Assembly (NCBI GenBank): GCA_036149055.1
Contig: JAYZQJ010000227.1
Location: 1-64,000 of the forward strand
Origin: Myxococcota bacterium
Lineage (GTDB): Bacteria > Myxococcota_A > Polyangia > Polyangiales > Sandaracinaceae
Direction: 5' to 3'
DNA: 64,000 nt
Every line of letters starts with the position of its first letter. The first letter of the stretch is position 1. Both the position numbers and the translations under genes were made by a program. This document shows positions 1 through 64,000 of this stretch, piece by piece. The notes beneath the pieces are model-generated. The model saw only the letters and a program-made list of their open reading frames with translations. It ran no database searches and was not told the DNA's origin.

Positions 1-140
1 CGCGCGCCGGAGGCGCGCGACGTGGGTGGGGGGGCCCCCCGGAGCCGGCTGACCTGTCTCTTCGGAGGGTGCGGATTCACCCGGCGCGGAGACAGGTCTG
101 ACGGCGCAGCGGGGGGGAGGGGCGTGAAAAGCCCCTCCCG
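1..140. repeat. Multi-hairpin REP-like intergenic element
   Basis: Inverted repeats 1-8/12-19, GACCTGTCTC 51-60/GAGACAGGTC 89-98 with inner GGGTG/CACCC, and GGGAGGGGC 115-123/GCCCCTCCC 131-139. Confidence 0.5.
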
Positions 141-146
141 ACAAAC

Positions 147-935
147 TCAGCCGCCGAGGAGGGACTGGGCGAGGCCGACGAGCTCGCGGAGGGTGTCGCG
201 GGCGCTGGGCGTGAGGGAGGGCTCGCTGGCGGCCTCGGCGGGCGCGCCCTCGTCGGCCGGGGCTTCGGCGGCCTCTTCGGCCTGGGCGACGGGCTCGTCG
301 GCCGGGGCGACGACGTCGGTGGCGGTCTCGGCGGCGCCGCGCGCGACCTGCTCGACGAAGGGCGGGATGACGCCGAAGGCAGGCGCCGGACGCTCCGGCT
401 CCGCGAGCTCGGGCTCGGAGAGAGGGGTGGGCTCGGGCGTCACCGGCTCGGCGGCGGCCACCTGCGGCGCGGCGGGGGGCGCGAGCTGGGCGAAGACCTG
501 GGTCACGTAGACGCCGCGGCCGTTGCTCCGGGAGCCGAGGCCGACGTGGGTGACGTCGGGGTTCAGCAGGTTCGCCAGGTGCGCCTCGCTGCCCTCGAGG
601 GCCGCCTGGGCCTGGGGCGCGTCCCGGTGGAAGGCGACGTTCTCGGCGATGACGCCCGCCGGCACGCCCGCGCGCCGCACCCGGTCCTCGGGGGTGCCGG
701 TCTCGGGGGTGACGTGCGCGAGCTGCCCTCGCTCGATCATGTGGCTGGTGTGCGCCCGAGCCACCGCGTCGAGCTCCGCCGAGCGGCCGAGCGGGGCGAG
801 CTGACGCTCCACCCGCAGCGCGTTGATCCGGTTCAGCATCGCCTCCTCACCCGCCGCGTCGAAGTCCTGCGCCGAGGCCACGTGAGCGAGGCCGAGGGCG
901 GCGAAGAGGGCGGAGAGGAAGACGAATCGGCGCAT
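147..935 (-). CDS. CAP (SCP/PR-1) domain secreted protein with Pro/Glu-rich C-terminus
   Basis: Signal peptide MRRFVFLSALFAALGLAHVASA; INALR..L..VARAH..M..AENVA..SEAHLANLLNPDVTHVGLG CAP motifs; GGAG upstream of ATG 935. Confidence 0.85.
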   Translation of the reverse strand: MRRFVFLSALFAALGLAHVASAQDFDAAGEEAMLNRINALRVERQLAPLGRSAELDAVARAHTSHMIERGQLAHVTPETGTPEDRVRRAGVPAGVIAENVAFHRDAPQAQAALEGSEAHLANLLNPDVTHVGLGSRSNGRGVYVTQVFAQLAPPAAPQVAAAEPVTPEPTPLSEPELAEPERPAPAFGVIPPFVEQVARGAAETATDVVAPADEPVAQAEEAAEAPADEGAPAEAASEPSLTPSARDTLRELVGLAQSLLGG

Positions 936-1099
936 GGTGGGACTCCGGGGCAGGTGGGCGTGGGGACGCGGTGCAGAAAGCGATCCAGCGCTCCGAACGC
1001 GGCGCATTCGAGGATCGGTGCCCGGAGCGCCGACCTCCGTTCACGCTCGCCTCCGCCGCCGGGTTCACAGCCGACGTCGCACCCATCATCGTGGAGAGG

Positions 1100-1966
1100 A
1101 TGCCCCGGGCGCTCGCGCTGATGATGCTCGCCGCCGCCGGCTGCACAGCCGCGTCGGCGCAGGTGCGCGATCCGAGCCCGGTCCAGCCCACGGTGACGGC
1201 GCCGGTCCAGCTGCGCCTGACGCTCGACGAGGGCTCGACCTGGCGCCGCACCCGGGAGGCGTTCGCGGGCGACGTCGGCGGGCACTCGCTCCGCTTCGAG
1301 CTGACGAGCGCGCTCGCGCTGCGGCCGATGGGCGCCGGGCGGGTGAGCGCGACCGAGACGATCGAGCGGCTGAGCTTCGCGCGGGACGGCGAGCGGGGGC
1401 CGCTGCCTCCGGGGACGCACGGCGCGATCGGGACGCGGACCCACCTCGTGCTCGACGATCGCAACGAGGTGGTCGAGGCGCCTCGCATCGAAGGCCACGG
1501 GGGCCGCCTCCTGCGGGCCACGCTGCTCGCCGCGATCGAGGCGCTCCGCGTGCAGCTGCCCGAGGGCGAGGTGCGGGGCGGCGACCGGTGGAGCGCGCCG
1601 CGGGTCACGCTGTCGCCCGAGGGGCTGCGGGGGATCACCGTCGACGTGGACCGGACCTTCGTGCTCGTCGACGTCGAGGGGGATCGCGCGCGCGTCGGCT
1701 GGGAGGGCCGGATCGCGGTGCGCCCGTTCGCGGCGATGGGCGGGCGGATCGAGGGGCGCGGCGAGCTGCACGGCTTCTCGTGGATCGGCCTCGAGGACGG
1801 CGTCACCCGGCGGACCGAGCTCGACGTGACGCTCGCGGCGCGCCCGGCCGGGACGTCGGAGGCCCTGGAGCTGCTGCGGGTCGGCGCGAAGTACGCCGAG
1901 CGGACCGAGCGCGTGGGCAGCGCCGGAGACGAGATCCCGGAGGGCGATCGGCGCCGGCTCTGGTAG
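1100..1966 (+). CDS. Hypothetical lipoprotein
   Basis: Lipobox-like LAAAGC after hydrophobic stretch; GGAGAGG before ATG 1100; same strand as downstream genes. Confidence 0.65.
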   Translation: MPRALALMMLAAAGCTAASAQVRDPSPVQPTVTAPVQLRLTLDEGSTWRRTREAFAGDVGGHSLRFELTSALALRPMGAGRVSATETIERLSFARDGERGPLPPGTHGAIGTRTHLVLDDRNEVVEAPRIEGHGGRLLRATLLAAIEALRVQLPEGEVRGGDRWSAPRVTLSPEGLRGITVDVDRTFVLVDVEGDRARVGWEGRIAVRPFAAMGGRIEGRGELHGFSWIGLEDGVTRRTELDVTLAARPAGTSEALELLRVGAKYAERTERVGSAGDEIPEGDRRRLW

Positions 1967-1975
1967 GACGATCGC

Positions 1976-2785
1976 ATGACGATCGACGCCTGGATCCAGC
2001 ACCCCACGCCCTCGTTCCTCGGCCACGACATGTTCGCGTCGCTCCGGCGGTGGATGGGCATCGACGAGGTGCCCGCGTCGATCCCGATCGAATTCACGCT
2101 CGGCGCTCTCGAGCGCGCGGGCGTGGATCGCGCGCTGGTGAGCGCCTGGTACGGGCCCGAGGGCGCCATGATCTCGAACGACGAGGTCGCCGGCTTCGTC
2201 GCCCAGGCGCCCGACCGGCTGGTCGGCGTGGCCTCGGTCGATCTGCGCCGCCCGCTCCAGGCGGTGCGCGAGCTGCGCCGCTGCGTGAAGGAGCTGGGCT
2301 TCAGGGGCCTGCGCGTCCTGCCGTGGCTCTGGGAGCTGCCGCCCGACGACCGCCGCTACTACCCGCTCTACGTCGAGTGCGTCGAGCTGGGCGTGCCGTT
2401 CTGCCTGCAGGTCGGCCACGCGGGGCCGCTCCGGCCGAGCGAGCCGGGGCGCCCGATCCCGTACCTCGACCGCGTCGCCTGCGATCTGCCGGAGCTCACC
2501 ATCGTCGGCGGCCACATCGGCTACCCGTGGACGACGGAGATGATCGCGCTGGCGACGAAGTACGAGAACGTCTTCATCGACACCTCCGCCTACAAGCCGA
2601 GCCGCTACCCGGACGAGCTGGTCGCCTACATGCGACGGCACGGCCGGCGGAAGGTGCTCTTCGGCAGCAACTTCCCGATGATCCAGCCGGCCGACTGCGT
2701 GGCCCAGGTCGACGACCTCGGGCTCGACGACGAGGCCCGGGCGCTCTTCCTCCACCAGAACGCCGAGCGCGTCTTCGGCCTTTGA
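1976..2785 (+). CDS. Amidohydrolase family protein (amidohydro_2 type)
   Basis: IDAWIQHP, ELRRCVKELGFRGLR, GGHIGYPW, NVFIDTS, KVLFGSNFP, NAERVF motifs. Confidence 0.85.
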   Translation: MTIDAWIQHPTPSFLGHDMFASLRRWMGIDEVPASIPIEFTLGALERAGVDRALVSAWYGPEGAMISNDEVAGFVAQAPDRLVGVASVDLRRPLQAVRELRRCVKELGFRGLRVLPWLWELPPDDRRYYPLYVECVELGVPFCLQVGHAGPLRPSEPGRPIPYLDRVACDLPELTIVGGHIGYPWTTEMIALATKYENVFIDTSAYKPSRYPDELVAYMRRHGRRKVLFGSNFPMIQPADCVAQVDDLGLDDEARALFLHQNAERVFGL

Positions 2786-2809
2786 CATGGGACGCCTTCT
2801 GCGTAGAGT
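2782..2809 (+). promoter_or_regulatory. sigma70-type promoter (TTGACA-16-TAGAGT), probably leaderless transcript starting at GTG 2817
   Basis: Perfect -35 at 2782-2787, TAnnnT -10 at 2804-2809, 7 nt before the GTG. Confidence 0.55.
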
Positions 2810-2816
2810 CGCTTTC

Positions 2817-4508
2817 GTGAACGTACGGTCACTCTTTCTCGCTTGCCTTCTCCTCGCCTGTGACGGGCCCGCCCCGGACGACGCAGGGGTGCTCGACGGA
2901 GGTCGCGACGCCGCGGCGCCGGACGCCGGCCCGCCGGTGCTCTACGCCGCGTGCGAGGAGCTGGCCCCGCCCGACGATCCGCCGATGGCGCCGGTGCCGA
3001 GCACGCTGCTCGGGACGATCACCCCGGCGAACGCGCCGCTGTCCGAGCCCGGCCGCGACAACCCGGCGTCCGAGCGGGGCGAGCGCGGCTACCGGGAGCG
3101 CGGGCTGGACCGCTACGTCCGGGCGCCCGGGTGGGAGCGGGTGGTGCGCACCGAGCTCGGGGGCGCGGCGCCGTCCGGCGGAGCGCGCCGATCGCTCTCG
3201 TGGTTCGTGCACTACGCGGACTTCCAGCTCGTCGACGACGAGTCGCCCACCCGGCTCGCGCTGACCGACACGCCCGACATCCCGGGCGGCCTCCGCGCGC
3301 AGGAGGCCTACCTCCCGCGCGCCGTCTCCGCGATGAACCGGACGCTCGCCGAGCTGGCCGCGGCCCGGCCGTTCGACTTCGGCATCGTCACCGGCGACTG
3401 CGCCGACAGCGCGCAATACAACGAGACGCGCTGGGTCATCGACCTCATGAACGGCGCGGCCGGGCTGCACACCGACTCGGGGGACGACGACGACCCTCTC
3501 CCCGGGCCGGACAACGACCCGAAGGACCCCTTCGACGCCGTCGCCTTCCCCGGACCGTGGCTCTACGTGCCCGGCAACCACGACGTGCTCGTCGTCGGCA
3601 TCTCCCTGCCCGACTCGCGCCTGACCGACGCGGCCATCGGCACCGATCCCATCGGCGGAACGCGGGACTGGCGCCGCCCGTTCGGGGCGGTGAGCACGCG
3701 GGCGGTGGTCGCCGACCCGGATCGACGGCTCGTCGGCCGGGACGAGATCGTGCAGATGCTGCTCGACGACACCGGCGCCCCCGGCCCGGCGGGGCACGGA
3801 TACTCGCCGGAGGACGACCTGACCCACGGCGCGCACTACGCCTACGACGCGGTCGACGGGCTGCTGCGCATCCTGAACCTGGACACCAACGACGAGACGG
3901 GCGGCTCCAACGGCCTCGTGCGCCGGGGCGCGGTCGACTCCTTCCTCATCCCCGAGCTCGAGCGGGCGCGGGCCGACGGCGTGCTGGTGATGCTCGCGTC
4001 CCATCACTCGACCCGCTCCATCGACGTCTTCCGGGGCCAGCTCGGCTCCACGCCGGTCGAGGACGCGGTGCCGCCCGACGAGCTCGAGCGGATCGTGGCC
4101 GGCTACGAGAACGTGATCGCCTGGCTGGTCGGGCACAGCCACCAGAACCGGGTGCGCGCGGTCGCCGGGCCGGACGCCGACCACCCGGGCTACTGGGAGA
4201 TCATGACGTCGGCGATGAGCGACTACCCCGGTCAGGCGCGGGTGGTCGAGCTGGTGGACAACGGTGACGGCACGCTGTCGATCCTGGGGACGCTCGTCGA
4301 CTACGACGAGGAGAGCTGCATGGAGCGCCGCTACCGGCGCCTCCTGGTGCTCGAGCACGTGACCGGCTGGGGCGACCCCTCGAACGAGCTCCCGCAGAAC
4401 CTCAACGTGGAGCTCGTGCGCACGATCCCGCCGGGCGCGGCGAGCGCGGTGGCCGACGCAACGGGGACGGACCGGATCGAGAGCGAGACCACCCTGCGCG
4501 GGGAGTGA
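2817..4508 (+). CDS. Metallophosphoesterase (calcineurin-like) lipoprotein
   Basis: Lipobox LLLAC; motifs ADFQ, TGDCAD, PGNHD, ASHH, GHSH. Confidence 0.8.
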   Translation: MNVRSLFLACLLLACDGPAPDDAGVLDGGRDAAAPDAGPPVLYAACEELAPPDDPPMAPVPSTLLGTITPANAPLSEPGRDNPASERGERGYRERGLDRYVRAPGWERVVRTELGGAAPSGGARRSLSWFVHYADFQLVDDESPTRLALTDTPDIPGGLRAQEAYLPRAVSAMNRTLAELAAARPFDFGIVTGDCADSAQYNETRWVIDLMNGAAGLHTDSGDDDDPLPGPDNDPKDPFDAVAFPGPWLYVPGNHDVLVVGISLPDSRLTDAAIGTDPIGGTRDWRRPFGAVSTRAVVADPDRRLVGRDEIVQMLLDDTGAPGPAGHGYSPEDDLTHGAHYAYDAVDGLLRILNLDTNDETGGSNGLVRRGAVDSFLIPELERARADGVLVMLASHHSTRSIDVFRGQLGSTPVEDAVPPDELERIVAGYENVIAWLVGHSHQNRVRAVAGPDADHPGYWEIMTSAMSDYPGQARVVELVDNGDGTLSILGTLVDYDEESCMERRYRRLLVLEHVTGWGDPSNELPQNLNVELVRTIPPGAASAVADATGTDRIESETTLRGE

Positions 4509-4511
4509 GGG

Positions 4512-4856
4512 TCACCGCCCCATGAGCTCGAGGCGGTTGCCGAAGGGATCCCAGACGTGGACCCGGCGGAGGCCGGCCACCGGGCTCGACGCCTTCGTGC
4601 GGGCGCCCTCGAGCCGGGCCAGGGTGGCGTCGAGCGCGTCGACCTCCAGCGCCACGTGGGCGCGGGTCTCGAGCGGCGGCTCGTCTTGCACGCCGAGGTG
4701 CAGCTCCCCGCCGGCGAGCGCGAACCAGATGCCCTCGGGGTTCGGCATGTCCGCGGGCTTCGGGATTCGGGTCAGCCCCAGCCCGTCTCGATAGAACGCG
4801 AGCGCCTCCGCCTCGCGCCCGCGAGGGATCATCAGCTGCACGTGGTGAATCCGCAT
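4512..4856 (-). CDS. VOC/glyoxalase family protein
   Basis: IHHVQL..AFYRDGLGL..HVALEV..DPFGNRLEL. Confidence 0.9.
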   Translation of the reverse strand: MRIHHVQLMIPRGREAEALAFYRDGLGLTRIPKPADMPNPEGIWFALAGGELHLGVQDEPPLETRAHVALEVDALDATLARLEGARTKASSPVAGLRRVHVWDPFGNRLELMGR

Positions 4857-4871
4857 CGCCGAGAACGTAGC

Positions 4872-5330
4872 TCACGCGGTGCGTGGCTCGTCGTCGCCGT
4901 CGGTCAGCTCCTCCACCACGCTCATCTCCCCGGAGTGGGTGCGTCGGCGGTGGCGCTCGCCCCGGAGGAGCAGGCGGTCGGCGACCGACTCCGCGAGGCG
5001 GCGCGCGGCGTCGGAGGCGTCGGCGTGCACGACGGCGTAGACCGGCGCCGAGTAGCCCGCGCGCAGCGCCATCATCTGCCTGGCCGCGTCCTCGAGCCCG
5101 AGCACGTCGCCGCCCGGCGAGCGCACCCAGAGGAGCACCGGCCGGCCCTCCTTCAGCGCGGCCGCGAAGCGCGCGACGATCGCGTCGTACCCGTCGACCT
5201 CGCCGAACAGGTGGGTCTCGGCCTTGCGCGCCACCGGCCGGTCGAGCCGGAGCAGCGACCACGTGGAAGGCAGCGCCTCGAGACCGCGGCTGGCGAGCGC
5301 GCGGAGAGCGCGTACGGCGATGTCGTGCAT
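4872..5330 (-). CDS. Short protein resembling the N-terminal part of S49 (SppA/phage head maturation) peptidases, probably degenerate
   Basis: GYDAIVARF..VLLWVRSPGGDVLG..PVYAVV..ASDAARRLA resembles the S49 SPGG and S-A-A-Y region; no C-terminal half. Confidence 0.45.
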   Translation of the reverse strand: MHDIAVRALRALASRGLEALPSTWSLLRLDRPVARKAETHLFGEVDGYDAIVARFAAALKEGRPVLLWVRSPGGDVLGLEDAARQMMALRAGYSAPVYAVVHADASDAARRLAESVADRLLLRGERHRRRTHSGEMSVVEELTDGDDEPRTA

Positions 5331-5406
5331 GCGAGAACCCCCAGTCGTCCCATACGAGGATGAGCGGGGGCCCGTCAATAGCGAAACGAAACCTTCGAAT
5401 GATGAC

Positions 5407-5421
5407 ATAAGCTGAGCTAAT
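5407..5421. promoter_or_regulatory. Putative LysR box (T-N11-A, imperfect palindrome ATAAGC-TGA-GCTAAT)
   Basis: AT-rich dyad in the divergent intergenic region, overlapping the LysR start codon. Confidence 0.55.
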
Positions 5422-6331
5422 GAAGCTCGCGTCGATCAATTTGAACCTGCTGGTGGCGCTCGACGCGCTGCTCGACGAGCACAGCGTGACCCGCGCCGCG
5501 AAGCGCCTGGGCGTGACGCAGGGGGCGATGAGCCAGTCGCTGGCTCAGCTGCGCGAGATCTTCGGCGACCGCCTGCTGGTGCGCGGCAAGGGGGGCATGC
5601 AGCCCACGCGGCGGGCGATGTCGCTCGCGCCGGAGCTCCGCCGGACGCTGCGGGCGATGGAGCGGCTCCTGACCGACAGCCCCGCGTTCGACCCGACGAC
5701 GGATCGGCGCACGGTGCGGATCGCGTCGAACGACGGCGGTCAGACGGTGCTGCTGCCCTCGCTCCGCCGGGTCCTCGCCGAGCGGGCGCCGCACGTGGAC
5801 ATCGACGCCGTGCAGAGCAGCCAGGGGCGCTACGCGGAGATGCTGCAGAGCGGCGCCATCGACTTCGCGCTCGACGTGAGCATCGACGACGCCTCCGGCG
5901 TGCGGCACGCGGATCTCTTCCCGAGCGAGCTGGTGATCGCGGCCCGCCGCGGCCACCCCGCCATCCGCTCGGAGGAGCTGTCGCTCGACACCTTCGTCGA
6001 GATCCCCCACGTGCTCGTCGGCGTGACGACGCCCGGGGTCGAGAGCCCGGTGGACCGCGCGCTGAAGGCGATCGGGCGGGCGCGGCGCGTGGCCCTCCGG
6101 GTCGAGTACTTCCTCGTGGCCGCGCTGGTCTGCGCCGACTCCGATCTGCTCTGGCCGGCCGACCGCCGGGTGGCCGAGATCGCCGCCAAGCACCTCGACC
6201 TCCAGGTCTTCGAGTCGCCGATCCCGCTCGACGGACCGATGATCCGGCTCTTCTGGCACCGCCGCTTCGAGGACGACCCCGGGCATCGCTGGCTGCGGGA
6301 CCGCTTCGTCGAGGCCGCGCGCGCCGGCTGA
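5420..6331 (+). CDS. LysR family transcriptional regulator (NodD/LeuO-like)
   Basis: NLNLLVALDALLDEHSVTRAAKRLGVTQGAMSQSLAQLR HTH; C-terminal WH..DPGHRWLRD. Confidence 0.95.
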   Translation: MKLASINLNLLVALDALLDEHSVTRAAKRLGVTQGAMSQSLAQLREIFGDRLLVRGKGGMQPTRRAMSLAPELRRTLRAMERLLTDSPAFDPTTDRRTVRIASNDGGQTVLLPSLRRVLAERAPHVDIDAVQSSQGRYAEMLQSGAIDFALDVSIDDASGVRHADLFPSELVIAARRGHPAIRSEELSLDTFVEIPHVLVGVTTPGVESPVDRALKAIGRARRVALRVEYFLVAALVCADSDLLWPADRRVAEIAAKHLDLQVFESPIPLDGPMIRLFWHRRFEDDPGHRWLRDRFVEAARAG

Positions 6332-6367
6332 TCTTGTCCGCCCCGCCCGGGCGCGTAGAAAAGAGGC

Positions 6368-6784
6368 ATGGCCGCCGAGGGCTACGCGCTGCTGTTCGCG
6401 ATCGTGTTCTTGCCGAGCGCGTTCGTCTTCGTGCGCCGCTGGCTGCGGAGCGGCGACAAGGGCGTGCGCCGCGAGGTCGAGTCGCTCGACCGCACCCCCG
6501 TCGCCGAGCTCCGCCCCCGCGTGCGCGCCCGGGTCCACGGCGTCGCCCGGGGCACCCCGGTCGACGACCCCGACGGCGAGCCGGCGCTGGCCTGGCGCGG
6601 CGGCGGCGTCCCCTTCGAGATCGTCGACGAGACCGGCGCGGTGAAGATCGACCCCGCCGGCGCCGCCCTCGCCGGCCACCGCGTCGCCCCCGGAGACATC
6701 GTCGAGGCCGCCGGGCTCTTCGTCGACGGGGCCCTCGTCCCTCCCCGCGGCGAGCCCCTCCGCATCGTGCGCGCCGTGCGTTGA
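6368..6784 (+). CDS. Hypothetical membrane-anchored protein (weak GIDE-domain resemblance)
   Basis: N-terminal TM helix; VPFEIVDETGAVKIDPAGA segment; GAGG before ATG. Confidence 0.55.
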   Translation: MAAEGYALLFAIVFLPSAFVFVRRWLRSGDKGVRREVESLDRTPVAELRPRVRARVHGVARGTPVDDPDGEPALAWRGGGVPFEIVDETGAVKIDPAGAALAGHRVAPGDIVEAAGLFVDGALVPPRGEPLRIVRAVR

Positions 6785-6821
6785 CGGTTGCGGTTCGGCG
6801 CGGCGGCTCCAGGACGCGTGC

Positions 6822-7571
6822 ATGCGTCTCGTCATCGCCGCCGCCCTCTCGCTCGCCGCCTGCGCGGGCTCGCCCGCCCCTCGACCCGACGACCCGGCCG
6901 CCGCGCCGCGGGTGCTCGTGGTGCTGACCAGCCACGGGCAGCTCGGCGACACGGGGCGGGACACCGGCTTCTACCTGAGCGAGCTGAGCCACGTGTACTA
7001 CCCGCTGCGCGAGGCGGGCATCGAGCTGACGCTCGCCTCGATCGAGGGCGGCGAGCCGCCGATGGACGGAGTGAGCCGCGACGACGCGCTGAACGCGCGC
7101 TTCCTCGACGACCCCGAGGCGATGGCCGCGCTCCGGACCACGCGGCCGCTCTCCGAGGTCGACGCCTCGACCTACGACGCCGTCTATTTCCCCGGCGGGC
7201 ACGGGACGATGTGGGATCTGCCGGCGGATCCGGACGTGCAGCGCGTGATCCGCGAGGTGCTCGCCCGCGACGGCACGGTGGCCGCGGTCTGCCACGGCCC
7301 GGCGGCGTTCGTGGGCGCGACCGACGCGGACGGCCGCCCGCTGGTCGACGGGCGCCGCGTCTCGGCCTTCTCCGACGCGGAGGAGCGCGACCGCGAGCTG
7401 CACGACGTGGTGCCCTTCCTCCTCGAGTCCCGGCTGCGAGCCCAGGGCGCCACCCTCGAGCCGGCGCCGCCCTTCACGCCCCAGGTGGTCGAGGACGGCC
7501 CGCTGCTCACCGGGCAGAACCCCGCGTCCGCCGGGCCGCTCGCGGAGCGCTTGATCGATCGCGTCCGCTGA
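6822..7571 (+). CDS. DJ-1/PfpI (Hsp31-like) protein with lipoprotein signal
   Basis: LVVLTSH..TGFYLSEL, YFPGGHGTMWDL, AAVCHGPAA, TGQNPASA; lipobox LAAC. Confidence 0.9.
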   Translation: MRLVIAAALSLAACAGSPAPRPDDPAAAPRVLVVLTSHGQLGDTGRDTGFYLSELSHVYYPLREAGIELTLASIEGGEPPMDGVSRDDALNARFLDDPEAMAALRTTRPLSEVDASTYDAVYFPGGHGTMWDLPADPDVQRVIREVLARDGTVAAVCHGPAAFVGATDADGRPLVDGRRVSAFSDAEERDRELHDVVPFLLESRLRAQGATLEPAPPFTPQVVEDGPLLTGQNPASAGPLAERLIDRVR

Positions 7572-7692
7572 CGCCCCACGAACGACACGAAGCACCCGTA
7601 ACTCACATGCGATCCTGGAAAGCGACCTTCCCACATTGACATGAGCCATCGGTGAGCGACCCTTTCGCATCTTCCTTCGAACGAGGTGCGAG

Positions 7693-10600
7693 ATGCGTTG
7701 TCTGCGTGTGGTCGTGGGTGCGTTGGCTCTCTTCGCGGTCTCCGCGTGTGACGATGGCTCCGTGCCCGCCGACGGCGGCCCGATCCTCCCGGACTCCGGC
7801 GACGTCGGGGACGCCGGCCCGCCCGACAGCGCGGTCGGTCCGATGTGCGGCGACGGCGCGATCGAGGGCGACGAGGCCTGCGACGACGGCAACGTGGACG
7901 ACGGCGACGGCTGCTCGGCCGAGTGCGCGCTCGAGGACGGGTTCGCCTGCGAGGGAGAGCCGACGGTCTGCGAGACCGTGTGCCGCGACTCCATCATCGC
8001 GGCCGACGAGGAGTGTGACGACGGCAACGTCAGCGACGACGACGGGTGCTCGAGCGCCTGCCAGATCGAGCCCGGCTACCAGTGCTCCGGCGCGCCGAGC
8101 GACTGCGTGACGGTCTGCGGCGACGGCGTCGTGACCTTCGACGAGCGCTGCGACGACGGGAACGCCGCGGACGGCGACGGCTGCACGGCCGGCTGCGAGG
8201 TGGAGCCCGGGGTCACCTGCGAGGGCTCGCCGAGCGTCTGCACGGGGATCTGCGGGGACGGCGTGGTCGCGTCGATCGAGCCCTGTGACGACGGCGGCAC
8301 CGATCCGGGCGACGGCTGCTCGGCCACCTGTGAGGTGGAGCGCGGCTTCGCGTGCGCGGGCGCGCCGAGCGTCTGCATGGCCGGCTGCGGGGACGCGATC
8401 GTCGCCTCGGTCGAGGGCTGCGACGACGGCAACATGGACGGCGGCGACGGCTGCGCGAGCAGCTGCCAGCCCGAGCGCGGCTACGCCTGCAGCGGTGAGC
8501 CGAGCGCGTGCGCCACGGTCTGCGGGGACGGCGTGCTCGCCGGCGTGGAGGCCTGCGACGACGGGAACACGACCAGCGGCGACGGCTGCTCGGACGCCTG
8601 CGCGGTCGAGGCGGGCTTCCGCTGCGACGGCGAGCCGAGCGCCTGCACGGTGTTCTGCGGCGACGGGGTCATCCGCGGCGCCGAGGGCTGCGACGACGGC
8701 AACCTGAGCGGCGGCGACGGCTGCGACGCGGGCTGCGGCGTGGAGTTCGGCTACGCCTGCGCCGGCGAGCCCAGCGTCTGCGCGGTCGACGTGACGGTGG
8801 CGGCGGTCGCGCTCGGAGACTCGGGCGGCTGCGTGGTCACCACCACCCAGCGCGTCGGCTGCTTCGGCGTCAACTCGGACGGCGAGATCGGCAACGGGAC
8901 CGACGGCGTCGAGACCTTCCTGCCGGCCGACACCGGGATCGCCGACGCGACCCTCGTGGTCGCGGGCGCCGACCACCGCTGCGCGCTCCGCGGCGCCGGC
9001 GAGGTCTGGTGCTGGGGCGACAACGACAACCTCCAGCAGGCGGTCACGGGCACGGCCAACGACCAGCCCTCGCCGCAGCGCGTGGGCACCTTCACCGGCC
9101 TCCTCGACGTGGACACCGGCGGCGACCACACCTGCGTGGTCACGAGCGCGGGCGAGGTCCACTGCTGGGGGGACAACGACAACCGGCAGCTCGGCCGGGG
9201 CGGCACCTCCACCACCGACAGCGCCACCCCCACCGCGGTGACCCTGCCGGCCGGGCGGACCGCGACCGCGGTGGCGCTCGGGCAGGACCACAGCTGCGCC
9301 CTCCTCGACGACCTCACGGTCGCCTGCTGGGGTGACAACGACAACGGCCAGCTCGGCCGCGGCGGCGCCTCCACCACCGACAGCGCCGACCCCGCGCTCG
9401 TCGCCGGCCTGGCGGACGTCGCGCAGCTCGCGTCCGGCTACGACAACACCTGCGCCCGCGACTCGCTCGGCCAGGTCTTCTGCTGGGGCGACAACCTGGA
9501 CGGCGCCATCGGCGACGGCACCACCACCGATCGCGCGGAGCCGACCCTCACCACGCTGCCGATGGCGGCCACCGACCTCACGCTCGGGAACGACTTCGCC
9601 TGCGCCCTGCTCACCGACGGCTCGGTCCACTGCTGGGGCGAGTCGGTGGACTACGAGACCGGCCAGGGAGACATCCTCGACGTGCTCACCCCGGCGCCGG
9701 TGCGTGGCCTCGGGGGGCTCACGATCACCGACGTCGAGGCCGGAGGGCGCGGCGTGTGCGTGCTGACCGACGCGGCGCAGCGCTACTGCTGGGGCTACGG
9801 CGAGGCGGGGCAGCTCGGCCACGCGTCCGAGTCGCGCAACGAGCTCGGGGCGCCCCTCGCCTTCGCCGGCGGCGCGCCGACGCGGCTGACGCTCTCGCGG
9901 CCCGAGTACCGGGGCCAGGCCTGCGCGTCGTTCTCCGACGGAAGCGTGGAGTGCATGGGCACCGCCAACTCGGTGCGCACCGACACGACGGCCGGCGCCG
10001 GCGGCATCTTCACCGGCTTCAGCGAGCACCTGACCCGGCCCACCGTGATCCCCGCGCTCGGCGGCACGCTGCAGGGTGAGCTCGGCGACGGCTTCGGCTG
10101 CGGACGCACGGCGACCTTCGTCGCCTGCGTCGGCGACAACTCCCAGCGGCAGCTCGGACAGGGCGGCACCGCCACCACCGACAGCCTCGTCCCGGTCCCG
10201 GTGACCGGCCTCGGCGCGGTCGACGAGATCGGCGTCGGCGGGCAGTTCGCGTGCGCGCGCACCGGCGGCGACGTGGTCTGCTGGGGCGACAACGACAACG
10301 GCCAGACCGGCGTGGCCGGCACGACCGACCAGGGCACCCCGGTCGCGCTCCCGAGCGTGTCCGACGCGACGATGATCGCGCTCGGCGGAGACCACGGCTG
10401 CCTCGTGCGGAGCACGGGGGCGGTGAGCTGCTGGGGCGACAACGACAACGGCCAGCTCGGCGACGGAGGCAGCGCGGACTCGGCGACGCCGGTCGACGTG
10501 ATCGGCCTCCCCGCCGGCTCGGTGACCGCGCTCGGCCTCGGCGAGAACCACTCCTGCGCCCTGGTGGGCACGGAGATCTGGTGCTGGGGCGACAACGGGT

Positions 10601-10968
10601 ACGGTCAGCTCGCGCAGGGCGATCAGACCGACTCGTCGACCGCGGTGCTCGCGTTCTCGGGCGCGACCGCGATGGCCTCGGGCTACAACTACGTGTGCGC
10701 GATCGAGACCGGCGGCGGCGTCGCGTGCTGGGGCTACGGCCGCGACGGCCAGCTGGGCAACGGCGGCGTGCAGGCCACCGGCGAGGAGCGCTTCCTGCTC
10801 CCGGTCTCGTGGATCGGGGCGAGCGGGATCACCGCGGTCGTCGCGGGCAACTCGATGACCTGCCTCGAGAGCGCGGCCGGCTGGCGCTGCGCCGGCTTCC
10901 GCGCCCACGGTCAGCTCGGCGACGGCACGACCCTCTGGCCGACGCTGCCGTACCGCGCCGCGTTGTAG
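7693..10968 (+). CDS. Large lipoprotein with myxobacterial Cys-rich (DUF4215-type) repeats and RCC1-like beta-propeller repeats
   Basis: Lipobox VSAC; about 7 CGDG..E.CDDGN..DGDGCS..C repeats; many CWGDNDNGQLG repeats. Confidence 0.9.
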   Translation: MRCLRVVVGALALFAVSACDDGSVPADGGPILPDSGDVGDAGPPDSAVGPMCGDGAIEGDEACDDGNVDDGDGCSAECALEDGFACEGEPTVCETVCRDSIIAADEECDDGNVSDDDGCSSACQIEPGYQCSGAPSDCVTVCGDGVVTFDERCDDGNAADGDGCTAGCEVEPGVTCEGSPSVCTGICGDGVVASIEPCDDGGTDPGDGCSATCEVERGFACAGAPSVCMAGCGDAIVASVEGCDDGNMDGGDGCASSCQPERGYACSGEPSACATVCGDGVLAGVEACDDGNTTSGDGCSDACAVEAGFRCDGEPSACTVFCGDGVIRGAEGCDDGNLSGGDGCDAGCGVEFGYACAGEPSVCAVDVTVAAVALGDSGGCVVTTTQRVGCFGVNSDGEIGNGTDGVETFLPADTGIADATLVVAGADHRCALRGAGEVWCWGDNDNLQQAVTGTANDQPSPQRVGTFTGLLDVDTGGDHTCVVTSAGEVHCWGDNDNRQLGRGGTSTTDSATPTAVTLPAGRTATAVALGQDHSCALLDDLTVACWGDNDNGQLGRGGASTTDSADPALVAGLADVAQLASGYDNTCARDSLGQVFCWGDNLDGAIGDGTTTDRAEPTLTTLPMAATDLTLGNDFACALLTDGSVHCWGESVDYETGQGDILDVLTPAPVRGLGGLTITDVEAGGRGVCVLTDAAQRYCWGYGEAGQLGHASESRNELGAPLAFAGGAPTRLTLSRPEYRGQACASFSDGSVECMGTANSVRTDTTAGAGGIFTGFSEHLTRPTVIPALGGTLQGELGDGFGCGRTATFVACVGDNSQRQLGQGGTATTDSLVPVPVTGLGAVDEIGVGGQFACARTGGDVVCWGDNDNGQTGVAGTTDQGTPVALPSVSDATMIALGGDHGCLVRSTGAVSCWGDNDNGQLGDGGSADSATPVDVIGLPAGSVTALGLGENHSCALVGTEIWCWGDNGYGQLAQGDQTDSSTAVLAFSGATAMASGYNYVCAIETGGGVACWGYGRDGQLGNGGVQATGEERFLLPVSWIGASGITAVVAGNSMTCLESAAGWRCAGFRAHGQLGDGTTLWPTLPYRAAL

Positions 10969-10980
10969 CAGCGGGCCCGC

Positions 10981-11955
10981 CTACCCCGCTCGGCGGACCT
11001 GGTCGCGGCCGGCGCGCTTGGCCTCGTAGAGGGCGCCGTCGGCCGCGGTCTGGAGGGCCGCGGCGTCGGCGTCCTCGGGCAGGCTCGCGAGGCTGGCCAC
11101 GCCGATCGACAGAGTCTGGGCGCCGGCCGCGGAGGCGCCCCCGCTCGCCCGATGGAAAGCGGCGCGGAGCCGCTCGGCCAGCTCGACGGCGGCGTCGAGG
11201 CCGGTCTCGGGCGCGACGACCACGAACTCCTCGCCGCCGTAGCGGTGGGCGAAGTCCGCCTCCCGGACGTTGCCCTTCAGCACCCCGCCGAGGCAGACGA
11301 GGACCTCGTCCCCGACGTCGTGGCCGTGGGTGTCGTTGACCTTCTTGAAGTGGTCGACGTCCATCATCAGCAGGCTGAGCTCGCGGCCGTAGCGGCGAGC
11401 CCGCTCGACCTCTTTCGGCAGGCGCTCGTCGAGCATGCGCCGGTTCTCGAGGCCGGTGAGCGCGTCGATCTTGGCGAGCTGGCCGAGCGCGCGGCTCTTC
11501 TCCTCGAGCGCCCGGGTCAGCCGACGGATGCGGAGCATCGCGATCAGGCGGATGTAGAGCTCGAGCTCGTCCACCGGCTTGGCGAGCAGATCGTCCGCGC
11601 CCGCCTCGATGCAGCGGCGGCGCGCCTTCGAGTCGCTCTGGGCGGTGAGGAAGACGATGGGCACGTAGGAGCGGGAGCGCTCGCGCAGCATCCGGGTGAG
11701 CTTGAGCCCGTCGACGTTCGGCATGACCGCGTCCATCAGGACGAGGTCCACGTCGTGCTCGGCGAAGCGCTGGATCGCCTCCGTCCAGCTGTGGGCGAGC
11801 ACCGTGCGGTGCCCGCTCTTCTGGACCATCGCGGCGACCTGGGTGGCGCCGAGCTTCTCGTCGTCGACGATCAGCACGGTGGCGACGACGTGCTCGTCGC
11901 TCAGGAACGCAGGCGGCCTGGAGGTCAGCGTCGGATCGGTCACGCGGGGCTCCAC
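10981..11955 (-). CDS. Response-regulator diguanylate cyclase (REC-GGDEF)
   Basis: VLIVDD..LMDAVMP receiver; DALTGLENRR, DVDHFKKVNDTHGHDVGD, READ I-site, YGGEEF. Confidence 0.95.
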   Translation of the reverse strand: MEPRVTDPTLTSRPPAFLSDEHVVATVLIVDDEKLGATQVAAMVQKSGHRTVLAHSWTEAIQRFAEHDVDLVLMDAVMPNVDGLKLTRMLRERSRSYVPIVFLTAQSDSKARRRCIEAGADDLLAKPVDELELYIRLIAMLRIRRLTRALEEKSRALGQLAKIDALTGLENRRMLDERLPKEVERARRYGRELSLLMMDVDHFKKVNDTHGHDVGDEVLVCLGGVLKGNVREADFAHRYGGEEFVVVAPETGLDAAVELAERLRAAFHRASGGASAAGAQTLSIGVASLASLPEDADAAALQTAADGALYEAKRAGRDQVRRAG

Positions 11956-11976
11956 CCCGACGCCAGGGTAACACCG

Positions 11977-13485
11977 CTACTCGGTCACGAGCACGTGGCT
12001 GCCCCGCAGGGGGGTGCGGTCGGTGGACACGCCGTCCCAGCCCTCCGGCAGCTCCGGCCAGGTGCGGCCGAAGACGTGATGCGCGTCGTAGGGCGTCATG
12101 TTGACGCAGCCGTGGGAGCGCGGGAGCCCGAAGCGGGTGTGCCAGAACGCGGTGTGCAGGGCGATCGCGCCCTCGAAGTACTGCGTCCAGGGCACGTCCT
12201 CGATGCTGTAGCGGTCGTCGCCGGCGTCGGGGCCGATGTTGCTCATCGTGTCGGTGACGTGCTTGCGCCGGATCTCGAAGAGCCCGGTGGGCGTGTCGTG
12301 GCCCTCGACCCCGGTGCTCACCAGGGTGGCGTAGGTGGGGGTGTCGCCGCGGTAGAGCACGAGGGTCTGCTCGCTGAGATCGACGTGCACCCAGGGCTCG
12401 TCCGCGGCCACGCCGTCCGGGCGATCGACGCGCTCGGCGACGGAGGCGAACCACGCGCGGAGGTAGCGCTCACCCGCGTCGGTCTCGAGCACGTGGTAGA
12501 CGCGGCCGTCGATGTTGCGCCGCTCCCGCCACCCCTCGAGCAAGGTCTGCCGCTCGATCGGCTCGGCCTCCTCCTCGTCGGTCAGGCCGCCCTCACCCTG
12601 CACCATCGGCCGCGCCGTCCGCACGGTCCACGCGACCGGCAGCTGCCGGTCCTCGCCGAGCTCGACGCCGCGGAAGTCGTGGCCGGTCCGGGTCTCGAGC
12701 TGCGCCTGCTTGATGTAGCGGCCCTGGGTAGTGCGCACGAAGCGGCGGAAGGCGCGGACCTCGACGAGCGGCGAGGCGACGTAGAAGCCGCGGTCGAGGT
12801 AGCGGTTGACCACCGCGGTGCCGGGCGGTCCGTCGTCGGCCTCGCCCGAGAGGTAGCGGCGCGCGCGGCGCTCGTCGATCTCGAGCAGGTCGCGGAAGCG
12901 CTCGGCCTTGGCGATGGCGGCCCGCTGCTCGTTGCGCGAGGGGAGCCGGTGGTACTCGGGGACCGTCGACTCCTTCACGTACCAGTAGTCGTAGGGGAGC
13001 GGCGCGTCGCGGGCGACCGGCGGCAGCACGAGCGCGCCCCGCGCCTCGGCCTCCTCGACCTGCCCGTCCTTCCAGCCCTCCTCGGTCGGCGGCTCGATCT
13101 CGATCGCCGCGTCGCGCACGTCGATGCCGTCGTCGTCGCAGACCCAGCCCACCGGGTGGACGGGCCGCCAGGGCCCCTCGCAGCTCGGGCCCCGCCGCTC
13201 CTCGGCGCCGATGCGGACCTGGTTGCCGATGCGCAGCCAGCCGACGATCGGCGACTCGCCGCTCGCCTCGGCGTGCACGGTCTTGAGGATGTCGGTGACC
13301 GCGGCGTGCTTGGGGAAGTCCGCGTCGAGCCGCGCCCGCGCGCGCTCCTCCTCGGTCGCGGTGCTCGGCAGCGCGGCGACCGCGCGATCGCCCGCGCTCT
13401 CGGGCACGACCTCCGCCTGGGCCTCGGGCTCGCCCCCACAAGAGCAGCCGGCCAGCCAGATCAGGGTGAGCAGCCAAACGCGCAT
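11977..13485 (-). CDS. L,D-transpeptidase (YkuD domain) lipoprotein
   Basis: Lipobox LAGC; VDLSEQTL, VSTG..TPTG, ALHTAFWH..SHGCVNM. Confidence 0.9.
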   Translation of the reverse strand: MRVWLLTLIWLAGCSCGGEPEAQAEVVPESAGDRAVAALPSTATEEERARARLDADFPKHAAVTDILKTVHAEASGESPIVGWLRIGNQVRIGAEERRGPSCEGPWRPVHPVGWVCDDDGIDVRDAAIEIEPPTEEGWKDGQVEEAEARGALVLPPVARDAPLPYDYWYVKESTVPEYHRLPSRNEQRAAIAKAERFRDLLEIDERRARRYLSGEADDGPPGTAVVNRYLDRGFYVASPLVEVRAFRRFVRTTQGRYIKQAQLETRTGHDFRGVELGEDRQLPVAWTVRTARPMVQGEGGLTDEEEAEPIERQTLLEGWRERRNIDGRVYHVLETDAGERYLRAWFASVAERVDRPDGVAADEPWVHVDLSEQTLVLYRGDTPTYATLVSTGVEGHDTPTGLFEIRRKHVTDTMSNIGPDAGDDRYSIEDVPWTQYFEGAIALHTAFWHTRFGLPRSHGCVNMTPYDAHHVFGRTWPELPEGWDGVSTDRTPLRGSHVLVTE

Positions 13486-13540
13486 GGCCCGATGGAGTAC
13501 CAGCCTGGTCGCGCCCCGCAAGGCGGGCATACTGCGCCCC

Positions 13541-14818
13541 GTGCGACGCGGCTGGTGGTTGTGGGTGTGTCTCTGTGCGTGCGGCTCCCCGGGCCCGCGG
13601 GTCACGGAGCCGGTCGCGGTCTCGGAGCCGGTCGCGGAGTCGGAGTCGGTCTCGGTCTCGGTCTCGGAGTCGGAGTCGGTCTCGGATTCGGTCTCGGTCT
13701 CGGATTCGGAATCGGAATCGGATCTCGCGGGCACGGGCAGGGGCACGGGCAGGGGCACGGGGCTCGGGACGGGGGTCCTGATCGGGGCGTCCGGAGACAT
13801 TCTGGTCCACCTCAAAGTCATCGAGAGCGCGCGCCAGCAGGGCGGGTTCGAGCACGTCTTCGCCGGGCTGCGCGGGGTGATCGAGGAGGACGAGATCGCG
13901 TTCGCGAACCTCGAGACGCCGCTCTCGATGCGGGTGCCGCCGGTGACCGGGGATCCACCGATCCTGGGCGCGCCGGCCGAGGTGGCGCCGGCGCTCGCGG
14001 CGGCCGGACTCGACGTGCTGAGCGTCTCCAACAACCACGCCTTCGATCAGATGTCCGCGGGGCTCGAGGACACGCTCGCCGCGCTGTCCGGAGCGGGGCT
14101 CACCGCGGTCGGCGCCGGCGTGGATCCGGGCGCGGCGGCGGGTCCGGTGATCGTCGAGCGAGGCGGCATGCGGGTGGCGTTTCTCGGCTTCACCGAGCGC
14201 CTCAACCGCGGCCCGGTCGCGCAGGGAGACCACGTGCACCCGGCGCGCTTCGTCCTCGAGGAGGCGTGCCGCGCGGTCGCGGAGGCGCGGGCGCGCGCGG
14301 ACCTGGTGGTCGTCTCGGTCCACTGGAGCTTCGACTTCGCCGAGGGCCCGTTCCGCGGCCAGCGCCGGAGCGCGCGCGCCCTCGTGGAGCACGGCGCGGA
14401 TCTGGTGCTCGGGCACGGGCCGCACATCCTGCAGGAGGTGGAGCGCCTCGAGTCGCCGCGGGGCGACGCGGTGATCGCCTACTCCCTCGGCAACCTCGTG
14501 AGCAACCAGGGGCTGCGCTACTTCATCGGGCGGCGGAGGCTGCCCGACACCCTGCACCCGGCCGTGATCCTGCCGACGACCCGCGACGGAGTCTGGCTGC
14601 GGACCGGCTTCGCGCTCGAGGAGGGCCGCCTGCACGTCACCTCGCTCGAGGCGATCCCCCTCTGGACCGAGAACAACTTCTTGCGGTGGGCGCAGCGCGA
14701 GGCGGAGGCGCTCGACATCCACGTCGGGCCGCTCCGCGCGTTCGACGCGGCAGCGCAGCGAGAGCGCCAGCCGGTCATCCGGGGCGCGCTCGGCGACGCG
14801 GTGCAGCTCAGGCCGTAG
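13541..14818 (+). CDS. CapA family metallophosphatase-like lipoprotein
   Basis: LCAC lipobox; ASGDI, ANLETP, SNNHAFD, SVHWS, GHGPH, YSLGN. Confidence 0.85.
   Translation: MRRGWWLWVCLCACGSPGPRVTEPVAVSEPVAESESVSVSVSESESVSDSVSVSDSESESDLAGTGRGTGRGTGLGTGVLIGASGDILVHLKVIESARQQGGFEHVFAGLRGVIEEDEIAFANLETPLSMRVPPVTGDPPILGAPAEVAPALAAAGLDVLSVSNNHAFDQMSAGLEDTLAALSGAGLTAVGAGVDPGAAAGPVIVERGGMRVAFLGFTERLNRGPVAQGDHVHPARFVLEEACRAVAEARARADLVVVSVHWSFDFAEGPFRGQRRSARALVEHGADLVLGHGPHILQEVERLESPRGDAVIAYSLGNLVSNQGLRYFIGRRRLPDTLHPAVILPTTRDGVWLRTGFALEEGRLHVTSLEAIPLWTENNFLRWAQREAEALDIHVGPLRAFDAAAQRERQPVIRGALGDAVQLRP
13605..13775 (+). repeat. Hexamer (TCGGWN) and 12-mer (GGGCACGGGCAG) tandem repeats encoding Ser-X and Gly-Thr linker
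   Basis: Visible tandem repeats inside the CapA gene. Confidence 0.85.
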
Positions 14819-15374
14819 TCAGGCGCGGGGGCGCCACCACGTGGGACAGCTCGGCCCCGCGGCGCAGCACGAAGAAGCTGGGGGTCGAGAGCGTGGTCAG
14901 GCCGAGGTCGAGGTAGGACCAGCCGAGCAGGAGCGCGCTCGAGCCCGGGTTCACCGCCACGATCGGGTCGCGCACCCGGGCGGTTGGATCGCGGCGCGGG
15001 TTGCCGCCCTTGCCGTAGTCGAGGAGCAGGCCGCGGTCGTAGGGCCGCGGCATGCGGTAGCCCTCGGGCGAGACGACGCGGTAGTGCCCGTAGGTCACCG
15101 GCCGGCCGTCCTTCTGGGTGAGGATCCACGGCGAGTCGAGGGGCGTCTGCTCCACCTTGCAGTTCCAGCCGCGGAGCGCGCCGCCGTGCTCGCGGTGGAA
15201 CACCTTGCAGAACTTCGTCCAGGTGAGCTTCTCGATCAGCGTCGGCAGGTTGAGGCTGACCCCGTCGAACTCGCGCTCCTCGAGCGCCCCCTCGTCGATC
15301 CGGTGCCCTTCGCGCATGAGCCGATCGAGCTGGTCCCCGTCCATCAGGACGACGTCTTCGAGGGTGAGGGGCAT
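14808..15374 (-). CDS. Hypothetical protein
   Basis: Protein-like composition from MPLTLEDVV to the stop; distal part of the 592-aa ORF. Confidence 0.7.
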   Translation of the reverse strand: MPLTLEDVVLMDGDQLDRLMREGHRIDEGALEEREFDGVSLNLPTLIEKLTWTKFCKVFHREHGGALRGWNCKVEQTPLDSPWILTQKDGRPVTYGHYRVVSPEGYRMPRPYDRGLLLDYGKGGNPRRDPTARVRDPIVAVNPGSSALLLGWSYLDLGLTTLSTPSFFVLRRGAELSHVVAPPRLTTA

Positions 15375-15444
15375 GGCGATTGAGTAACGCGAGGAACGTC
15401 CGCGGGGGAAGGGGCGTATGCTCGGGCGCTGGAGGTGTGCCTCG

Positions 15445-15927
15445 ATGAAGGGAATCCGGATCGGTCTGCTCTCGCTCGCGCTCCTCGGCTGCGGCGCCGA
15501 GGAAGACACGCAGGCCGCGGCCCAGCCCCCGCCCGCGGTGGCGCCGGTGGAGGTGACGACCGAAGGCGAGGCGACCGCGGACGATCCGGCGGCGCTCCGG
15601 GCCCGGATCGCGGAGCTCGAGGCCGAGCTCGCGACCTGCCGGGGCACCGCGGCCACGGCCACCACGGCGACGGAGTCCGGCACCGAGACCGCGGCGATCC
15701 CGGAGGTCGTCCCGGAGGGCGTGGCCGTCCCGGAGGCTGAGACGCCCGCCGCGACGCGGGAGCCGTCCGCGCGCACCGAGCGCCAGCCGCGGCCGACCGA
15801 GCGCGATCCCAGCCTGATCGACTCCGTGCTCGGAGACCCGGACGAGACGACGACCACCCGGCGGCAGCGGCCGCGCGACCTCGCCGAGGAGGTGCTCGAG
15901 CTGCCCGGCGCGATCCTCGGCGAATGA
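15445..15927 (+). CDS. Hypothetical lipoprotein with short coiled coil
   Basis: MKGIRIGLLSLALLGC lipobox; GGAGG RBS; ATGA overlap with next gene. Confidence 0.75.
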   Translation: MKGIRIGLLSLALLGCGAEEDTQAAAQPPPAVAPVEVTTEGEATADDPAALRARIAELEAELATCRGTAATATTATESGTETAAIPEVVPEGVAVPEAETPAATREPSARTERQPRPTERDPSLIDSVLGDPDETTTTRRQRPRDLAEEVLELPGAILGE

Positions 15928-16835
15928 CCACCCTCATCTTCGAGACGCTGCACGGGAGCCGCGCCTACGGCCTCGCGCGCGAGGGCTCGGACACCGACCT
16001 GAAGGGCGTGGTGATCGGGCCGCCGGCCTGGTACTTCGGGCTCGCGCCCGGGCCGGAGCAGCTCGAGCTGTCCGCCGACCACGTGCGCTACGAGCTGCGC
16101 AAGGCGCTCCGGCTCGCGGCGGCGTCGAACCCGAGCGTGATCGAGGTGCTCTTCGCGCACCCGGACGATCACCGCGTGGTGACCGACGAAGGCGAGGCGG
16201 TGCTCGCGGCGCGCTCGCACATGCTGAGCAAGCAGGTGGCCGACACCTTCGGCGGCTACGCGCTCTCTCAGCTCGGCCGCATCCGTCGTCACCGCCGCTG
16301 GCTGCTCGAGCCTCCGACCGAGGCGCCGACCCGGGCGGCGTTCGACCTGCCGGAGCGCACGGTGATCCCGAAGGATCAGCTCGGGGCGGCCGAGGCGCTG
16401 ATCGAGGACGGGCGGGTGGCGGAGGCCGAGCTGTCCCCGAACTTCCTCGCGATCCTCGACCGGGAGCGGCGCTACCGCGCGGCGCGCAAGGAGTGGGGTC
16501 AGTATCAGCACTGGCTGAAGCACCGGAACCCGAAGCGGGCCGCGCTCGAGGCGGAGCACGGCTACGACACCAAGCACGCCATGCACCTGGTGCGGCTGTG
16601 CCGCATGGCGATCGAGATCCTCGAGACCGGCGAGGTGAAGGTGCGACGCGACGACCGGGCCGAGCTGCTCGCGGTGCGGGACGGAGCGCTGACCTACGAC
16701 GGGCTGATCGAGGAGGCGGAGCGGCTGAAGGCGCGCATCCGTGAGGCGAAGAGACGCTCGAGCCTGCCCGACGCGCCGGACGCCGACGCGCTCGACGACT
16801 TGGCGGTGCGGCTGATCCAGCGCACGCTCCGCTGA
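15924..16835 (+). CDS. Pol-beta superfamily nucleotidyltransferase (RlaP/YcgL-like), copy 1
   Basis: GSRAYGL..SDTDLKGV, NPSVIEVLF, YDTKHAMHLVRL. Confidence 0.85.
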   Translation: MTTLIFETLHGSRAYGLAREGSDTDLKGVVIGPPAWYFGLAPGPEQLELSADHVRYELRKALRLAAASNPSVIEVLFAHPDDHRVVTDEGEAVLAARSHMLSKQVADTFGGYALSQLGRIRRHRRWLLEPPTEAPTRAAFDLPERTVIPKDQLGAAEALIEDGRVAEAELSPNFLAILDRERRYRAARKEWGQYQHWLKHRNPKRAALEAEHGYDTKHAMHLVRLCRMAIEILETGEVKVRRDDRAELLAVRDGALTYDGLIEEAERLKARIREAKRRSSLPDAPDADALDDLAVRLIQRTLR

Positions 16836-16837
16836 CC

Positions 16838-17605
16838 ATGCCGCTCTCGCCCGATCTCGATCGCGCCCGCCGCTTCGTCGCCTCGCGCCCGCCGCCCGGG
16901 GCGCTGCTGCACGTCGGCCTGGTCGGCGCGCACTACTACGGCTTCCCCTCCGCGGACAGCGACCTCGACCTCAAGGGCATGCACCTCGCGCCGACCCGCG
17001 CCGTGCTCGGGCTGACCGATCCGCCCGAGACCCACGACACGCTCGAGATCTTCGAAGGCGACGAGCACGATCTGACGACGCACGAGGCGCGGCAGGCGCT
17101 CTCGCTCCTGCTCAAGGGCAACGGCAACGTGCTCGAGCGGATCTTCACCCCGCTGCAGCTCTTCGAGGGCGAGGACCTCGAGGCGCTGCGGGCGCTGGCG
17201 AAGGGCGCGATCAGCCAGCGCTTCTTCGGGCACTACCGCGGCTACTTCGGGGGCATGTGCCGGGAGCACGCGCGCGCGCCGCGGGCGAAGTCGATGCTCT
17301 ACGCCTACCGGGTCGCCCTGACCGGCGTGCACCTCCTGAAGACCGGCGAGGTGCGAGGCGACGTGCTCGAGAACGCCCGCGAGCACGGCTTCGACGGCCT
17401 CGAGGAGCTGGTCGCCTACAAGCGCGGCGAAGGGGAGAAGACCGCGCTCCCCGAGACCCTGGACGCCGAGCACCGCGCGCGATGGCCCGCGCTCGAGCGC
17501 GCGCTCGAGGACGCCCGCGCCAAGACCGCGCTCCCCGAGGAGCCCTCCGGCGCGGACGCGATCGACGCCTGGCTCATCGAGCGCCGGCTCGCCTCGCTCG
17601 CGTGA
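16838..17605 (+). CDS. Pol-beta superfamily nucleotidyltransferase (RlaP/YcgL-like), copy 2
   Basis: GAHYYGFPSADSDLDLKG, LLKGNGNVLE, KSMLYAYRVALTGVHLLKTGEV. Confidence 0.85.
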   Translation: MPLSPDLDRARRFVASRPPPGALLHVGLVGAHYYGFPSADSDLDLKGMHLAPTRAVLGLTDPPETHDTLEIFEGDEHDLTTHEARQALSLLLKGNGNVLERIFTPLQLFEGEDLEALRALAKGAISQRFFGHYRGYFGGMCREHARAPRAKSMLYAYRVALTGVHLLKTGEVRGDVLENAREHGFDGLEELVAYKRGEGEKTALPETLDAEHRARWPALERALEDARAKTALPEEPSGADAIDAWLIERRLASLA

Positions 17606-17617
17606 CTCGCCCGGAGG

Positions 17618-18532
17618 TTACGCGCGCAGCCGTTTGAGGTAGCGGAGGAAGCGCCCGATGTGGTGGTAGAACGGGGTCGGGCTGTCCTCGCGCTTCGGCT
17701 GGTAGGCGTCGGTCAGGTACGGCACGTACATCGTGCGGCGCAGGCTGCGGGCGCCGACGTGGGGGGACTGCTGGACCCGGTGCCAGGTGCGGCCGTCGTG
17801 CACCGTGAGATCGCCGGGCTCGGTCTCCACCGCGACCTCGCGTCGGTCGGCGCCGTGGCTGACGAAGTACGGCTTGTGGAAGCACATCTTCCAGAAGCCC
17901 TGGTGGTGAGTGCCGGGGATGATCCGCAGGCCGCCGTCCGCCTCGGTCACGCGGTCGAGGTGGATGCCGACGTTGAGCATCGGTCCGGGCATGCGCCCGT
18001 AGGCCAGGCTCCGGAGGCCGTCGGTGTGCCAGCCGAGGCGCGGGTAGGCGCTGCCGGGCACGTTGAGGTTGCGGTTGAAGACGACGCCGTCCTTCTCCTC
18101 GTCGCCGACCCGCGCGTCCTCGCCGATGAGGGTCCGGATCGGCTCGAACCGGCGGTCGCGCACCAGATCGCGGATGTAGTCGGAGTAGACGCTGGTGAAC
18201 GCGAAGCGCTGGATGAAGGGCGCCCCGTGCTCGTCCTTGCCCACGAAGAGGGGGATGCCGTAGACGCGCTTCCGGTTCTCGGCGAGCCAGCGCTCCTGGA
18301 TGCCGCGCACCTCCTCGTCGAGCCGAGCGATCTCGGGCGCCTTCACCACGCCGCCGAACACCGCGTAGCCGTGCCGGTCGAGGAACGCGCGCTGCACGTC
18401 GGTGACCACGTCGCCGAGGGTGAAGCGGTGGGTCAGCGGGAGGGTCTTCGCGTACGCGGTCGCCTCCTCGCCGCGGAGGTGGGCGGTGGGGTCGACCGGG
18501 CGCGCGGGCGCCGCCATGGACATGGCCATCAT
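17618..18532 (-). CDS. Phytanoyl-CoA dioxygenase (PhyH) family Fe(II)/2OG enzyme
   Basis: LGWHTDG HxD motif, GGLRIIPGTH, GDLTVHDGRTWH; ATGA overlap with TetR stop. Confidence 0.85.
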   Translation of the reverse strand: MMAMSMAAPARPVDPTAHLRGEEATAYAKTLPLTHRFTLGDVVTDVQRAFLDRHGYAVFGGVVKAPEIARLDEEVRGIQERWLAENRKRVYGIPLFVGKDEHGAPFIQRFAFTSVYSDYIRDLVRDRRFEPIRTLIGEDARVGDEEKDGVVFNRNLNVPGSAYPRLGWHTDGLRSLAYGRMPGPMLNVGIHLDRVTEADGGLRIIPGTHHQGFWKMCFHKPYFVSHGADRREVAVETEPGDLTVHDGRTWHRVQQSPHVGARSLRRTMYVPYLTDAYQPKREDSPTPFYHHIGRFLRYLKRLRA

Positions 18533-19158
18533 GAGGGGGGCTCCTGACTGACGGAGAGGATCGCGACGGCGACCTCGACGAGGTGGGTCTCGACGGCGGC
18601 CAGCGGGTCGGCGTCGCCGGCGAGCATGGAGAGCTCGGCGTCGCTGCTGATCGCGTAGCGCGCGATCAGGAACACCAGGCTCTGGAGCGGGAAGCGCAGC
18701 GACTCGGGCGTCCGCCCGAAGGGCACCGAGAGCAGCGCGCTGGCGCGCTCGAGGAAGGGCCCCTGCACCCGCTCGCGGCGGTCCTCCGGGACCTGCCCCT
18801 GCTCGACCACCGAGCGCAGCATCATGCGCATCGCCGGCTGGTGGGCGCGCGCGAAGCGGAACGTGGTGACCACCACCGTGCGCAGCGCGTCCCGGCGCGA
18901 GCTCATCGCGAGCCGCGGGAAGAGCGCGACCAGCTCCTCCTGCAGCGCGTCGAGCTCGTCGTACATGGATCGCACGCAGGCGTCCCAGAGCTCCGCCTTG
19001 CTGCCGAAGTAGTGGTGCACGGTGGCGAGCGTCACGCCCGATCCCTTGGCCACCTTGCGGATCGAGACCGACTCCCCGCCCTCCGAGAAGAGGCTGAGGG
19101 CGCACGCGAGGATGCGCTCCTTGGTGACGGCCGCGTCGGCGTTCGGGGGTCGCGCCAT
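18529..19158 (-). CDS. TetR/AcrR family transcriptional regulator
   Basis: KERILACALSLF..SIRKVAKGSGVTLATVHHYFGSKAEL. Confidence 0.95.
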   Translation of the reverse strand: MARPPNADAAVTKERILACALSLFSEGGESVSIRKVAKGSGVTLATVHHYFGSKAELWDACVRSMYDELDALQEELVALFPRLAMSSRRDALRTVVVTTFRFARAHQPAMRMMLRSVVEQGQVPEDRRERVQGPFLERASALLSVPFGRTPESLRFPLQSLVFLIARYAISSDAELSMLAGDADPLAAVETHLVEVAVAILSVSQEPPS

Positions 19159-19173
19159 GCAGGAGACATTAAC

Positions 19174-19191
19174 TAATCAATCGATTGATTA
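19174..19191. promoter_or_regulatory. Perfect 18-bp palindrome TAATCAATCGATTGATTA, probable TetR operator
   Basis: AT-rich perfect dyad in the 45-bp divergent gap, adjacent to a TAATGT -10 of tetR. Confidence 0.8.
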
Positions 19192-19203
19192 CAAAGGAGC
19201 CCG

Positions 19204-20100
19204 GTGAGCGAGGTCACGCTTGCCCCCCGGGTCGACCCGACCGAACCTCTCGGCGTGGACTGGATCGCGCACGACGAGCAGCCGCTCGAGGCCCTGCCCG
19301 GCTGGGCGAGGGTCGAAGGCGAGGTGCTCGACGGAAAGCCCTACCGGGTGACGCTCCTGCCCGAGGGCATCGTGCTCGAGCGCGCCGGGCGGCGGAGCGC
19401 GCTCCGCTGGGACGAGGTCCTGGTGCCGATCCGGGTGGACGAGCCGCGGCGGCTGCTCCTCGCCGCCAGCCGGGAGCCGCCCCGGGTGCCGTGGTTCGAG
19501 CTGCGCGGGCTGGACGTGCCCCGGATCGAGCGCGAGGTGAGGCTCCGGCTCGAGGCGGTGGATCACCGCGGCTACCGGGAGCGACGTCGATCCCGGAAGG
19601 TCATGCCGGCCGACGAGGTGCTGACCGAGGTGCTGGACCACCGGCCGCTCCCCGGCGCGGTCGAGATCCCGCGGGCCCACCCGAGCGTGGTGCGCAGCGC
19701 CTTCACCGGCGGGTCGATCGGGGCCGCGACCCTGGGCTTCTACGGCCTGCTCTTCGGCCCGGGCGGCATGCTGCTCGCGGGCGGGGTCGGCGCGGTGAGC
19801 GGCGCGGCGCTGATGGGCGGCATCGAGGCGGTCCGGCGGCGCAACGCGGGGCGCGTCCTCGTGCTCACCCCCGACGCCTTCGTCGGCGGCCTCGACGGCA
19901 AGAGCATCCGAGCGGTGCCCTGGTTCCGGGTCGGCCGCTTCGTCGACGGCGTCGACCCCCACGGCGAGAGCGCGCTCGAGGTCTGGTCGCCGGACGACGA
20001 GCTGGTGGCCCGGGCGGCGGCCCGCTTCTTCGGGCAGCCCCTCGACGTCATCGTCGCGGTGGCCGAGGCGTATCGGAAGCGAGCCAGCGACGAGCGCTGA
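19204..20100 (+). CDS. Hypothetical membrane protein
   Basis: AAGGAG RBS before GTG; two Gly-rich hydrophobic segments. Confidence 0.7.
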   Translation: MSEVTLAPRVDPTEPLGVDWIAHDEQPLEALPGWARVEGEVLDGKPYRVTLLPEGIVLERAGRRSALRWDEVLVPIRVDEPRRLLLAASREPPRVPWFELRGLDVPRIEREVRLRLEAVDHRGYRERRRSRKVMPADEVLTEVLDHRPLPGAVEIPRAHPSVVRSAFTGGSIGAATLGFYGLLFGPGGMLLAGGVGAVSGAALMGGIEAVRRRNAGRVLVLTPDAFVGGLDGKSIRAVPWFRVGRFVDGVDPHGESALEVWSPDDELVARAAARFFGQPLDVIVAVAEAYRKRASDER

Positions 20101-20616
20101 TCACTCGGCGAGGCCGAGCAGGAGCGCCTCGCTGAAGCTGGTCTCGAGCACCTGGCCCTCGGCGTCGAAGCGGATGAGCACGTTGAGGTAGTAGACGTCG
20201 TCGCGCCCGGCGTGCTCGCAGTCGGTGTAGCCGCGTCGATCCGGGAAGGCGACCGAGAAGGTCAGGTCTCGCTCCCCCTCGGCGATCCAGCCGTCGAGAT
20301 CGCGCAGCCGCACCATGAGCTCGCCCTCGCGCGGGAGGCTCACCGCGATGACCGGCGGCGAGACCGGGAAGGCGCTCTCGCCCGCCGCGTCCACCTCGAC
20401 CGCGCTCGGCAGCCGACCGGCCGAGAAGTAGGCGGCCGGCAGGTCCTCGGCGATCGGGCTCCCGGGCGAGAACCCGACCCGCAGGAAGCTGCCGCCGGCG
20501 TCGCGCTCCACCCCGTCGACCAGGCCGAGGTCGGCGAAGGTCGCGCCGCGGGTGCAGCTGTCCGGCTCCTGACAGCCGGCGAGCAGGACGAGCGCGAGGA
20601 GGGCGAGCGATCGCAT
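20101..20616 (-). CDS. Hypothetical lipoprotein
   Basis: MRSLALLALVLLAGC lipobox. Confidence 0.7.
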   Translation of the reverse strand: MRSLALLALVLLAGCQEPDSCTRGATFADLGLVDGVERDAGGSFLRVGFSPGSPIAEDLPAAYFSAGRLPSAVEVDAAGESAFPVSPPVIAVSLPREGELMVRLRDLDGWIAEGERDLTFSVAFPDRRGYTDCEHAGRDDVYYLNVLIRFDAEGQVLETSFSEALLLGLAE

Positions 20617-20707
20617 GGGGCGGAGCATGGCGCGGCCCCTCCATCGGAGCACGTCCGTGTGACGGAACGGTATCGATCCCCGATTTCCTTCCGTATGATG
20701 ACCGCGA

Positions 20708-21925
20708 ATGCAGGAGGCGCTGGCAGTCGAGCTCTGGGTGTGCACGAAGTGTCGCGCCTCCTACCGCGACGGACGTCTCGCCACCTGCCCGCGCGATGGG
20801 GCCCCGCTCGCCCGATGGGAGGAAGATCCCCTGATCGGGACGGTGGTCGGGGAGCGCTACCAGATCGTCGAGCCGATCGGTCAGGGCGGCATGGGCTCGG
20901 TCTACCTGGCCGAGCGCCTCCCCGACGAGCTCGAGGTGGCCGTCAAGATCGTTCGCCCCGAGCACATCGGCAACCCGACCGTGCACGAGCGCTTCCTGCG
21001 CGAGGTGAGGCACACGAGCGCCATCTCGAGCCCGCACGTGGTGCAGATCTTCGACTCGGGCATGAGCGACGACGGGCGCGCCTTCATGGTGATGGAGCGG
21101 CTCGACGGCGAGACCCTGACCGAGCGGCTCCGGCGCCCGCCGGGCCTGCGGCCGATCGAGGCGCTGCACGTGGCCCGCGACATCGCCCTCGCCCTGGCCG
21201 CGGCGCACGCCGCCGGGGTGATCCACCGCGACCTCAAGCCGGACAACATCATCCTCTGCCGGGACGGCACGGTGAAGGTGGTGGACCTCGGCATCGCCAA
21301 GGCGCTGATCCCCGAGGACAAGCACAAGGTCGCCGAGCCCTCGCTGACCGAGGCGCACCGGGTGGTCGGCACGCCGACCTACATGGCGCCCGAGATCATC
21401 ACGAAGGAGGGCCTCTACCCGGCGTCGGATCTCTACGCGCTCGGCGTGATCCTCTACGAGGCGATGGTCGGCGAGCCGCCCTTCTACGAGAAGGACGCGA
21501 TCGGCACGATGTACCGGCACATCCACGAGGAGCCGAAGCGCCTCCGCGAGGTGGACCCGAGGCTGGACATCCCCGGCGCGCTCGAGACGCTGGTGCGCGA
21601 CCTGCTCGAGAAGAACGCGGCCGACCGGCCGGCCGACGCCAACGACGTCGTGCAGCGGCTCGAGGCCCTGATGCGCATGGTCCGCGATCACGCGCGCCGC
21701 GGCGGTCAGGAGGAGACCGGCGAGCTGACCAAGGTCTGGTCGCCCAAGGACCGCATCTCGTCGCCCGACGGCGAGCCGCGGCGCCCGTCCAAGCTCAAGA
21801 AGCGCCTCTTCGTGATCCTCGCCGCCGCCCTGCTCGCGCTCGTGCTCGGCTTCGGCGCCACCGCGGCGCTCATCTACGTCTTCGGGCCCGAGAGCCAGGA
21901 GGCGGTGCAGCTCCCGTCCGACTGA
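20708..21925 (+). CDS. Ser/Thr protein kinase with N-terminal CxxC..CPxDG zinc ribbon and C-terminal TM
   Basis: GQGGMGSVY, VAVK, HRDLKPDN, DLG, GTPTYMAPE. Confidence 0.95.
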   Translation: MQEALAVELWVCTKCRASYRDGRLATCPRDGAPLARWEEDPLIGTVVGERYQIVEPIGQGGMGSVYLAERLPDELEVAVKIVRPEHIGNPTVHERFLREVRHTSAISSPHVVQIFDSGMSDDGRAFMVMERLDGETLTERLRRPPGLRPIEALHVARDIALALAAAHAAGVIHRDLKPDNIILCRDGTVKVVDLGIAKALIPEDKHKVAEPSLTEAHRVVGTPTYMAPEIITKEGLYPASDLYALGVILYEAMVGEPPFYEKDAIGTMYRHIHEEPKRLREVDPRLDIPGALETLVRDLLEKNAADRPADANDVVQRLEALMRMVRDHARRGGQEETGELTKVWSPKDRISSPDGEPRRPSKLKKRLFVILAAALLALVLGFGATAALIYVFGPESQEAVQLPSD

Positions 21926-21968
21926 CGCTCCCCGGTTTCCGTGGTACGCCGACCCCCGGAAATTCGAG

Positions 21969-23585
21969 GTGACCGTGGAGACGAGCCCCAAGACCAACGG
22001 CGCGGCCGAGCCCGCAGCCCAGCCGGCCCAGACGACCGTGCGCGACGGCGCCATCCACCGGGTGTGCCCGCTCGACCTGAGCCCGCTGCCCCCGGTCCCG
22101 GTGGCGAGCGCGGACGAGGTGCGCGAGGCGGTGGAGCGCTCGCGTCGCGCGGCCCGCGTCTGGCGCAACCAGCCGCACGCCGATCGCGTCGCCGCCCTGA
22201 AGCGCGCGGCGAAGGCGATGCTCGAGCGGCGGGCCGAGATCCTGGAGCTGGTGAAGCGCGAGGCCGGCAAGCTCGACGTCGACGCTCTCTTCACCGAGGC
22301 CCTCGGCCCGCTCGACGCGGTCTCCGGCTGGGCGCGCGTCACCTCGCGCGCGGTGCGCCGCAAGGTCCGCCTCAACCCGATCAGCTTCCCCAAGAAGCGC
22401 GCGCGCATCGATCTCGTGCCCCGCGGCGTGGTGGGCATCATCGCGCCCTGGAACTACCCGGTGGCCGGGCTCTACCGCTCGCTGATCCCGGCGCTGATGA
22501 CCGGCAACGGCGTGGTGCTGAAGCCCAGCGAGTTCACGCCCAAGAGCAGCCAGTGGCTCGCCGACATGCTCCAGAGCGAGCTCCCCGACGGGCTCGTGCA
22601 GGTCGTGCACGGCGCGGGCGACGTGGGCCAGGCGCTGCTCGACTCCGGCATCGACGCGTGCGTGTTCACCGGCAGCTGCCAGACCGGCGCGAAGGTCCGC
22701 GTGCGCTGCGCCGAGCTCGGCATCCCCTGCAGCGTGGAGATGGGCGGCAACGACCCGGCCATCGTGCTCGCCGACTGCGACCTCGACCGCACGGTCGCCG
22801 GCATCACCCACTGGGCGCTCCACAACGCGGGGCAGGCCTGCGGCGCGGTGGAGCTCGTCTACGTCGACCAGCGCATCGCCGACGACTTCGTCCGGCGCGT
22901 GGGGGACGCCTGGCGTCAGCTCCGGGTCGGCGAGGGCGACTTCGCCGAGGTCGACGTCTCGCCGCTCACCACCCGGCCTCAGCTCGAGCTCGTGAAGCGA
23001 CACGTGGCCGACGCGATCGCGAAGGGCGCGGAGCTGGTCTGCGGCGGCGAGGAGCTCGGGGTCGGCCTCTTCTACGCGCCGACGGTGCTCGACCGCTGCA
23101 CCGACGCGATGGACGTCGTGAAGGACGAGACGTTCGGCCCGGTGCTGGCCGTCGTCCGGGTGGACGGCGCGGCCGAGGCGATCAAGCGCGTCAACGCGAG
23201 CCGCTACGGCCTCGGCGCCTCGATCTGGACCCAGGACGTCGCCCGGGCCGAGCGCCTCGCCGAGCGCCTCGAGGTCGGCGTGATCGACGTGAACAACCAC
23301 GCGATGACCGGGGCCATCCCCGACCTCCCGTGGAGCGGCGTGCGCGACACCGGCTTCGGCATCGCCAACAGCGAGCTGTCGCTCACCACGTTCTGCCGGC
23401 CGCGCAGCCTCCTCATCGACGAGAACGCGCAGCCGGAGCCCTTCTGGATGCCCTTCGACCCGGCGACCTACGAGCTGGGCGACATCCTCGCCGACGCGCA
23501 GATCGCGCGGATCGGCCGGGCCTGGAAGCTCCCGATCCTGCTCCAGAAGCGCATGAAGCGGATCAAGGACTTCTTCGGTCGCTGA
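21969..23585 (+). CDS. Aldehyde dehydrogenase family protein
   Basis: PWNYP, LKPSE, FTGS, EMGGND, NAGQAC, ETFGP. Confidence 0.95.
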   Translation: MTVETSPKTNGAAEPAAQPAQTTVRDGAIHRVCPLDLSPLPPVPVASADEVREAVERSRRAARVWRNQPHADRVAALKRAAKAMLERRAEILELVKREAGKLDVDALFTEALGPLDAVSGWARVTSRAVRRKVRLNPISFPKKRARIDLVPRGVVGIIAPWNYPVAGLYRSLIPALMTGNGVVLKPSEFTPKSSQWLADMLQSELPDGLVQVVHGAGDVGQALLDSGIDACVFTGSCQTGAKVRVRCAELGIPCSVEMGGNDPAIVLADCDLDRTVAGITHWALHNAGQACGAVELVYVDQRIADDFVRRVGDAWRQLRVGEGDFAEVDVSPLTTRPQLELVKRHVADAIAKGAELVCGGEELGVGLFYAPTVLDRCTDAMDVVKDETFGPVLAVVRVDGAAEAIKRVNASRYGLGASIWTQDVARAERLAERLEVGVIDVNNHAMTGAIPDLPWSGVRDTGFGIANSELSLTTFCRPRSLLIDENAQPEPFWMPFDPATYELGDILADAQIARIGRAWKLPILLQKRMKRIKDFFGR

Positions 23586-23586
23586 G

Positions 23587-24987
23587 CTACCGGTCTTCGC
23601 CCCGGACGGCGTCGCGCCAGAGCTCGCGGCGGATCGCGTCCTCGTGCTCCGGGTCGCGGCGCGCCTTCTTCTCGAGCCGCTCGCGCTCGTGGAGCACCAG
23701 CGCGTTGAGGTAGGCGCGCACGTCGGTGACGTGGGCGAGGAAGCTGTTGAGCAGATCGGCCGAGGCGATCTTGCCCTCGGCGTAGCCCTCGAGCGCCTCG
23801 TTCTTCAGCTCCCCGAGCCGCCGCTGGATGGTCAGGAGGCGCGGCAGATCGAGATCCGCCTCGAGCTCGAGCTTCAGCACCTCGCGCTCCAGCTTCGTGA
23901 CGCCCTGCAGGTAGAGATCGAAGCCCTTCATCTGGCGGGCCCGCCACCAGCGCCAGAGCAGGATCAGGGCGATGACGGCGGAGACCAGGAAGCTACGCAG
24001 GCTCTCGACGTTGTCGATGACCTCGGGCGTGATGAGCGGGTCGTTCCGCGACAGCCGCGCGCGGGCGCCGTCGTGCAGCGGCAGCTCGGGCGCCGCCAGC
24101 TGCTCGGCCCCGATCGGCGACAGCTCGGCGGCCCGCGCCAGCTCCTCGCTCGCGACCACCTCCAGGAGCCGGCGGATGGCCTCGTCGTCGACGTCGGCCC
24201 GCGCGACGATCAGCATCCGGGTGGCGAGCGTCGGCGTGTCCTCGGGCGGGTGCGCGGGCGAAGCGCCGTAGGCGTAGGCGGGGATCACCGCGTCGCGCAC
24301 CGCCACGTCGCGGACGTGCATCGCGCTGGCGTAGGGCAGCGGCAGCAGCCGGTAGCCGCGGTGGCGCAGGAGGTGCTCGGCCACCGGCGACGGGAGCGAG
24401 GAGACGTGGAAGATGGCGTCCGGGAGCGCCTCCGCCGGCGCGCGCATCAGCACGTCGTAGCGCAGCGTGACCTCCTCGAAGTCCCGCTCCGGCCGGAGGT
24501 GAGCCAGCTCGAGCAGCTCGAGGGCCAGCTCGCGGGTGCCGCTGCCGGGCGGGCTCAGGTCGACGCTGCGCCCGCGCAGATCCTCCACGCGCCGGATCGC
24601 CGGCTCCCGCACGAGGAGATGCAGCGGCTCGAGGGTCAGCGGCGCCACCTCCCGGATCGACGCGCCGGCGGGCAGGCCGCCCTGCACGAGCGCGACGTCG
24701 AGCGAGCCGCCGGCCAGCCGCTCGAGGGACGCCGCCGAGCCGCGGGTCGGCGAGAGCTCCAGCGCCAGCCCTCGCTCGGCCGCGAGCCGCTGCAGCACCT
24801 CCGCGATCTCGTGGCGCCGCCCGAGCTCGTCCCCCGCGCTCACCCGGAGCGTCACCTGCGGCGACCGGAGCGCGAGCCAGAGCATCAGGGCGGTCACGAG
24901 GACCATCGCGATCATCGCCGCGAGCACGATCCGCGGCGAGCGCGTGAGCGCCCGGACCTGCTCCACCCGACGCGTCAGCTCCCCCAT
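23587..24987 (-). CDS. TAXI-family TRAP solute-binding protein with N- and C-terminal TM segments
   Basis: TRGSAASL..LDVALVQGG, EPLHLLVR, DLRGRSV..PGSGT, PLHDGA. Confidence 0.8.
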   Translation of the reverse strand: MGELTRRVEQVRALTRSPRIVLAAMIAMVLVTALMLWLALRSPQVTLRVSAGDELGRRHEIAEVLQRLAAERGLALELSPTRGSAASLERLAGGSLDVALVQGGLPAGASIREVAPLTLEPLHLLVREPAIRRVEDLRGRSVDLSPPGSGTRELALELLELAHLRPERDFEEVTLRYDVLMRAPAEALPDAIFHVSSLPSPVAEHLLRHRGYRLLPLPYASAMHVRDVAVRDAVIPAYAYGASPAHPPEDTPTLATRMLIVARADVDDEAIRRLLEVVASEELARAAELSPIGAEQLAAPELPLHDGARARLSRNDPLITPEVIDNVESLRSFLVSAVIALILLWRWWRARQMKGFDLYLQGVTKLEREVLKLELEADLDLPRLLTIQRRLGELKNEALEGYAEGKIASADLLNSFLAHVTDVRAYLNALVLHERERLEKKARRDPEHEDAIRRELWRDAVRGEDR

Positions 24988-25022
24988 GGAGAGCCGTGGG
25001 TATCACCGACGGACTCGGTGGC

Positions 25023-26741
25023 TCAACAGGATCCGCCGAAGGGCGCGCAGAAGTTCGTGCCGGGGCAGTCGTGGCAGAACATGCCGGCGCCGCACCCTCC
25101 GTTGCTGCACACCCCGTTCGAGCTGCACTGGCACTGGCACCACGCCGGGGGCGACGCGACGTTGTAACAGGTCGCGCTCCCGTTGAGGATCGAGCGACAG
25201 GAGGCGTTCGTGCTGCAGCCGCGACACGAGTAGCCGCCGGTGCCGGTGTTCGCGCAGGTGAGGCCGATCGCGTTGCAGTTCACGCCGCAGCCGCCGCAGT
25301 AGGCGTTGGTCCGCAGGTCGCGGCAGCTCCCGTTGCAGCAGCGGCTCCAGGTGCCGCCGCAGCTCGTGCCGTCCGCGACCGAGCGCGAGCAGCCCCGCGT
25401 CTCGGTGTTGTTCACGTCGCTGCAGCTGCCGCTCCGGCAGAGGCGGCGGCGCCGGGTTCGGCTCTGGGTGCCGGTCTCGTCGCACGCGTTCGAGTAGCCG
25501 CCGCAGCTCCCCCAGCTGGTGTAGGTCGTCGAGCCGCAGGTGTCGTTCTCGGTGCTGCGGGTGCAGGACCGCATCTCGGACGACATCTCGACCACGCACG
25601 CGCCGGCCTGGCAGCGCGGGGTCATCACGCTGCGAGACTGGGTGCCCGTCTGACCGCAGGTGCCCGAGAAGCCGCCGCAGCCGCTCCAGCCGCCGAAGCT
25701 GGGGCTGCCGCAGTCCTCGTCGGACCGACACTCCTCGCAGGCCATCGCCATCTCGTTGCAGAACGTGGCGCAGGGCGGGCTCGCGTGGTCCTGGCAGAGC
25801 CCGTCGCGGCAGGTGTCGGCGCCGTTGCACCAGAAGCCGTCGTCGCAGGCCGCCGTGTTGTTGGCGCTCTGACAGCCCATCACCGGATCGCACGTGTCGT
25901 CGGTGCACGGGTTCTCGTCGTCGCACGCGATCATCTCGCCGCCGCAGCTGCCGTCCTCGAGGCAGACGTCCGCCTCGGTGCAGACCGAGCCGTCGTCGCA
26001 GCTCTGCCCGCGGCAGTCCGGATCGGCGCAGTCGGTCAGGCCGTCGCAGTCGTCGTCCATCCCGTCGGTGCAGGCGGTCTCGGTCGTCGGGCACGAGGGG
26101 CCGGCGTCCACGTCGGGGCGCAGCACGCAGCCCTCGCGCAGGTCGCAGAGCTCGCTCGGGTCGCAGCGCGAGTCGTCCGCCACCGCGAAGCACTCGTTCG
26201 AGAGGCACATCGGGACCGCGCACGCCGCGTTGGTGACGCAGTCCGCGTCGGTGCCGCAGCCCCCCTCGCCGCAGAACTCGGGCGACTCCGGGCTGCATCG
26301 CGGGTCGACGCAGCGGCCGCCGACGCAGGCGCTCAGCGACGGATCGTCTCCGGCGCCGGGGCAGGTGACGTCGCGGCACGAGTCGGTGATCAGCACGGTG
26401 ACCGCGGTGGCGGAGTCGAGGCGCACCAGCACCGTGCGGTCGATGACCGGCGTGTTCAGGTTGTCGTAGAGCGTGACCTCGATGGCGAGCATCCCGGTCG
26501 GGATGTCGTCGAGCTCGGCGATCCGCACCCCGGCCAGGTAGTCCTCGCCGGGCATCGCGAACGATCGCTCCTCGGCCAGCTGAGCCGCCGATCCGTCGGC
26601 GTAGCGGACGACGGTGGTGATCCCGGTGAACTGGTAGCCCGGCACCAGATCGGTGCGCAGGTCGACGATCAGGGAGGTGTCGTTGCTCGCGCAGCCCAGC
26701 AAGAAGAGGGCGAGGAGACACGGTCGGAACGGCCGCCGCAT
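25023..26741 (-). CDS. Cys-rich surface lipoprotein with CDD.N.CT.D.C repeats and two thrombospondin-type-1-like repeats
   Basis: Lipobox LLGC; VDLRTDLVPG N-domain; WSGCGGFSGTCGQTGTQSRS and WGSCGGYSNACDETGTQSRTR. Confidence 0.85.
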   Translation of the reverse strand: MRRPFRPCLLALFLLGCASNDTSLIVDLRTDLVPGYQFTGITTVVRYADGSAAQLAEERSFAMPGEDYLAGVRIAELDDIPTGMLAIEVTLYDNLNTPVIDRTVLVRLDSATAVTVLITDSCRDVTCPGAGDDPSLSACVGGRCVDPRCSPESPEFCGEGGCGTDADCVTNAACAVPMCLSNECFAVADDSRCDPSELCDLREGCVLRPDVDAGPSCPTTETACTDGMDDDCDGLTDCADPDCRGQSCDDGSVCTEADVCLEDGSCGGEMIACDDENPCTDDTCDPVMGCQSANNTAACDDGFWCNGADTCRDGLCQDHASPPCATFCNEMAMACEECRSDEDCGSPSFGGWSGCGGFSGTCGQTGTQSRSVMTPRCQAGACVVEMSSEMRSCTRSTENDTCGSTTYTSWGSCGGYSNACDETGTQSRTRRRRLCRSGSCSDVNNTETRGCSRSVADGTSCGGTWSRCCNGSCRDLRTNAYCGGCGVNCNAIGLTCANTGTGGYSCRGCSTNASCRSILNGSATCYNVASPPAWCQCQCSSNGVCSNGGCGAGMFCHDCPGTNFCAPFGGSC

Positions 26742-26761
26742 CCCGAAAGCCTATCACGAGG

Positions 26762-28738
26762 TCAAGCGACGACCTCGGCGATGCGCTCGGCGGCGCGGGT
26801 GGCCATCGCCATGATGGTGATCTGCGGGTTGACCCCGAGCGGCCCGGGCACGGTGCTTCCGTCCACGATGAACAGGCCCGGGAGGTCGTGCGCCTGGTGA
26901 TCGAGGTCGACGACGCTGGTCGCCGGATCCTTGCCCATCTTGCAGGTGCCGAGCGGGTGGTAGCTCGTCAGCATCAGGTCCGACGCCTTCATGTCGAGCT
27001 GACGGAACCGTCGCCAGTCGTCCATCGACCGCACCTCGCTCATCGAGACGCAGACCGGGTGGAGCCGCTTCGCGCCGGCCGCCCACGCCATCTCGCCCGC
27101 GAGCACGAAGCCGCGGTGCATGCGGGACACGTCGCGCTCGGTGAGGCTGTACTTCACGATCGGCAGCCCGCCCGGGCCCGGGTAGACGACGCCGCTCGCC
27201 ACGTCGTCGGCGATCATCACCCCGAACGAGGCGAGGTGATCGACGTCCTCGAGGATCCGCATGAGGCGGTCGCCGGTCTGCGGGAAGAGGATCGGCGCGA
27301 AGTTGCGGTCTGGCTGGGCGGCGTTGATGAGGATGCCGTCCTTGATGTGCTCCTCGACGTAGTAGCCCTGCGGGATGTGCTTGTGCGGCTCCACCGCCTC
27401 GTCCATCAGCGCGCTGAAGCCGGTGGAGGGGTGCATGCTGAGGTTGCGCCCGAGCTGACCGCTCGAGTTGCAGAGGCCCTGCTTCTGCAGGAACACCGGC
27501 GTCGGGACGGCGCCGCCGCTGAAGATCACCGCGTCCGCGCGGACCCGCAGCGTGCGGCCGTGCGCGTCCACGCCCTCGACGCCCACCGCGCGGCCGCCCT
27601 CGACCCGGATGCGGTTGGCCCGGAAGCCGGTGAAGACCATCGCGCCCTTCTCGACCGCGGGCGGGATGTAGCTGAGGTTGGTGCTCTTGCGCGCGTCGGT
27701 GCGGCAGCCGAAGTCGCAGAAGCCCTCGCCCCGACACCCCGGGGCGTTCCGCAGCATCGTGCGGTGCTCCCAGCCGAGCGCGTCGCAGCCGCGGGCCATG
27801 ATGTCGGCGATCGGCCCGGCCGCGTCGAGGTCCGCGGGCTCGACGCCGAGGGTGCGCTCCACCTTCTCGAAGTGGGGCCGCATCGTCTCCGACTCGAAGG
27901 CGTCGGTCCGGATGTCCTCGCACCAGCGGTCGAGCACCCAGCCCGGCGTGCGGAAGCAGCTGCCGGTGTTGACCGCGGTGGAGCCGCCGACCAGCCGCCC
28001 CATGAAGATGGGCATCGGCGCGTTGCCGAGGGTGAGCGAGCCCCGGTAGAAGTCGAAGTGCGCCTGCACCGAGCTGCCGGTGAACGCGTCGCGGCGGTGA
28101 TGGTCGCCCTCCTCGACGAACACCACCGCGAAGCCGCGGTCCGCCAGCTCCTTGCCGACCACCGCGCCGCCCGCGCCGGTCCCGACCACCACGATCTCGC
28201 ACTCGATCTCGTCGTCGGCGTCCCACTCCGTCGCGGGCACGATCTGCGAGAGCCAGCGCGGCTCCTCCATGTGCTGGACGACGTTGAGCTTGCCGCCCAT
28301 CGACCGGTAGACGTCGGGCGTGTCGAAGTGGGTGAACTTCAGCGCGAACGCCACCGCGCCGAGCGGCGTCCGGAGCACCGGGTCGGTCTCCCACTTCTGG
28401 AGCAGCCGCTGCTGCCGGACGTGATCGAGCTTGTGGAAGCGTCGCCCGGTCGAGAGGACGGCGGCCCGGTCGAGCAGCGCGATCGCGCCCCGCAGCGCCT
28501 TGGTCGCCCACGGCGAGACGTGCTCGGTGACCTGGAAGGTGTGCGCGAGGGTGCGCTCGTCGGCGGCCGGCACGCTGGGGGCGCCGGGGAGGATGGCCTC
28601 GGCGAGCGCCAGCGCGGCCCGGCGGCCGTCGGAGTCGAGCCCGATGTCGGGCGCGTCGGTCTCGGTCAGTCGGAGGTCGAACACGTCTCGGTCCTCGCCG
28701 ACCAAATTCGGCCGACCGGCTCTTTTTGGGACCTCCAC
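26762..28738 (-). CDS. GMC family oxidoreductase with N-terminal extension
   Basis: VVVGTGAGG, GGSTAVN, GRNLSMHP, HPLGTCKMG, VNPQITIMAMA. Confidence 0.9.
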   Translation of the reverse strand: MEVPKRAGRPNLVGEDRDVFDLRLTETDAPDIGLDSDGRRAALALAEAILPGAPSVPAADERTLAHTFQVTEHVSPWATKALRGAIALLDRAAVLSTGRRFHKLDHVRQQRLLQKWETDPVLRTPLGAVAFALKFTHFDTPDVYRSMGGKLNVVQHMEEPRWLSQIVPATEWDADDEIECEIVVVGTGAGGAVVGKELADRGFAVVFVEEGDHHRRDAFTGSSVQAHFDFYRGSLTLGNAPMPIFMGRLVGGSTAVNTGSCFRTPGWVLDRWCEDIRTDAFESETMRPHFEKVERTLGVEPADLDAAGPIADIMARGCDALGWEHRTMLRNAPGCRGEGFCDFGCRTDARKSTNLSYIPPAVEKGAMVFTGFRANRIRVEGGRAVGVEGVDAHGRTLRVRADAVIFSGGAVPTPVFLQKQGLCNSSGQLGRNLSMHPSTGFSALMDEAVEPHKHIPQGYYVEEHIKDGILINAAQPDRNFAPILFPQTGDRLMRILEDVDHLASFGVMIADDVASGVVYPGPGGLPIVKYSLTERDVSRMHRGFVLAGEMAWAAGAKRLHPVCVSMSEVRSMDDWRRFRQLDMKASDLMLTSYHPLGTCKMGKDPATSVVDLDHQAHDLPGLFIVDGSTVPGPLGVNPQITIMAMATRAAERIAEVVA

Positions 28739-28773
28739 GCCGTCGGGGCAAGCGGGGAGCGTGAGTCGACGCG

Positions 28774-29373
28774 TCAGGCGGCCCCGTCGACCACCGCCTG
28801 CAGCGCCTCGAGCCCGGCGGTGAGCTTGGCGAAGAACGACGCCTGGTGCGGGACCTTGACGAATCGCGGATGATGCGACCAGAGCGCGTCGAGCTCGCGA
28901 TCGAGCCGGGCCGCCTCGACGTCGTCTTCGGTCCGGGTCGGGTTGCCGCCTTCGATGCTGAGGCCGCCGACGGCCGCGCTCTCGAAGAAGATCACCGCGT
29001 CGTATCGTTCGAGCTCCCGGTCGCGGGAGGTGCCCATCGCCTCGAAGAAGTCGCCGTTCACCGGCCAGTAGGCGGCGCCATCGAGGGTCCCGCGGTCGCA
29101 GACGAGCACCCGCCCCGGGTACTCGCTGGCGTAGAGGTCCTCGAGGTTGCGCTGGACGTGGAAGATGGCCCGCTGCGCGCAGCGCCGGGACTCCGGCTCC
29201 TTCGTGCGCGGGAAGCCGCCCGAGAAGAGCAGCGTCGCCGACTCCGGCACCACCACCACCCGGTCACCCAGCTCGCGCCGGAAGAGGTCCACCGCGGTGC
29301 TCTTGCCGCCGCCGGGGCCGCCGGTCACCGCGATCCGACAGCGCTTCGCTCCTGAGTTGGCTCGTGAGTCCAT
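28774..29373 (-). CDS. P-loop ATP-binding protein (AAA_28/NadR-like)
   Basis: IAVTGGPGGGKST; VCDRGTLD. Confidence 0.8.
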   Translation of the reverse strand: MDSRANSGAKRCRIAVTGGPGGGKSTAVDLFRRELGDRVVVVPESATLLFSGGFPRTKEPESRRCAQRAIFHVQRNLEDLYASEYPGRVLVCDRGTLDGAAYWPVNGDFFEAMGTSRDRELERYDAVIFFESAAVGGLSIEGGNPTRTEDDVEAARLDRELDALWSHHPRFVKVPHQASFFAKLTAGLEALQAVVDGAA

Positions 29374-29385
29374 GAGCCGGGACAG

Positions 29386-30894
29386 CTACGCACGGACGGC
29401 GGCGGCGCTCGTGAGGCGGGCCAGCGCGTCGAGCAGCTCACGCGGCCGGAACGGCTTGCGCAGGACCTCGAGCGCGCCGTCGTCCGGGCGGAGCGCGCCC
29501 TCGCTGTGCCCGGTGACGAGCAGCCCCGGCACCCCGCGCTCGCCCGCCGCCCGGAGCACCTCGATGCCCAGCCCGTCGGCCAGCGTCAGGTCCGAGACCA
29601 CCAGGTCGAAGTGACCGGCCGCGAGGCGCTCGCGCGCGTCCTCCACCCCCTCGGCGAGCACGACCCGGTTGCCGGTGCCGGTCAGGACGCGCTCCATGAG
29701 CCGCCGCACCGCGGGCTGGTCTTCGACCACCAGCACCGTGTGATCGGTGAGCTCGTCCTCGATCGGCGCGAGCTCGGCCGCCCGCTCGAGCGCGCCTCGA
29801 GGCGGCGGAAACGCGATCACGAACCGCGTGCCGCCAGCCGGCAGCCGGTCGACCCAGAGCGTCGCCTCGTGGGAGCGCACGATGCCGAGCACCGCCGCGA
29901 GGCCGAGCCCGCGGCCCTGCCCCTTGGTCGACACGAAGGGCTCGAACGCGGCGGCCAGGGTGTCCGGATCGATCCCGACGCCGTCGTCCTCGACCTCCAG
30001 ACAGATCGCCTCCCCCTGCGCGGCGCCGCGGTGGAGCGCGCGGTCGAGGCGCGCGGCGTCGAGCACGACGGGGTGGACCCGCACCCGCACCCGCCCCTTC
30101 GGATCACGCAGCGCCTCGCAGGCGTTGGTGACCAGGTTCAGCACCAGCTGGTGCATCTGGTTGAGGTCGGCGTCGACCTCGCCCGGGGTGAGCTCGAGCT
30201 CGACCTGACGCCGCCGGCCGGTGTCCAGGAGGCGCACCGCCGCGCGCGCGGCCGCGGCGAGATCGAGCCGCCGCACCTCCACCGCGCCGCCCCCCGAGTA
30301 GGCGAGCATCTGCTGACAGAGCGCGGCGGCCGCGGCGGCGCTCTCCAGGACCTCGTCGAGCAGCTCGCGCTGCGCGGGGCTCGCGTCGGCCCGCGCCAGC
30401 TCGGCGTTGCCCACGACCCCGACCAGGATGTTGTTGAAGTCGTGCGCGATCCCTCCCGCCATCAGCCCGAGGCTCTCGAGCTTCTGCGACCGGAGCATCT
30501 CGGTCTCGAGCCGGAGCCGCTCGGCCACGGCCGCGCGCCGCGCGGTGACGTCCTCGCAGATCGCGACGCCGTGGGTCGGCCGCCCCTCCTCGTCGCGGAA
30601 GACGGTGACCGTCACCGACGCCCAGACCACGCGCCCCGACGCGTGCAGGAAGCGCTTCTCGAGCGAGTACGACGGCCGCGCCGCCTCCAGGATCTCCTGG
30701 AAGAGCGCCGCCTCCCGAGGCGCGTCCTCGGGGTGGGTGAGCTGCAGCGGATCGAGCTCCGCCAGCTCGGACTCGGGGTAGCCGAGCATCTCGCAGAAGG
30801 CGGCGTTGGCCCGCACGAACCGGAGCGTGTCCGCCTCCGCGATGGCCATCGGGGTCCGGCTCTCGGCGAACACCGTCTCGAAGTCGAAGGCCAC
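29386..30894 (-). CDS. PAS-domain hybrid sensor histidine kinase with C-terminal receiver
   Basis: PAS/PAC (ANAAFCEMLGY, THPED); IAHDFNN H-box; VTNA, DDGVG, PFVSTK..GRGLGL; VLVVED receiver. Confidence 0.95.
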   Translation of the reverse strand: MAFDFETVFAESRTPMAIAEADTLRFVRANAAFCEMLGYPESELAELDPLQLTHPEDAPREAALFQEILEAARPSYSLEKRFLHASGRVVWASVTVTVFRDEEGRPTHGVAICEDVTARRAAVAERLRLETEMLRSQKLESLGLMAGGIAHDFNNILVGVVGNAELARADASPAQRELLDEVLESAAAAAALCQQMLAYSGGGAVEVRRLDLAAAARAAVRLLDTGRRRQVELELTPGEVDADLNQMHQLVLNLVTNACEALRDPKGRVRVRVHPVVLDAARLDRALHRGAAQGEAICLEVEDDGVGIDPDTLAAAFEPFVSTKGQGRGLGLAAVLGIVRSHEATLWVDRLPAGGTRFVIAFPPPRGALERAAELAPIEDELTDHTVLVVEDQPAVRRLMERVLTGTGNRVVLAEGVEDARERLAAGHFDLVVSDLTLADGLGIEVLRAAGERGVPGLLVTGHSEGALRPDDGALEVLRKPFRPRELLDALARLTSAAAVRA

Positions 30895-30907
30895 CGAGCG
30901 ATTGTAC

Positions 30908-31879
<972 letters not shown>

Positions 31880-31985
31880 ACAGCCTGCCCCTCCCGGCTG
31901 CGCAGCCTACGTACATCGTGGCACTCGCATTCCCCGCCCTTCAACGTCCAGCGCGAGATACCGTGAGCGACGGAAAAGCACACCG

Positions 31986-33242
31986 ATGAGCCCCCGTCCC
32001 CGCCTCCGTTCGAGCGTCCAAGCCCGCAGGCATCTGCGCGGCGACGACGTCTGCGTGGTCCTGCACCGGGGCCCCGCGGCGATGAAGCTGGGCGAGCGGG
32101 AGTGGCGGGTGGTGCGCGCGATGGACGGCACCCGGGACGCGGAGGGGATCGCGCTCGCGTCCGGGGTGGCCCGCGCGCACGTGGCCGCCTTCGTGGAGGC
32201 GCTGGAGCGGGCCGGGTTCCTGGGCGAGGACGGGGGCGGAGGCGACCCGGCGGCCGGCGAGCCGTCGTTCGCCCGGGACCTGCCCGTGCTGCCGCTCCCC
32301 GGCTACCGCTTCACCTGCGACGGTCGGGGCGCGTGCTGCGCGACCTTCGCCACCATGGCCTTCACGCCGCTGGAGGCCGCGCGCGCCCGGGCCGCGGCGC
32401 CCGAGATCGAGCACGGCGGCCACGATCCGGACCGCGTGTTCACGCCTCACGCCGGGCTCGACGGGAGCCTGCTCGCGGTCGCGATGCGGGACGGCGCCTG
32501 CGTCTATCGCTCGGACGCGGGGTGCCGGGTGCACGCGGCGGCGGGCGCGGAGGCCAAGCCGCTCGGGTGCCGCACCTACCCGATGCGCCACGTCGACGTG
32601 GGCGACGCGATCCGGGTCGCGCCCCGCCCCGAGTGCGACTGCGTGTTCGCGTCCGGCCGGGACGAGATCACCGACGCAACGCGCGGCGCCGACCTGCCGC
32701 GCGCGCTCTACGTCGATCGGCTCGGCCCGGTCCGCATGGGGCCCGAGACCGTCTCGGCGCAGGACTTCATCCGGTGGTGTGACGCGCGGCGCCCCGAAGA
32801 CGCCGCCGCCTGGTGCGCCGGGACCGCCGACGCGGTCGCGCGGGACGGCGCCCGGGCCGAGGGCCGCCCCGGCGAGCTCGCCTCGCTCCACGCCGCGGCG
32901 CGCGCGATCGCGGCGAGAGCGGAGCAGCTCGCGGCGGTCCTGGCCGACCACCGCGGCCCGCGCGATCCCTTGCGCCGGCGCGTCGACGGGCTGCTCGAGG
33001 CCGCCGCCCGGATCGGCGAAGGCGCGCCGGCGGTCGACGACGAGCGCCTCTATCTCACGGCCACGCTCTTCGGCGGCTGGCTGGCCGACGAGCCCTCGGT
33101 CGAGCTGGCGCTGCGAGAGCGAGGCGCCCGGGTCCTGCTCGCGCGCGCCTTCCCGCCCGGGATCTCGCCTCACCCGCTCGGCGTGGTCGAGTCGCTCGCG
33201 CGAGGACACGGGCTCGCCGCCGCCCCCTCCGGCGCGCTATGA
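31986..33242 (+). CDS. YkgJ/FliB-like cysteine-cluster protein with N-terminal PqqD/RRE-like winged helix
   Basis: FTCDGRGACC..CVY....CRVH......KPLGCRTYP; N-terminal EWRVVRAMDGTRDAEGIA..VAAFVEALERAGFL. Confidence 0.7.
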   Translation: MSPRPRLRSSVQARRHLRGDDVCVVLHRGPAAMKLGEREWRVVRAMDGTRDAEGIALASGVARAHVAAFVEALERAGFLGEDGGGGDPAAGEPSFARDLPVLPLPGYRFTCDGRGACCATFATMAFTPLEAARARAAAPEIEHGGHDPDRVFTPHAGLDGSLLAVAMRDGACVYRSDAGCRVHAAAGAEAKPLGCRTYPMRHVDVGDAIRVAPRPECDCVFASGRDEITDATRGADLPRALYVDRLGPVRMGPETVSAQDFIRWCDARRPEDAAAWCAGTADAVARDGARAEGRPGELASLHAAARAIAARAEQLAAVLADHRGPRDPLRRRVDGLLEAAARIGEGAPAVDDERLYLTATLFGGWLADEPSVELALRERGARVLLARAFPPGISPHPLGVVESLARGHGLAAAPSGAL

Positions 33243-33249
33243 GCGGCCC

Positions 33250-34737
33250 ATGGCGAAAGTCGACGGGGTCAACCTCCGCCCGGGCACGAGCGCGTCCGAG
33301 CTCTTCTACGACGTGCTGGACGAGGCGCGCCGCGCCCACCCGAGCGCGTTCGAGGGGCTGCGCTGGCCCAAGGACGCGCGCGCCTTCAAGCGCGACTACG
33401 CCGCGCCCCTGATCGCCTTCGAGCGGCGCCGGGTGGCGTCCCCGCACCGGGCCGAGATCGCGCGCACCATCGTCGAGGCGAGCGAGGCGTCGATGATCTT
33501 CGCCGGCGAGGGCGCCGAGACCCCGCTGCGGGAGCACCTGCGCGGCGGAGCGGAGCCGCTCCCCACCGAGACGGTGAAGCTCGAGCAGACGGCCGGCCTC
33601 GTGCCGGAGGTGACCTTCCGCGGGCGGCATTACGAGGGCGCGGGGCTCGGCGATCTCGCCGACGCGTGGCTCGCCAAGCGCTGGATGACCGACAGCGCGC
33701 ACCGCGGGATCCGCTGGACCCTCGAGCAGGCGGCGCAGGGCGCGGGCGGGCGCGCGCACCTCTCGGGCCACAAGTGCGTCTCCCTCGGCGGCGGGGCGGA
33801 GCTGTCGCCCACCCGCGCGATGCTGCGGGCCGGCGCGGACGTGCTCTACATCGACGCGCGCGATCCCAGCGAGGCCCTGCTGAAGGATCCGCGGGTCTCG
33901 GGCACGCTGACCTGGGTGCCGGGCGGCGCCGACCTTCTCGCGCGGCCGGCCGAGGTCGCGGCGACGATCGAGCGCTGGGCCGGCGACGACCCGGTCCACG
34001 TCGGCATGTACGCCTACGCAGGCGGCGCGGCGCAGGAGTGGCGGCTCACGGCGTCGATGAACGCGATCGTGCGGAGCCTCCCGAAGGCGATCGTGCGCTC
34101 GGTGGTGATGCTGATCTCGCCGACCACGCCGGGCACGGTGAGCCCCGAGGACGCCGCGCTCGCCGACGCCCGCCTGAAGCGGCTCGTGACCCGCCCGCTC
34201 GGGCTCGGCCGCTCCCAGGCGTCGGTGGGGCAGAGCGGGGAGCTGCCCAACCGGGTGTCGCACGCGATCGTCAGCCTGCAGGGCGCGAGCTACCAGGCGG
34301 CCCAGTACGTCGGCAAGATGATGCCGGCCGAGGTGTTCGCGGTGTACGGCGTCGACGGCCGGAGCGAGGGCATCTCGGTCTCCGCGCCGGTCGCCCCGAT
34401 CACGAAGACCGCCTCGCTCCAGCACCCGCTCTTCGACGCCGGCTTCGAGGGCGCCGAGCTGTTCGGCATCCTCATCTCCGAGCCGCAGGCCACCCGGGTG
34501 ATGTGCGCCCTGCTGGCCTTCCACGATCTGCTGAACCCGAGCGCTCCGAGCCGCGCCTCGAGCGCCCTGCCCCCGGGCGACCGGGTGGCCGCGATCATGG
34601 GCGAGCAGATCCACGGCGGGGTCTACGCCCAGCCGCACGCGCTCGAGCGCGAGATCATGGTCGCCGCCGTCGCCGGCCTCGGCCGCAAGCCGAGCCTCAT
34701 CGCGCCCGCGCTCCGCTTCCTCGCCACCGGGAAGTGA
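33250..34737 (+). CDS. Hypothetical protein with possible Rossmann-like segment
   Basis: Long ORF 7 nt after the upstream gene; CVSLGGGAEL..GADVLYID. Confidence 0.7.
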   Translation: MAKVDGVNLRPGTSASELFYDVLDEARRAHPSAFEGLRWPKDARAFKRDYAAPLIAFERRRVASPHRAEIARTIVEASEASMIFAGEGAETPLREHLRGGAEPLPTETVKLEQTAGLVPEVTFRGRHYEGAGLGDLADAWLAKRWMTDSAHRGIRWTLEQAAQGAGGRAHLSGHKCVSLGGGAELSPTRAMLRAGADVLYIDARDPSEALLKDPRVSGTLTWVPGGADLLARPAEVAATIERWAGDDPVHVGMYAYAGGAAQEWRLTASMNAIVRSLPKAIVRSVVMLISPTTPGTVSPEDAALADARLKRLVTRPLGLGRSQASVGQSGELPNRVSHAIVSLQGASYQAAQYVGKMMPAEVFAVYGVDGRSEGISVSAPVAPITKTASLQHPLFDAGFEGAELFGILISEPQATRVMCALLAFHDLLNPSAPSRASSALPPGDRVAAIMGEQIHGGVYAQPHALEREIMVAAVAGLGRKPSLIAPALRFLATGK

Positions 34738-34862
34738 AACGTGAGCGACGCCTCGCGTTTCCGCTCAAGAAGCTGGAATCATGAGAGGAATCCCGCGGCT
34801 TCATGTGAGTCGACCCTGGCTCGCGGTCGGGTATATTGAACTCGATTCAGGAAGGGGCGGAC

Positions 34863-36392
34863 ATGCTGAAGCGATCGGACGTGGGGGACGACGAGCTGCC
34901 GGTGGCCATCATCGGCGCGGGCTTCGCCGGGCTGGGCATGGCGATCCAGCTGAAGCAGCGCGGGGTCGACGCCTTCACGATCTTCGAGGGCGGGAGCGAG
35001 GTCGGCGGCACCTGGCGCGACAACACCTACCCCGGCTGCGCGTGCGACGTGCCCTCGCATCTCTACTCGTTCTCGTTCGAGCGCAACCCGGACTGGTCGC
35101 ACAACTACAGCCCGCAAGAAGAGATCCTCGCCTACCTGAGGCGCTGCGCCGAGAAGTACGACGTCCGCGCGCACATCCGCTTCGACACGTGGATCGCGAA
35201 GGCGGAGTGGCGCGAGGCGGAGAAGCGCTGGCGCCTCGAGAGCGCGGAGGGCGACGTCTTCTTCGCGCGTGTCCTCGTCGCCGGCACCGGCCCGCTGCGC
35301 ACGCCGTCGCTCCCGGACGTGCCCGGCCTCGAGACGTTCGAGGGCGAGGTCATGCACTCGGCGCGCTGGAACCACCACTACGACTTCGCCGGCAAGCGCG
35401 TCGCCGCGGTCGGCACCGGCGCGAGCGCGATCCAGTTCGTGCCCGAGCTCGCGAAGGAGGTCGATCGCCTCCACCTCTTCCAGCGCACGCCGCCCTGGGT
35501 GATGCCGAAGATCGACGGCGCGTTCTCCGAGGCGTGGAAGGCGCGCTTCCGCCGCTTCCCCGCGCTGACCTTCGGCTTCCGCAACGCGATCTACTGGGCG
35601 GCCGAGCTCTTCGGCACCGGCTTCTTCGTCGACCCGCGCATCAACGAGTGGCGACAGAACATGGCCCGCCGCTACATCGAGGAGTCCATCGACGACCCGG
35701 CGCTGCGCGAGAAGGTCACGCCCGACTACGTGATGGGCTGCAAGCGGGTCCTCTTCTCGAACGACTACTACCCCGCGCTGAACCGCGAGAACGTGGAGCT
35801 CGTCGACCGCGAGGTCACCGAGATCCGGGCCCGCAGCGTCGTCGCCAGCGACGGCACCGAGCGCGAGGTCGACGCGATCGTCTTCGGCACCGGCTTCCGG
35901 GTCACCGACTTCCTCACCCCGCTCGAGGTGAAGGGGGTGGGCGGCCTCGACCTGAACGACGCGTGGCGCGACGGCGCGGAGGCCTACCTCGGCATGACCG
36001 TGGCGGGCTTCCCGAACCTCTTCATCCTCGTCGGCCCCAACACCGGGCTCGGCCACAACTCGATCGTGTTCATGATCGAGGCGCAGGTGCACTACGTGCT
36101 CGCGTGCCTCGAGCGCATGAAGCATCGCAAGGTCGGCGCCCTCGAGGTGAAGCCCGCCGCCCAGCGCGCCTTCAACGACCGGGTCCAGGAGCGCCTCTCG
36201 AGCGTGGTCTGGAACACGGGGGGCTGCACCAGCTGGTACCTCGACGAGAACGGCAAGAACGTCACCCTCTGGCCGGGCTACACCACCGAGTACTGGCTGC
36301 GCACGCGCCGCCCGCGCTGGACGCACTACGTCGAGCGCCCCCTGCCCGCGAGGGTGGAGGCGCGCGGGGGCGCGTTCGCGGAGGCTCGATGA
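34863..36392 (+). CDS. Flavin-containing monooxygenase (Baeyer-Villiger type)
   Basis: IIGAGFAG, GGTWRDNTYPG, FEGEVMHSARWNH fingerprint, VGTGASA, FGTGF. Confidence 0.95.
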   Translation: MLKRSDVGDDELPVAIIGAGFAGLGMAIQLKQRGVDAFTIFEGGSEVGGTWRDNTYPGCACDVPSHLYSFSFERNPDWSHNYSPQEEILAYLRRCAEKYDVRAHIRFDTWIAKAEWREAEKRWRLESAEGDVFFARVLVAGTGPLRTPSLPDVPGLETFEGEVMHSARWNHHYDFAGKRVAAVGTGASAIQFVPELAKEVDRLHLFQRTPPWVMPKIDGAFSEAWKARFRRFPALTFGFRNAIYWAAELFGTGFFVDPRINEWRQNMARRYIEESIDDPALREKVTPDYVMGCKRVLFSNDYYPALNRENVELVDREVTEIRARSVVASDGTEREVDAIVFGTGFRVTDFLTPLEVKGVGGLDLNDAWRDGAEAYLGMTVAGFPNLFILVGPNTGLGHNSIVFMIEAQVHYVLACLERMKHRKVGALEVKPAAQRAFNDRVQERLSSVVWNTGGCTSWYLDENGKNVTLWPGYTTEYWLRTRRPRWTHYVERPLPARVEARGGAFAEAR

Positions 36393-36408
36393 TCGCGCCC
36401 CTCGAGGA

Positions 36409-38505
36409 TCACTCCCAGGGGTAGAAGGCGTTGTCCACGTGGGCGAGGCCGGTGTCGGCGAGCTCGGGGAAGTGGCGCAGCAGCACCGACTTCATCGAGT
36501 TGGCCTCGACCCAGATCAGGCCCTCGTTGGTGTACGTCTCGGCGTTGTAGAGCTCGGTGTAGTAGCGGTCCGCCTGGAGGCGGCGGGTCGCCATGAGGGT
36601 GAAGACCTGGAAGAGGGTCTCGCCGAAGCCGTAGCAGCTCGGGCGCTGCGCCTCGGCGAAGGTGCCCACCATCAGGTCGAGCCGGTCGATGCTGCCGTAG
36701 ACCCGCTCCAGCCGATGGGCGAGCCGCCGGTCGCCCCCCGTCAGCGTGAGGAAGTCCGGCACCGGAGGCAGGCCCAGCATCTGCCGGGCCGCGTTGTAGC
36801 GAGGCACGCCGCGCTCACGATCCCGCAGGACGTCGACGGTGCCCATGTCGAGCACGCCGCGGCCCGGGATCTCGATGTCCTGGAGGAAGCGCGGGTAGTT
36901 CTGGAGCACCAGCGCGCCGGGGTGGCTCGTCCCGAACGTGTAGAGCATGTCGGTCATGCCGTGGCGCTCGACGAGGCCGCGCCCGCGCGCGTCCCGGGTG
37001 CGCCCGGTGGGCACGATCTGCCGCAGCCGACCGGAGCGCGCCGAGCGCACCGCGAACACCTCGGGCAGGAGCGGGTGCATCCGGTAGACCGAGACGAACT
37101 CCTCGGTCATCGCGTAGGCCGCGTCGTGGAGATCACGCCCGCCCGCGTTGCCGACGACGCCGTACACCACCGGGTTCGGGTAGAGCCCCGGGATCTCGGG
37201 CAGCGGCGGGCAGGTGAAGTGGTTCAGCCCGTACCAGTTCGTGTTCATCGCCACGTTCAGGCTGCTGTTCGGCAGGATCGCCGGCGTCCACTCGAGGGTG
37301 TGGATCTTCGCGATCAGCGCGGCGTTGATCAGGCGCGCGGTCTGGAAGAGGCGCTCGTCGTCCCAGCTCGGGTAGGCGGCGGCGAGCATGTCGGCGATCG
37401 CGTTGTGCTCGAGCGCGAAGAGGGTGTGGAGCAGCTCCAGGCCGACCCAGAAGTTCTCGCGCATGCCGGTGTCGGCGTAGCCGCGCGAGCCCACCGGGAG
37501 CAGCCCATCCGGCCCGACCCGCAGCCGGCCGCCCACGTGCGCCCGGAGGCGGTGCGCGGTGGCGTCGTCGCTGCCGTAGATCTGCGAGCCGTCCCACCAG
37601 TGCGTGACCTCGTTGGTGAAGGTCGGCGGAAGCGCGTCGTCGCGCCCGGGCACGCGGGTCGGATCGGCGCGGGTGGCCGGCACGATCAGCGTGTCGAGCC
37701 CGCGGGTGAAGCGCAGCGGATCCCAGCGGCTCAGCGGCACCTCGATGACGTCGCGGGTGTGCGGGCGGCCGTGATCGAACCAGTCGTGGATCTGGAACTG
37801 GGTCCAGACCCCGGCGAGGTTGTTGAGGAACGGCACCGGCTGGAAGCCGCCGGTCCGCCGACGCAGCAGCGAGAGCGAGACCTTGCGCGGGTTGGGCTCG
37901 AGCAACATCGACGGGTCGGCGTGGGCGCCCGCGAGCGGCACGTTCCGCCCGAAGCGCGTCCCGGCCGCGCCCATCAGCGGGTTCGTCGGATCGTTGCAGG
38001 TGCCGTCCAGGGTCCGCGCGGCGTAGGGGCCGGGCGGGCACACCGGGCTCGGCCGCGCCGGGTCGGTCACCAGCGGCACGCCGGTCTCCCCGCCGACGTA
38101 CATGTCGGTGAGGTTGTAGGCCTCGAGGATGCCGCGCATGAGCGCGAGCTTCGCCAGCCCGCGCTCGCGGCCGTCGCGGTACCAGTTGGTCCACGGGCCG
38201 GTGAAGAGATCGGCGGCCAGCGCCGGATCACTCGCGAGCCCGAGCAGGCTCATCAGATCCGACGCGAGCACGGTGGCCGGCGGCGGGCCCTCCGGGCCGA
38301 TGCACACCGGGGGTTGCCCGGTCGCCGGATCGTCCGGGCAGCACAGGCCGGTCGACGCGCTGATCGGCTCACAGACGAGACCGGGATCACACGCGGGACC
38401 ACCGCCCACCCCACAGTACTGCGCTTCGCCCGCGCTCGGGACCCACACCGCGGCGAACGTCGCCACGACCCCGAGCCGGCAGACCCAACCCAAACGATTT
38501 TTCAT
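36409..38505 (-). CDS. Secreted heme peroxidase-cyclooxygenase family protein, fatty acid alpha-dioxygenase-like
   Basis: [58 protein letters not shown]-terminal signal and small Cys-rich module. Confidence 0.85.
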
Positions 38506-38645
38506 CACCGCTCCCCGCACCGCCCCCAGTGCGCAACCACACGAAGAGAATGGGGGAGCCCGACCCTTTGCGCAAGTTTCGTACATCGATGGTCGAGGAC
38601 GTGGCGCCCATGACCTCCGGGCCGAAACCGAATAGAGTCGCCGAC

Positions 38646-39065
38646 ATGCGGTTCCTGCACACGATGCTCCGGGTCCAGGACCTGGACGCGGCGCTCGACT
38701 TCTACATGAACAAGCTCGGGCTGAAGGAGGTCCGCCGGCGGGACAGCGAGGGCGGCCGGTTCACCCTGGTCTTCCTCTCCACCGGGGAGGACGAGGCCGA
38801 GATCGAGCTGACCTACAACTGGGATCCGGAGGAGACGTTCACCGGCGGGCGCTACTTCGGGCACCTGGCCTTCGCGGTGGACGACATCTACGCGACCTGT
38901 CAGCGGCTCATGGACGCGGGGGTCACCATCAACCGCCCGCCGCGAGACGGGCGCATGGCCTTCGTGCGCTCCCCGGATCTCCACTCGATCGAGCTGCTCC
39001 AGCGGGGCGACGCGCTCGCGCCGCAGGAGCCCTGGGCCAGCATGCCGAACACGGGGGAGTGGTGA
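38646..39065 (+). CDS. gloA: Lactoylglutathione lyase (glyoxalase I)
   Basis: [44 protein letters not shown]. Confidence 0.9.
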
Positions 39066-40432
39066 GCACCGATCTGCGCGCGCAGGGCGCCGCCGGCCCG
39101 ATCGACTGGGCGGCGGTGGAGGCGGAGGCGATCGCGCACTTCAAGGCGCTGCTCCGCATCGACACCACCAACCCGCCCGGCAACGAGCGGCCGGCCGCCG
39201 ACTACATCGCGAAGGTGCTGAGCCAGGAGGGGATCGAGTTCGAGATCATCGAGTCGAAGCCCACCCGAGCGAGCCTGATCGCGCGCCTGCGCGGCACCGG
39301 GCAGGACGGCCCGCTGCTGCTCAACGGGCACCTCGACGTCGTGCCCGCCGACCCCGCCTTCTGGACCCACCCGCCCTTCGAGGCGAAGGAGGCGGACGGC
39401 TGCATCTGGGGCCGCGGCGCGATCGACATGAAGAACATGGTGACGATGGGCCTGATGGCGCTCGTCCTCGCCAAGCGCTCCGGGCTCCGGCTGAAGCGCG
39501 ACCTGATCTTCGCCGCGGTCGCCGACGAGGAGGCGGGCAGCCACGAGGGCGCGCTCCACCTGGTCGAGGAGCACCCCGAGAAGGTCCGCGCCGAGTACGT
39601 GCTCAACGAGGTCGGCGGCCACACGCTCTACATGGGCGACAGCCGCTTCTATCCGATCCAGGTCTCGGAGAAGGGGATCTGCTGGTTCGAGATGACGGTC
39701 GAGGGCGAGCCCGGTCACGGCTCCATGCCCCGGCCCGACAACTCCGTGGTCCGGCTCGGTCGGGCCCTCGCCCGGCTCGGGGAGGTGCGGCTCCCGCAGC
39801 ACAACCTCCCGGTGGTCGAGAACTTCCTCCGCACGCTCGCCGCGGGCTCGCCGTTCCCCAACAAGACGGTGCTGCCGCTGCTCCTGCAGCCCCGCTTCGC
39901 CTCCACCCTGCTCGGCCTCCTCGAGCGGCACGAGCTCGAGAAGGCGATCGGCATCAACGCGATGCTCCGGAACACCGCGTCGCCGACGATGATGGAGGCG
40001 GGCAAGAAGGTGAACGTGATCCCGTCGAGCGCGAAGGCGCGGGTCGACGGACGCATCCTCCCCGGCCAGACCCTCGAGCAGTTCCTCGCCGAGGTGCAGC
40101 GGGTGGTGGGCCCCGAGGTGAAGATCAACGTGATCGACCACCACGACGGCACCACCTTCGACGCGAACACGCCGCTCTACGACACGATCTGCGACGTGCT
40201 CGGCGAGCGCGACCCCGGCGGCACTCCGGTGCCCTACATGATCCCCGGGTTCACCGACTCGTTCGCCTACGCCCGCCTCGGCGCGACCTGCTACGGCTTC
40301 TCCCCGGTCAAGCTCGGCCCCGAGCTCAACTTCACGCGCATGTACCACGGCCACGACGAGCGCATCCCGGTCGACGGCTTCAAGTGGGGCCTGCGCACCC
40401 TCTGGGACGTCGTCGAGCGCTTCGTGACGTGA
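39062..40432 (+). CDS. M20/M25/M40 family metallopeptidase
   Basis: [31 protein letters not shown] overlap with gloA. Confidence 0.9.
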
Positions 40433-40434
40433 CG

Positions 40435-41037
40435 TCAGCGCTGCGCGCGGAAGATGCCGCTGCGCTCGACGCTGAAGGAGAAGGCGGCTTCCTCGGGCTC
40501 CGACGACGGGCCGAGGAGGCCGCGCTCGCGCAGGTCCGCGGTGGTCATCAGGTCGGCGGCCCGGCCGTCGTCGTCGCCGCGGGCGAGCACGAGGTGGGCG
40601 AGCTCGATCAGCTCGGTCGGCCGCGCGAGCGTCGGATCGAGGGCGAGGTCGGAGAGGCGTCGCTCCCGGGCGCGCTCGCGGGCCACGGTGCGCTCGAGCT
40701 GGGCGCGGAGCGCGTCGAGGGCGGGCCGGGCGACGGTGCGCTGCGCGAGGGTGCGCTGGGCGAGGGTGCGCTGCGCGAGGGTGCGCTGCGCCTCTTCGAC
40801 CAGGGCGAGCGCCTCGCGCGAGGCCTCGCCGAGCTCGTGCAGCATCACCTCGGCCGCGTCGCGGTAGCGAAGCAGGGCCAGGGCCACCAGCACCTCCGGA
40901 GGGCGGGCGTCGGAGCGCTCGAGGTGCCCGCGGAGCTGATCGATCACGTCCGGACGCAGCGCGTCGTCGGTCAGCCCGCGCGCCACGAGAGGACGCAGCG
41001 CGGCGGGGAGACGGTCGAGCTCGAGGGCGGCGTCCAT
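40435..41037 (-). CDS. Hypothetical helical protein with AQRTL repeats
   Basis: AGGA before ATG 41037; protein-like distal part of the 373-aa ORF. Confidence 0.55.
   Translation of the reverse strand: MDAALELDRLPAALRPLVARGLTDDALRPDVIDQLRGHLERSDARPPEVLVALALLRYRDAAEVMLHELGEASREALALVEEAQRTLAQRTLAQRTLAQRTVARPALDALRAQLERTVARERARERRLSDLALDPTLARPTELIELAHLVLARGDDDGRAADLMTTADLRERGLLGPSSEPEEAAFSFSVERSGIFRAQR
40730..40791. repeat. 15-bp tandem repeat x4 (GCGAGGGTGCGCTGC variants)
   Basis: Directly visible; encodes AQRTL x3 plus AQRTV. Confidence 0.85.
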
Positions 41038-41215
41038 GAAGTGTCCTACCGACGGCCGCTCTGGATCTTCCCTCCGGAAACTGGGTGAGTGTTCCGTCGG
41101 GGCTGGAATCGAGACCTCCTGGTCGCGCTTTGTGGGCGACAAAACGCCCCGCACCGACGATTGGCCCGGATGATGGTTGACGGCGACCGGCCCGGTCATG
41201 GAATTCTGCGCGCGC

Positions 41216-42418
41216 ATGACCGACTCCCAGCATCCCACCGTGGCCGGCTTCTCGTTCGCCGCCACGCACTGCGGCATCAAGAGCAACGGGGCCCTCGACC
41301 TCGGCCTGATCGTCGCCGACGACGCCGTCTCCGTGGCCGGCATGTTCACCAAGAACCGGGTGAAGGCCGCGCCGGTCGAGCTCTCGATGCAGCGCGTCGA
41401 GCGCGGGCGCGCGCAGGCCATCGTCGTCAACAGCGGCAACGCCAACGCGTGCACCGGCAAGAAGGGCAAGGAGGACGCCCGGGTGATCACGTCGATCGTC
41501 GCCGACGAGCTCGGCGTGGCCGACGACATGGTCCTGATGGCGTCGACCGGGATCATCGGTCACCCGCTCCCCTCCGAGCGCATCGAGAACGTGCTGCCCG
41601 ATCTGCTGAAGTCGGCGACCCCCGATCAGATCGACCCGTTCGCGCGGTGCATCATGACCACCGATCGCTGGCCGAAGATCTCGTCGATCAAGTTCCCGAT
41701 CGGTCAGGACCAGGAGGTCACGGTCCTCGGCATCGCCAAGGGCGCCGGCATGATCCACCCGGACATGGCGACCACCCTGGCCTTCGTGCTCACCGACGCG
41801 CCGATGCACAGCTCGTTCTTGAGCCGCGCGCTCAACACCGCGGTCGACCGGACCTTCAACCAGCTCACCGTCGACGGCTGCACGAGCACCAACGACTCCA
41901 TCTTCGCGATGAGCTCCAACAAGGTGCAGGCGGAGCCGCTCCGGGGCAGCGACCGGGACGCGCGCCGCTTCATCGACGCGCTGGTCGACGTGCTCGGCGA
42001 GCTCGGCCGCCGCATCGTGCAGGACGGCGAGGGCGCCAAGCACGTGGTGAGCCTCGAGGTCATCGGCGCGCCGAGCGAGGACGCGGCTCGCAAGGTGGGC
42101 GAGGCGATCGCCTCCAGCCTGCTCGTCAAGGCGGCGGTCTACGGTCGAGACCCGAACTGGGGCCGCATCATGGCGGCCGCGGGCACGGCGGGCGTCGCCT
42201 TCGACCCGACCAAGGTCGACATCAAGATCGGCAAGGTCACCGTCTGCAAGAAGGGCATGGGCGTGGGCCGCGACGCCGAGGAGGACGCGCGCCGGGTCAT
42301 GAACGACCCGAGCTACCGCATCACGGTGAAGCTCGGCCCGGGCAAGGCCAAGAGCACCTACACCTTCTGCGACATCGGCGAGGACTACCTCCGCCTCAAC
42401 GCGGCCTACCGCACCTGA
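41216..42418 (+). CDS. argJ: Bifunctional ornithine acetyltransferase/N-acetylglutamate synthase
   Basis: NSGNANACTG, ASTGIIG, IMTTD, KGAGMIHPDMATTL, DGEGA, DPNWGRI. Confidence 0.97.
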   Translation: MTDSQHPTVAGFSFAATHCGIKSNGALDLGLIVADDAVSVAGMFTKNRVKAAPVELSMQRVERGRAQAIVVNSGNANACTGKKGKEDARVITSIVADELGVADDMVLMASTGIIGHPLPSERIENVLPDLLKSATPDQIDPFARCIMTTDRWPKISSIKFPIGQDQEVTVLGIAKGAGMIHPDMATTLAFVLTDAPMHSSFLSRALNTAVDRTFNQLTVDGCTSTNDSIFAMSSNKVQAEPLRGSDRDARRFIDALVDVLGELGRRIVQDGEGAKHVVSLEVIGAPSEDAARKVGEAIASSLLVKAAVYGRDPNWGRIMAAAGTAGVAFDPTKVDIKIGKVTVCKKGMGVGRDAEEDARRVMNDPSYRITVKLGPGKAKSTYTFCDIGEDYLRLNAAYRT

Positions 42419-42425
42419 GCGGTCC

Positions 42426-43262
42426 ATGACCGAGCTCGCCCGCTGCGCGGCGCACCCCGACGTCCCGGCGTCGGAGACGTGCGCGCGCTGCGGCGACTAC
42501 TACTGCCGCGGCTGCGCCGACCCTCGCCACGCGAGCGTGTGCATCCGCTGCGGCGAGCGGCTCCCGAGCGGCATCGCCTGGGAGGATCGACGTCACGGCG
42601 TCTTGCCATGGCGCTGGCTGAAGACGGTCGCCCAGATCGTGCTCCGCCCGAGGGTGGCCTTCCCCGGGCCGGCGCGCTTCGGCGCCTCGGTGGGCTTCGC
42701 CGCCGCATGCGGCCTCGCCATCGGTGTGCTGCTCGTGTCGATCGGCGCCGCCCTCCTCGTCCCGCCCGACGGCCTGCTCCGCCAGCTCCTCGGCGGCCGC
42801 ACCCCCGCGCTGCTCGGCCTCAGCGGCGCCTTCGTGCTCGGCGTCCCGGTGGGCTTCACCGTCGCCTGGACCGCGGCCTCGGGGCTCTCCTTCGCCGCCG
42901 GGCTCGCCAGCGTGGGGCGGAGCCGCGGCGCGCTCCGCTTCGGGCTGCGGGCGTGCGGCTACGCGCAGGCGATCACCCTGCTGGCGGTGCTCGTGCCCTT
43001 CTGCTTCGCCCTCCCCGCCCAGCTCGTGGGCGACAGCCGGCTCCTGTTCCAGCTCGGGCACGCGAGCTGGATCGCCAGCAGCCTCGCCTGGCCCCTCCTC
43101 ACCGGGCGGGTCTGCTTCTGGGCCGGGCGCGGCCTCGGCCTCGACACGTCGCGCGCGATGATGGCCGCCATCGGGCCGACCTTCGCCTGCGCGCCGCTCG
43201 CGGCGTTCGTCACCGATCAGCAGCTCGAGCTCCTCGCCCAGTCCGCGGCGCTCGGCGTCTGA
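42426..43262 (+). CDS. Membrane protein with N-terminal B-box-like Cys/His motif
   Basis: CAAHP..CARCGDYYCRGC..CIRC then multiple TM segments. Confidence 0.7.
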   Translation: MTELARCAAHPDVPASETCARCGDYYCRGCADPRHASVCIRCGERLPSGIAWEDRRHGVLPWRWLKTVAQIVLRPRVAFPGPARFGASVGFAAACGLAIGVLLVSIGAALLVPPDGLLRQLLGGRTPALLGLSGAFVLGVPVGFTVAWTAASGLSFAAGLASVGRSRGALRFGLRACGYAQAITLLAVLVPFCFALPAQLVGDSRLLFQLGHASWIASSLAWPLLTGRVCFWAGRGLGLDTSRAMMAAIGPTFACAPLAAFVTDQQLELLAQSAALGV

Positions 43263-43304
43263 ATGCCGCCGCCGTTGCCAACGTCCATCCCCGGGACCAC
43301 CTTC

Positions 43305-43619
43305 ATGCCCGTGAACCGCCTCGCCCCGCTCCTCGGCCTCGCCGCCCTCCTGGCGCTCCCGATGATCGCGCTCGCCCAGAACCAGGTCCCGGAGTGCGTG
43401 ACCGTCAGCCACTCCGCCCGCTGGGGCGCGGCCGGCTACGATCACTGGGTCCGGGTCGACAACGGCTGCGAGCGCGCCGTCCGCTGCACGGTCGCCACGA
43501 ACGTGAACCCCGACCCGTCCACGATCCGTGTCCCCGCCGGTCAGTCGGAGGAGGTCCTGACCTGGCGCGGCTCCCCCGCCAGCGAGTTCACCCCCCGCGT
43601 GACCTGCGAAGAACAGTGA
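43305..43619 (+). CDS. Small secreted 4-Cys beta protein (tendamistat-like pattern)
   Basis: Signal peptide ending ALA; PECVT..DNGC..V.C..VPAGQ..V. Confidence 0.7.
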   Translation: MPVNRLAPLLGLAALLALPMIALAQNQVPECVTVSHSARWGAAGYDHWVRVDNGCERAVRCTVATNVNPDPSTIRVPAGQSEEVLTWRGSPASEFTPRVTCEEQ

Positions 43620-43626
43620 GCCGGCG

Positions 43627-44340
43627 TCAGCTCTCTTCGATCGCGCGCCTGACCACGCGGTCGAGGTCTTCGAGCGCGCTGGCCTCGGCAGCGTCCGCGC
43701 GCGGATTGCCCGCGGCGACGGCGCGCGCGGACTCGCGGACGGCCTCGGCGCAGGCGGCGACGACGAAGAGGAAGGCGCCCTGCGCGGGGTCGCCGGCGGC
43801 CGCGAGCACGTCGAGGCGGGCCGGCCCCTCGGGGGACGAGAGCGCGACCTGCACGCCGACGCCGAGGTAGGCGCTGCGGGCGCGGGCCTGATCGAGCCGG
43901 AGCGCCTCGCGCTGCGCTTCGCCGGCCGCCAGCCCCTCGGCGCCGCGGGCGACCAGCGCCGCCGCGCGCGCCGCCTCCGCGCTGCCCGGCTCGGCCGCGC
44001 TCCGGTAGCCGCCCGCGCCGAAGCCCGAGACGGCCACCGCCTCGCAGGCCTCCGCCGCCGCCAGGAGCTCGGCCGGCTCGGCGCCGCCCACCGACAGCTC
44101 GAGCGCGCGGACGACCGGCTCGGGGGCCTCGGTGAAGGTGTCGACGGCGGTGAGCACCGCGGCCGCGGTCGCCTCGACGAGCACCTCGACCGGCGTGCCC
44201 CCGACCGCGGCGAGCCAGAGGCGATGATCGGCCCGGGCGACGCGCGCCCACGCGGCGTCGAACTCGAGCTCCGCCTCCTTCACCTCGGCGACGAGCGCGT
44301 CGGGGGCGTCGGCGGACTCCAAGAGCGCGTGCAGCTCCAT
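43627..44340 (-). CDS. Hypothetical Ala-rich protein
   Basis: ORF fills the gap on the same strand as the upstream regulator; CATACT 6 nt before ATG. Confidence 0.7.
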   Translation of the reverse strand: MELHALLESADAPDALVAEVKEAELEFDAAWARVARADHRLWLAAVGGTPVEVLVEATAAAVLTAVDTFTEAPEPVVRALELSVGGAEPAELLAAAEACEAVAVSGFGAGGYRSAAEPGSAEAARAAALVARGAEGLAAGEAQREALRLDQARARSAYLGVGVQVALSSPEGPARLDVLAAAGDPAQGAFLFVVAACAEAVRESARAVAAGNPRADAAEASALEDLDRVVRRAIEES

Positions 44341-44355
44341 GACCCGAGTATGGGG

Positions 44356-45738
44356 TCATTCGAGGTCGAGGCGGCGGAGCTTCTTCCAGAGCGTCGAGCG
44401 CGACACGCCGAGCAGCTCGGCGGCCTTGCTCTTGTTGCCCTCGGTGTGCTTCAGCGTCGCCTCGATGTGCCGGCGCTCGGCGTCGTCGCAGGCCTCGCGG
44501 GCCACGTCCTCGAGCCGCCGCGGCACGAACGGCGCCGGGGCGTCCGGGGGCAGCGAGCTGACGAGCGGCTCGTGCGCCCGCCCGAGCACCGAGGCGACGT
44601 CGTCCGGGCTGACCTCGGGGCCGTCGATCAGGAGCGCGAGCCGCTCGACCACGTTGCGCAGCTCCCGCACGTTCCCGGGCCAGGCGTGGTCCGCGAGGTG
44701 GGTGAGCGCCTCGGGCGTGAAGCGGACCGGGCCCCGGCCGGTCTGGCGCCGCACGTCCGAGAGGATGGCCTTGGCGAGCGCGGGCACGTCGGCGCGGCGC
44801 TGACGGAGCGGCGGCACCCGGATCACCACCGACGCCAGCCGGTAGTACAGATCGGCCCGCATGCGCCCCGCCGCGACCTCGGCCTCCGGGTCCCGGTTGG
44901 TGGCGGCCACGATGCGCACGTCGCCGTGGACCTCCCGCCGGGCGCCGACCGGGTAGTAGCGGTGGGTCTCGATCACGCGGAGGAGCTTGGCCTGCAGCTC
45001 GGTGCGGAGCTCGGCGATCTCGTCGAGCAGGAGCGTGCCTCCGTCGGCCGCGGCGAAGAACCCGCTCCGGTCGGTGCGCGCGTCGGTGAAGGCGCCGCGC
45101 ACCGCGCCGAAGAGCTCCGCCTCGATCATGGTGTCGGGGATGGCGGCGACGTTGATCCGCACGAAGGGGCCGCGCGCCCGGTTGGACTGGCGGTGCAGGT
45201 AGGCGGCCACGATCTCCTTGCCCACCCCGCTCTCGCCCACCAGGAGGACGGCGGTGTCGCTACCCGCGGTGCGGCGCGCGAGCTCGAGCGTCGCCCTCAT
45301 CGCCTCCGACTGCGCGGTCGCGGCCGGGTCCGGATCGTCCTGCACGGTCCGCTGCAGGAAGTCGACGCGCCGCCGGAGCCGGGTCGTCTCGACCACCCGG
45401 TCGAGCACGTGCTCGAGCGCCTTCATCGTGAGCGGCTTGTTGACGTAGTCCGCCGCCCCCGCCCGCATCGCGTCGACCGCGGTGGTCACGTCGGTGTCCC
45501 CGGTGACCACGATGACCGGGGGCGCGTCGTCGCCGGAGATGCGGCGCAGCAGATCCAGCCCGCTCATGCCCGGGAGGTGGAGGTCGGTGACGACGACGTC
45601 GACCATCTCGCGGCCGAGCGCCTCGACCGCGTCCTCCGCCGACGGGACATGAGAGACCTGGTGCCCGCCGCGCGACAGGTATTGCTCCATCATGCGCGAC
45701 TCGAACGGGTCGTCTTCGACGATGAGTACGGAGGGCAC
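44356..45738 (-). CDS. sigma54-dependent response regulator (NtrC/AtoC family)
   Basis: Receiver VLIVEDD..TDLHLP; GESGVGKE, ELFG..GAFTDA, LLDEI, WPGNVREL; Fis HTH. Confidence 0.95.
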   Translation of the reverse strand: MPSVLIVEDDPFESRMMEQYLSRGGHQVSHVPSAEDAVEALGREMVDVVVTDLHLPGMSGLDLLRRISGDDAPPVIVVTGDTDVTTAVDAMRAGAADYVNKPLTMKALEHVLDRVVETTRLRRRVDFLQRTVQDDPDPAATAQSEAMRATLELARRTAGSDTAVLLVGESGVGKEIVAAYLHRQSNRARGPFVRINVAAIPDTMIEAELFGAVRGAFTDARTDRSGFFAAADGGTLLLDEIAELRTELQAKLLRVIETHRYYPVGARREVHGDVRIVAATNRDPEAEVAAGRMRADLYYRLASVVIRVPPLRQRRADVPALAKAILSDVRRQTGRGPVRFTPEALTHLADHAWPGNVRELRNVVERLALLIDGPEVSPDDVASVLGRAHEPLVSSLPPDAPAPFVPRRLEDVAREACDDAERRHIEATLKHTEGNKSKAAELLGVSRSTLWKKLRRLDLE

Positions 45739-45808
45739 CGAGGCGATCCTATCAGCCGCGCGAACCGCGGGTGTCCAGACTTCGCCCCTCAGCGCTACCA
45801 TCCCCGCC

Positions 45809-46693
45809 ATGACGCCCGCCGAACGAGACGCGATCCTCGGCGCGCTGCCCGACGGGGCGCTCGCGGAGCGCTACGCCGGCGGGGTGGCGAGCCTGATCGT
45901 CGCCCACGACGGCGCGCTGGTCGACGGCGCGGTCGGGCTGGGCCCCGAGCCCGAGGTCTGGCGCCGACCGCTGCCGCACTCCGACCCGGCGCAGCTGCAG
46001 CGCTGGCTCGAGATGATCGAGCGGCGGCGCGGGCAGCTGGCCCACGACCTCAGCGGACCGGCCACCGGGGTGATGGCCGCGCTCGAGACGGTGCTGGAGT
46101 TCGAGCCGATCCCCGACTCGTCGCGCCGGCTGCTGACCGAGGCGCGCTCCGGCATGCTGCGGCTCACCCGGCTGCTCGACGATCGCAGCGGGCTGGTGAA
46201 CGCGCGGAGCAACGCGGTCGCCGCGCCCCTCGTCTCGCTGGTCGAGCACTGGTGCCAGAACCTGCGGGAGGCCTACGACCCGGATCACGAGCGCTTCCAG
46301 ACCCGCGTCGTCGCCTCGCTGTCGGAGGCGCGGGTGGACGCCACCCTCGCGCAGGGCGCGCTCTCGGTCATGTTCGCCAACGCCTGGAAGTTCCGGAAGG
46401 GGCAGCGGGCGGAGCTCGAGGTCCGGGCGGAGCAGCTCGGCGGCCGCCTGCACCTCGAGGTGACCGACGATGGCCGAGGCATCGACTCCGACACTTGCCG
46501 ACAGGCGGGGGAGCTCGGCTTCTCGGGGCGCGCGAACGGCGTGGGCTGCGGGCTCTTCCTGCTGCGCTGGGCGTCGCGAGGCCCGAGCCCGGGGGTGGTC
46601 ATCATTGCCCCGTCACCAAACGGTGGCACCAGAACGGCGATGTTTCTTCCGATGAACAATATCACCCCACCTCGGGGACAGGTGTTCGGCTGA
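45809..46693 (+). CDS. Cytoplasmic sensor histidine kinase, divergent from the sigma54 response regulator
   Basis: LAHDLSGP H-box, FANAWKF N-box, VTDDGRGID, GVGCGL. Confidence 0.8.
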   Translation: MTPAERDAILGALPDGALAERYAGGVASLIVAHDGALVDGAVGLGPEPEVWRRPLPHSDPAQLQRWLEMIERRRGQLAHDLSGPATGVMAALETVLEFEPIPDSSRRLLTEARSGMLRLTRLLDDRSGLVNARSNAVAAPLVSLVEHWCQNLREAYDPDHERFQTRVVASLSEARVDATLAQGALSVMFANAWKFRKGQRAELEVRAEQLGGRLHLEVTDDGRGIDSDTCRQAGELGFSGRANGVGCGLFLLRWASRGPSPGVVIIAPSPNGGTRTAMFLPMNNITPPRGQVFG

Positions 46694-46714
46694 CGAAACA
46701 CTGTTCACATCGTC

Positions 46715-46729
46715 GAACACCGGGTGTTC
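46715..46729. promoter_or_regulatory. Dyad GAACAC-CGG-GTGTTC, candidate enhancer (UAS)
   Basis: Perfect 6-bp arms about 55 bp upstream of a -24/-12 promoter; extra TGTTC half-sites nearby. Confidence 0.45.
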
Positions 46730-46782
46730 TGACCGAGAAACGCATCTCCCGGGAAAGCGCAACGATTCCGTGACGGCGAAGC

Positions 46783-46797
46783 CGGCCCGGGGATTGC
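46783..46797 (+). promoter_or_regulatory. sigma54 -24/-12 promoter CGGCCCG-GGGA-TTGC
   Basis: GG-N10-GC spacing with TTGC, 15 nt upstream of ATG 46813. Confidence 0.55.
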
Positions 46798-46812
46798 GTC
46801 ATCTCCAGCCGA

Positions 46813-47517
46813 ATGGCTTCACGTGCATTCGCTTCCAGCGCCCCCGGCCCTTCGGCGGCGCTCATCGTCGAGGAGGTCCTCGCCAGCGTGCTCTCTCCGG
46901 AGCGCCGCGGTGAGGTGATCGGCGAGGCGCTCGGCATGGCGGCCATCCCCGCCATCCCCGACTCGCCGGCCAGCCTCCGGGTCTTCGTCGAGGGCGCCCT
47001 GTTCTCGACCCTCGCCCGGCACCTCGAGGTGTCGGACGCGCTCGAGCTGGTGGGCCAGATCCGCTCGGCGCTCGAGCTGGCGATGGACACGCTCGAGGAC
47101 CAGCGCCCGACCTCCGACATCCACACCCGGATGTCGCTCCCGGCGGGGCCTCAGCGCGTGCTCGTGGTCAGCCAGGCCTCGCTGGTCGTCTTCCTGCTGC
47201 AGGACGTGGTCGGCGACGCGGTCGAGGTCCTCCCGGTGTCGAACACCCCGGACCTGCGCGATCGCCTCCGCCGCATGTCCGGCCAGGCGCTCCTCGTGGT
47301 GATCGACCGGAAGCACCCCTGCGTGGGCCCCGGCGTCTGCAACCTGCTCCGCACCGAGCTCGGCCCCGACAGCACGGTGATCTGGTGGGGCGCGCACGGC
47401 GCCGAGCGCGAAGAGGTCGCCCGACGGCTCCGGGGCGGACCGCAGGCGATCCCCTGCGACTTCGACCTCCGGCTCACCGACCTCGGCGATCTCTGCCAGC
47501 GCTTGCTGGAAGAGTAG
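46813..47517 (+). CDS. Hypothetical protein with possible degenerate receiver-like C-terminal domain
   Basis: RVLVVSQ..LLVVID alpha/beta pattern lacking the DD pocket. Confidence 0.65.
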   Translation: MASRAFASSAPGPSAALIVEEVLASVLSPERRGEVIGEALGMAAIPAIPDSPASLRVFVEGALFSTLARHLEVSDALELVGQIRSALELAMDTLEDQRPTSDIHTRMSLPAGPQRVLVVSQASLVVFLLQDVVGDAVEVLPVSNTPDLRDRLRRMSGQALLVVIDRKHPCVGPGVCNLLRTELGPDSTVIWWGAHGAEREEVARRLRGGPQAIPCDFDLRLTDLGDLCQRLLEE

Positions 47518-47520
47518 CGG

Positions 47521-47946
47521 TCACTTCTTCTTGGTCGCGCTCTCGACGAGGTCCTCGAACACCTCGCCGAGGATGCCGCGACCGCGCGGGCTGGCCGCGG
47601 CCGCGCCGAGCGCGCTGATGCCGGTGGCCGCGAGCCCGAGCAGCTGCTGTTGACGGCGCTGCTCCTCCCGCTCCTTCTTGCGGGCCTCGGCGCCCTCGAA
47701 CGCTTCGCCACAGTGGGCGCAGCTCGACCGCGCGACCGAGCTGGACTGGGCGCAGAAGAGGCACACCGCCTGGAGCGAGCCGTTGCACCGCGCGCAGCGG
47801 AGGCGGCTCGGCAGGTTGTCGTCCCCGCAGGCCGGGCAGCTCACGCCGGCGGGCGCGCCCGGGAAGGGGGTGTCGCAGTAGGAGCAGGCGACCAGCCCGG
47901 TGAGGGACGGCGCGCCGCAGGCCTCGCACTCGGCTGGCGTGGTCAC
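47521..47946 (-). CDS. Zinc-ribbon (multi-CxxC) protein
   Basis: Six CxxC pairs followed by a coiled segment. Confidence 0.8.
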   Translation of the reverse strand: MTTPAECEACGAPSLTGLVACSYCDTPFPGAPAGVSCPACGDDNLPSRLRCARCNGSLQAVCLFCAQSSSVARSSCAHCGEAFEGAEARKKEREEQRRQQQLLGLAATGISALGAAAASPRGRGILGEVFEDLVESATKKK

Positions 47947-47996
47947 AGCGAGGTCGAGGATACCCAGGCCCGGCCGCTCCGTGCTAGCACCAAGCC

Positions 47997-48641
47997 GTGG
48001 CCGACCCGTTGCCGCTGGTCGTGCTCGTCAGCGGGCGCGGCTCGAACCTGCACGCCATCGCCGACGCGATCGACGCCGGAGCCTGCCGCGCCCGGATCGT
48101 CGGCGTGGTCTCCGACCGCGGCCCGGAGCGCTGCGAGGCGCTCGGCTGGGCGTCCGAGCGCGGCGTGCGGACGCAGACCGTCTCCCCGAAGGCGCACCCC
48201 GACCGGGCCGCCTGGGACGCCGCCCTCACCGACGCGGTGGCGGGCTTCTCGCCGGAGCTGGTGGTGCTCGCCGGCTTCATGCGGATCGTCGGCGAGACCT
48301 TCCTCGGTCGCTTCGGGGGCCGGACGCTCAACGTGCATCCGTCGCTGCTCCCCTCCTTCCCCGGCCTGGCCGCCCCCGAGCAGGCCATCGACGCCGGGGT
48401 GCGGATCAGCGGCTGCACCGTGCACCTGGTCGACGCCGGAGTCGACACCGGGCCCATCCTCGCTCAGGCCGCGGTCCCGGTCCGCCCGACCGACGACGCC
48501 GCCGCGCTCCACGCCCGCATCCAGCAGCACGAGCACCGCCTGCTGCCGCAGGTGATCGACTGGCTCGCCACCGGGGCCCTCTCCCTCGAGGAGCGGCGGG
48601 CCCCCGACGCCGACGGCGTGCTCTTCTCTCCCGGGGTGTGA
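47997..48641 (+). CDS. purN: Phosphoribosylglycinamide formyltransferase
   Basis: LVSGRGSNL, LAGFMRI, NVHPSLLPSFPG, GCTVHLVD.GVDTGPI, EHRLLP. Confidence 0.97.
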   Translation: MADPLPLVVLVSGRGSNLHAIADAIDAGACRARIVGVVSDRGPERCEALGWASERGVRTQTVSPKAHPDRAAWDAALTDAVAGFSPELVVLAGFMRIVGETFLGRFGGRTLNVHPSLLPSFPGLAAPEQAIDAGVRISGCTVHLVDAGVDTGPILAQAAVPVRPTDDAAALHARIQQHEHRLLPQVIDWLATGALSLEERRAPDADGVLFSPGV

Positions 48642-48781
48642 GCGAGCTTGGCGCGCCGGCGCTTGCCGGATCGAGCAAGAGTTGCGTGAAGGGCCGACCG
48701 GCGCTCGCGCAGGCCTCTGCAGCTCCGTTTTCACTGTGATCCCGAAGACTTGGTCCCTGCATCGGCCGCGGGCACGCCGCC

Positions 48782-48796
48782 TGGCGCGGCGGTTGC
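48782..48796 (+). promoter_or_regulatory. sigma54 -24/-12 promoter TGGCGCG-GCGG-TTGC
   Basis: One mismatch to TGGCACG-N4-TTGC; 60 nt upstream of the gene at 48857, which has an AGGAG RBS. Confidence 0.65.
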
Positions 48797-48856
48797 GGAA
48801 GGGGAGGACGTGCCGCGCCATGGAGACGCGGCCCGCGCAAACCTCAGGAGACCACC

Positions 48857-49291
48857 ATGAACTTCGATCTCAACCAGCTCGCCGCCGCCGCCAACGCCCC
48901 CGACACCGAGGAGGGCACGCTCGACATGCCCAAGGCGATCATGGGCGCCCTCGCGGGAGCGCTCGTCATCGGCCTCGTCTACGGCGTGGTCGGCCGCTTC
49001 GTCGCCGAGTTCAGCTACCTGGCCGTCCTCATCGGGACCGCCAGCGGCCTCGCGGCGGTGCGTCTCGGCGGCAAGGCCAGCCGCACGGCCGGCATCGTGG
49101 CCGCGGTGGCCTCGCTGGTGATGGTCCTCGCCGCCAAGATCCTCGTCGGCGCGCCCGCGGGCAGCAGCTGGATCAGCTACCACACCACCCTCTTCGACAT
49201 CATCTTCTGCTACATCGCCAACCCCGTCGCGGCCTTCGCCGCGGGCGGCACCGGCGTGGGGCGCGGCCTGCTCTCGAAGCTGCCCTTCTGA
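48857..49291 (+). CDS. Small integral membrane protein (about 4 TM)
   Basis: AGGAG RBS; hydrophobic segments. Confidence 0.8.
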   Translation: MNFDLNQLAAAANAPDTEEGTLDMPKAIMGALAGALVIGLVYGVVGRFVAEFSYLAVLIGTASGLAAVRLGGKASRTAGIVAAVASLVMVLAAKILVGAPAGSSWISYHTTLFDIIFCYIANPVAAFAAGGTGVGRGLLSKLPF

Positions 49292-49300
49292 ACGGAATCC

Positions 49301-49390
49301 CTTCTTTGCGCGGCCGGTCGGGGCCTCGCGTCACAATGGTGTGAGGGGAGGCCTCGGCCGGACACTTCTCTCGGGCACCGCGCAAGGAAG
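49301..49390 (+). ncRNA. Candidate structured RNA (nested three-stem hairpin) in a 3' region
   Basis: 49301-49313/49378-49390, 49314-49327/49348-49361 and 49331-49335/49340-49344 pair; all three non-WC pairs are G-U on the + strand. Confidence 0.4.
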
Positions 49391-49392
49391 CC

Positions 49393-49419
49393 GCGAGGAC
49401 CTCGTCACGAGGTCCTCGC
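49393..49419. terminator. 12-bp stem hairpin between convergent genes, probable terminator
   Basis: GCGAGGACCTCG-TCA-CGAGGTCCTCGC followed by AATTTT. Confidence 0.65.
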
Positions 49420-49424
49420 AATTT

Positions 49425-51236
49425 TCATTCGTAGCTCTTCTTGATGCCGTACGACTTGATCTTGTGCACCAGCGTGCGGAGCGGCATGCGGAGGATCTTC
49501 GCCGCCTGCGTCTGGTTGCCGCCGGTGCGCGCGAGGGCGTCGAGGATGAGCTGGGTCTCGTAGGCCTTCACCCGCTCCTTGAAGTCCGCGTCGGGATCGG
49601 CCTCGGGCGCGGCGGGCGTCGCCCCCTGCACCGGCGCCGGGGCGCGCAGCCGATCGGGCAGATCCTCGGGCCCGATCGTGTCGCCGGCGCAGACGATCAC
49701 CGCGCGCTCGATCACGTTGCGCAGCTCGCGCACGTTCCCCGGCCAGGCGTGCGACCGGAGCAGCGCCCACGCCGCCGGATCGATCGCGCGCACGCGCCCT
49801 CCCGAGGCCTGGGCCGCCTCCGCGAGGAACCGGCGCGCGAGCGCCTCGAGGTCCTCGGGCCGCGCGCGAAGAGGCGGCACCTCGAGCCGCATCGTCTCGA
49901 GCCGGAACAGGAGGTCCTGCCGGAAGGTGCCCTCGCGCACCATCGCCTCGAGGTCGCGGTGGGTGGCGGCCACGATGCGCGCGTCGACCGCGATCTCCTC
50001 GGCGCCTCCCACGCGGGTGACCCGCTTGGTCTCCAGCACGCGGAGCAGGGCCGCCTGCGCCTGCGCGTCGAGCTCGCCGACCTCGTCGAGGAAGAGGGTG
50101 CCGCCGTGGGCCTGCTCGAAGAGCCCGGGCGCGGTGCGATCGGCGCCGGTGAAGGCGCCCTTCTCGTGACCGAAGAGCGTCGCCTGCAGGAGGGTCAGGG
50201 GCATCGCGCCGCAGTTCACGCTGCGGAGCGGGCCCGCGGCCCGGGGGCTCGCGGCGTGAATGGCCCGCGCGACCACCTCCTTGCCGCTGCCGGTCTCGCC
50301 GTGCACCAGCACCGGGATGTGCGACGTGGCCACGCGCTCGATCAGGCCATGCAGCGCCTGCATCGCGGGGCTCGCCCACACCGGCGCGCCGGTCACCGTC
50401 CGGGCGCTCGCGTCGCCCTCGACCACCACCCGCGCCCCGGCGGTCGCCTGCCGCGCCAGGCCCCGCGCGCGATCGATCATCGTGTCGGGGCTCGCCCCCT
50501 GGAGCGCGACCCCCGCGACCAGCGTGGGCTCCCCCAGCCGGGCGCCGTCGACCAGCGCCGAGCTCACCGTGCGGGCGCGGGCCGCGTCGGTCTCGGGCAG
50601 CAGCACCAGGGCCGCCCGCTCGCCCCAGAGGGTCACCCGATCCACCGGCCGCAGCGTGCCCCGACAGCGCGGGACCCAGCGGCTCACGTGGGCGTGCTCG
50701 CCGCCGAGGGCCCGGAGGAAGAGGAGCGCGAGCGGGCGGCCGAAGGTGCCGGCCCGGAGCCGCTCGTCCTCCCCGTGCCGGACGAAGCGCTCGTAGCTCT
50801 CGGTGCCGGCGACCAGCGGGCCGCTCGCGCTCGCCAGGCTGAACGAGACGGTGACGTTGCCGAGGGTCACCGCGTCGCCGGGGCCGAGCGTCACCTCCTC
50901 GACCCGGGCGCCCGCGTGGTGCGTCCCGTTCGTCGAGCCGAGATCCTGCACCGCGAGCCCGGCCTTCACGCGGGTGAAGCGGGCGTGCTGCCGCGAGAGG
51001 CTGGGGTCGTCGACGACCACGTCGGCCGGCGCGGAGCGGCCGACGACCAGCGATCCGCCCTCCGCGAGGGGGACGCTCTTGACCCGCTCTCCGTCGGGCG
51101 CGCGGTGATGCAGGACGAGCGCGGCCCGCGGGCCCGACGCCTGCCGCGCCCGCTCCACCGTGTCCTGCGACAGCGTCGTCTGGTCCTTCTCGTGGGGCAG
51201 GCCTCGATCGTGGGCCGCCGGGGCCGCCGCCGTCAA
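49425..51236 (-). CDS. sigma54 enhancer-binding protein: FHA, degenerate GGDEF-like, AAA+, Fis HTH (start uncertain)
   Basis: VVGR..SLSRQHA..DLGSTNGT FHA; GETGSGKE, GHEKGAFTGA, FLDEV, WPGNVREL; GGNQTQAA HTH. Confidence 0.85.
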   Translation of the reverse strand: MTAAAPAAHDRGLPHEKDQTTLSQDTVERARQASGPRAALVLHHRAPDGERVKSVPLAEGGSLVVGRSAPADVVVDDPSLSRQHARFTRVKAGLAVQDLGSTNGTHHAGARVEEVTLGPGDAVTLGNVTVSFSLASASGPLVAGTESYERFVRHGEDERLRAGTFGRPLALLFLRALGGEHAHVSRWVPRCRGTLRPVDRVTLWGERAALVLLPETDAARARTVSSALVDGARLGEPTLVAGVALQGASPDTMIDRARGLARQATAGARVVVEGDASARTVTGAPVWASPAMQALHGLIERVATSHIPVLVHGETGSGKEVVARAIHAASPRAAGPLRSVNCGAMPLTLLQATLFGHEKGAFTGADRTAPGLFEQAHGGTLFLDEVGELDAQAQAALLRVLETKRVTRVGGAEEIAVDARIVAATHRDLEAMVREGTFRQDLLFRLETMRLEVPPLRARPEDLEALARRFLAEAAQASGGRVRAIDPAAWALLRSHAWPGNVRELRNVIERAVIVCAGDTIGPEDLPDRLRAPAPVQGATPAAPEADPDADFKERVKAYETQLILDALARTGGNQTQAAKILRMPLRTLVHKIKSYGIKKSYE

Positions 51237-51257
51237 CGCGTGCCATGATGGCCGACG

Positions 51258-52757
51258 GTGCTCGACCTGGTCGGTACGCGCGTCGATCGCTACGACGTCC
51301 TCTCGCAGCTCGGGCGAGGCGGCTTCGGCGTCGTCTACCGGGCGCGCCACGCCGTCGTCGGCAACGAGGTCGCGCTGAAGGTGCTCTGGCCCGACCACGC
51401 CGACGACCCCCGCAAGGTCGAGCGCTTCGTGCGGGAGGCGCGCGCCGCCGCCTCGCTCGGCCACCCGAGCATCGTCAGGGTGCTCGACGCGGGCGCGGCC
51501 GAGGGGGTGACCTTCCTCGCGATGGAGCTGCTCGACGGCGCCGACCTCGACGACTGGATCGAGCGGCGCGGGGCGCTGCCGGTGGCGGAGGCGGCGGGGA
51601 TCGCGGACGAGCTCCTCAGCGCCCTCGAGGCGGCCCACGCGCGAGGCATCGTGCACCGCGACCTGAAGCCCGCGAACGTCTTCGTCACCGGCGGCCGCGC
51701 GCCGCGGGTCCGGATCCTCGACTTCGGCATCAGCAAGATCCGCGGCGAGGCCAGCCTGACCGACACCGGCATGATCCTCGGCACCCCGGCCTTCATGGCG
51801 CCGGAGCAGATCGAGGGCCGGGTGGACGCGCGCTCCGATCTGTTCGCGGTCGGCGCGATCCTGTTCACCATGCTCGCCGGCCGAGCGCCCTTCGACGGGG
51901 GAGGCTTCGAGCTGCTGTCTCGCCGCATGTCGGGCGAGCGTGAGCCGCCGCTGCGCGACGTGGCGCCCGAGGTGCCCGCCGCGCTGGCCGCCGTGGTGCG
52001 GCAGGCCATGGCGCCCGACCCCGACGCCCGGTTCGCGGACGCCACGTCGATGCGGCAGGCGCTCGCCGGGCGGGCGCCCGCCTCGGCCGTCACCCTGCCC
52101 GCCGCCGCGTCCCGGGCGCCGACCTCGCTCCCACCCCCGTCCGTCGCCGCGCCGCCGCGTCGCTCCCGGATCGTGTGGGGAGGGCTGGCCGGGCTGGCGC
52201 TGCTGCTCGCGGCCGGCGTGGGCGTGCTGGCGGTGCTGGGCGCGACGCTCTGGCGACGACACGCGGCCGCGCCGGCGGAGACCTCGAGCCCGCCGACGCC
52301 CCTCGCGCAGCCGACGCCGGTCCCCACGCCGGCGCCCGCTCCCGCACCGGCGGTCGTGCCCCAGGAGGTGCCGGTCGCTCCGCCCGAGCCAGCGCCCGAG
52401 GCGTCCCCGCCGACCGTGGAGCGGAGCGGCGCGCCCGGAGACCCCGCCGGGGTCCGCTACACCTACGTCTCGTACCTGAGCGCGGCCCCTCGCTCGGCGA
52501 TGCGCGCCGTGCTCGAGCGGGCCCGGCCGGCGGTGGCCGGGTGCCATCGCGGGCGCCAGGACACGGTGAGCGTGGAGATCATCGCCACGACCGGCGGCGA
52601 GATCACCATCGCGATGCCCCACACCACGCGCCACTCCTCGGACGCGGGCGTCGCGGCCTGCGTGGCGGGCGCGATACGAGGGGAGGGCCCCCTCGCCATC
52701 GGCCCCGACCAGACCGCGATCGCCGAGCTCGACGTGGTCGTGCCCGCACCGTTGTAG
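51258..52757 (+). CDS. Ser/Thr protein kinase with TM and Pro-rich extracellular region
   Basis: GRGGFGVVY, VALK, HRDLKPAN, DFG, GTPAFMAPE. Confidence 0.95.
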   Translation: MLDLVGTRVDRYDVLSQLGRGGFGVVYRARHAVVGNEVALKVLWPDHADDPRKVERFVREARAAASLGHPSIVRVLDAGAAEGVTFLAMELLDGADLDDWIERRGALPVAEAAGIADELLSALEAAHARGIVHRDLKPANVFVTGGRAPRVRILDFGISKIRGEASLTDTGMILGTPAFMAPEQIEGRVDARSDLFAVGAILFTMLAGRAPFDGGGFELLSRRMSGEREPPLRDVAPEVPAALAAVVRQAMAPDPDARFADATSMRQALAGRAPASAVTLPAAASRAPTSLPPPSVAAPPRRSRIVWGGLAGLALLLAAGVGVLAVLGATLWRRHAAAPAETSSPPTPLAQPTPVPTPAPAPAPAVVPQEVPVAPPEPAPEASPPTVERSGAPGDPAGVRYTYVSYLSAAPRSAMRAVLERARPAVAGCHRGRQDTVSVEIIATTGGEITIAMPHTTRHSSDAGVAACVAGAIRGEGPLAIGPDQTAIAELDVVVPAPL

Positions 52758-52792
52758 GCCCTCGATCCCGGGGTCATGTAGGCTCGGGGACG

Positions 52793-54112
52793 GTGACGCG
52801 GCGGCAGGACGACAGCTCGGACACCGAGACGGATCTCCCCTACGGCAGCGGGGTGGAGACGCGGGACGGACTGTCGGCGCGCGACCTCGTGCTCGAGCTC
52901 CGGGCGTCGCTGCGGGATCGCTACGGTCCCCCGGTGGCGACGGCGTACGGCGGCATGGGCACCGTCGAGACGGTCCAGGACAAGCCGCTCGCCCGCGTGC
53001 TCGCGCGCAAGGTCATGCACGACGAGCTCTCGGATCAGCGCGAGGTGGCCGAGATGTTCCTCCGCGAGGCCCGCATCACCGGCCAGCTGGATCACCCGAA
53101 CGTGGTGCCCGTGCACGACCTCGGCGCCGACGAGCGGGACCGCCTCTTCTTCACCATGAAGCTGGTGACCGGCCGCACCCTGCGCGACTGGATCGGGGAG
53201 CTGCCCCAGGGCCCGATCCCGCGCTCGGAGCTGCTCGACCTGCTCGACGTGGTGCTCCGCGTCTGCGACGCGCTCGCCTTCGCCCACAGCCGCGGCGTCC
53301 TGCACTGCGACATCAAGCCGTCGAACGTGATGGTCGGCGAGTTCGGGCAGGTCTACCTGATGGACTGGGGCGTCGCCCGGTGGATCGCGCAGGAGGCCGC
53401 GCGCGGGGCCGAGGAGGCGGAGTCCGACGACCGCGTGATCGGGACGACCGGCTACATGCCGCCGGAGCAGGCGCGCGGGGCGCCGCTCGATCCCCGCGCC
53501 GACGTGTTCGCGGTCGGCGCGCTGCTCTATCACGTGCTCACCCGGCGCCCGCCCTTCCGCGGTGAGACCGGCGTGCAGGCGCTCACCGCCGCGCTGCTCT
53601 GTCGCTTCCCCACGCCGGACGAGCTCGTCGGTGAGGGGGTCGTGCCGCCCGCGCTCTCCCGCATCGTGCTCCGCGCGATGGCCAAGGATCCCGCCGATCG
53701 GTACCCGACCGTCGCCGACCTGAAGGCCGACCTCCAGCGCTTCGTCCGGGGCGGAGAGTCCTTCGAGGGGATCGTGTACGAGGCCGGCGAGGTGGTCGTG
53801 GCGGAGGGCGCGCCCGGAAACGAGGCGTTCATCATCGAGAGCGGCCGCTGCGAGGTCTCCCGAGGCGGCGCGCCCATCCGCGTGATGGGCGTGGGCGAGG
53901 TCTTCGGCGAGATGGCGATCCTCTCGAGCGGCGTGCGCACCGCGACCGTGCGCGCGGTGGAGCGCTCGGTGCTGCGGCGCGTCTCCGGGCAGGCGCTGCT
54001 GGCCGAGCTGGACGCGATGAAGCCCTGGATGGGCGCCCTGGTGCGCCGGCTCGCCGAGCGCTTCCGCGAGCGCGAAGACGAGCGCGAGCGCCAGGACGAG
54101 GACGAGGCCTGA
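52793..54112 (+). CDS. Ser/Thr protein kinase with C-terminal cyclic nucleotide-binding domain
   Basis: GGMGTV, HCDIKPSN, DWG, GTTGYMPPE; EGAPG..FIIESG..GEVFGEMA..RTATV cNMP motif. Confidence 0.9.
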   Translation: MTRRQDDSSDTETDLPYGSGVETRDGLSARDLVLELRASLRDRYGPPVATAYGGMGTVETVQDKPLARVLARKVMHDELSDQREVAEMFLREARITGQLDHPNVVPVHDLGADERDRLFFTMKLVTGRTLRDWIGELPQGPIPRSELLDLLDVVLRVCDALAFAHSRGVLHCDIKPSNVMVGEFGQVYLMDWGVARWIAQEAARGAEEAESDDRVIGTTGYMPPEQARGAPLDPRADVFAVGALLYHVLTRRPPFRGETGVQALTAALLCRFPTPDELVGEGVVPPALSRIVLRAMAKDPADRYPTVADLKADLQRFVRGGESFEGIVYEAGEVVVAEGAPGNEAFIIESGRCEVSRGGAPIRVMGVGEVFGEMAILSSGVRTATVRAVERSVLRRVSGQALLAELDAMKPWMGALVRRLAERFREREDERERQDEDEA

Positions 54113-54155
54113 AAGGGGTCCACCCGCCCTCGCTTCTCGGCTACAGTCGCGCCCC

Positions 54156-54809
54156 GTGAAGCCGACGATGCCGATGAACTCGTACCCGGGCGGGCCGCCC
54201 GGGACGCCTCCTCCCGGCGGCACGCCTCCCGGCGGCGGCTGGGGCCCGCCCCCCGGCACGCCCCCTCCCGGCTTCCCGCCGGCGCAGCCCGAGCCCAAGA
54301 AGAGCAAGACCGGCCTCTACGTCGGCGTCGGCTGCGGCTGTCTCCTCCTGCTCGCGTGCATCGGGGGCGGCGCCGCCTACTGGGCCATCAGCGGCATCGG
54401 CCCGGGCGAAGAGGTCGTGAGCCAGCAGCTCGTGCCCGGCCAGCCCTTCACCCTGAGCTACGTGCAGTCGGGCTCGCAGAAGTACGACGCGTGGCTCGAG
54501 GTCGACGTGAACCACAGCGCCGGCTACAACCTCTCCGGTCAAATTCTCTTGAACGAGAACAACACCCCGTTCGGGCAGTACACGCTGGCGGAGACGGGGA
54601 GCGGCTCTCCGATCCAGGAGCGCAGCAGCTCGACGCGCATGAACTGGACGAGCTCGAACGTGAACGGGAGCGGCAGCACCTCGGGCACGGTCTCCCTCTT
54701 CCCGATCCCCGCGCGCGCCGCCGGCAGCAACGTGAGCCTGACGGGCACGATCCAGGCCTCGCCCGGCACCACCGGCTCGATCCGGCTGATCGTCGCCAAG
54801 CGCGATTGA
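54156..54809 (+). CDS. Pro/Gly-rich N-terminus, single TM, extracellular beta domain protein
   Basis: PPG repeats, KKSK then GVGCGCLLLLAC hydrophobic segment. Confidence 0.75.
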   Translation: MKPTMPMNSYPGGPPGTPPPGGTPPGGGWGPPPGTPPPGFPPAQPEPKKSKTGLYVGVGCGCLLLLACIGGGAAYWAISGIGPGEEVVSQQLVPGQPFTLSYVQSGSQKYDAWLEVDVNHSAGYNLSGQILLNENNTPFGQYTLAETGSGSPIQERSSSTRMNWTSSNVNGSGSTSGTVSLFPIPARAAGSNVSLTGTIQASPGTTGSIRLIVAKRD

Positions 54810-54815
54810 CCGACC

Positions 54816-55781
54816 GTGCGCGTCCAGGCCGCCATCGAGCGCTGGCCGCTGCGCGAGGCCTTCACCATCTCGCGCGGCGCCAAGCGCGAGGCGGTGGTGG
54901 TGGTGGCGACCCTCGAGGACGACGCGGGGCACGTCGGCCGCGGCGAGTGCGTGCCCTACGCGCGCTACGGCGAGACCCCCGAGGCGGTGGCGGCGGCGAT
55001 CGACGCGTGGGCCCCGACCGACCCGGAGACGCTGCGCGCGTCGATGCCGGCCGGCGCCGCGCGCAACGCCCTCGACCTCGCGCTCCTCGACCTCGAGGCG
55101 GCGCGCTCGAGCGTCCCGGTGCACGCGCGGCTCGGCCTCGCGCTCGGGGAGGCCACCACGATGTTCACCCTGCCGATCCGCTCGCCCGAGGAGACCGAGC
55201 GCCGAGCGCGCGAGGAGGCGTCCCGCCCGGTGCTCAAGCTCAAGCTCGGCGCCGTCGGAGACCTCGCCCGGGTCGAGGCGGCCCGACGCGGCGCCCCGGC
55301 GAGCGAGCTGGTGGTCGACGCCAACGAGGGCTGGGATCGCGCGCAGCTCGAGGCGATCGCGCCCGCGCTCGCCGGGCTCGGCGTGACCCTCGTCGAGCAG
55401 CCGCTGCCGGCCGACCAGGACGCCGCGCTCGCGGGCTGGGACGGGCCGGTGCCCCTCTGCGCGGACGAGAGCTTCCACGGCGACGTCGACCCCGCCGCCC
55501 TCGCCGACCGCTACCAGGCCGTCAACGTGAAGCTCGACAAACAGGGCGGCCTCACCGCGTCGCTCGACGCCGTCCGTCGCGCCCGGGCCGCCGGCCTCGA
55601 GGTGATGATCGGCTCGATGGTCGCCACGTCCCTGGCGGTCGCGCCCGCGCTCCTGCTCGCCCCCGTCGCGCGCTGGCTCGACATCGACGGCCCCCTCTTC
55701 ATGGCCCGCGATCGCGATCCCGGCCTCCGCTTCGAGGGCTCCCGCGTGAGCCCGGCCCCGCCAGGCCTCTGGGGCCTGTAA
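54816..55781 (+). CDS. Enolase-superfamily dipeptide epimerase / N-acetyl-D-Glu racemase (YcjG/DgcA-like)
   Basis: FTISRG, GRGECVPYARYGE, KLKLG, VDANEGW, EQPL, ADES, KLDK, DIDG. Confidence 0.9.
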   Translation: MRVQAAIERWPLREAFTISRGAKREAVVVVATLEDDAGHVGRGECVPYARYGETPEAVAAAIDAWAPTDPETLRASMPAGAARNALDLALLDLEAARSSVPVHARLGLALGEATTMFTLPIRSPEETERRAREEASRPVLKLKLGAVGDLARVEAARRGAPASELVVDANEGWDRAQLEAIAPALAGLGVTLVEQPLPADQDAALAGWDGPVPLCADESFHGDVDPAALADRYQAVNVKLDKQGGLTASLDAVRRARAAGLEVMIGSMVATSLAVAPALLLAPVARWLDIDGPLFMARDRDPGLRFEGSRVSPAPPGLWGL

Positions 55782-55851
55782 TCCCGCTGTAACTTCAACT
55801 CGAGCGGAATCTCCGGCATCCTGCCATCGCTCGGAGCCCGGAGGGAGATAC

Positions 55852-57567
55852 ATGCGCGCGTCCCATCTGATCTGCGTCCTGCTGCTGGCCGTCGGCTGCA
55901 GCGAATCCGTGACCCTCGAAGACGGGGGCCTGATGGACGGCGCCACGCCGGGCGACACCGGCGTCGTCGACGTCGACTCCAGCACCGAAGAAGACTCCGG
56001 CGTGTCCGACGACTCGGGCATCGAGGAGGACTCCGGCGTGATCGACGTCGACGCGGGGCCGCCGTGCGGCTCGGTCGGGCAGGACTGCTGCGACGGCGGC
56101 GAGTGCGACGAGGGCTTCTGCGACACGACGAGCAACACCTGCGCGGCCTGCGGCGGCGGCGGCGAGCCCTGTTGCCCCGGCGGCATGTGCACGGGCGGCT
56201 TCTGTGACGCCACCACCGACACCTGCACCGCCTGCGGCATGATCGGGGAGGCCTGCTGCCCAGGGAGCACGTGCCTCGACGGCTTCTGCGACGGCGCGAC
56301 CGACACCTGCAGCTCCTGCGGCGCGGCCGGCGAGAGCTGCTGCCCGGGCGACCTGTGCGACGCCGGGAACACCTGCAACCCGGCCGGGCTCTGCGTCGGC
56401 TGCGGCGACCCGGGCGAGGCGTGCTGCACGGACACCACCTGCAACGGCGGCGGCTGCTGCGTGTCGAACACCTGCGTCGGCGCGGGCTCGACCTGCGGCG
56501 GTGGGATCGGCGGCACCTGCACGGGCGGCAGCTGTGGGACCTGCGGCGGCGCCGGGCAGCCCTGCTGCGCGGGCGGCAGCTGCACGGCCTCCACCACGGT
56601 CTGCAACGGCGGCACCTGCGCGACCTGCGGCGGCGCCGGACAGCCCTGCTGCCCCGGCGACTCCTGCGGCGGCGGCCTGGTGTGCGGGGCGAGCGACATC
56701 TGCCAGCCCTGCGGCGGCGCCGGACAGCCCTGCTGCCCCGGCGACAGCTGCACCTCGGGCTGCTGCGATCCCAGCACCGACATCTGCGTGGCCGACGGCT
56801 CGGCCTGCGGCGTGGGCACCTGCACCGGCTCGACCTGCGTGGCCTGCGGCTATCCCGGCGAGGCCTGCTGCCCGGGCGACACCTGCCGCGGCGGCGGCTG
56901 CTGCGACGGCGGCTCCTGCCTCGCGGCCGGTGAGGCCCCGACCGGCACGAGCGGCATGGTCTGCGACCTCGGCGCGGTGGTCGCCTGCGGCGGCATGGGC
57001 GAGCCCTGCTGTGACGGCGCCGACTGCGCCGGCGGGTGCTGCCTCGAGGGGCTCTGCACCGCGGACGGCACGATGTGCGGCGGGCGCACCACCTGCTCGA
57101 TGGGGTCGTGCACGGTCGGCAGCTTCAGCTGCGGCGGCATGGGCGAGTCCTGCTGCGACTTCGGGATCACCGAGATGTGCACCTCCCCGGGCCTCGCCTG
57201 CGTCGGCGGCGGCAGCGGCTCCTGCCAGGCGTGCGGCGGCCCCGGTCAGCCGTGCTGCGATGGCCAGGCGTGCGACGGCGGCGGCTGCTGCGTGGGCAAT
57301 GTCTGCGTCGGTGACGGAGACAGCTGCGGCGGCGGCAGCCTCGGGGCCTGCTCCGCGGGCTCGTGTCAGGGCGGCACCTGCGGTCGACCGGGTCAGCCCT
57401 GCTGCCCGGGCATCGGGTGCAGCGGGCCGTTCGCCATCTGCGCCGGCGGCGCGGTGTGCGAGACCTGCGGCGGTGAAGGCGAGCCGTGCTGCTCGCCTCA
57501 CCAGCACTGCAACGGCTCGCTCGAGTGCACGTTCTCGGGCGGCGCGCAGGTCTGCGCTCGCCCTTGA
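55852..57567 (+). CDS. Extremely Cys/Gly-rich lipoprotein with CGxxGQPCC repeats
   Basis: Lipobox AVGC; more than ten CG..G[EQ].CC repeats; GGAGGGAG RBS. Confidence 0.85.
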   Translation: MRASHLICVLLLAVGCSESVTLEDGGLMDGATPGDTGVVDVDSSTEEDSGVSDDSGIEEDSGVIDVDAGPPCGSVGQDCCDGGECDEGFCDTTSNTCAACGGGGEPCCPGGMCTGGFCDATTDTCTACGMIGEACCPGSTCLDGFCDGATDTCSSCGAAGESCCPGDLCDAGNTCNPAGLCVGCGDPGEACCTDTTCNGGGCCVSNTCVGAGSTCGGGIGGTCTGGSCGTCGGAGQPCCAGGSCTASTTVCNGGTCATCGGAGQPCCPGDSCGGGLVCGASDICQPCGGAGQPCCPGDSCTSGCCDPSTDICVADGSACGVGTCTGSTCVACGYPGEACCPGDTCRGGGCCDGGSCLAAGEAPTGTSGMVCDLGAVVACGGMGEPCCDGADCAGGCCLEGLCTADGTMCGGRTTCSMGSCTVGSFSCGGMGESCCDFGITEMCTSPGLACVGGGSGSCQACGGPGQPCCDGQACDGGGCCVGNVCVGDGDSCGGGSLGACSAGSCQGGTCGRPGQPCCPGIGCSGPFAICAGGAVCETCGGEGEPCCSPHQHCNGSLECTFSGGAQVCARP

Positions 57568-57573
57568 ACCGCG

Positions 57574-58173
57574 TCACTCGACGAGCGTGATGACCCCACA
57601 GGCGACGCGGGCGCCCGCGTTGCCGGTGGGCTGTCCGCCGTCGTCCGGGTCGGCGTGCACGATGACCGCGCGGCCGGTGACCGGCGGCAGGTGGTCACCG
57701 TTCACGCTGAAGGTCTCGAAGGCCAGCTCGACGTGGACCTCGCCGCTGATGTCGGCCTCGACGTTGCCCATGTCCCCGGCGTGTCGCGCCGCGCCGTCCG
57801 GCAGCGCGTGGTCGTGGCCGCCGGGGTTGTAGTGCCCGCCCGCGCTGGTGCCGTCGGGAGCCGAGCAGTCGCCGTTCTCGTGCACGTGGAAGCCGTGGCG
57901 GGACTGCGGCGGGAGCCCGGTCAGGTCGACCTGCACCCGGACGAGCTGCCCCTGCTGCTGGAAGCGAACGGTGCCCTCGACCGCGTTGCCCTCGGTGGGG
58001 CGCATCTCGGCCACCGCGACCGGGGCCGGCTCGATCGGCCCCTCGGGCGCGATCACGTCGACCTGGGTGTCACCTTCTCCGCCGCTCGACGTCGCCTCCG
58101 CGGGCTCGCCCTGAGCGTCTCCCCCGCCGCAGGCGCCGAGCGTGAGAGCGACCATGATCATCAGCTTGCGCAT
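57574..58173 (-). CDS. sodC: Cu/Zn superoxide dismutase lipoprotein
   Basis: HGFHVH, GGHYNP..H..HAGDMGN, IVHADPDD, GNAGARVACG; lipobox LGAC. Confidence 0.95.
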   Translation of the reverse strand: MRKLMIMVALTLGACGGGDAQGEPAEATSSGGEGDTQVDVIAPEGPIEPAPVAVAEMRPTEGNAVEGTVRFQQQGQLVRVQVDLTGLPPQSRHGFHVHENGDCSAPDGTSAGGHYNPGGHDHALPDGAARHAGDMGNVEADISGEVHVELAFETFSVNGDHLPPVTGRAVIVHADPDDGGQPTGNAGARVACGVITLVE

Positions 58174-58242
58174 CGTTTCGTCCTTTCGGTCTGCATCGAT
58201 AGACCCGAGCCCGGCGCGGCCAACCTCGTGTAGGGTGAGCCC

Positions 58243-59121
58243 ATGACGCGCTGGAGCTGGGTGATCGTGCTGGTGGTCGTGCTCGGGGGCTGCCGCCGGG
58301 AGAGCTCGGTGCGGCCCGACGCCACGGTCCCCGACGCGAGCGCCCTGGACGGGGGCGCGCTCGACGCCGGCCGCGCCGGGGACGCCGGAGCGGACGACGG
58401 GGGGAGCGACGCGGGCCCCGCAGAGGACGGCGGCCTCGGCGACGGAGGCGCGGGCGACGGAGGCGCGGGCGACGGAGGCGCCGGGGACGGCGGCCTCGAC
58501 GGAGGCCCGGTCTCGATGCCCTGCACGCCGACCGGCGCGTGCGATCCCTTCGACGCCTCGAGCTGCCCGTCGGGGCAGAAGTGCGCGGTCACCGACATGG
58601 GCACCGCCTGCGAGGACCTCACCGCCGCGCCGCCGCTCGGCGAAGGAGAGACGTGCACCCGCGACTCCCAGTGCGGCCCCGGCACCTGGTGCGTGAACTT
58701 CGGGGGCGGCTTCGAGTGCGCCGCGATGTGCGCGGCCGGGTCCATCGGCGACTGCGGGGCCGACGGAGCCTGCGTGGGCCGGGTCGGCGCCGAGATGTGC
58801 GTCCAGGTCTGCCGCCCGATCTCGCCGCGCTGCGACATCTACGCTCAGGACTGCGCCGACGCCGCCGACGCCTGCACCCTCGCGAGCCACCCGGAGACCG
58901 GAGAGCGCTACACGGGCTGCCGCCCCGCCGGCGCGCAGGGCCTGGGCGATCCCTGCGGCGGGGGCATGGGCACCTGCGACCGCGGGCTGATCTGCATCCG
59001 AGAGTCCGGGGCCGCGACGTGTCGCGAGGTCTGCCGCGAGCCCGGCCCCCCGAGCTGCAGCGTCGCGGGCGAGACCTGCACCGGCAACGCCCGCAGCTGG
59101 GGCGTCACCTACTGCCGGTGA
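58243..59121 (+). CDS. Cys-rich lipoprotein with DGG/DAG linker
   Basis: Lipobox LGGC; GDGGA repeats; two CD....C...C modules. Confidence 0.8.
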   Translation: MTRWSWVIVLVVVLGGCRRESSVRPDATVPDASALDGGALDAGRAGDAGADDGGSDAGPAEDGGLGDGGAGDGGAGDGGAGDGGLDGGPVSMPCTPTGACDPFDASSCPSGQKCAVTDMGTACEDLTAAPPLGEGETCTRDSQCGPGTWCVNFGGGFECAAMCAAGSIGDCGADGACVGRVGAEMCVQVCRPISPRCDIYAQDCADAADACTLASHPETGERYTGCRPAGAQGLGDPCGGGMGTCDRGLICIRESGAATCREVCREPGPPSCSVAGETCTGNARSWGVTYCR

Positions 59122-59141
59122 GGCACGACTGTCGTGAGCCG

Positions 59142-60230
59142 CTATTTGGGCTCGGGCTCGGGCGCGCCGAACGGACCCTCGAGGGTGGAGCGGCGGGAGC
59201 GCGGGGGCAGCGCCGCGGGCGGCGGCACGCTGGGCACCGACGTCTTCGGCGGATCCGCGAAGCCCAGCATGCTGAGGAGCAGCGGCTCGATGCCGCGGCG
59301 GCGGAGCTCCGCGCTCGGCGTGGCCTCGCGGCGCACGAGATCGAAGACCGTCGCGTCGTCGAGGCTCATCGCGACCAGCGGCGAGTGGGTGGTCACGACC
59401 CACTGCACCCGCGGATGGAGCTCGGCGAGCGCCGGCAGGAGCTCCCGCTGGAGGCGCGGGTCGAGGTTGGTCTCGGGGTGATCGACGAGGACCACGCCGC
59501 TCGGCTCGAGCGCGCCGTCGCCGCTCCGCAGCCGCGACGCCTCGACCCGCATCATCACCTCGGCCCAGAGCCAGACCGCGGTGGCGTGGCCGAGGGACAG
59601 CCCGTCGAAGCCGACCCGGCGCCCGTCGGGCAGGTCGAGCTGCACCCCGCCGGGATCGAACGCGAGCCGGATCTCGGGCAGGTGCAGCAGCTTGCGCAGC
59701 GCGCTCCGGACCCGGAGGAACCACGCCTCGTGCAGCTTCTCGCGGAAGGTGTCGCCGCTCTCCCGGGCGAGGGTCTGCTCGGTCTTGCGGTTGACGAGGA
59801 GCTGCCCGAGCCGCTCGGCCACGCTCGCCTCCGGCGGCTGCGGATCGGTGTCGAGCGGGGTCGGCCGCGGAGCCGGCAAGAAGCGCGGCGACCGCGGCAG
59901 CGCGAGGTGGGCGAGGACGAGCCGCCCGCTCGCGTGCGCGGAGGCGACGTCGTCGTCCGTCCACGACACGCGCACCGGCCGCCCGAGGTGAGCCAGCTTC
60001 AGCGCCCGGTCGCGGGCCTCGCCGATCGGCGCGTCCACCTTCTCGGCCGGGTGCGCGCGCCCCTCGAGCGCCGCGCGGAGCTCGTCGACGATGCCCGACA
60101 GCAGGCTGCTCTTGCCCGAGCCGCTGGCCCCCAGCAGCACCAGCGACCGGGGCGCGTCCTCGTCCAGCGCGATGATCAGGGGCGACAGGTGGCGCAGCGT
60201 GCGCGCTTCGATGCGTCTCAGCCAGGTCAT
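59142..60230 (-). CDS. AAA_21/ABC-type ATPase with atypical Walker B (DH)
   Basis: GASGSGKS; LSLG; VVLVDHPETNLDPRLQR; VVTTHSP. Confidence 0.8.
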   Translation of the reverse strand: MTWLRRIEARTLRHLSPLIIALDEDAPRSLVLLGASGSGKSSLLSGIVDELRAALEGRAHPAEKVDAPIGEARDRALKLAHLGRPVRVSWTDDDVASAHASGRLVLAHLALPRSPRFLPAPRPTPLDTDPQPPEASVAERLGQLLVNRKTEQTLARESGDTFREKLHEAWFLRVRSALRKLLHLPEIRLAFDPGGVQLDLPDGRRVGFDGLSLGHATAVWLWAEVMMRVEASRLRSGDGALEPSGVVLVDHPETNLDPRLQRELLPALAELHPRVQWVVTTHSPLVAMSLDDATVFDLVRREATPSAELRRRGIEPLLLSMLGFADPPKTSVPSVPPPAALPPRSRRSTLEGPFGAPEPEPK

Positions 60231-60294
60231 CGCGTGGCTCTCGTTTTCGCCCCTGGCTTCGCCCGGGTCAATGGCGGCTGCTACCTTGGCGCCG

Positions 60295-61632
60295 ATGAGC
60301 GACGAACGAGGCCCCGACCCGCTCAGCCCGACCGAGCGCGCCGCGCGCATGGACGCGCCGCGACCGAAGCGCGACCTGCCGATCGCGCCCGAGCCGCCGC
60401 CGGGCAAGCGTCACCTCCCCCTGCTCGCGCCGCGGCCGAGCGACGCGCGCTACCGGCCGATCTACGCGGTCTGGGAGATCACCCTCGCCTGCGATCTCGC
60501 CTGCCGTCACTGCGGCTCGCGCGCCGGCCGGGATCGACCCGGGCAGCTCTCCACCGAGGAGTGCCTCGATCTCGTCGACCAGATGGCCGACCTCGGGGTG
60601 CAGGAGGTCAGCCTGATCGGAGGCGAGGCTTACCTGCACGACGGCTGGGTCGACATCATCCGCCGCATCCGCGAGCGCGGCATGATCGCCCTGATGACCA
60701 CCGGCGGGCGCGGGGTGACGAAGGAGCGCGCCCGGGCGGCCGCCGACGCGGGCCTCCAGAGCGTCAGCGTCTCGGTGGACGGCGTCGAAGCGACGCACGA
60801 TCGATTGCGGGGCGTGAAGGGCAGCCACCGCGCGGCCTTCGAGGCGTTCGACAACCTCCGAGAGGTCGGCATCAAGGTCAGCGCCAACACGCAGATCAAC
60901 CGGCTGAGCATGCCCGAGATGCCGCGGGTGCTCGACGACATCATCGCCGCCGGGATCCACTCCTGGCAGATCCAGCTCACCGTGGCGATGGGGCGCGCGG
61001 CCGACGAGCCGGAGATCCTGCTCCAGCCCTACGATCTCCTCGACCTCTTCCCGATGCTGGCCGACCTCAAGGCGCGCTGCGACGCGGCGAAGGTGCGGCT
61101 CTGGCCGGGGAACAACATCGGCTACTTCGGCCCCTACGAGTCGACGCTGCGCGGGACGATGCCGCGCGGGCACATGGCGTCCTGCGGCGCGGGCCGGGTC
61201 ACCCTCGGCGTCGAGGCGGACGGGGCGATCAAGGGCTGCCCCTCGCTGCCCACCGAGGCGTGGACGGGCGGGAACATCCGGGACGCCTCGCTGAAGGACA
61301 TCTGGGAGCGCTCGGCGCCGCTCCGCTACACCCGCGACCGCACGGTCGAGGATCTCTGGGGCTACTGCCGCACCTGCTACTACGCCGACGTCTGCCGCGC
61401 GGGCTGCACGTGGACCAGCTTCGTGCTCTTCGGCAAGGCGGGGAACAACCCCTACTGCCACCACCGCGCGCTCGAGCGGCAGCGCGAGGGCAAGCGCGAG
61501 CGGGTCGTCCGCAAGGCCGAGGCGCCCGGCCTGCCCTTCGACCACGGCGAGTTCGAGATCGTGCTCGAGGACGCACCTCGAACCGACGAGCCACCTGCGC
61601 TAGCATCGTCGCCGGGAGGGACCGGAACGTGA
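60295..61632 (+). CDS. Radical SAM/SPASM peptide-modifying enzyme, PlpX splicease-like
   Basis: YAVWEITLACDLACRHCGSRAG (CxxxCxxC), IGGEA; SPASM CGAG..ADGAIKGCPSLP..CRTC..CRAGCTW..NNPYCHHRAL. Confidence 0.9.
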   Translation: MSDERGPDPLSPTERAARMDAPRPKRDLPIAPEPPPGKRHLPLLAPRPSDARYRPIYAVWEITLACDLACRHCGSRAGRDRPGQLSTEECLDLVDQMADLGVQEVSLIGGEAYLHDGWVDIIRRIRERGMIALMTTGGRGVTKERARAAADAGLQSVSVSVDGVEATHDRLRGVKGSHRAAFEAFDNLREVGIKVSANTQINRLSMPEMPRVLDDIIAAGIHSWQIQLTVAMGRAADEPEILLQPYDLLDLFPMLADLKARCDAAKVRLWPGNNIGYFGPYESTLRGTMPRGHMASCGAGRVTLGVEADGAIKGCPSLPTEAWTGGNIRDASLKDIWERSAPLRYTRDRTVEDLWGYCRTCYYADVCRAGCTWTSFVLFGKAGNNPYCHHRALERQREGKRERVVRKAEAPGLPFDHGEFEIVLEDAPRTDEPPALASSPGGTGT

Positions 61633-61979
61633 GTCACCTGCTTCCTTGCGACGGCTGCGACCGTCACGTGCGGGCCGACGAGCCCACGTGCCCGTTCTGC
61701 GGAGACAGCCTCCGCCACCGCGGCGCGCCGCAGCTCCCCGGGGCTCGCCTGGGACGCGCCGCGACCTTCGCGTTCGGCGCCGCCCTCGCGGCCGCGACCG
61801 CGAGCGGCTGCGGCGAGAGCCACGACCGGACGGACGGCGGTGAGCCGCCCGCCGACGCCGCCGAGCCGCCCGCCGACGCGGGGATCGAGCGAGACTCGGG
61901 CACGGTCGCGCCGCCGTACGGCACGCCGCCCGACGACGGAGGCTTCGCCCCCTTGTACGGTGGGGCGCCCGAAGAGTAG
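61629..61979 (+). CDS. Candidate rSAM substrate 1: CxxC/CPFC leader, lipobox, two PxYG motifs (116 aa)
   Basis: GTG overlaps the rSAM TGA, GGAGG RBS; SHLLPCDGCDRHVRADEPTCPFCG..RLGRAATFAFGAALAAATASGC..APPYGTPP..APLYGGAPEE; clear paralog of the next gene. Confidence 0.85.
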   Translation: MSHLLPCDGCDRHVRADEPTCPFCGDSLRHRGAPQLPGARLGRAATFAFGAALAAATASGCGESHDRTDGGEPPADAAEPPADAGIERDSGTVAPPYGTPPDDGGFAPLYGGAPEE

Positions 61980-61990
61980 GAGACACGACC

Positions 61991-62521
61991 ATGAGCTTGC
62001 TTCCTTGTCCGGGCTGCGACCGCCACGTGCGCGCGGCCGAGAGCACCTGCCCCTTCTGCGGAGAGGTCCTGCCGATGTCGCTGCGCAGCCGCGCGGCGCC
62101 GGTCCCCACCCGCCGGCTCGGGCGCGCGGCGACCTTCGCCTTCGGCGCCGCCCTCGCGGCGAGCGCCTGCGGCGGAGAAGTCACCCCGGAGGACTCGGGC
62201 GTGCAGCAGGACTCGGGCGCTACGCCGTCGGACGGCGGCGGGGCGGACGGCGGCGGTGACGTCGACTCCGGCGCGACCCCGGACCCGGACTCCGGCGTGG
62301 TGGCCGACGCGGGCTCCGCCCCGGAGGACGCGGGGACCGAGAGCGACTCCGGCGTCGAGACCGACGCGGGCGCGGCGCCGACCGACGCGGGCGGCGTGGT
62401 CCCGGCGTACGGCGGCCCGATGCCGATCGACGGCGGCCTGACCCGGCGCGACGGTGGCCTCTCCCGGCGCGATGGTGGTGGAGTGATGCCCCTCTACGGC
62501 AGCCCGCCCCCCAGCGAATGA
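61991..62521 (+). CDS. Candidate rSAM substrate 2: CxxC/CPFC leader, lipobox, DSG/DAG linker, two PxYG motifs
   Basis: AGGAG RBS; SLLPCPGCDRHVRAAESTCPFCG..RRLGRAATFAFGAALAASAC..VPAYGGPMP..MPLYGSPPP. Confidence 0.9.
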   Translation: MSLLPCPGCDRHVRAAESTCPFCGEVLPMSLRSRAAPVPTRRLGRAATFAFGAALAASACGGEVTPEDSGVQQDSGATPSDGGGADGGGDVDSGATPDPDSGVVADAGSAPEDAGTESDSGVETDAGAAPTDAGGVVPAYGGPMPIDGGLTRRDGGLSRRDGGGVMPLYGSPPPSE

Positions 62522-63708
62522 GGCGACTGCTCTTCGCGCTGGCGCTCCTCGGCTGCGACGGCGCCACGGTCGCCGACGGCGGGCTCGCGATCGACGGCGG
62601 CCCGGAGGTCGTGGACGCCGGTCGCGCCGACGGCGGCGTCGACGCGGGCGGCGCGACCGGAGACGCGGGCGTCGACGCGGGCGCATCGGACGACGCGGGG
62701 CGCGACGACGCGGGCGCGCCCGACGCCGGGCCGAGCGGGCCGCTCCAGCTCTACGTGGCGCCCGACGGCGACGACACCCGCGACGGCCTCTCGGAGGCGA
62801 CCGCGGTGCTCAGCCTCGGCCGGGTGCACGAGCTCCTCGAGGCGCTCCGGCCCGAGCGGGACGTCGAGGTGCGGATCGCGCCGGGCACCTACCACGGGCA
62901 GACCGTGAGCTGGCGCTATCACCACCCGGAGCGCGAGATCCGCTTCATGCCGCTCGGCGACGAGCGCGACCGCCCGGTCTTCGACGGCTGCCTCGCCGAC
63001 GGCAGCTGCCCCGGCGGGACGTGGCTGCGGCTGCGGGTCTCGAGCGGCGCCCGGACGAACCTGCACTTCCGCTACCTCCGGGTGCAGCGCTACCAGACCG
63101 CGATCAGCCTCGACGGCAACCGCAACGATCCGGCGGCGTCGAACGGGGGCAACACGATCTTCGGCTGCTACTTCGACCGGATCGGCAACGTGTTCGCGCC
63201 GTCCCTCGACCCGTCGACCGCCGCGGTGCGCCTCGTCAACAGCGACGACAACCGCATCGAGAACAACCACTTCGTCGACGTCGTGAACACCCGGAGCGGC
63301 GGCCTGATCCACGCCCTCTACGTCGCCCACCTCAGCGACCGGAACACGATCGCGCGCAACCGCTTCCTCCGGAGCACGGGCGACCCGGTGCGCCTGCGCG
63401 ACTACTCCAACGACAACGTCATCACCGACAACCGCTTCATCCGGGTCGGGACCCACGCCGGCTACACCGACTGGTACTGCGACCACGACGCGCGGACCGA
63501 CTGCACCAAGCCCACGCCCGAGTGTCCGAGCTGGAACAACCAGTTCCGCGACAACCTGCTCGATGGCGACTGGACCTGCGGCGCGCTCGGCACCTTCCAC
63601 TACTTCCAGGACGACACCACCACCGGCTGCAGCCCACCGAGCGCCGGCGCCCGGCGCCTGAGGACGAGCGGCAACGAGTCGACCGCCGCGCCGTGCTCCA
63701 TGGAGTGA
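62518..63708 (+). CDS. Lipoprotein with right-handed parallel beta-helix domain
   Basis: Lipobox LLGC; YVAPDGDD..DG, IAPGTY; repeated N.I.NN.F turns; ATGA overlap with substrate 2. Confidence 0.8.
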   Translation: MRRLLFALALLGCDGATVADGGLAIDGGPEVVDAGRADGGVDAGGATGDAGVDAGASDDAGRDDAGAPDAGPSGPLQLYVAPDGDDTRDGLSEATAVLSLGRVHELLEALRPERDVEVRIAPGTYHGQTVSWRYHHPEREIRFMPLGDERDRPVFDGCLADGSCPGGTWLRLRVSSGARTNLHFRYLRVQRYQTAISLDGNRNDPAASNGGNTIFGCYFDRIGNVFAPSLDPSTAAVRLVNSDDNRIENNHFVDVVNTRSGGLIHALYVAHLSDRNTIARNRFLRSTGDPVRLRDYSNDNVITDNRFIRVGTHAGYTDWYCDHDARTDCTKPTPECPSWNNQFRDNLLDGDWTCGALGTFHYFQDDTTTGCSPPSAGARRLRTSGNESTAAPCSME

Positions 63709-63728
63709 AGGTGCGGTACGGTGAGCGG

Positions 63729-64000
63729 GTGAGAGCGCTCTCCGGGATCGCCGCGCTGCTGCTCGCCGCCTGCACCGGCGGGAGCACCGTCTACGTGGAC
63801 GTGCGCACGGACTACGTGCCGGGCATCGAGTTCGCGGAGGCGCGGGCCGAGGTCGGCGCGGCCGGCGTGCTGCGGCGGGTGGATCGCGCGGCGGCGCGCG
63901 GCGAGGACTGGGTCGCCGGCCAGCGGGTGGGCCAGGTCGACGGGCTGGGATCGGGGACACACGAGATCCTGGTCGAGCTGCGGGCGAGCGACGGCGCCCT
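63729..64000 (+). CDS. Lipoprotein, truncated by the window end, with VDxRTDxVPG N-domain
   Basis: VRALSGIAALLLAAC-TGGSTVYVDVRTDYVPGIEF..GEDWVAGQRV; open to the window edge. Confidence 0.75.
   Translation, partial: MRALSGIAALLLAACTGGSTVYVDVRTDYVPGIEFAEARAEVGAAGVLRRVDRAAARGEDWVAGQRVGQVDGLGSGTHEILVELRASDGA

Follow-up and report, generated by a model that had tools for sequence, protein, structure and literature searches.

Does the radical SAM (rSAM)/SPASM gene at this locus encode a backbone splicease, and are the small proteins encoded directly behind it lipoproteins that serve as its substrates? The original prediction had answered both questions in the affirmative, and had placed an rSAM/SPASM gene, two small zinc-ribbon proteins with Tyr-Gly motifs and a beta-helix lipoprotein in a single operon. 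The window (the whole stretch of 64,000 nucleotides that was analysed) comes from a marine myxobacterium. Inspection of the sequence confirmed the proposed layout, with four genes in a row:

60295..61632, plus strand: rSAM/SPASM enzyme, splicease-like, 445 aa (Pfam and NCBIfam matches)
61629..61979, plus strand: precursor A1, 116 aa (homologues, alignment)
61991..62521, plus strand: precursor A2, 176 aa, paralogue of A1 (alignment, family profile)
62518..63708, plus strand: beta-helix lipoprotein, 396 aa, N-terminus MRRLLFALALLGC (Pfam Beta_helix and NosD)

The junctions between these genes are as had been described. The TGA stop of the enzyme gene (61630-61632) overlaps the GTG start of A1 (61629) in a GTGA, and a Shine-Dalgarno-like run, GGGAGGGA, lies upstream of that start. 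A1 has no ORF entry of its own, lying inside a stop-free frame of 1146 aa (58539-61979); a protein identical to the 116-aa A1 exists in the public protein collection. A2 starts at 61991, 11 nt past the A1 stop, and the beta-helix frame starts at 62518, overlapping the A2 stop in an ATGA. The stop-free frame of the enzyme extends back to an ATG at 60091; alignments with homologues begin at query residue 2-9, in support of a start at 60295. Neither promoters nor terminators were found in a scan of 59900-64000, a region of 75% G+C in which such a scan is uninformative. Contigs from four RNA libraries of two studies cover A1 and A2 (e.g., 61401-62198, 61620-62269, 60627-61823, and 61815-62727), and in library X17 all 30 of 30 bins of the region are covered, which fits expression and DNA carry-over alike. 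Such contigs give no strand, ends or level, and the uncovered parts in X18, X19, and X20 carry no meaning; the cover of A1 and A2 is thus consistent with transcription, with DNA carry-over as another possible source. Finally, the beta-helix protein (Pfam Beta_helix, 25.0 bits with a cut-off of 25.9; NosD, 24.4 bits with a cut-off of 23.6) had been proposed as part of the operon, and this proposal was rejected because no homologue occurs in any of the 72 related loci (tblastn, E ≤ 1e-5) and no cluster besides enzyme and precursor is conserved there. It is regarded as a local neighbour.

The enzyme matches the Pfam families Radical_SAM (PF04055, 84.2 bits) and SPASM (PF13186, 31.1 bits). As in PlpX-type spliceases, it has both the CxxxCxxC motif (C66/C70/C73) and a full set of seven SPASM cysteines (C297, C315, C358, C361, C367, C371, and C388), all of them invariant among 38 aligned homologues; the motifs VWEITLACDLACRHCGSRAG, GCPSLP, and NNPYCHHR, by which it had been recognised, are all in the sequence. 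In an NCBIfam search, the best match was TIGR04103, the PlpX family (528.7 bits, E 7.9e-159), followed by TIGR03913 (476.4 bits); the next family, TIGR04133, reached 155.6 bits, so that the top two are at least 320 bits ahead of all others. The predicted placement within the splicease clade therefore held as to the order of the families, but not as to the curated cut-offs (725 for TIGR04103 and 591.75 for TIGR03913), neither of which is reached, and the enzyme is better described as near the clade than in it. Relatives behave similarly: among 75 full-length proteins chosen from the 150 best-listed representatives, none passes the TIGR04103 cut-off and a single one passes that of TIGR03913 (P0125, 771 bits, from the same broad clade), so that the link to characterised spliceases is one of clade-level homology only. 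Judged by its sequence, the enzyme is splicease-like, yet a curated member of neither TIGR04103 nor TIGR03913.

A1 and A2 are members of a large unnamed family of the Myxococcota, with 262 homologues of A1 at E ≤ 1e-3. A2 is 58% identical to A1 in the alignment and is the best match of its own genome to the precursor family profile (E 3.1e-40). In this family, a zinc ribbon (C..C.RHV...CPFCG) is followed by RLGRAATFAFGAA and a lipobox Cys, behind which lies a disordered acidic tail with [AV]P-x-Y-G-x-P sites. In A1, the ribbon spans C7..C24 (61647-61700) and is followed by R40-L-G-R with the h-region (61746-61808), the lipobox Cys61 (61809-61811), and an acidic linker; in A2, the ribbon spans C6..C23 (62006-62059), and the lipobox Cys60 (62168-62170) is followed by a long acidic D/G/S/T linker. 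Residues C7, C10, R12, H13, C21, P22, F23, C24, R40, L41, R43, A45, F49, C61, Y97, and G98 are invariant in an alignment of 46 sequences around A1. The motif coordinates given earlier were exact (PPYG at 61911-61922 and PLYG at 61950-61961 in A1; PAYG at 62402-62413 and PLYG at 62489-62500 in A2), and X-Y-G sites beside an rSAM/SPASM enzyme, two in each protein, are what is expected of spliceotide precursors. The claim of exactly two motifs is true of A1 and A2 themselves, but not of the family, whose members carry from zero to six sites (two in 63, three in 27, four in 13, one in 11, none in four, five in one, and six in one). Conservation of the motif itself was borne out, since at least one YG is present in 116 of 120 homologues among the matches listed. 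Across 121 family proteins, Tyr in the mature part is followed by Gly in 281 of 288 cases, with a Gly share of residues of only 0.246, and the sites tend to have Pro at -2 (216/281) and at +3 (210/281). The tails are otherwise disordered and of low complexity, the YG sites being their sole conserved elements. This Tyr-Gly pattern, together with the RxxRAA/Cys pattern described below, is far beyond chance.

Across the Myxococcota, the enzyme and its precursors are linked both by position and by genome co-occurrence. The rSAM gene lies directly beside arrays of one to five precursors in 49 of 72 loci; in the other 23 no enzyme is adjacent, and in all 10 genomes tested with such orphan precursors it is found elsewhere, at 62-83% identity. 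Of 151 Myxococcota genomes sampled, 43 have the enzyme, and the 20 that match the precursor profile all belong to these 43; the profile has no match in the 108 enzyme-negative genomes, and 23 of the 43 enzyme-positive genomes have no match to this A1/A2-type profile. Another example of the linkage is found in the same genome: the gene order is reversed there, with three precursors that share this architecture lying ahead of a second enzyme, 55% identical to the first. Comparison of the related loci, the stretch in the window and L007 revealed no conserved neighbour cluster besides enzyme and precursor.

How the two components might recognise each other is suggested by structure prediction. The complex model of A1 with the enzyme gives 0.77 (0.77, 0.78, and 0.71 in separate runs) versus 0.02 for the best control; of 157 solved complexes, 116 attain the mark used for such models, as do 2 of 215 mismatched pairs. 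The confident interface comprises A1 residues 4-6, 10-13, and 22 and enzyme residues 278-284, 288, 292-293, 362-363, 366, and 390, in models in which the pLDDT of the partner is 41-44, its fold is uncertain, and the runs share as little as 17% of contacts. The zinc ribbon is accordingly predicted to dock on the SPASM domain. Co-variation between the partners has also been observed: C.RHV ribbons go with FGPYE/YY/H390 enzymes, CR.HI ribbons with the L007-type enzyme (FSHFEE), and ribbons lacking Arg-His with enzymes in which 362/363/390 are PY or AF followed by F. No comparable solved complex was found, the closest PDB sequences being SkfB (E 9.3e-22) and PqqE. Since none of the YG sites is placed with confidence, the model is silent on the reaction.

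Whether the substrates are also lipoproteins depends on the segment between ribbon and tail. In 120 of 121 family proteins, RxxRAA is followed by 14-20 residues, the h-region, and then by a Cys, which in A1 (Cys61) is invariant after the hydrophobic stretch in the 46-sequence alignment. Of 120 proteins, 119 have G or A at position -1 of the lipobox, 109 have V/A/S/T at -2, and 104 have A/L/V/T at -3, the non-canonical Ala occupying -3 in 45. The family thus has the positive n-region, h-region, Cys and small -1 residue of lipoproteins. A folded n-region of 40 aa preceding a lipoprotein signal is unusual. Alternatively, the small proteins could be substrates without being lipoproteins, their hydrophobic stretch acting as a type-II signal anchor that keeps the ribbon in the cytoplasm, or as an enzyme-bound leader helix, as in RhaA, with release by another protease. 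This is considered unlikely: the frequent Ala at -3 would suit it, as would the conservation of RLGRAATFAFGAA, which far exceeds that of ordinary signal peptides, and the leader alpha-helix employed by type II spliceases, as far as the accessible text of that work goes (PMC11414181); against it stand the invariant Cys, the nearly uniform -1 position, and the length of the h-region after two Arg. Moreover, a divergent subfamily has the same signal-like features in a different sequence (GRSGLLAGALLAF.AC), and a third subfamily keeps signal and Cys in yet another unrelated sequence. In the model, the ribbon and not the hydrophobic stretch makes the confident contacts, and neither a protease nor a transporter is conserved in the vicinity.

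A somewhat smaller chance is given to the alternative that the enzyme-precursor pairing is real and that the chemistry at Tyr-Gly is another radical reaction (C-C or C-O cross-linking, epimerisation, or beta-hydroxylation) and not tyramine excision. The enzyme falls under the equivalog cut-offs of both TIGR04103 and TIGR03913, and rSAM/SPASM peptide maturases catalyse many reactions. In addition, 78 of 281 sites have Pro as the residue X before Tyr-Gly, which may not suit splicing; no statement that spliceases accept Pro at this position was found in the accessible parts of the splicease literature. Nevertheless, the lead of these same two families over all others speaks for splicing, as does the strict Y-G pairing, which is the signature used for mining spliceases, and 27 YG-associated enzyme-substrate pairs have been confirmed as spliceases, according to the parts of a review consulted here (PMC10849128). 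Very improbable, and disfavoured here, is the idea that the zinc-ribbon membrane proteins are regulators or partners (e.g., anti-sigma-like) and that the neighbouring rSAM enzyme acts on another substrate. An N-terminal zinc finger with one membrane segment resembles some anti-sigma factors; however, neither a sigma factor nor any other gene is conserved in the surroundings, the disordered tails are conserved at the YG sites only, the precursors occur in one to five tandem copies as RiPP precursors do, and their co-occurrence with the enzyme across genomes is strict.

Taken as a whole, the interpretation of the small proteins as lipid-anchored splicease substrates is partly supported. The presence beside the enzyme of proteins that combine Tyr-Gly sites with a lipoprotein export signal and a zinc-ribbon handle indicates that the products are probably lipid-anchored keto-amide envelope proteins, and on sequence and modelling evidence we lean towards a two-component, spliceotide-like system of protein modification with spliced and lipidated products. 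In such a system, the cytoplasmic enzyme would recognise the precursor through its N-terminal ribbon, whose invariant Arg-His knuckle would dock on the SPASM domain, as the model and the co-variation suggest. The enzyme would then modify every P-x-Y-G-x-P site at its Tyr by tyramine excision, a step suggested by homology and by the near-exclusive Tyr-Gly pairing. RLGR, the hydrophobic stretch and small-small-Cys would next serve as a lipoprotein signal peptide, with export of the tail by Sec and lipidation of the Cys. By sequence rules, signal peptidase II would cleave before the Cys, so that ribbon and signal peptide would be discarded together in the fashion of a RiPP leader. The expected products are acidic disordered lipoproteins of 56 aa (A1) and 117 aa (A2) with two ketoamide sites each, which, speculatively, might serve in the envelope as electrophilic traps or as tethered inhibitors of proteases.

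A more far-reaching proposal is offered tentatively. Zinc ribbon and lipoprotein signal may together constitute a RiPP-type leader, in which the ribbon recruits the splicease and Sec, Lgt, and signal peptidase II export the product and remove the leader; the envelope would then bear spliced ketoamide lipoproteins as tethered inhibitors or covalent traps, and paralogous enzyme-ribbon pairs, such as the two in this genome, would be orthogonal. Splicease chemistry itself is already known. If the proposal is true, backbone splicing extends beyond diffusible peptide natural products and routinely modifies envelope lipoproteins across much of the Myxococcota, considering the 43 of 151 genomes with the enzyme. 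Leader handling would also be new, in that the handle for the enzyme would be a folded zinc ribbon and the leader protease would be signal peptidase II, and a small zinc-ribbon tag recruiting a splicease could be a protein-engineering alternative to helix-type leaders. YG-guided splicease mining across 189 genera was reportedly carried out by Scott et al. 2022 (Chem). A search of the accessible parts of the splicease and spliceotide literature turned up no precursors described as zinc-ribbon proteins or lipoproteins.

Several known families may be compared with this system. TIGR03913, known here by its name only ('GDL motif peptide-associated radical SAM/SPASM maturase') and for which no paper was found, is the second-best family of the enzyme; nevertheless, the enzyme lies below its cut-off and A1 and A2 have no GDL motif, so neither the score nor the peptide partner of that family is found here. 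TIGR04133 ('rSAM_w_lipo'), whose members presumably occur together with a putative lipoprotein, as the model name implies, resembles the system in joining an rSAM/SPASM enzyme to a lipoprotein-like partner, but the score of 155.6 bits, with a cut-off of 425, indicates a different clade. Type I spliceotide systems of Pleurocapsa are said to be covered by Morinaka 2018. Systems of this type, PlpX/PlpY/PlpA and PcpXYA, have been described in Pleurocapsa (TIGR04103, IPR026482; PMC11414181, PMC9811515, PMC11002830, each as far as its accessible text goes). Likeness to them lies in the best family match of the enzyme and in X-Y-G precursors encoded beside it, often in several copies. In contrast, the loci here lack a conserved Y (RRE-like) protein nearby, the enzyme scores 528.7 under a cut-off of 725, and the Nif11/NHLP leader is replaced by a zinc ribbon with a lipoprotein-type signal; A1 and A2 have no Nif11 or NHLP match in Pfam or NCBIfam, and the type I combination of such a leader with a separate PlpY-like RRE protein is thus absent from the A1/A2 system. 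Similar in composition are the type II binary systems of Rheinheimera, RhaX/RhaA, RasX/RasA, and RcsX/RcsA (PMC11414181, PMC11626197), which, within the accessible text of these papers, also consist of enzyme and precursor without a Y protein, rely on recognition through the precursor's N-terminal portion (as the model predicts here), and have Leu or Met as X at the spliced sites. No leader protease or exporter is conserved at the loci described here, which is a difference from these systems. Where a leader alpha-helix has been modelled on the Rheinheimera enzyme, according to the same partial sources, a zinc-ribbon knuckle is predicted on the SPASM domain here; and where free disulfide-bridged peptides are the products there, the core lies here behind a lipobox Cys.

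The radical SAM (rSAM)/SPASM gene at this locus is read as a probable splicease (a PlpX-type enzyme that excises tyramine and leaves a ketoamide), with the two small zinc-ribbon proteins beside it (A1 and A2) as its putative substrates. As far as the linkage of the genes, the conservation of the motifs and a modelled interface for recognition go, this reading is well supported; the ketoamide chemistry, lipidation and function of A1 and A2 are predictions. Four genes lie in one orientation and with nearly zero spacing (window positions 60295–63708) in a region of about 75% G+C. The locus features that had been described earlier were confirmed as a whole (gene positions, overlaps and motifs), including the quoted enzyme motifs and all four P-x-Y-G motifs, which sit exactly where they had been placed.

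Genes of the locus and its flank (window positions)
55852–57567 (+): Cys-rich secreted or lipoprotein-like protein, 571 aa, many C-C-P-G...C repeats; no family in Pfam or NCBIfam
57574–58173 (−): Cu/Zn superoxide dismutase (Pfam Sod_Cu, 144.4 bits), lipoprotein-type N-terminus MRKLMIMVALTLGAC
58243–59121 (+): Cys-rich secreted or lipoprotein-like protein, 292 aa; weak Dickkopf_N match only (18.5 bits)
59142–60407 (−): AAA ATPase (Pfam AAA_21, 54.4 bits), divergent orientation
60295–61632 (+): rSAM/SPASM enzyme, 445-aa form; stop-free frame extends back to 60091
61629–61979 (+): A1, 116 aa; GTG start within the enzyme stop (GTGA), GGGAGGGA run upstream
61991–62521 (+): A2, 176 aa, 11 nt downstream of A1
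62518–63708 (+): beta-helix lipoprotein, ATGA overlap with A2

Homologue alignments begin at residue 2–9 of the 445-aa enzyme form. A1 has no separate ORF entry, as the reading frame that contains it is already open at 58539, and an identical 116-aa copy is present in a public protein collection (P0001). The AAA ATPase, which weakly matches the retron effector ATPase PtuA (62.9 bits against a cut-off of 500), is not conserved next to the enzyme/precursor system in other loci.

In the enzyme, Pfam domains Radical_SAM (84.2 bits) and SPASM (31.1 bits) were recognized. Its closest NCBIfam model is that of the PlpX family, TIGR04103 ("nif11-class peptide radical SAM maturase 3"), where it scores 528.7 bits (E 7.9e-159) against a cut-off of 725; TIGR03913 ("GDL motif peptide-associated radical SAM/SPASM maturase") comes second, the score of 476.4 bits again being below the cut-off (591.75), and TIGR04133 third with 155.6 bits. 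With these scores the protein falls within the broad clade around the spliceases, but neither family counts it as a curated member. In an exhaustive search, 30404 representatives reached E≤1e-3, of which 663 also reached E≤1e-30. The same two families ranked highest in all 75 full-length relatives chosen among the best 150 listed; one of these (P0125) passed the TIGR03913 cut-off and none that of TIGR04103, the highest being P0130 with 550.6 bits. The three rSAM and seven SPASM cysteines are invariant in 38 homologues. No similar solved structure was found in the PDB, where the best sequences are SkfB (E 9.3e-22) and PqqE (4e-19).

For the precursors, 262 homologues of A1 were found at E≤1e-3; among the 120 listed, named sources are Sandaracinaceae, Polyangiaceae or "Deltaproteobacteria" hypothetical proteins. 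Neither Pfam nor NCBIfam holds a family for A1/A2-type proteins, except for weak zinc-finger matches. The family has one constant layout: an N-terminal ribbon (h-L-x-P-C-x-x-C-x-R-H-V-R-x-x-E-x-x-C-P-F-C-G) is followed by a linker of 15–25 residues, the motif R-L-G-R-A-A-T-F-A-F-G-A-A, a few small residues closed by a Cys, and then by a D/G/A/P/S-rich tail in which [AV]-P-x-Y-G-[AGT]-P is present 0–6 times. Invariant in 46 aligned precursors are C7, C10, R12, H13, C21, P22, F23 and C24, together with R40, L41, R43, A45, F49, C61, Y97 and G98. Downstream of the Cys, Tyr is followed by Gly in 281 of 288 cases (121 proteins), the Gly frequency there being 0.246, and the preceding residue at these 281 sites is Leu (103), Pro (78), Ala (48), Val (24), Ile (13), Met (9) or another (6).

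The precursor stretch, with two Arg, a hydrophobic run of 14–20 residues and small-small-Cys, the Cys being invariant, matches the established rule for lipoprotein signal peptides (substrates of Lgt and LspA); lipidation is putative. RxxRAA, 14–20 residues and Cys occur in 120 of 121 precursor proteins, with G or A at position −1 in 119 of the 120, G or S at +2 in 103, and the non-canonical Ala at −3 in 45. Two divergent precursor subfamilies keep the same signal-like features in unrelated sequences, as would be expected of a signal more than of a specific helix. Under this reading, the ribbon would be cytoplasmic, acting as an unusually long n-region, and would be discarded together with the signal peptide.

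A pattern scan with one genome per species gave 72 loci, among which L082, from a Sphingomonas genome, was rejected as a member. The enzyme was found in 49 of the 72, nearly always immediately upstream of 1–5 tandem precursors; in one locus, L028, it lies 5.4 kb off as part of another unit (L059) on the same contig. The precursors of the 22 member loci without the enzyme retain the Y-G sites, and in all 10 orphan-precursor genomes tested an enzyme (62–83% identity) is encoded elsewhere. When the ORFs of the loci were clustered all against all, just the precursor cluster (60 loci) and the enzyme cluster (51) proved to be widely shared; other large clusters were antisense frames of the enzyme. 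For the beta-helix lipoprotein, a homologue was found in 0/72 loci; it neighbours the system here without being part of it.

Of 151 Myxococcota genomes sampled evenly, 43 have the enzyme (E≤1e-80) and 20 match the precursor profile (E≤1e-5); these 20 all belong to the 43, and the 108 enzyme-negative genomes gave no profile match. The genomes are related, so these counts are not independent and carry no P-value. In 18 of the 19 precursor-positive genomes other than the window's own, a precursor match lies within about 1 kb of an enzyme match, as read from the coordinates. The remaining 23 enzyme-positive genomes, which lack a match to the A1-type profile, may use other precursors. At L043, L057, L063, L071 and L073, paralogous enzymes 60–65% identical to that of the window stand on both sides of the tandem precursors, an arrangement also seen in L087/L088, L094/L097 and L095/L098; the second enzyme has D-I-G-Y-F-G-P-Y-E-T, and both may serve a single array.

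A complex model built from our own enzyme and A1 alignments, and therefore only roughly calibrated, scored 0.77 (three runs: 0.77, 0.78 and 0.71; best control 0.02). In the calibration set, 116 of 157 solved complexes attain this mark, as do 2 of 215 mismatched pairs; partner pLDDT was at least 41 and at least 17% of contacts were common to the runs. Confident contacts involve ribbon residues 4–6, 10–13 (C-D-R-H) and 22, and enzyme residues 278–284 (F-G-P-Y-E-S-T), 288, 292–293, 362–363 (Y-Y), 366 and 390 (His of C-H-H-R), which lie in or next to the SPASM domain and are mostly invariant. No YG site was confidently placed in this model. Among 69 listed enzyme matches of at least 56% identity (L007 type excluded), nearly all have G-Y-F-G-P-Y-E (F, H or Y variants occur in a few), while Y-Y and His390 are common to the whole set; ribbons found within 2.5 kb of them read C-x-R-H-[VIL]. 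The L007-type enzyme has F-S-H-F-E-E and is paired with C-R-x-H-I ribbons. L089 has a ribbon resembling the L007 type, yet its enzyme retains F-G-P-Y-E-E. In the three enzymes of L090, L091 and L101 (50–51% identity), positions 362/363 read P-Y or A-F and residue 390 is Phe, and the upstream ribbon of L090 and L091 is without Arg-His. This co-variation fits the modelled interface and, across three clades only, is suggestive. In L090 (about 1040–1400, genome G003) and L091 (about 1090–1460, genome G001), whose third-clade enzymes are about 51% identical to the window's, Y-G immediately follows the lipobox Cys (LSAC-YG), with a Cys-rich DGDGYC...GDGIDQNCD domain downstream; splicing at Cys-Tyr-Gly would here affect the lipidated residue itself.

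A second splicease-like system is found in the window's own genome, where contig C208 (L007, 127–2832) encodes an enzyme 55% identical to that of the window, with FSHFEE at the position of FGPYES. Upstream of this enzyme are three small ORFs in tandem, built on the plan of A1 and A2 but different in sequence, with a C-x-x-C-R-x-H-I ... C-P-F-C ribbon, the signal part G-R-S-G-L-L-A-G-A-L-L-A-F-x-A-C (GRSGLLAGALLAF.AC) and an acidic tail with R-Y-G, E-Y-G, A-Y-G and M-Y-G sites. Here the precursors come ahead of the enzyme, the reverse of the order in the window, which favours functional pairing over an arrangement that was simply inherited. The systems of the window and of C208 may be orthogonal enzyme–ribbon pairs. 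Three further matches to the precursor profile lie away from either enzyme; the protein on C128 has a longer charged region and, beyond it, one C-terminal CPPYGTP site.

Orphan precursor-profile matches in the window's genome (G000)
C128, 142516–142950 (−)
C199, 16334–16645 (−)
C4, 17257–17682 (−)

DNA near-identical to 59000–64000 occurs in 20 listed runs (12 studies). Most are marine metagenomes, among them seawater, invertebrate-gut and cold-seep samples, and one of these may be the source of the window DNA. Contigs from four RNA libraries (two studies) cover A1 and A2 and cross the gene junctions; they fit co-transcription of enzyme, A1 and A2, although they give no strand or level and DNA carry-over is possible.

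Examples of RNA-library contigs (window positions)
X17: 60627–61823 and 61815–62727
X18: 61620–62269
X20: 61401–62198

Among known spliceotides, type I systems require a Y protein, type II systems work with two components and a leader helix, and the products assayed so far inhibit Ser and Cys proteases; the mining study of Scott et al. (2022) is reported to have found PlpX-like enzymes with YG-rich neighbours in 189 genera, of which 27 enzyme–substrate pairs were confirmed (PMC11414181, PMC11626197, PMC9811515, PMC11002830, PMC10849128). Zinc-ribbon or lipoprotein precursors for spliceases were not found described in the literature searched, the full Scott et al. (2022) listing aside. The system is present in the complete genome of Labilithrix luteola (L062) and as a Sandaracinus amylolyticus protein (P0048); since genomes carrying it were already public, the myxobacterial type may well be included in that list. 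It is filed among the spliceotide systems as a variant, possibly one already covered by Scott et al. (2022).

Follow-up and report, generated by a model that had tools for sequence, protein, structure and literature searches.

Two neighbouring genes in the window, by which we mean the whole stretch of 64,000 nucleotides that was analyzed, probably encode substrates (precursors A and B) of the adjacent splicease-type radical SAM enzyme (rSAM), with the first ~60 residues of each serving as a composite leader; we put the probability of this reading at about 0.55. Going one step further, and in our judgment falling somewhat short of an even chance, we propose that the zinc ribbon in this leader represents a new kind of leader for rSAM enzymes, one that would dock on the SPASM side of the enzyme, replace the RRE and use LspA as its leader peptidase. 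Such a leader would define myxobacterial families of spliced, lipid-anchored keto-amide envelope proteins, with a sister clade that splices at the anchor Cys itself. The features on which the argument draws are as follows.

60295..61632, + strand, rSAM/SPASM enzyme, predicted splicease (PlpX-like) kind, 445 aa (NCBIfam, Pfam)
61126..61146, + strand, rSAM loop FGPYEST, residues 278-284, predicted ribbon docking surface (complex model)
61629..61979, + strand, precursor A, 116 aa, with a GTG start codon that shares the sequence GTGA with the stop of the rSAM gene
61647..61700, + strand, predicted zinc-ribbon module of precursor A, C7..C24, residues 7-24, CDGCDRHVRADEPTCPFC
61746..61811, + strand, n-region, h-region and lipobox Cys of precursor A, RLGRAATFAFGAALAAATASG-C61
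61809..61811, + strand, lipobox-like Cys of precursor A, C61 in 'ASGC'
61914..61961, + strand, two predicted splice sites of precursor A, PYG 61914-61922 and LYG 61953-61961
61991..62521, + strand, precursor B, 176 aa
62006..62059, + strand, predicted zinc-ribbon module of precursor B, C6..C23, residues 6-23, CPGCDRHVRAAESTCPFC
62114..62170, + strand, n-region, h-region and lipobox Cys of precursor B, RLGRAATFAFGAALAASA-C60
62168..62170, + strand, lipobox-like Cys of precursor B, C60 in 'ASAC'
62405..62500, + strand, two predicted splice sites of precursor B, AYG 62405-62413 and LYG 62492-62500

The two precursors are 46% identical. A preliminary description of this DNA had placed a four-Cys module ahead of an n-region, an h-region and a lipobox in both of them, and we found this order at the coordinates above: CxxCxRHV..CPFC lies near the N-terminus and is followed by a linker of 15-21 residues, then by RLGRAATFAFGAALAA and the lipobox Cys. 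The end coordinate of that description, 62170, coincides exactly with the lipobox Cys codon of precursor B. Both tails are disordered and Gly/Ala/Pro/Asp-rich, with two P-x-YG sites each. An AF2 model of precursor A gave pLDDT values of 86-95 for residues 1-60, including strands at residues 4-6 and 13-15 (pLDDT 92-95) and a helix at residues 43-58, and values of 61-69 for the tail.

The enzyme, its candidate substrates and their family

The public gene call of the rSAM is likewise 445 aa long and 100% identical, and its CxxxCxxC motif reads CDLACRHC (residues 66-73). Pfam Radical_SAM (84.2 bits) and SPASM (31.1 bits) both matched above their cut-offs, and the top-scoring NCBIfam family was TIGR04103, at 528.7 bits under a curated cut-off of 725. 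Spliceases are expected to have a neighbouring substrate with xYG motifs, and each precursor possesses two such sites. Based on these matches and motifs, we infer that the rSAM belongs to the backbone-splicing type of the PlpX family. The preliminary description had also noted that no PqqD/RRE gene adjoins the rSAM, and none was found when the ORFs around it were scanned with Pfam and NCBIfam. The sole PF05402 match in the whole genome is located on contig C7 beside an unrelated rSAM, and a search for a fused RRE in the N-terminal 75 residues of the enzyme gave no Pfam match at E<=1.

The precursor family comprised 132 matches at E<=0.01, with motif counts made on 122 sequences and an alignment of 87 rows. 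The layout of ribbon plus lipobox is conserved across it. The full ribbon motif was present in 117 of the 122 sequences, the remaining 5 missing it because their gene calls start within the ribbon, and a Cys followed the hydrophobic stretch in all 122. The only invariant columns of the 87-row alignment were C7, C10, R12, H13, C21, P22, F23, C24, R43 and C61; R40 and R43 were conserved in the n-region, and Y110 and G111 of precursor A were conserved at 90% or more. The mature part consists of 25% G, 15% A, 13% P and 13% D across the family, and residue X of xYG was most often L (141), followed by P (48), A (46), V (46) and M (17). The four-Cys module had been described earlier as the most conserved part between the paralogs. 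This is not the case for precursors A and B, whose n/h-regions are identical at 16 of 16 positions while the ribbons agree at 19 of 24. Both regions are conserved in the family as a whole, with mean majority-residue fractions of 0.75 (ribbon) and 0.69 (n- and h-regions), compared with 0.47 in the linker and 0.50 in the tail.

To follow the leader beyond this family, an exhaustive search with a leader-only profile was performed and gave 1234 cluster representatives at E<=1e-10. The best 150 of these 1234 were all 77-268 aa in length and carried the leader at the N-terminus or close to it. Among the matches listed, 133 new representatives carried both leader features; at least one YG was present in 123 of them, and 300 of their 321 tail Tyr residues lay within YG. 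By word-based search, which represents weak evidence here, the leader (residues 1-62) was found on no protein of 309-2000 aa. Searching the genome for further leader-bearing proteins, as the preliminary description had suggested, gave 8 ORFs, all 8 with xYG tails; seven had E values below 1e-4, and the third precursor of contig C208 had a value of only 0.028. Three precursor copies in this genome adjoin no rSAM, and these orphan copies retain the ribbon. Single genomes contained up to 21 precursor copies. Thus, among the sequences searched, the leader is tied exclusively to xYG tails and splicease genes.

In 22 of 30 loci, the gene immediately upstream of the precursor, in the same orientation, is that of an rSAM. 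Within 61 related genomes, 41 possessed both genes, 2 the precursor only, 1 the rSAM only and 17 neither. Three splicease clades of related myxobacteria are each paired with their own zinc-ribbon and lipobox leader, with the following numbers of loci carrying it.

Clade 1: 22/23
Clade 2: 7/7
Clade 3: 14/15

The lipobox Cys of clades 1 and 2 is invariant and sits 30-100 residues away from any YG, and in clade 3 it is residue X of the sole xYG site. No other ORF cluster was common to more than 11 of 21 extended loci. Two flanking genes were considered as further parts of the system and rejected. The start of a beta-helix lipoprotein gene (62518-63708) overlaps the stop of precursor B, and this gene was found in 0 of 29 other loci. 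The upstream AAA ATPase gene (59142-60407, minus strand) had no match in 29 other short-flank loci, and an ORF cluster with an N-terminus similar to it was present in 5 of 21 extended loci only.

A docking model for the four-cysteine module

Complex modelling of the leader (residues 1-62) with the rSAM, which had been proposed together with the leader idea, gave a median ipSAE of 0.75 (0.75, 0.58 and 0.78 in the individual runs), and the best of three controls gave 0.00. In calibration, 116 of 157 solved complexes attained the ipSAE mark, as did 2 of 215 mismatched pairs; these counts hold only roughly here because our own alignments were used and a zinc ion was included. The runs agreed in at least 52% of contacts, with a partner pLDDT of only 54-60. 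Confident contacts of the leader involved residues 2, 4, 6, 10-13 and 22, on the invariant C10-R12-H13 knuckle, while those of the enzyme involved residues 278-284, 291, 293, 362-363, 365-366 and 390, with R291, H293, Y362-Y363, D365-V366 and H390 forming part of the FGPYEST docking surface. The strongly conserved h-region helix made no confident contacts. The model thus predicts that the ribbon docks on the FGPYES loop and the SPASM region through its R-H knuckle. All of 53 clade-1 enzymes share F278, G279, P280 and E282, and the interface residues and loop differ between the three clades and are conserved inside each of them. Such co-variation by clade represents weak evidence, coming as it does from three clades of related organisms. 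Among solved structures there was no splicease or similar complex, the nearest ones being SkfB and PqqE. Taken together, the docking model, the restriction of the leader to xYG cargo and the three clade-specific leaders give in silico support to the earlier suggestion that the ribbon acts as a leader or recognition element.

The module itself is predicted to be a zinc ribbon holding zinc as its metal. It possesses the two CxxC knuckles of such a fold, with the motif counts and AF2 strands given above. No curated zinc-ribbon family matched above its cut-off, the best being UPF0547 with 18.8 bits (cut-off 29), and no NCBIfam model matched the precursors above its cut-off. Foldseek comparison of the AF2 model with the PDB gave no match at E<=0.001; the weak structural neighbours, none of them significant, were all zinc fingers, of NZF or RanBP2 type, and had an rmsd of ~1 A over 26 residues. 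That the four Cys residues instead hold iron in a rubredoxin-like manner and share in electron supply to the enzyme seems to us barely credible. The second knuckle, CPFCG, fits the rubredoxin-type CPxCG pattern, and a weak match to an NCBIfam rubrerythrin-like domain was detected (E 0.0019, 17.9 bits). However, this match lies under its cut-off of 32, the 10 residues between the knuckles are typical of zinc ribbons, and rubredoxins have potentials much too high for reducing the cluster of a radical SAM enzyme.

A candidate maturation route and competing roles of the leader

We propose the following route. The ribbon would fold in the cytoplasm and likely dock via its R-H knuckle on the FGPYES loop and SPASM region, as predicted from the complex model and conservation, thereby taking the place of the RRE/Y protein or the leader helix of other spliceases. 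Tyramine would then be excised from the disordered tail at its P-x-Y-G sites, with alpha-keto-beta-amino residues left behind, a chemistry suggested by family membership. Sec export and lipidation at the invariant Cys would follow, as the lipobox suggests, together with an LspA cut that would remove the ribbon and signal peptide together, so that no dedicated leader peptidase or transporter would be needed. This would yield an acidic, disordered protein of the envelope, anchored by lipid and bearing 1-6 keto-amide groups, and the analogy with published spliceotides suggests that it may inhibit proteases.

If this route is correct, a 25-residue metal-bound knuckle would suffice for recognition in place of an RRE or a leader helix, and could provide a compact handle, portable in principle, for protein splicing tools. 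It would also join RiPP-like backbone editing to the general lipoprotein pathway, from which export, leader removal and anchoring would come free. For myxobacteria, it would mean a large unnamed class of envelope proteins with predicted reactive keto-amides, which may inhibit proteases on the surface of these predatory, enzyme-secreting bacteria.

Other roles for the ribbon have to be weighed against recognition by the enzyme. It could mainly be a timing or retention plug that slows Sec targeting, with recognition residing in the xYG core or the h-region helix, a possibility that is compatible with docking and that we regard as unlikely. Because radical SAM chemistry is cytoplasmic, the enzyme has to act ahead of export, and autotransporters are known to possess N-terminal signal-peptide extensions that slow export. 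The n/h-region is nearly as conserved as the ribbon, which is unusual for a signal peptide and therefore hints at a second role, and PlpXY recognizes its core tag without a leader (PMC11414181). On the other hand, a mere plug has no need of the invariant surface residues R12 and H13 or of clade-specific versions, and the complex model puts precisely this R-H knuckle on conserved enzyme residues where the controls scored nothing. A partner other than the enzyme (a chaperone, a Sec part or a regulator), or a signalling function of the released fragment, appears less probable still. The weak resemblance to NZF and RanBP2 fingers, which bind proteins, and the retention of the ribbon in orphan copies away from any rSAM would fit such a partner, but the loci lack a conserved third gene, the leader was on no other cargo in the word-based search, in the best 150 of the 1234 representatives or in the genome of the window, and the complex model favours the enzyme. 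Recognition by the splicease thus remains the role that we prefer for the ribbon.

Concerning export, both precursors show the hallmarks of a lipoprotein signal, namely a charged n-region (R40 and R43 in the alignment) and a stretch free of charge that ends in small residues at -1 and -2 before a Cys (ASGC, ASAC). An h-region of about 7-22 residues is expected, and its length was 12-21 residues in 116 of 117 sequences, with modes at 14, 17 and 18 after the last charge. A PROSITE-like lipobox pattern was fitted by 114 of the 122 family sequences, and a further Cys in the mature part occurred in 4 of the 122 only. The genome contains LspA as two tandem PF01252 matches above cut-off on contig C206. 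The lipobox Cys comes late, at position 61 in precursor A, 60 in precursor B and 58-70 in most members (family median 63). Common lipoprotein predictors expect it within roughly the first 35-40 residues, and the precursors depart from this position rule because their Cys sits far later than in standard signal peptides. They thus resemble substrates of bacterial lipoprotein maturation (Lgt, LspA, Lnt) in their positive n-region, short h-region, small residues before an invariant Cys and accompanying LspA gene, but differ from bacterial lipoproteins in carrying a folded domain of about 40 residues before the n-region, which places the Cys near position 60, and from ordinary signal peptides in having an h-region sequence that is conserved across the family. 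Tat export was considered and rejected: the Arg spacing is R-x-x-R (R40, R43), the residue before R40 is variable, and the hydrophobic positions of the twin-arginine motif are unmatched.

The hydrophobic stretch could alternatively be an uncleaved signal anchor, which would make the precursors bitopic proteins with a cytoplasmic ribbon, an outside tail and a Cys that is not for lipidation. Bacterial proteins commonly have a membrane helix behind a zinc ribbon, the weak Pfam zinc-ribbon matches and the distance of the Cys from the N-terminus would agree with such a layout, and in clade 3 the Cys is X of the sole xYG site, so its conservation could serve splicing. Nevertheless, we consider such an anchor improbable, given that the stretch is short by its modal lengths, that the lipobox pattern, including its small -1 and -2 residues, is so widespread, that the mature part is almost without Cys, and that the Cys of clades 1 and 2 is invariant despite its distance from any YG. 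We infer instead that lipidation and LspA cleavage take place at the Cys. The earlier suggestion that signal peptidase II removes the ribbon is accordingly retained to the extent of its sequence logic, comprising the invariant Cys, the h-region length and the LspA gene.

Relation to known spliceases and SPASM enzymes

The type I spliceotide systems of Pleurocapsa, PlpX/PlpY/PlpA and PcpXYA (Morinaka et al. 2018, as partly summarized in PMC11414181 and PMC11002830), share with the window system an rSAM/SPASM enzyme of TIGR04103, adjoining substrates and xYG sites with a hydrophobic X. As far as these summaries describe them, they differ in several respects. The window system has no Y protein, the separate PqqD-like RRE of type I, and its leader consists of a predicted zinc ribbon and a lipoprotein-type signal peptide rather than Nif11/NHLP. 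The window-type substrates are disordered, 77-268 aa in length among the best 150 of the 1234 representatives, with 1-6 sites and often in tandem arrays; the loci are without a conserved transporter or peptidase gene, and the enzyme scores under the family cut-off. The missing RRE is not anomalous: all published spliceotide pathways outside cyanobacteria lack a Y protein and have a leader helix in its stead, and the activating role of the Y protein can be taken over by a leader element (Richter et al. 2024, PMC11414181). In the type II binary splicease RhaX/RhaA of Rheinheimera, this activating leader element is an alpha-helix (PMC11414181, PMC11626197). The window system is similar in having two components, no Y protein and a substrate leader element that is predicted to bind, as the one of RhaA, which activates its enzyme. 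By contrast, its confident contacts come from a zinc knuckle instead of an alpha-helix, the only helix of its leader is the h-region, whose contacts are not confident, and RhaA is a small peptide without a lipobox.

In the literature, a zinc-ribbon leader with a radical SAM RiPP was not found, nor was a link between spliceotides and lipoproteins, and searches combining radical SAM/SPASM with lipoprotein signal peptides returned nothing on this layout by title or abstract; the survey of Scott et al. 2022 (Chem 8:2659), which reportedly holds 939 predicted systems, may already cover it. SPASM enzymes that act on envelope-bound proteins before export are represented by the anaerobic sulfatase maturase and by QhpD, which acts on QhpC. 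Like the proposed system, these involve a cytoplasmic SPASM enzyme and an envelope-destined protein, but they use another chemistry and another recognition and are not known to involve a zinc-ribbon leader or a lipid anchor. Two further NCBIfam families, TIGR04133 ('rSAM_w_lipo') and TIGR03913 (GDL motif peptide-associated maturase), also comprise SPASM enzymes named after a neighbouring lipoprotein or short peptide, but the window rSAM scores under both cut-offs (155.6 vs 425 bits and 476.4 vs 591.75 bits, respectively). One close homologue of the rSAM carries the NCBI name GDL-motif maturase.

A precursor family with a ribbon and a lipobox

The splicease-like radical SAM/SPASM gene is followed by two small precursor genes, the first starting at a GTG that overlaps the stop codon of the enzyme (as GTGA).

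60295-61632, + strand: radical SAM/SPASM gene (100% identical to a public gene call of 445 aa)
61629-61979, + strand: precursor A, 116 aa
61991-62521, + strand: precursor B, 176 aa

Each precursor opens with a four-Cys module (CDGCDRHVRADEPTCPFC in precursor A and CPGCDRHVRAAESTCPFC in precursor B), followed by a linker of 15-21 residues, then by RLGRAATFAFGAALAA, and by a lipobox-like Cys (ASGC in A and ASAC in B). The tails are acidic and Gly/Ala/Pro-rich with two predicted splice sites (xYG) per protein, APPYG and APLYG in A and VPAYG and MPLYG in B. The preliminary description had placed the module in front of a lipoprotein signal peptide at 61629..62170, and this span does begin with the start codon of A and end with the lipobox Cys codon of B, the layout being common to both precursors. 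They share 46% identity over their whole length, with 16/16 identical residues in the n/h-region and 19/24 matching in the ribbon.

Searching with precursor B returned 132 matches at E<=0.01, of which the named ones belong to Sandaracinaceae, Sandaracinus amylolyticus or other Myxococcota and are labeled 'hypothetical' or, once, 'zinc ribbon domain-containing'. The 120 matches listed (precursor A itself among them) were combined with both window proteins into a family set of 122 sequences. CxxCxRH[VILAT]..CPFC is found in 117 of them, the remaining 5 being gene calls that begin inside the ribbon, while a Cys follows the hydrophobic stretch in 122/122, a PROSITE-like lipobox pattern is fitted by 114 and a further Cys occurs in the mature part of only 4. 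The last charged residue precedes the Cys by 12-21 residues in 116/117 sequences (modes 14, 17 and 18). Mature parts are 34-153 aa long (25% G, 15% A, 13% P and 13% D), and the number of YG per tail is zero in 3, one in 12, two in 41, three in 41, four in 20, five in 3 and six in 2 sequences, with residue X being L (141), P (48), A (46), V (46), M (17), I (11) or R (9). In an 87-row alignment, C7, C10, R12, H13, C21, P22, F23, C24, R43 and C61 are invariant, and the mean majority-residue fraction is 0.75 in the ribbon, 0.69 in the n+h region, 0.47 in the linker and 0.50 in the tail. In the AF2 model of precursor A, residues 1-60 (strands 4-6 and 13-15, helix 43-58) reach pLDDT 86-95 and the tail is unstructured (pLDDT 61-69); Foldseek found nothing significant for this model, the weak rows all being small zinc fingers. 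The precursors form a genuine and large family.

Restriction of the leader to xYG cargo

The preliminary description had proposed searching the genome for more ribbon proteins. Motif scans and a leader-only HMM led to the same eight ORFs in the window's own genome (G000), beyond which neither gave a credible match. Two of them lie in the window, three on contig C208 and one each on C4, C128 and C199; seven of the eight have E below 1e-4 with the HMM, the third C208 precursor reaching only E 0.028, which fails the HMMER inclusion threshold. The unlinked copies on C4 (about 17670), C128 (about 142938) and C199 (about 16633), all on the minus strand, have a ribbon of the window type and PPYG or AYG sites, and because these contigs carry no splicease gene, their precursors would need modification in trans.

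A leader-only profile built from 59 leaders of the loci was then searched exhaustively over 1.84 billion cluster representatives, giving 4061 matches at E<=0.001, of which 1234 pass E<=1e-10. The best 150 of the 4061 all fall within 77-268 aa, and each carries the leader at its N-terminus or close to it. Among the matches listed, 136 were further representatives, of which 133 have both ribbon and Cys and 110 fit the strict lipobox pattern; at least one YG is present in 123 of those 133, and 300 of 321 tail Tyr residues in the 133 lie within YG. Several of the ten YG-less tails are truncated or frame-shifted calls, and three (P0285, P0372 and P0374) have IYSAAP or IYAAAP at the place of the xYGxPP of others; these may represent natural splice-motif variants or mark non-substrates. 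A word-based search, which is weak evidence, found no leader on proteins of 309-2000 aa. The leader thus occurs on xYG-tailed cargo only.

Among 61 related genomes (one of them, G023, unpublished), precursor B has matches in 43, including 29 of the 31 of the same family and up to 21 copies per genome, and the splicease query in 42; both genes are present in 41, only the precursor in 2 (G013 and G051), only the enzyme in 1 (G048) and neither in 17, a tally that is not an independent test because the genomes are related. In 22 of 30 precursor-centered loci (1.5 kb flanks), the gene immediately upstream is a same-strand radical SAM gene with one to four tandem precursors behind it, the remaining 8 being short contigs, longer arrays or unlinked copies. 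Taken together, the architecture is tied exclusively to xYG tails and splicease genes. We found no literature on zinc-ribbon leaders or lipoprotein spliceotides, and the typing of Scott et al. 2022, after which 27 characterized and 939 predicted systems in 189 genera are counted (PMC10533398, PMC10849128), may include these precursors.

The enzyme and its predicted docking with the leader

The enzyme matches Radical_SAM and SPASM in Pfam, and its top NCBIfam match is TIGR04103 (PlpX-type 'nif11-class peptide radical SAM maturase 3', 528.7 bits where the cut-off is 725), followed by TIGR03913 (476.4 bits against 591.75). With both scores below cut-off, it is splicease-like yet not a member of either curated equivalog. 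Its N-terminus is extended by some 50 residues (60295-60450, + strand), a Pro-rich stretch that is conserved in its own enzyme clade, clade 1 (e.g. L28, P29, P32, R39, L41, P42, R47, D50 and P55), and different in clade 2; the N-terminal 75 residues matched no Pfam family.

That no RRE gene adjoins the enzyme, as had been remarked, is true: the single PqqD (PF05402) match in G000 lies on contig C7 beside an unrelated radical SAM protein (25% identical). Its absence is nevertheless ordinary rather than noteworthy, since passages of Richter et al. 2024 (PMC11414181) describe the hundreds of pathways outside cyanobacteria as all lacking a Y protein, the RRE-type partner that PlpX and PcpX require as activator. 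In the binary RhaXA system described there, a leader helix is predicted to sit in the Y site and activates the enzyme when fused to it.

As the preliminary description had suggested, the complex of enzyme (53-row alignment) and leader residues 1-62 (87-row alignment) was modeled, with one zinc ion. The median ipSAE was 0.75 (runs 0.75, 0.58 and 0.78) against 0.00 for the best of 3 controls, with contact agreement of at least 52% and partner pLDDT of at least 54; the ipSAE mark is attained by 116/157 solved complexes and 2/215 mismatched pairs, a calibration that is only rough here because own alignments and a ligand were used. Confident contacts on the leader side are residues 2, 4, 6, 10-13 and 22, i.e. 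the first knuckle including invariant R12 and H13, plus P22. Those on the enzyme side are 278-284 (FGPYEST), R291, H293, Y362, Y363, D365, V366 and H390, of which F278, G279, P280 and E282 are invariant among 53 clade-1 enzymes. Interface positions are conserved within each clade and differ between clades (GPYE versus SHFE or GPYE versus GPEE; YY versus PY or AF; CHH versus CIH versus CHF), a co-variation that is suggestive but, with three clades only, no test. No splicease structure has been solved, the nearest solved chains being SkfB and PqqE, and no solved complex resembles this pair, so the docking result is unlikely to be a copy of a known structure. The ribbon is thus predicted to dock on the enzyme, and the model supports binding without demonstrating it. 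The strongly conserved h-region helix takes no part in the confident contacts and may have a second function, in binding the enzyme or in timing.

We infer that the precursors would undergo tyramine excision at xYG sites and Sec export, and that they would be lipidated at the invariant Cys and cut there by LspA, losing ribbon and signal together. LspA is encoded twice in G000, by tandem lspA (Peptidase_A8) genes at C206:28682-29712.

Enzyme clades and neighboring genes

Three clades and their leader types were distinguished, with identities to the window enzyme.

Clade 1 (window type): 67-91% identity; precursors downstream; leader RHVR / RLGRAA in 22/23 loci
Clade 2 (C208 type): about 55% identity; precursors upstream; leader in 7/7 loci; ribbon CRxHI..ERPS..CPFCGAN, signal GR[SG]G.LA..LLAF..AC
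Clade 3: 47-52% identity; one precursor directly upstream; leader in 14/15 loci; ribbon CxxCxxF[VL]PP..CPxC, signal ending in ACYG

The sole leaderless clade-1 locus (L051) comes from the unpublished genome and is a contig of 2960 bases. That the ribbon-plus-lipobox layout is kept across clades despite sequence divergence argues for function. The second splicease cluster of G000 (C208:4206-6923; L031:722-3427) has an enzyme 57% identical to that of the window and, upstream of it, three ribbon-plus-lipobox precursors with the other leader type; just before them is an HExxH-motif ORF (L031:29-706) with weak Pfam met-zincin/matrixin matches (E about 0.1). In clade 3 (L065-L079), the ACYG end of the signal peptide of the single precursor is invariant, which puts the lipobox Cys in the X position of its single xYG site. 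A Cys-rich DLDGDGYC..DQNCDGVDG module is present in most mature parts there and, in the sole example compared with Pfam, matched MopE at 29.9 bits.

When about 7 kb was added to either flank of 21 loci and their ORFs were clustered, leaving aside low-complexity ORFs and those under 110 aa (precursors included), only the enzyme was common to all, and the next ORF cluster occurred in 11. The loci have no conserved RRE, peptidase or transporter. This next cluster, the only one compared with Pfam, consists of unannotated ORFs of about 260-440 aa that immediately precede the clade-1 enzyme on its upstream side (L083, L086-L089, L092-L094, L096, L098 and L099); three examples had no Pfam match, and one, with a signal peptide and a ..GYRF end, looks like an outer-membrane barrel. 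Its homologue in G000 (C279:94248-94886, 37% identical) is unlinked. In the window, the gene at 62518-63708 (+ strand) starts with an ATG overlapping the precursor B stop and encodes a lipoprotein whose domain is of the right-handed beta-helix or NosD-like kind; none of the other 29 loci has a counterpart. The window also encodes, at 55852-57567 and 58243-59121 (both + strand), two Cys-rich proteins that look secreted or lipoprotein-like and match no family above its cut-off, the former, of 571 aa, consisting of repeated GxPCCxG..C units.
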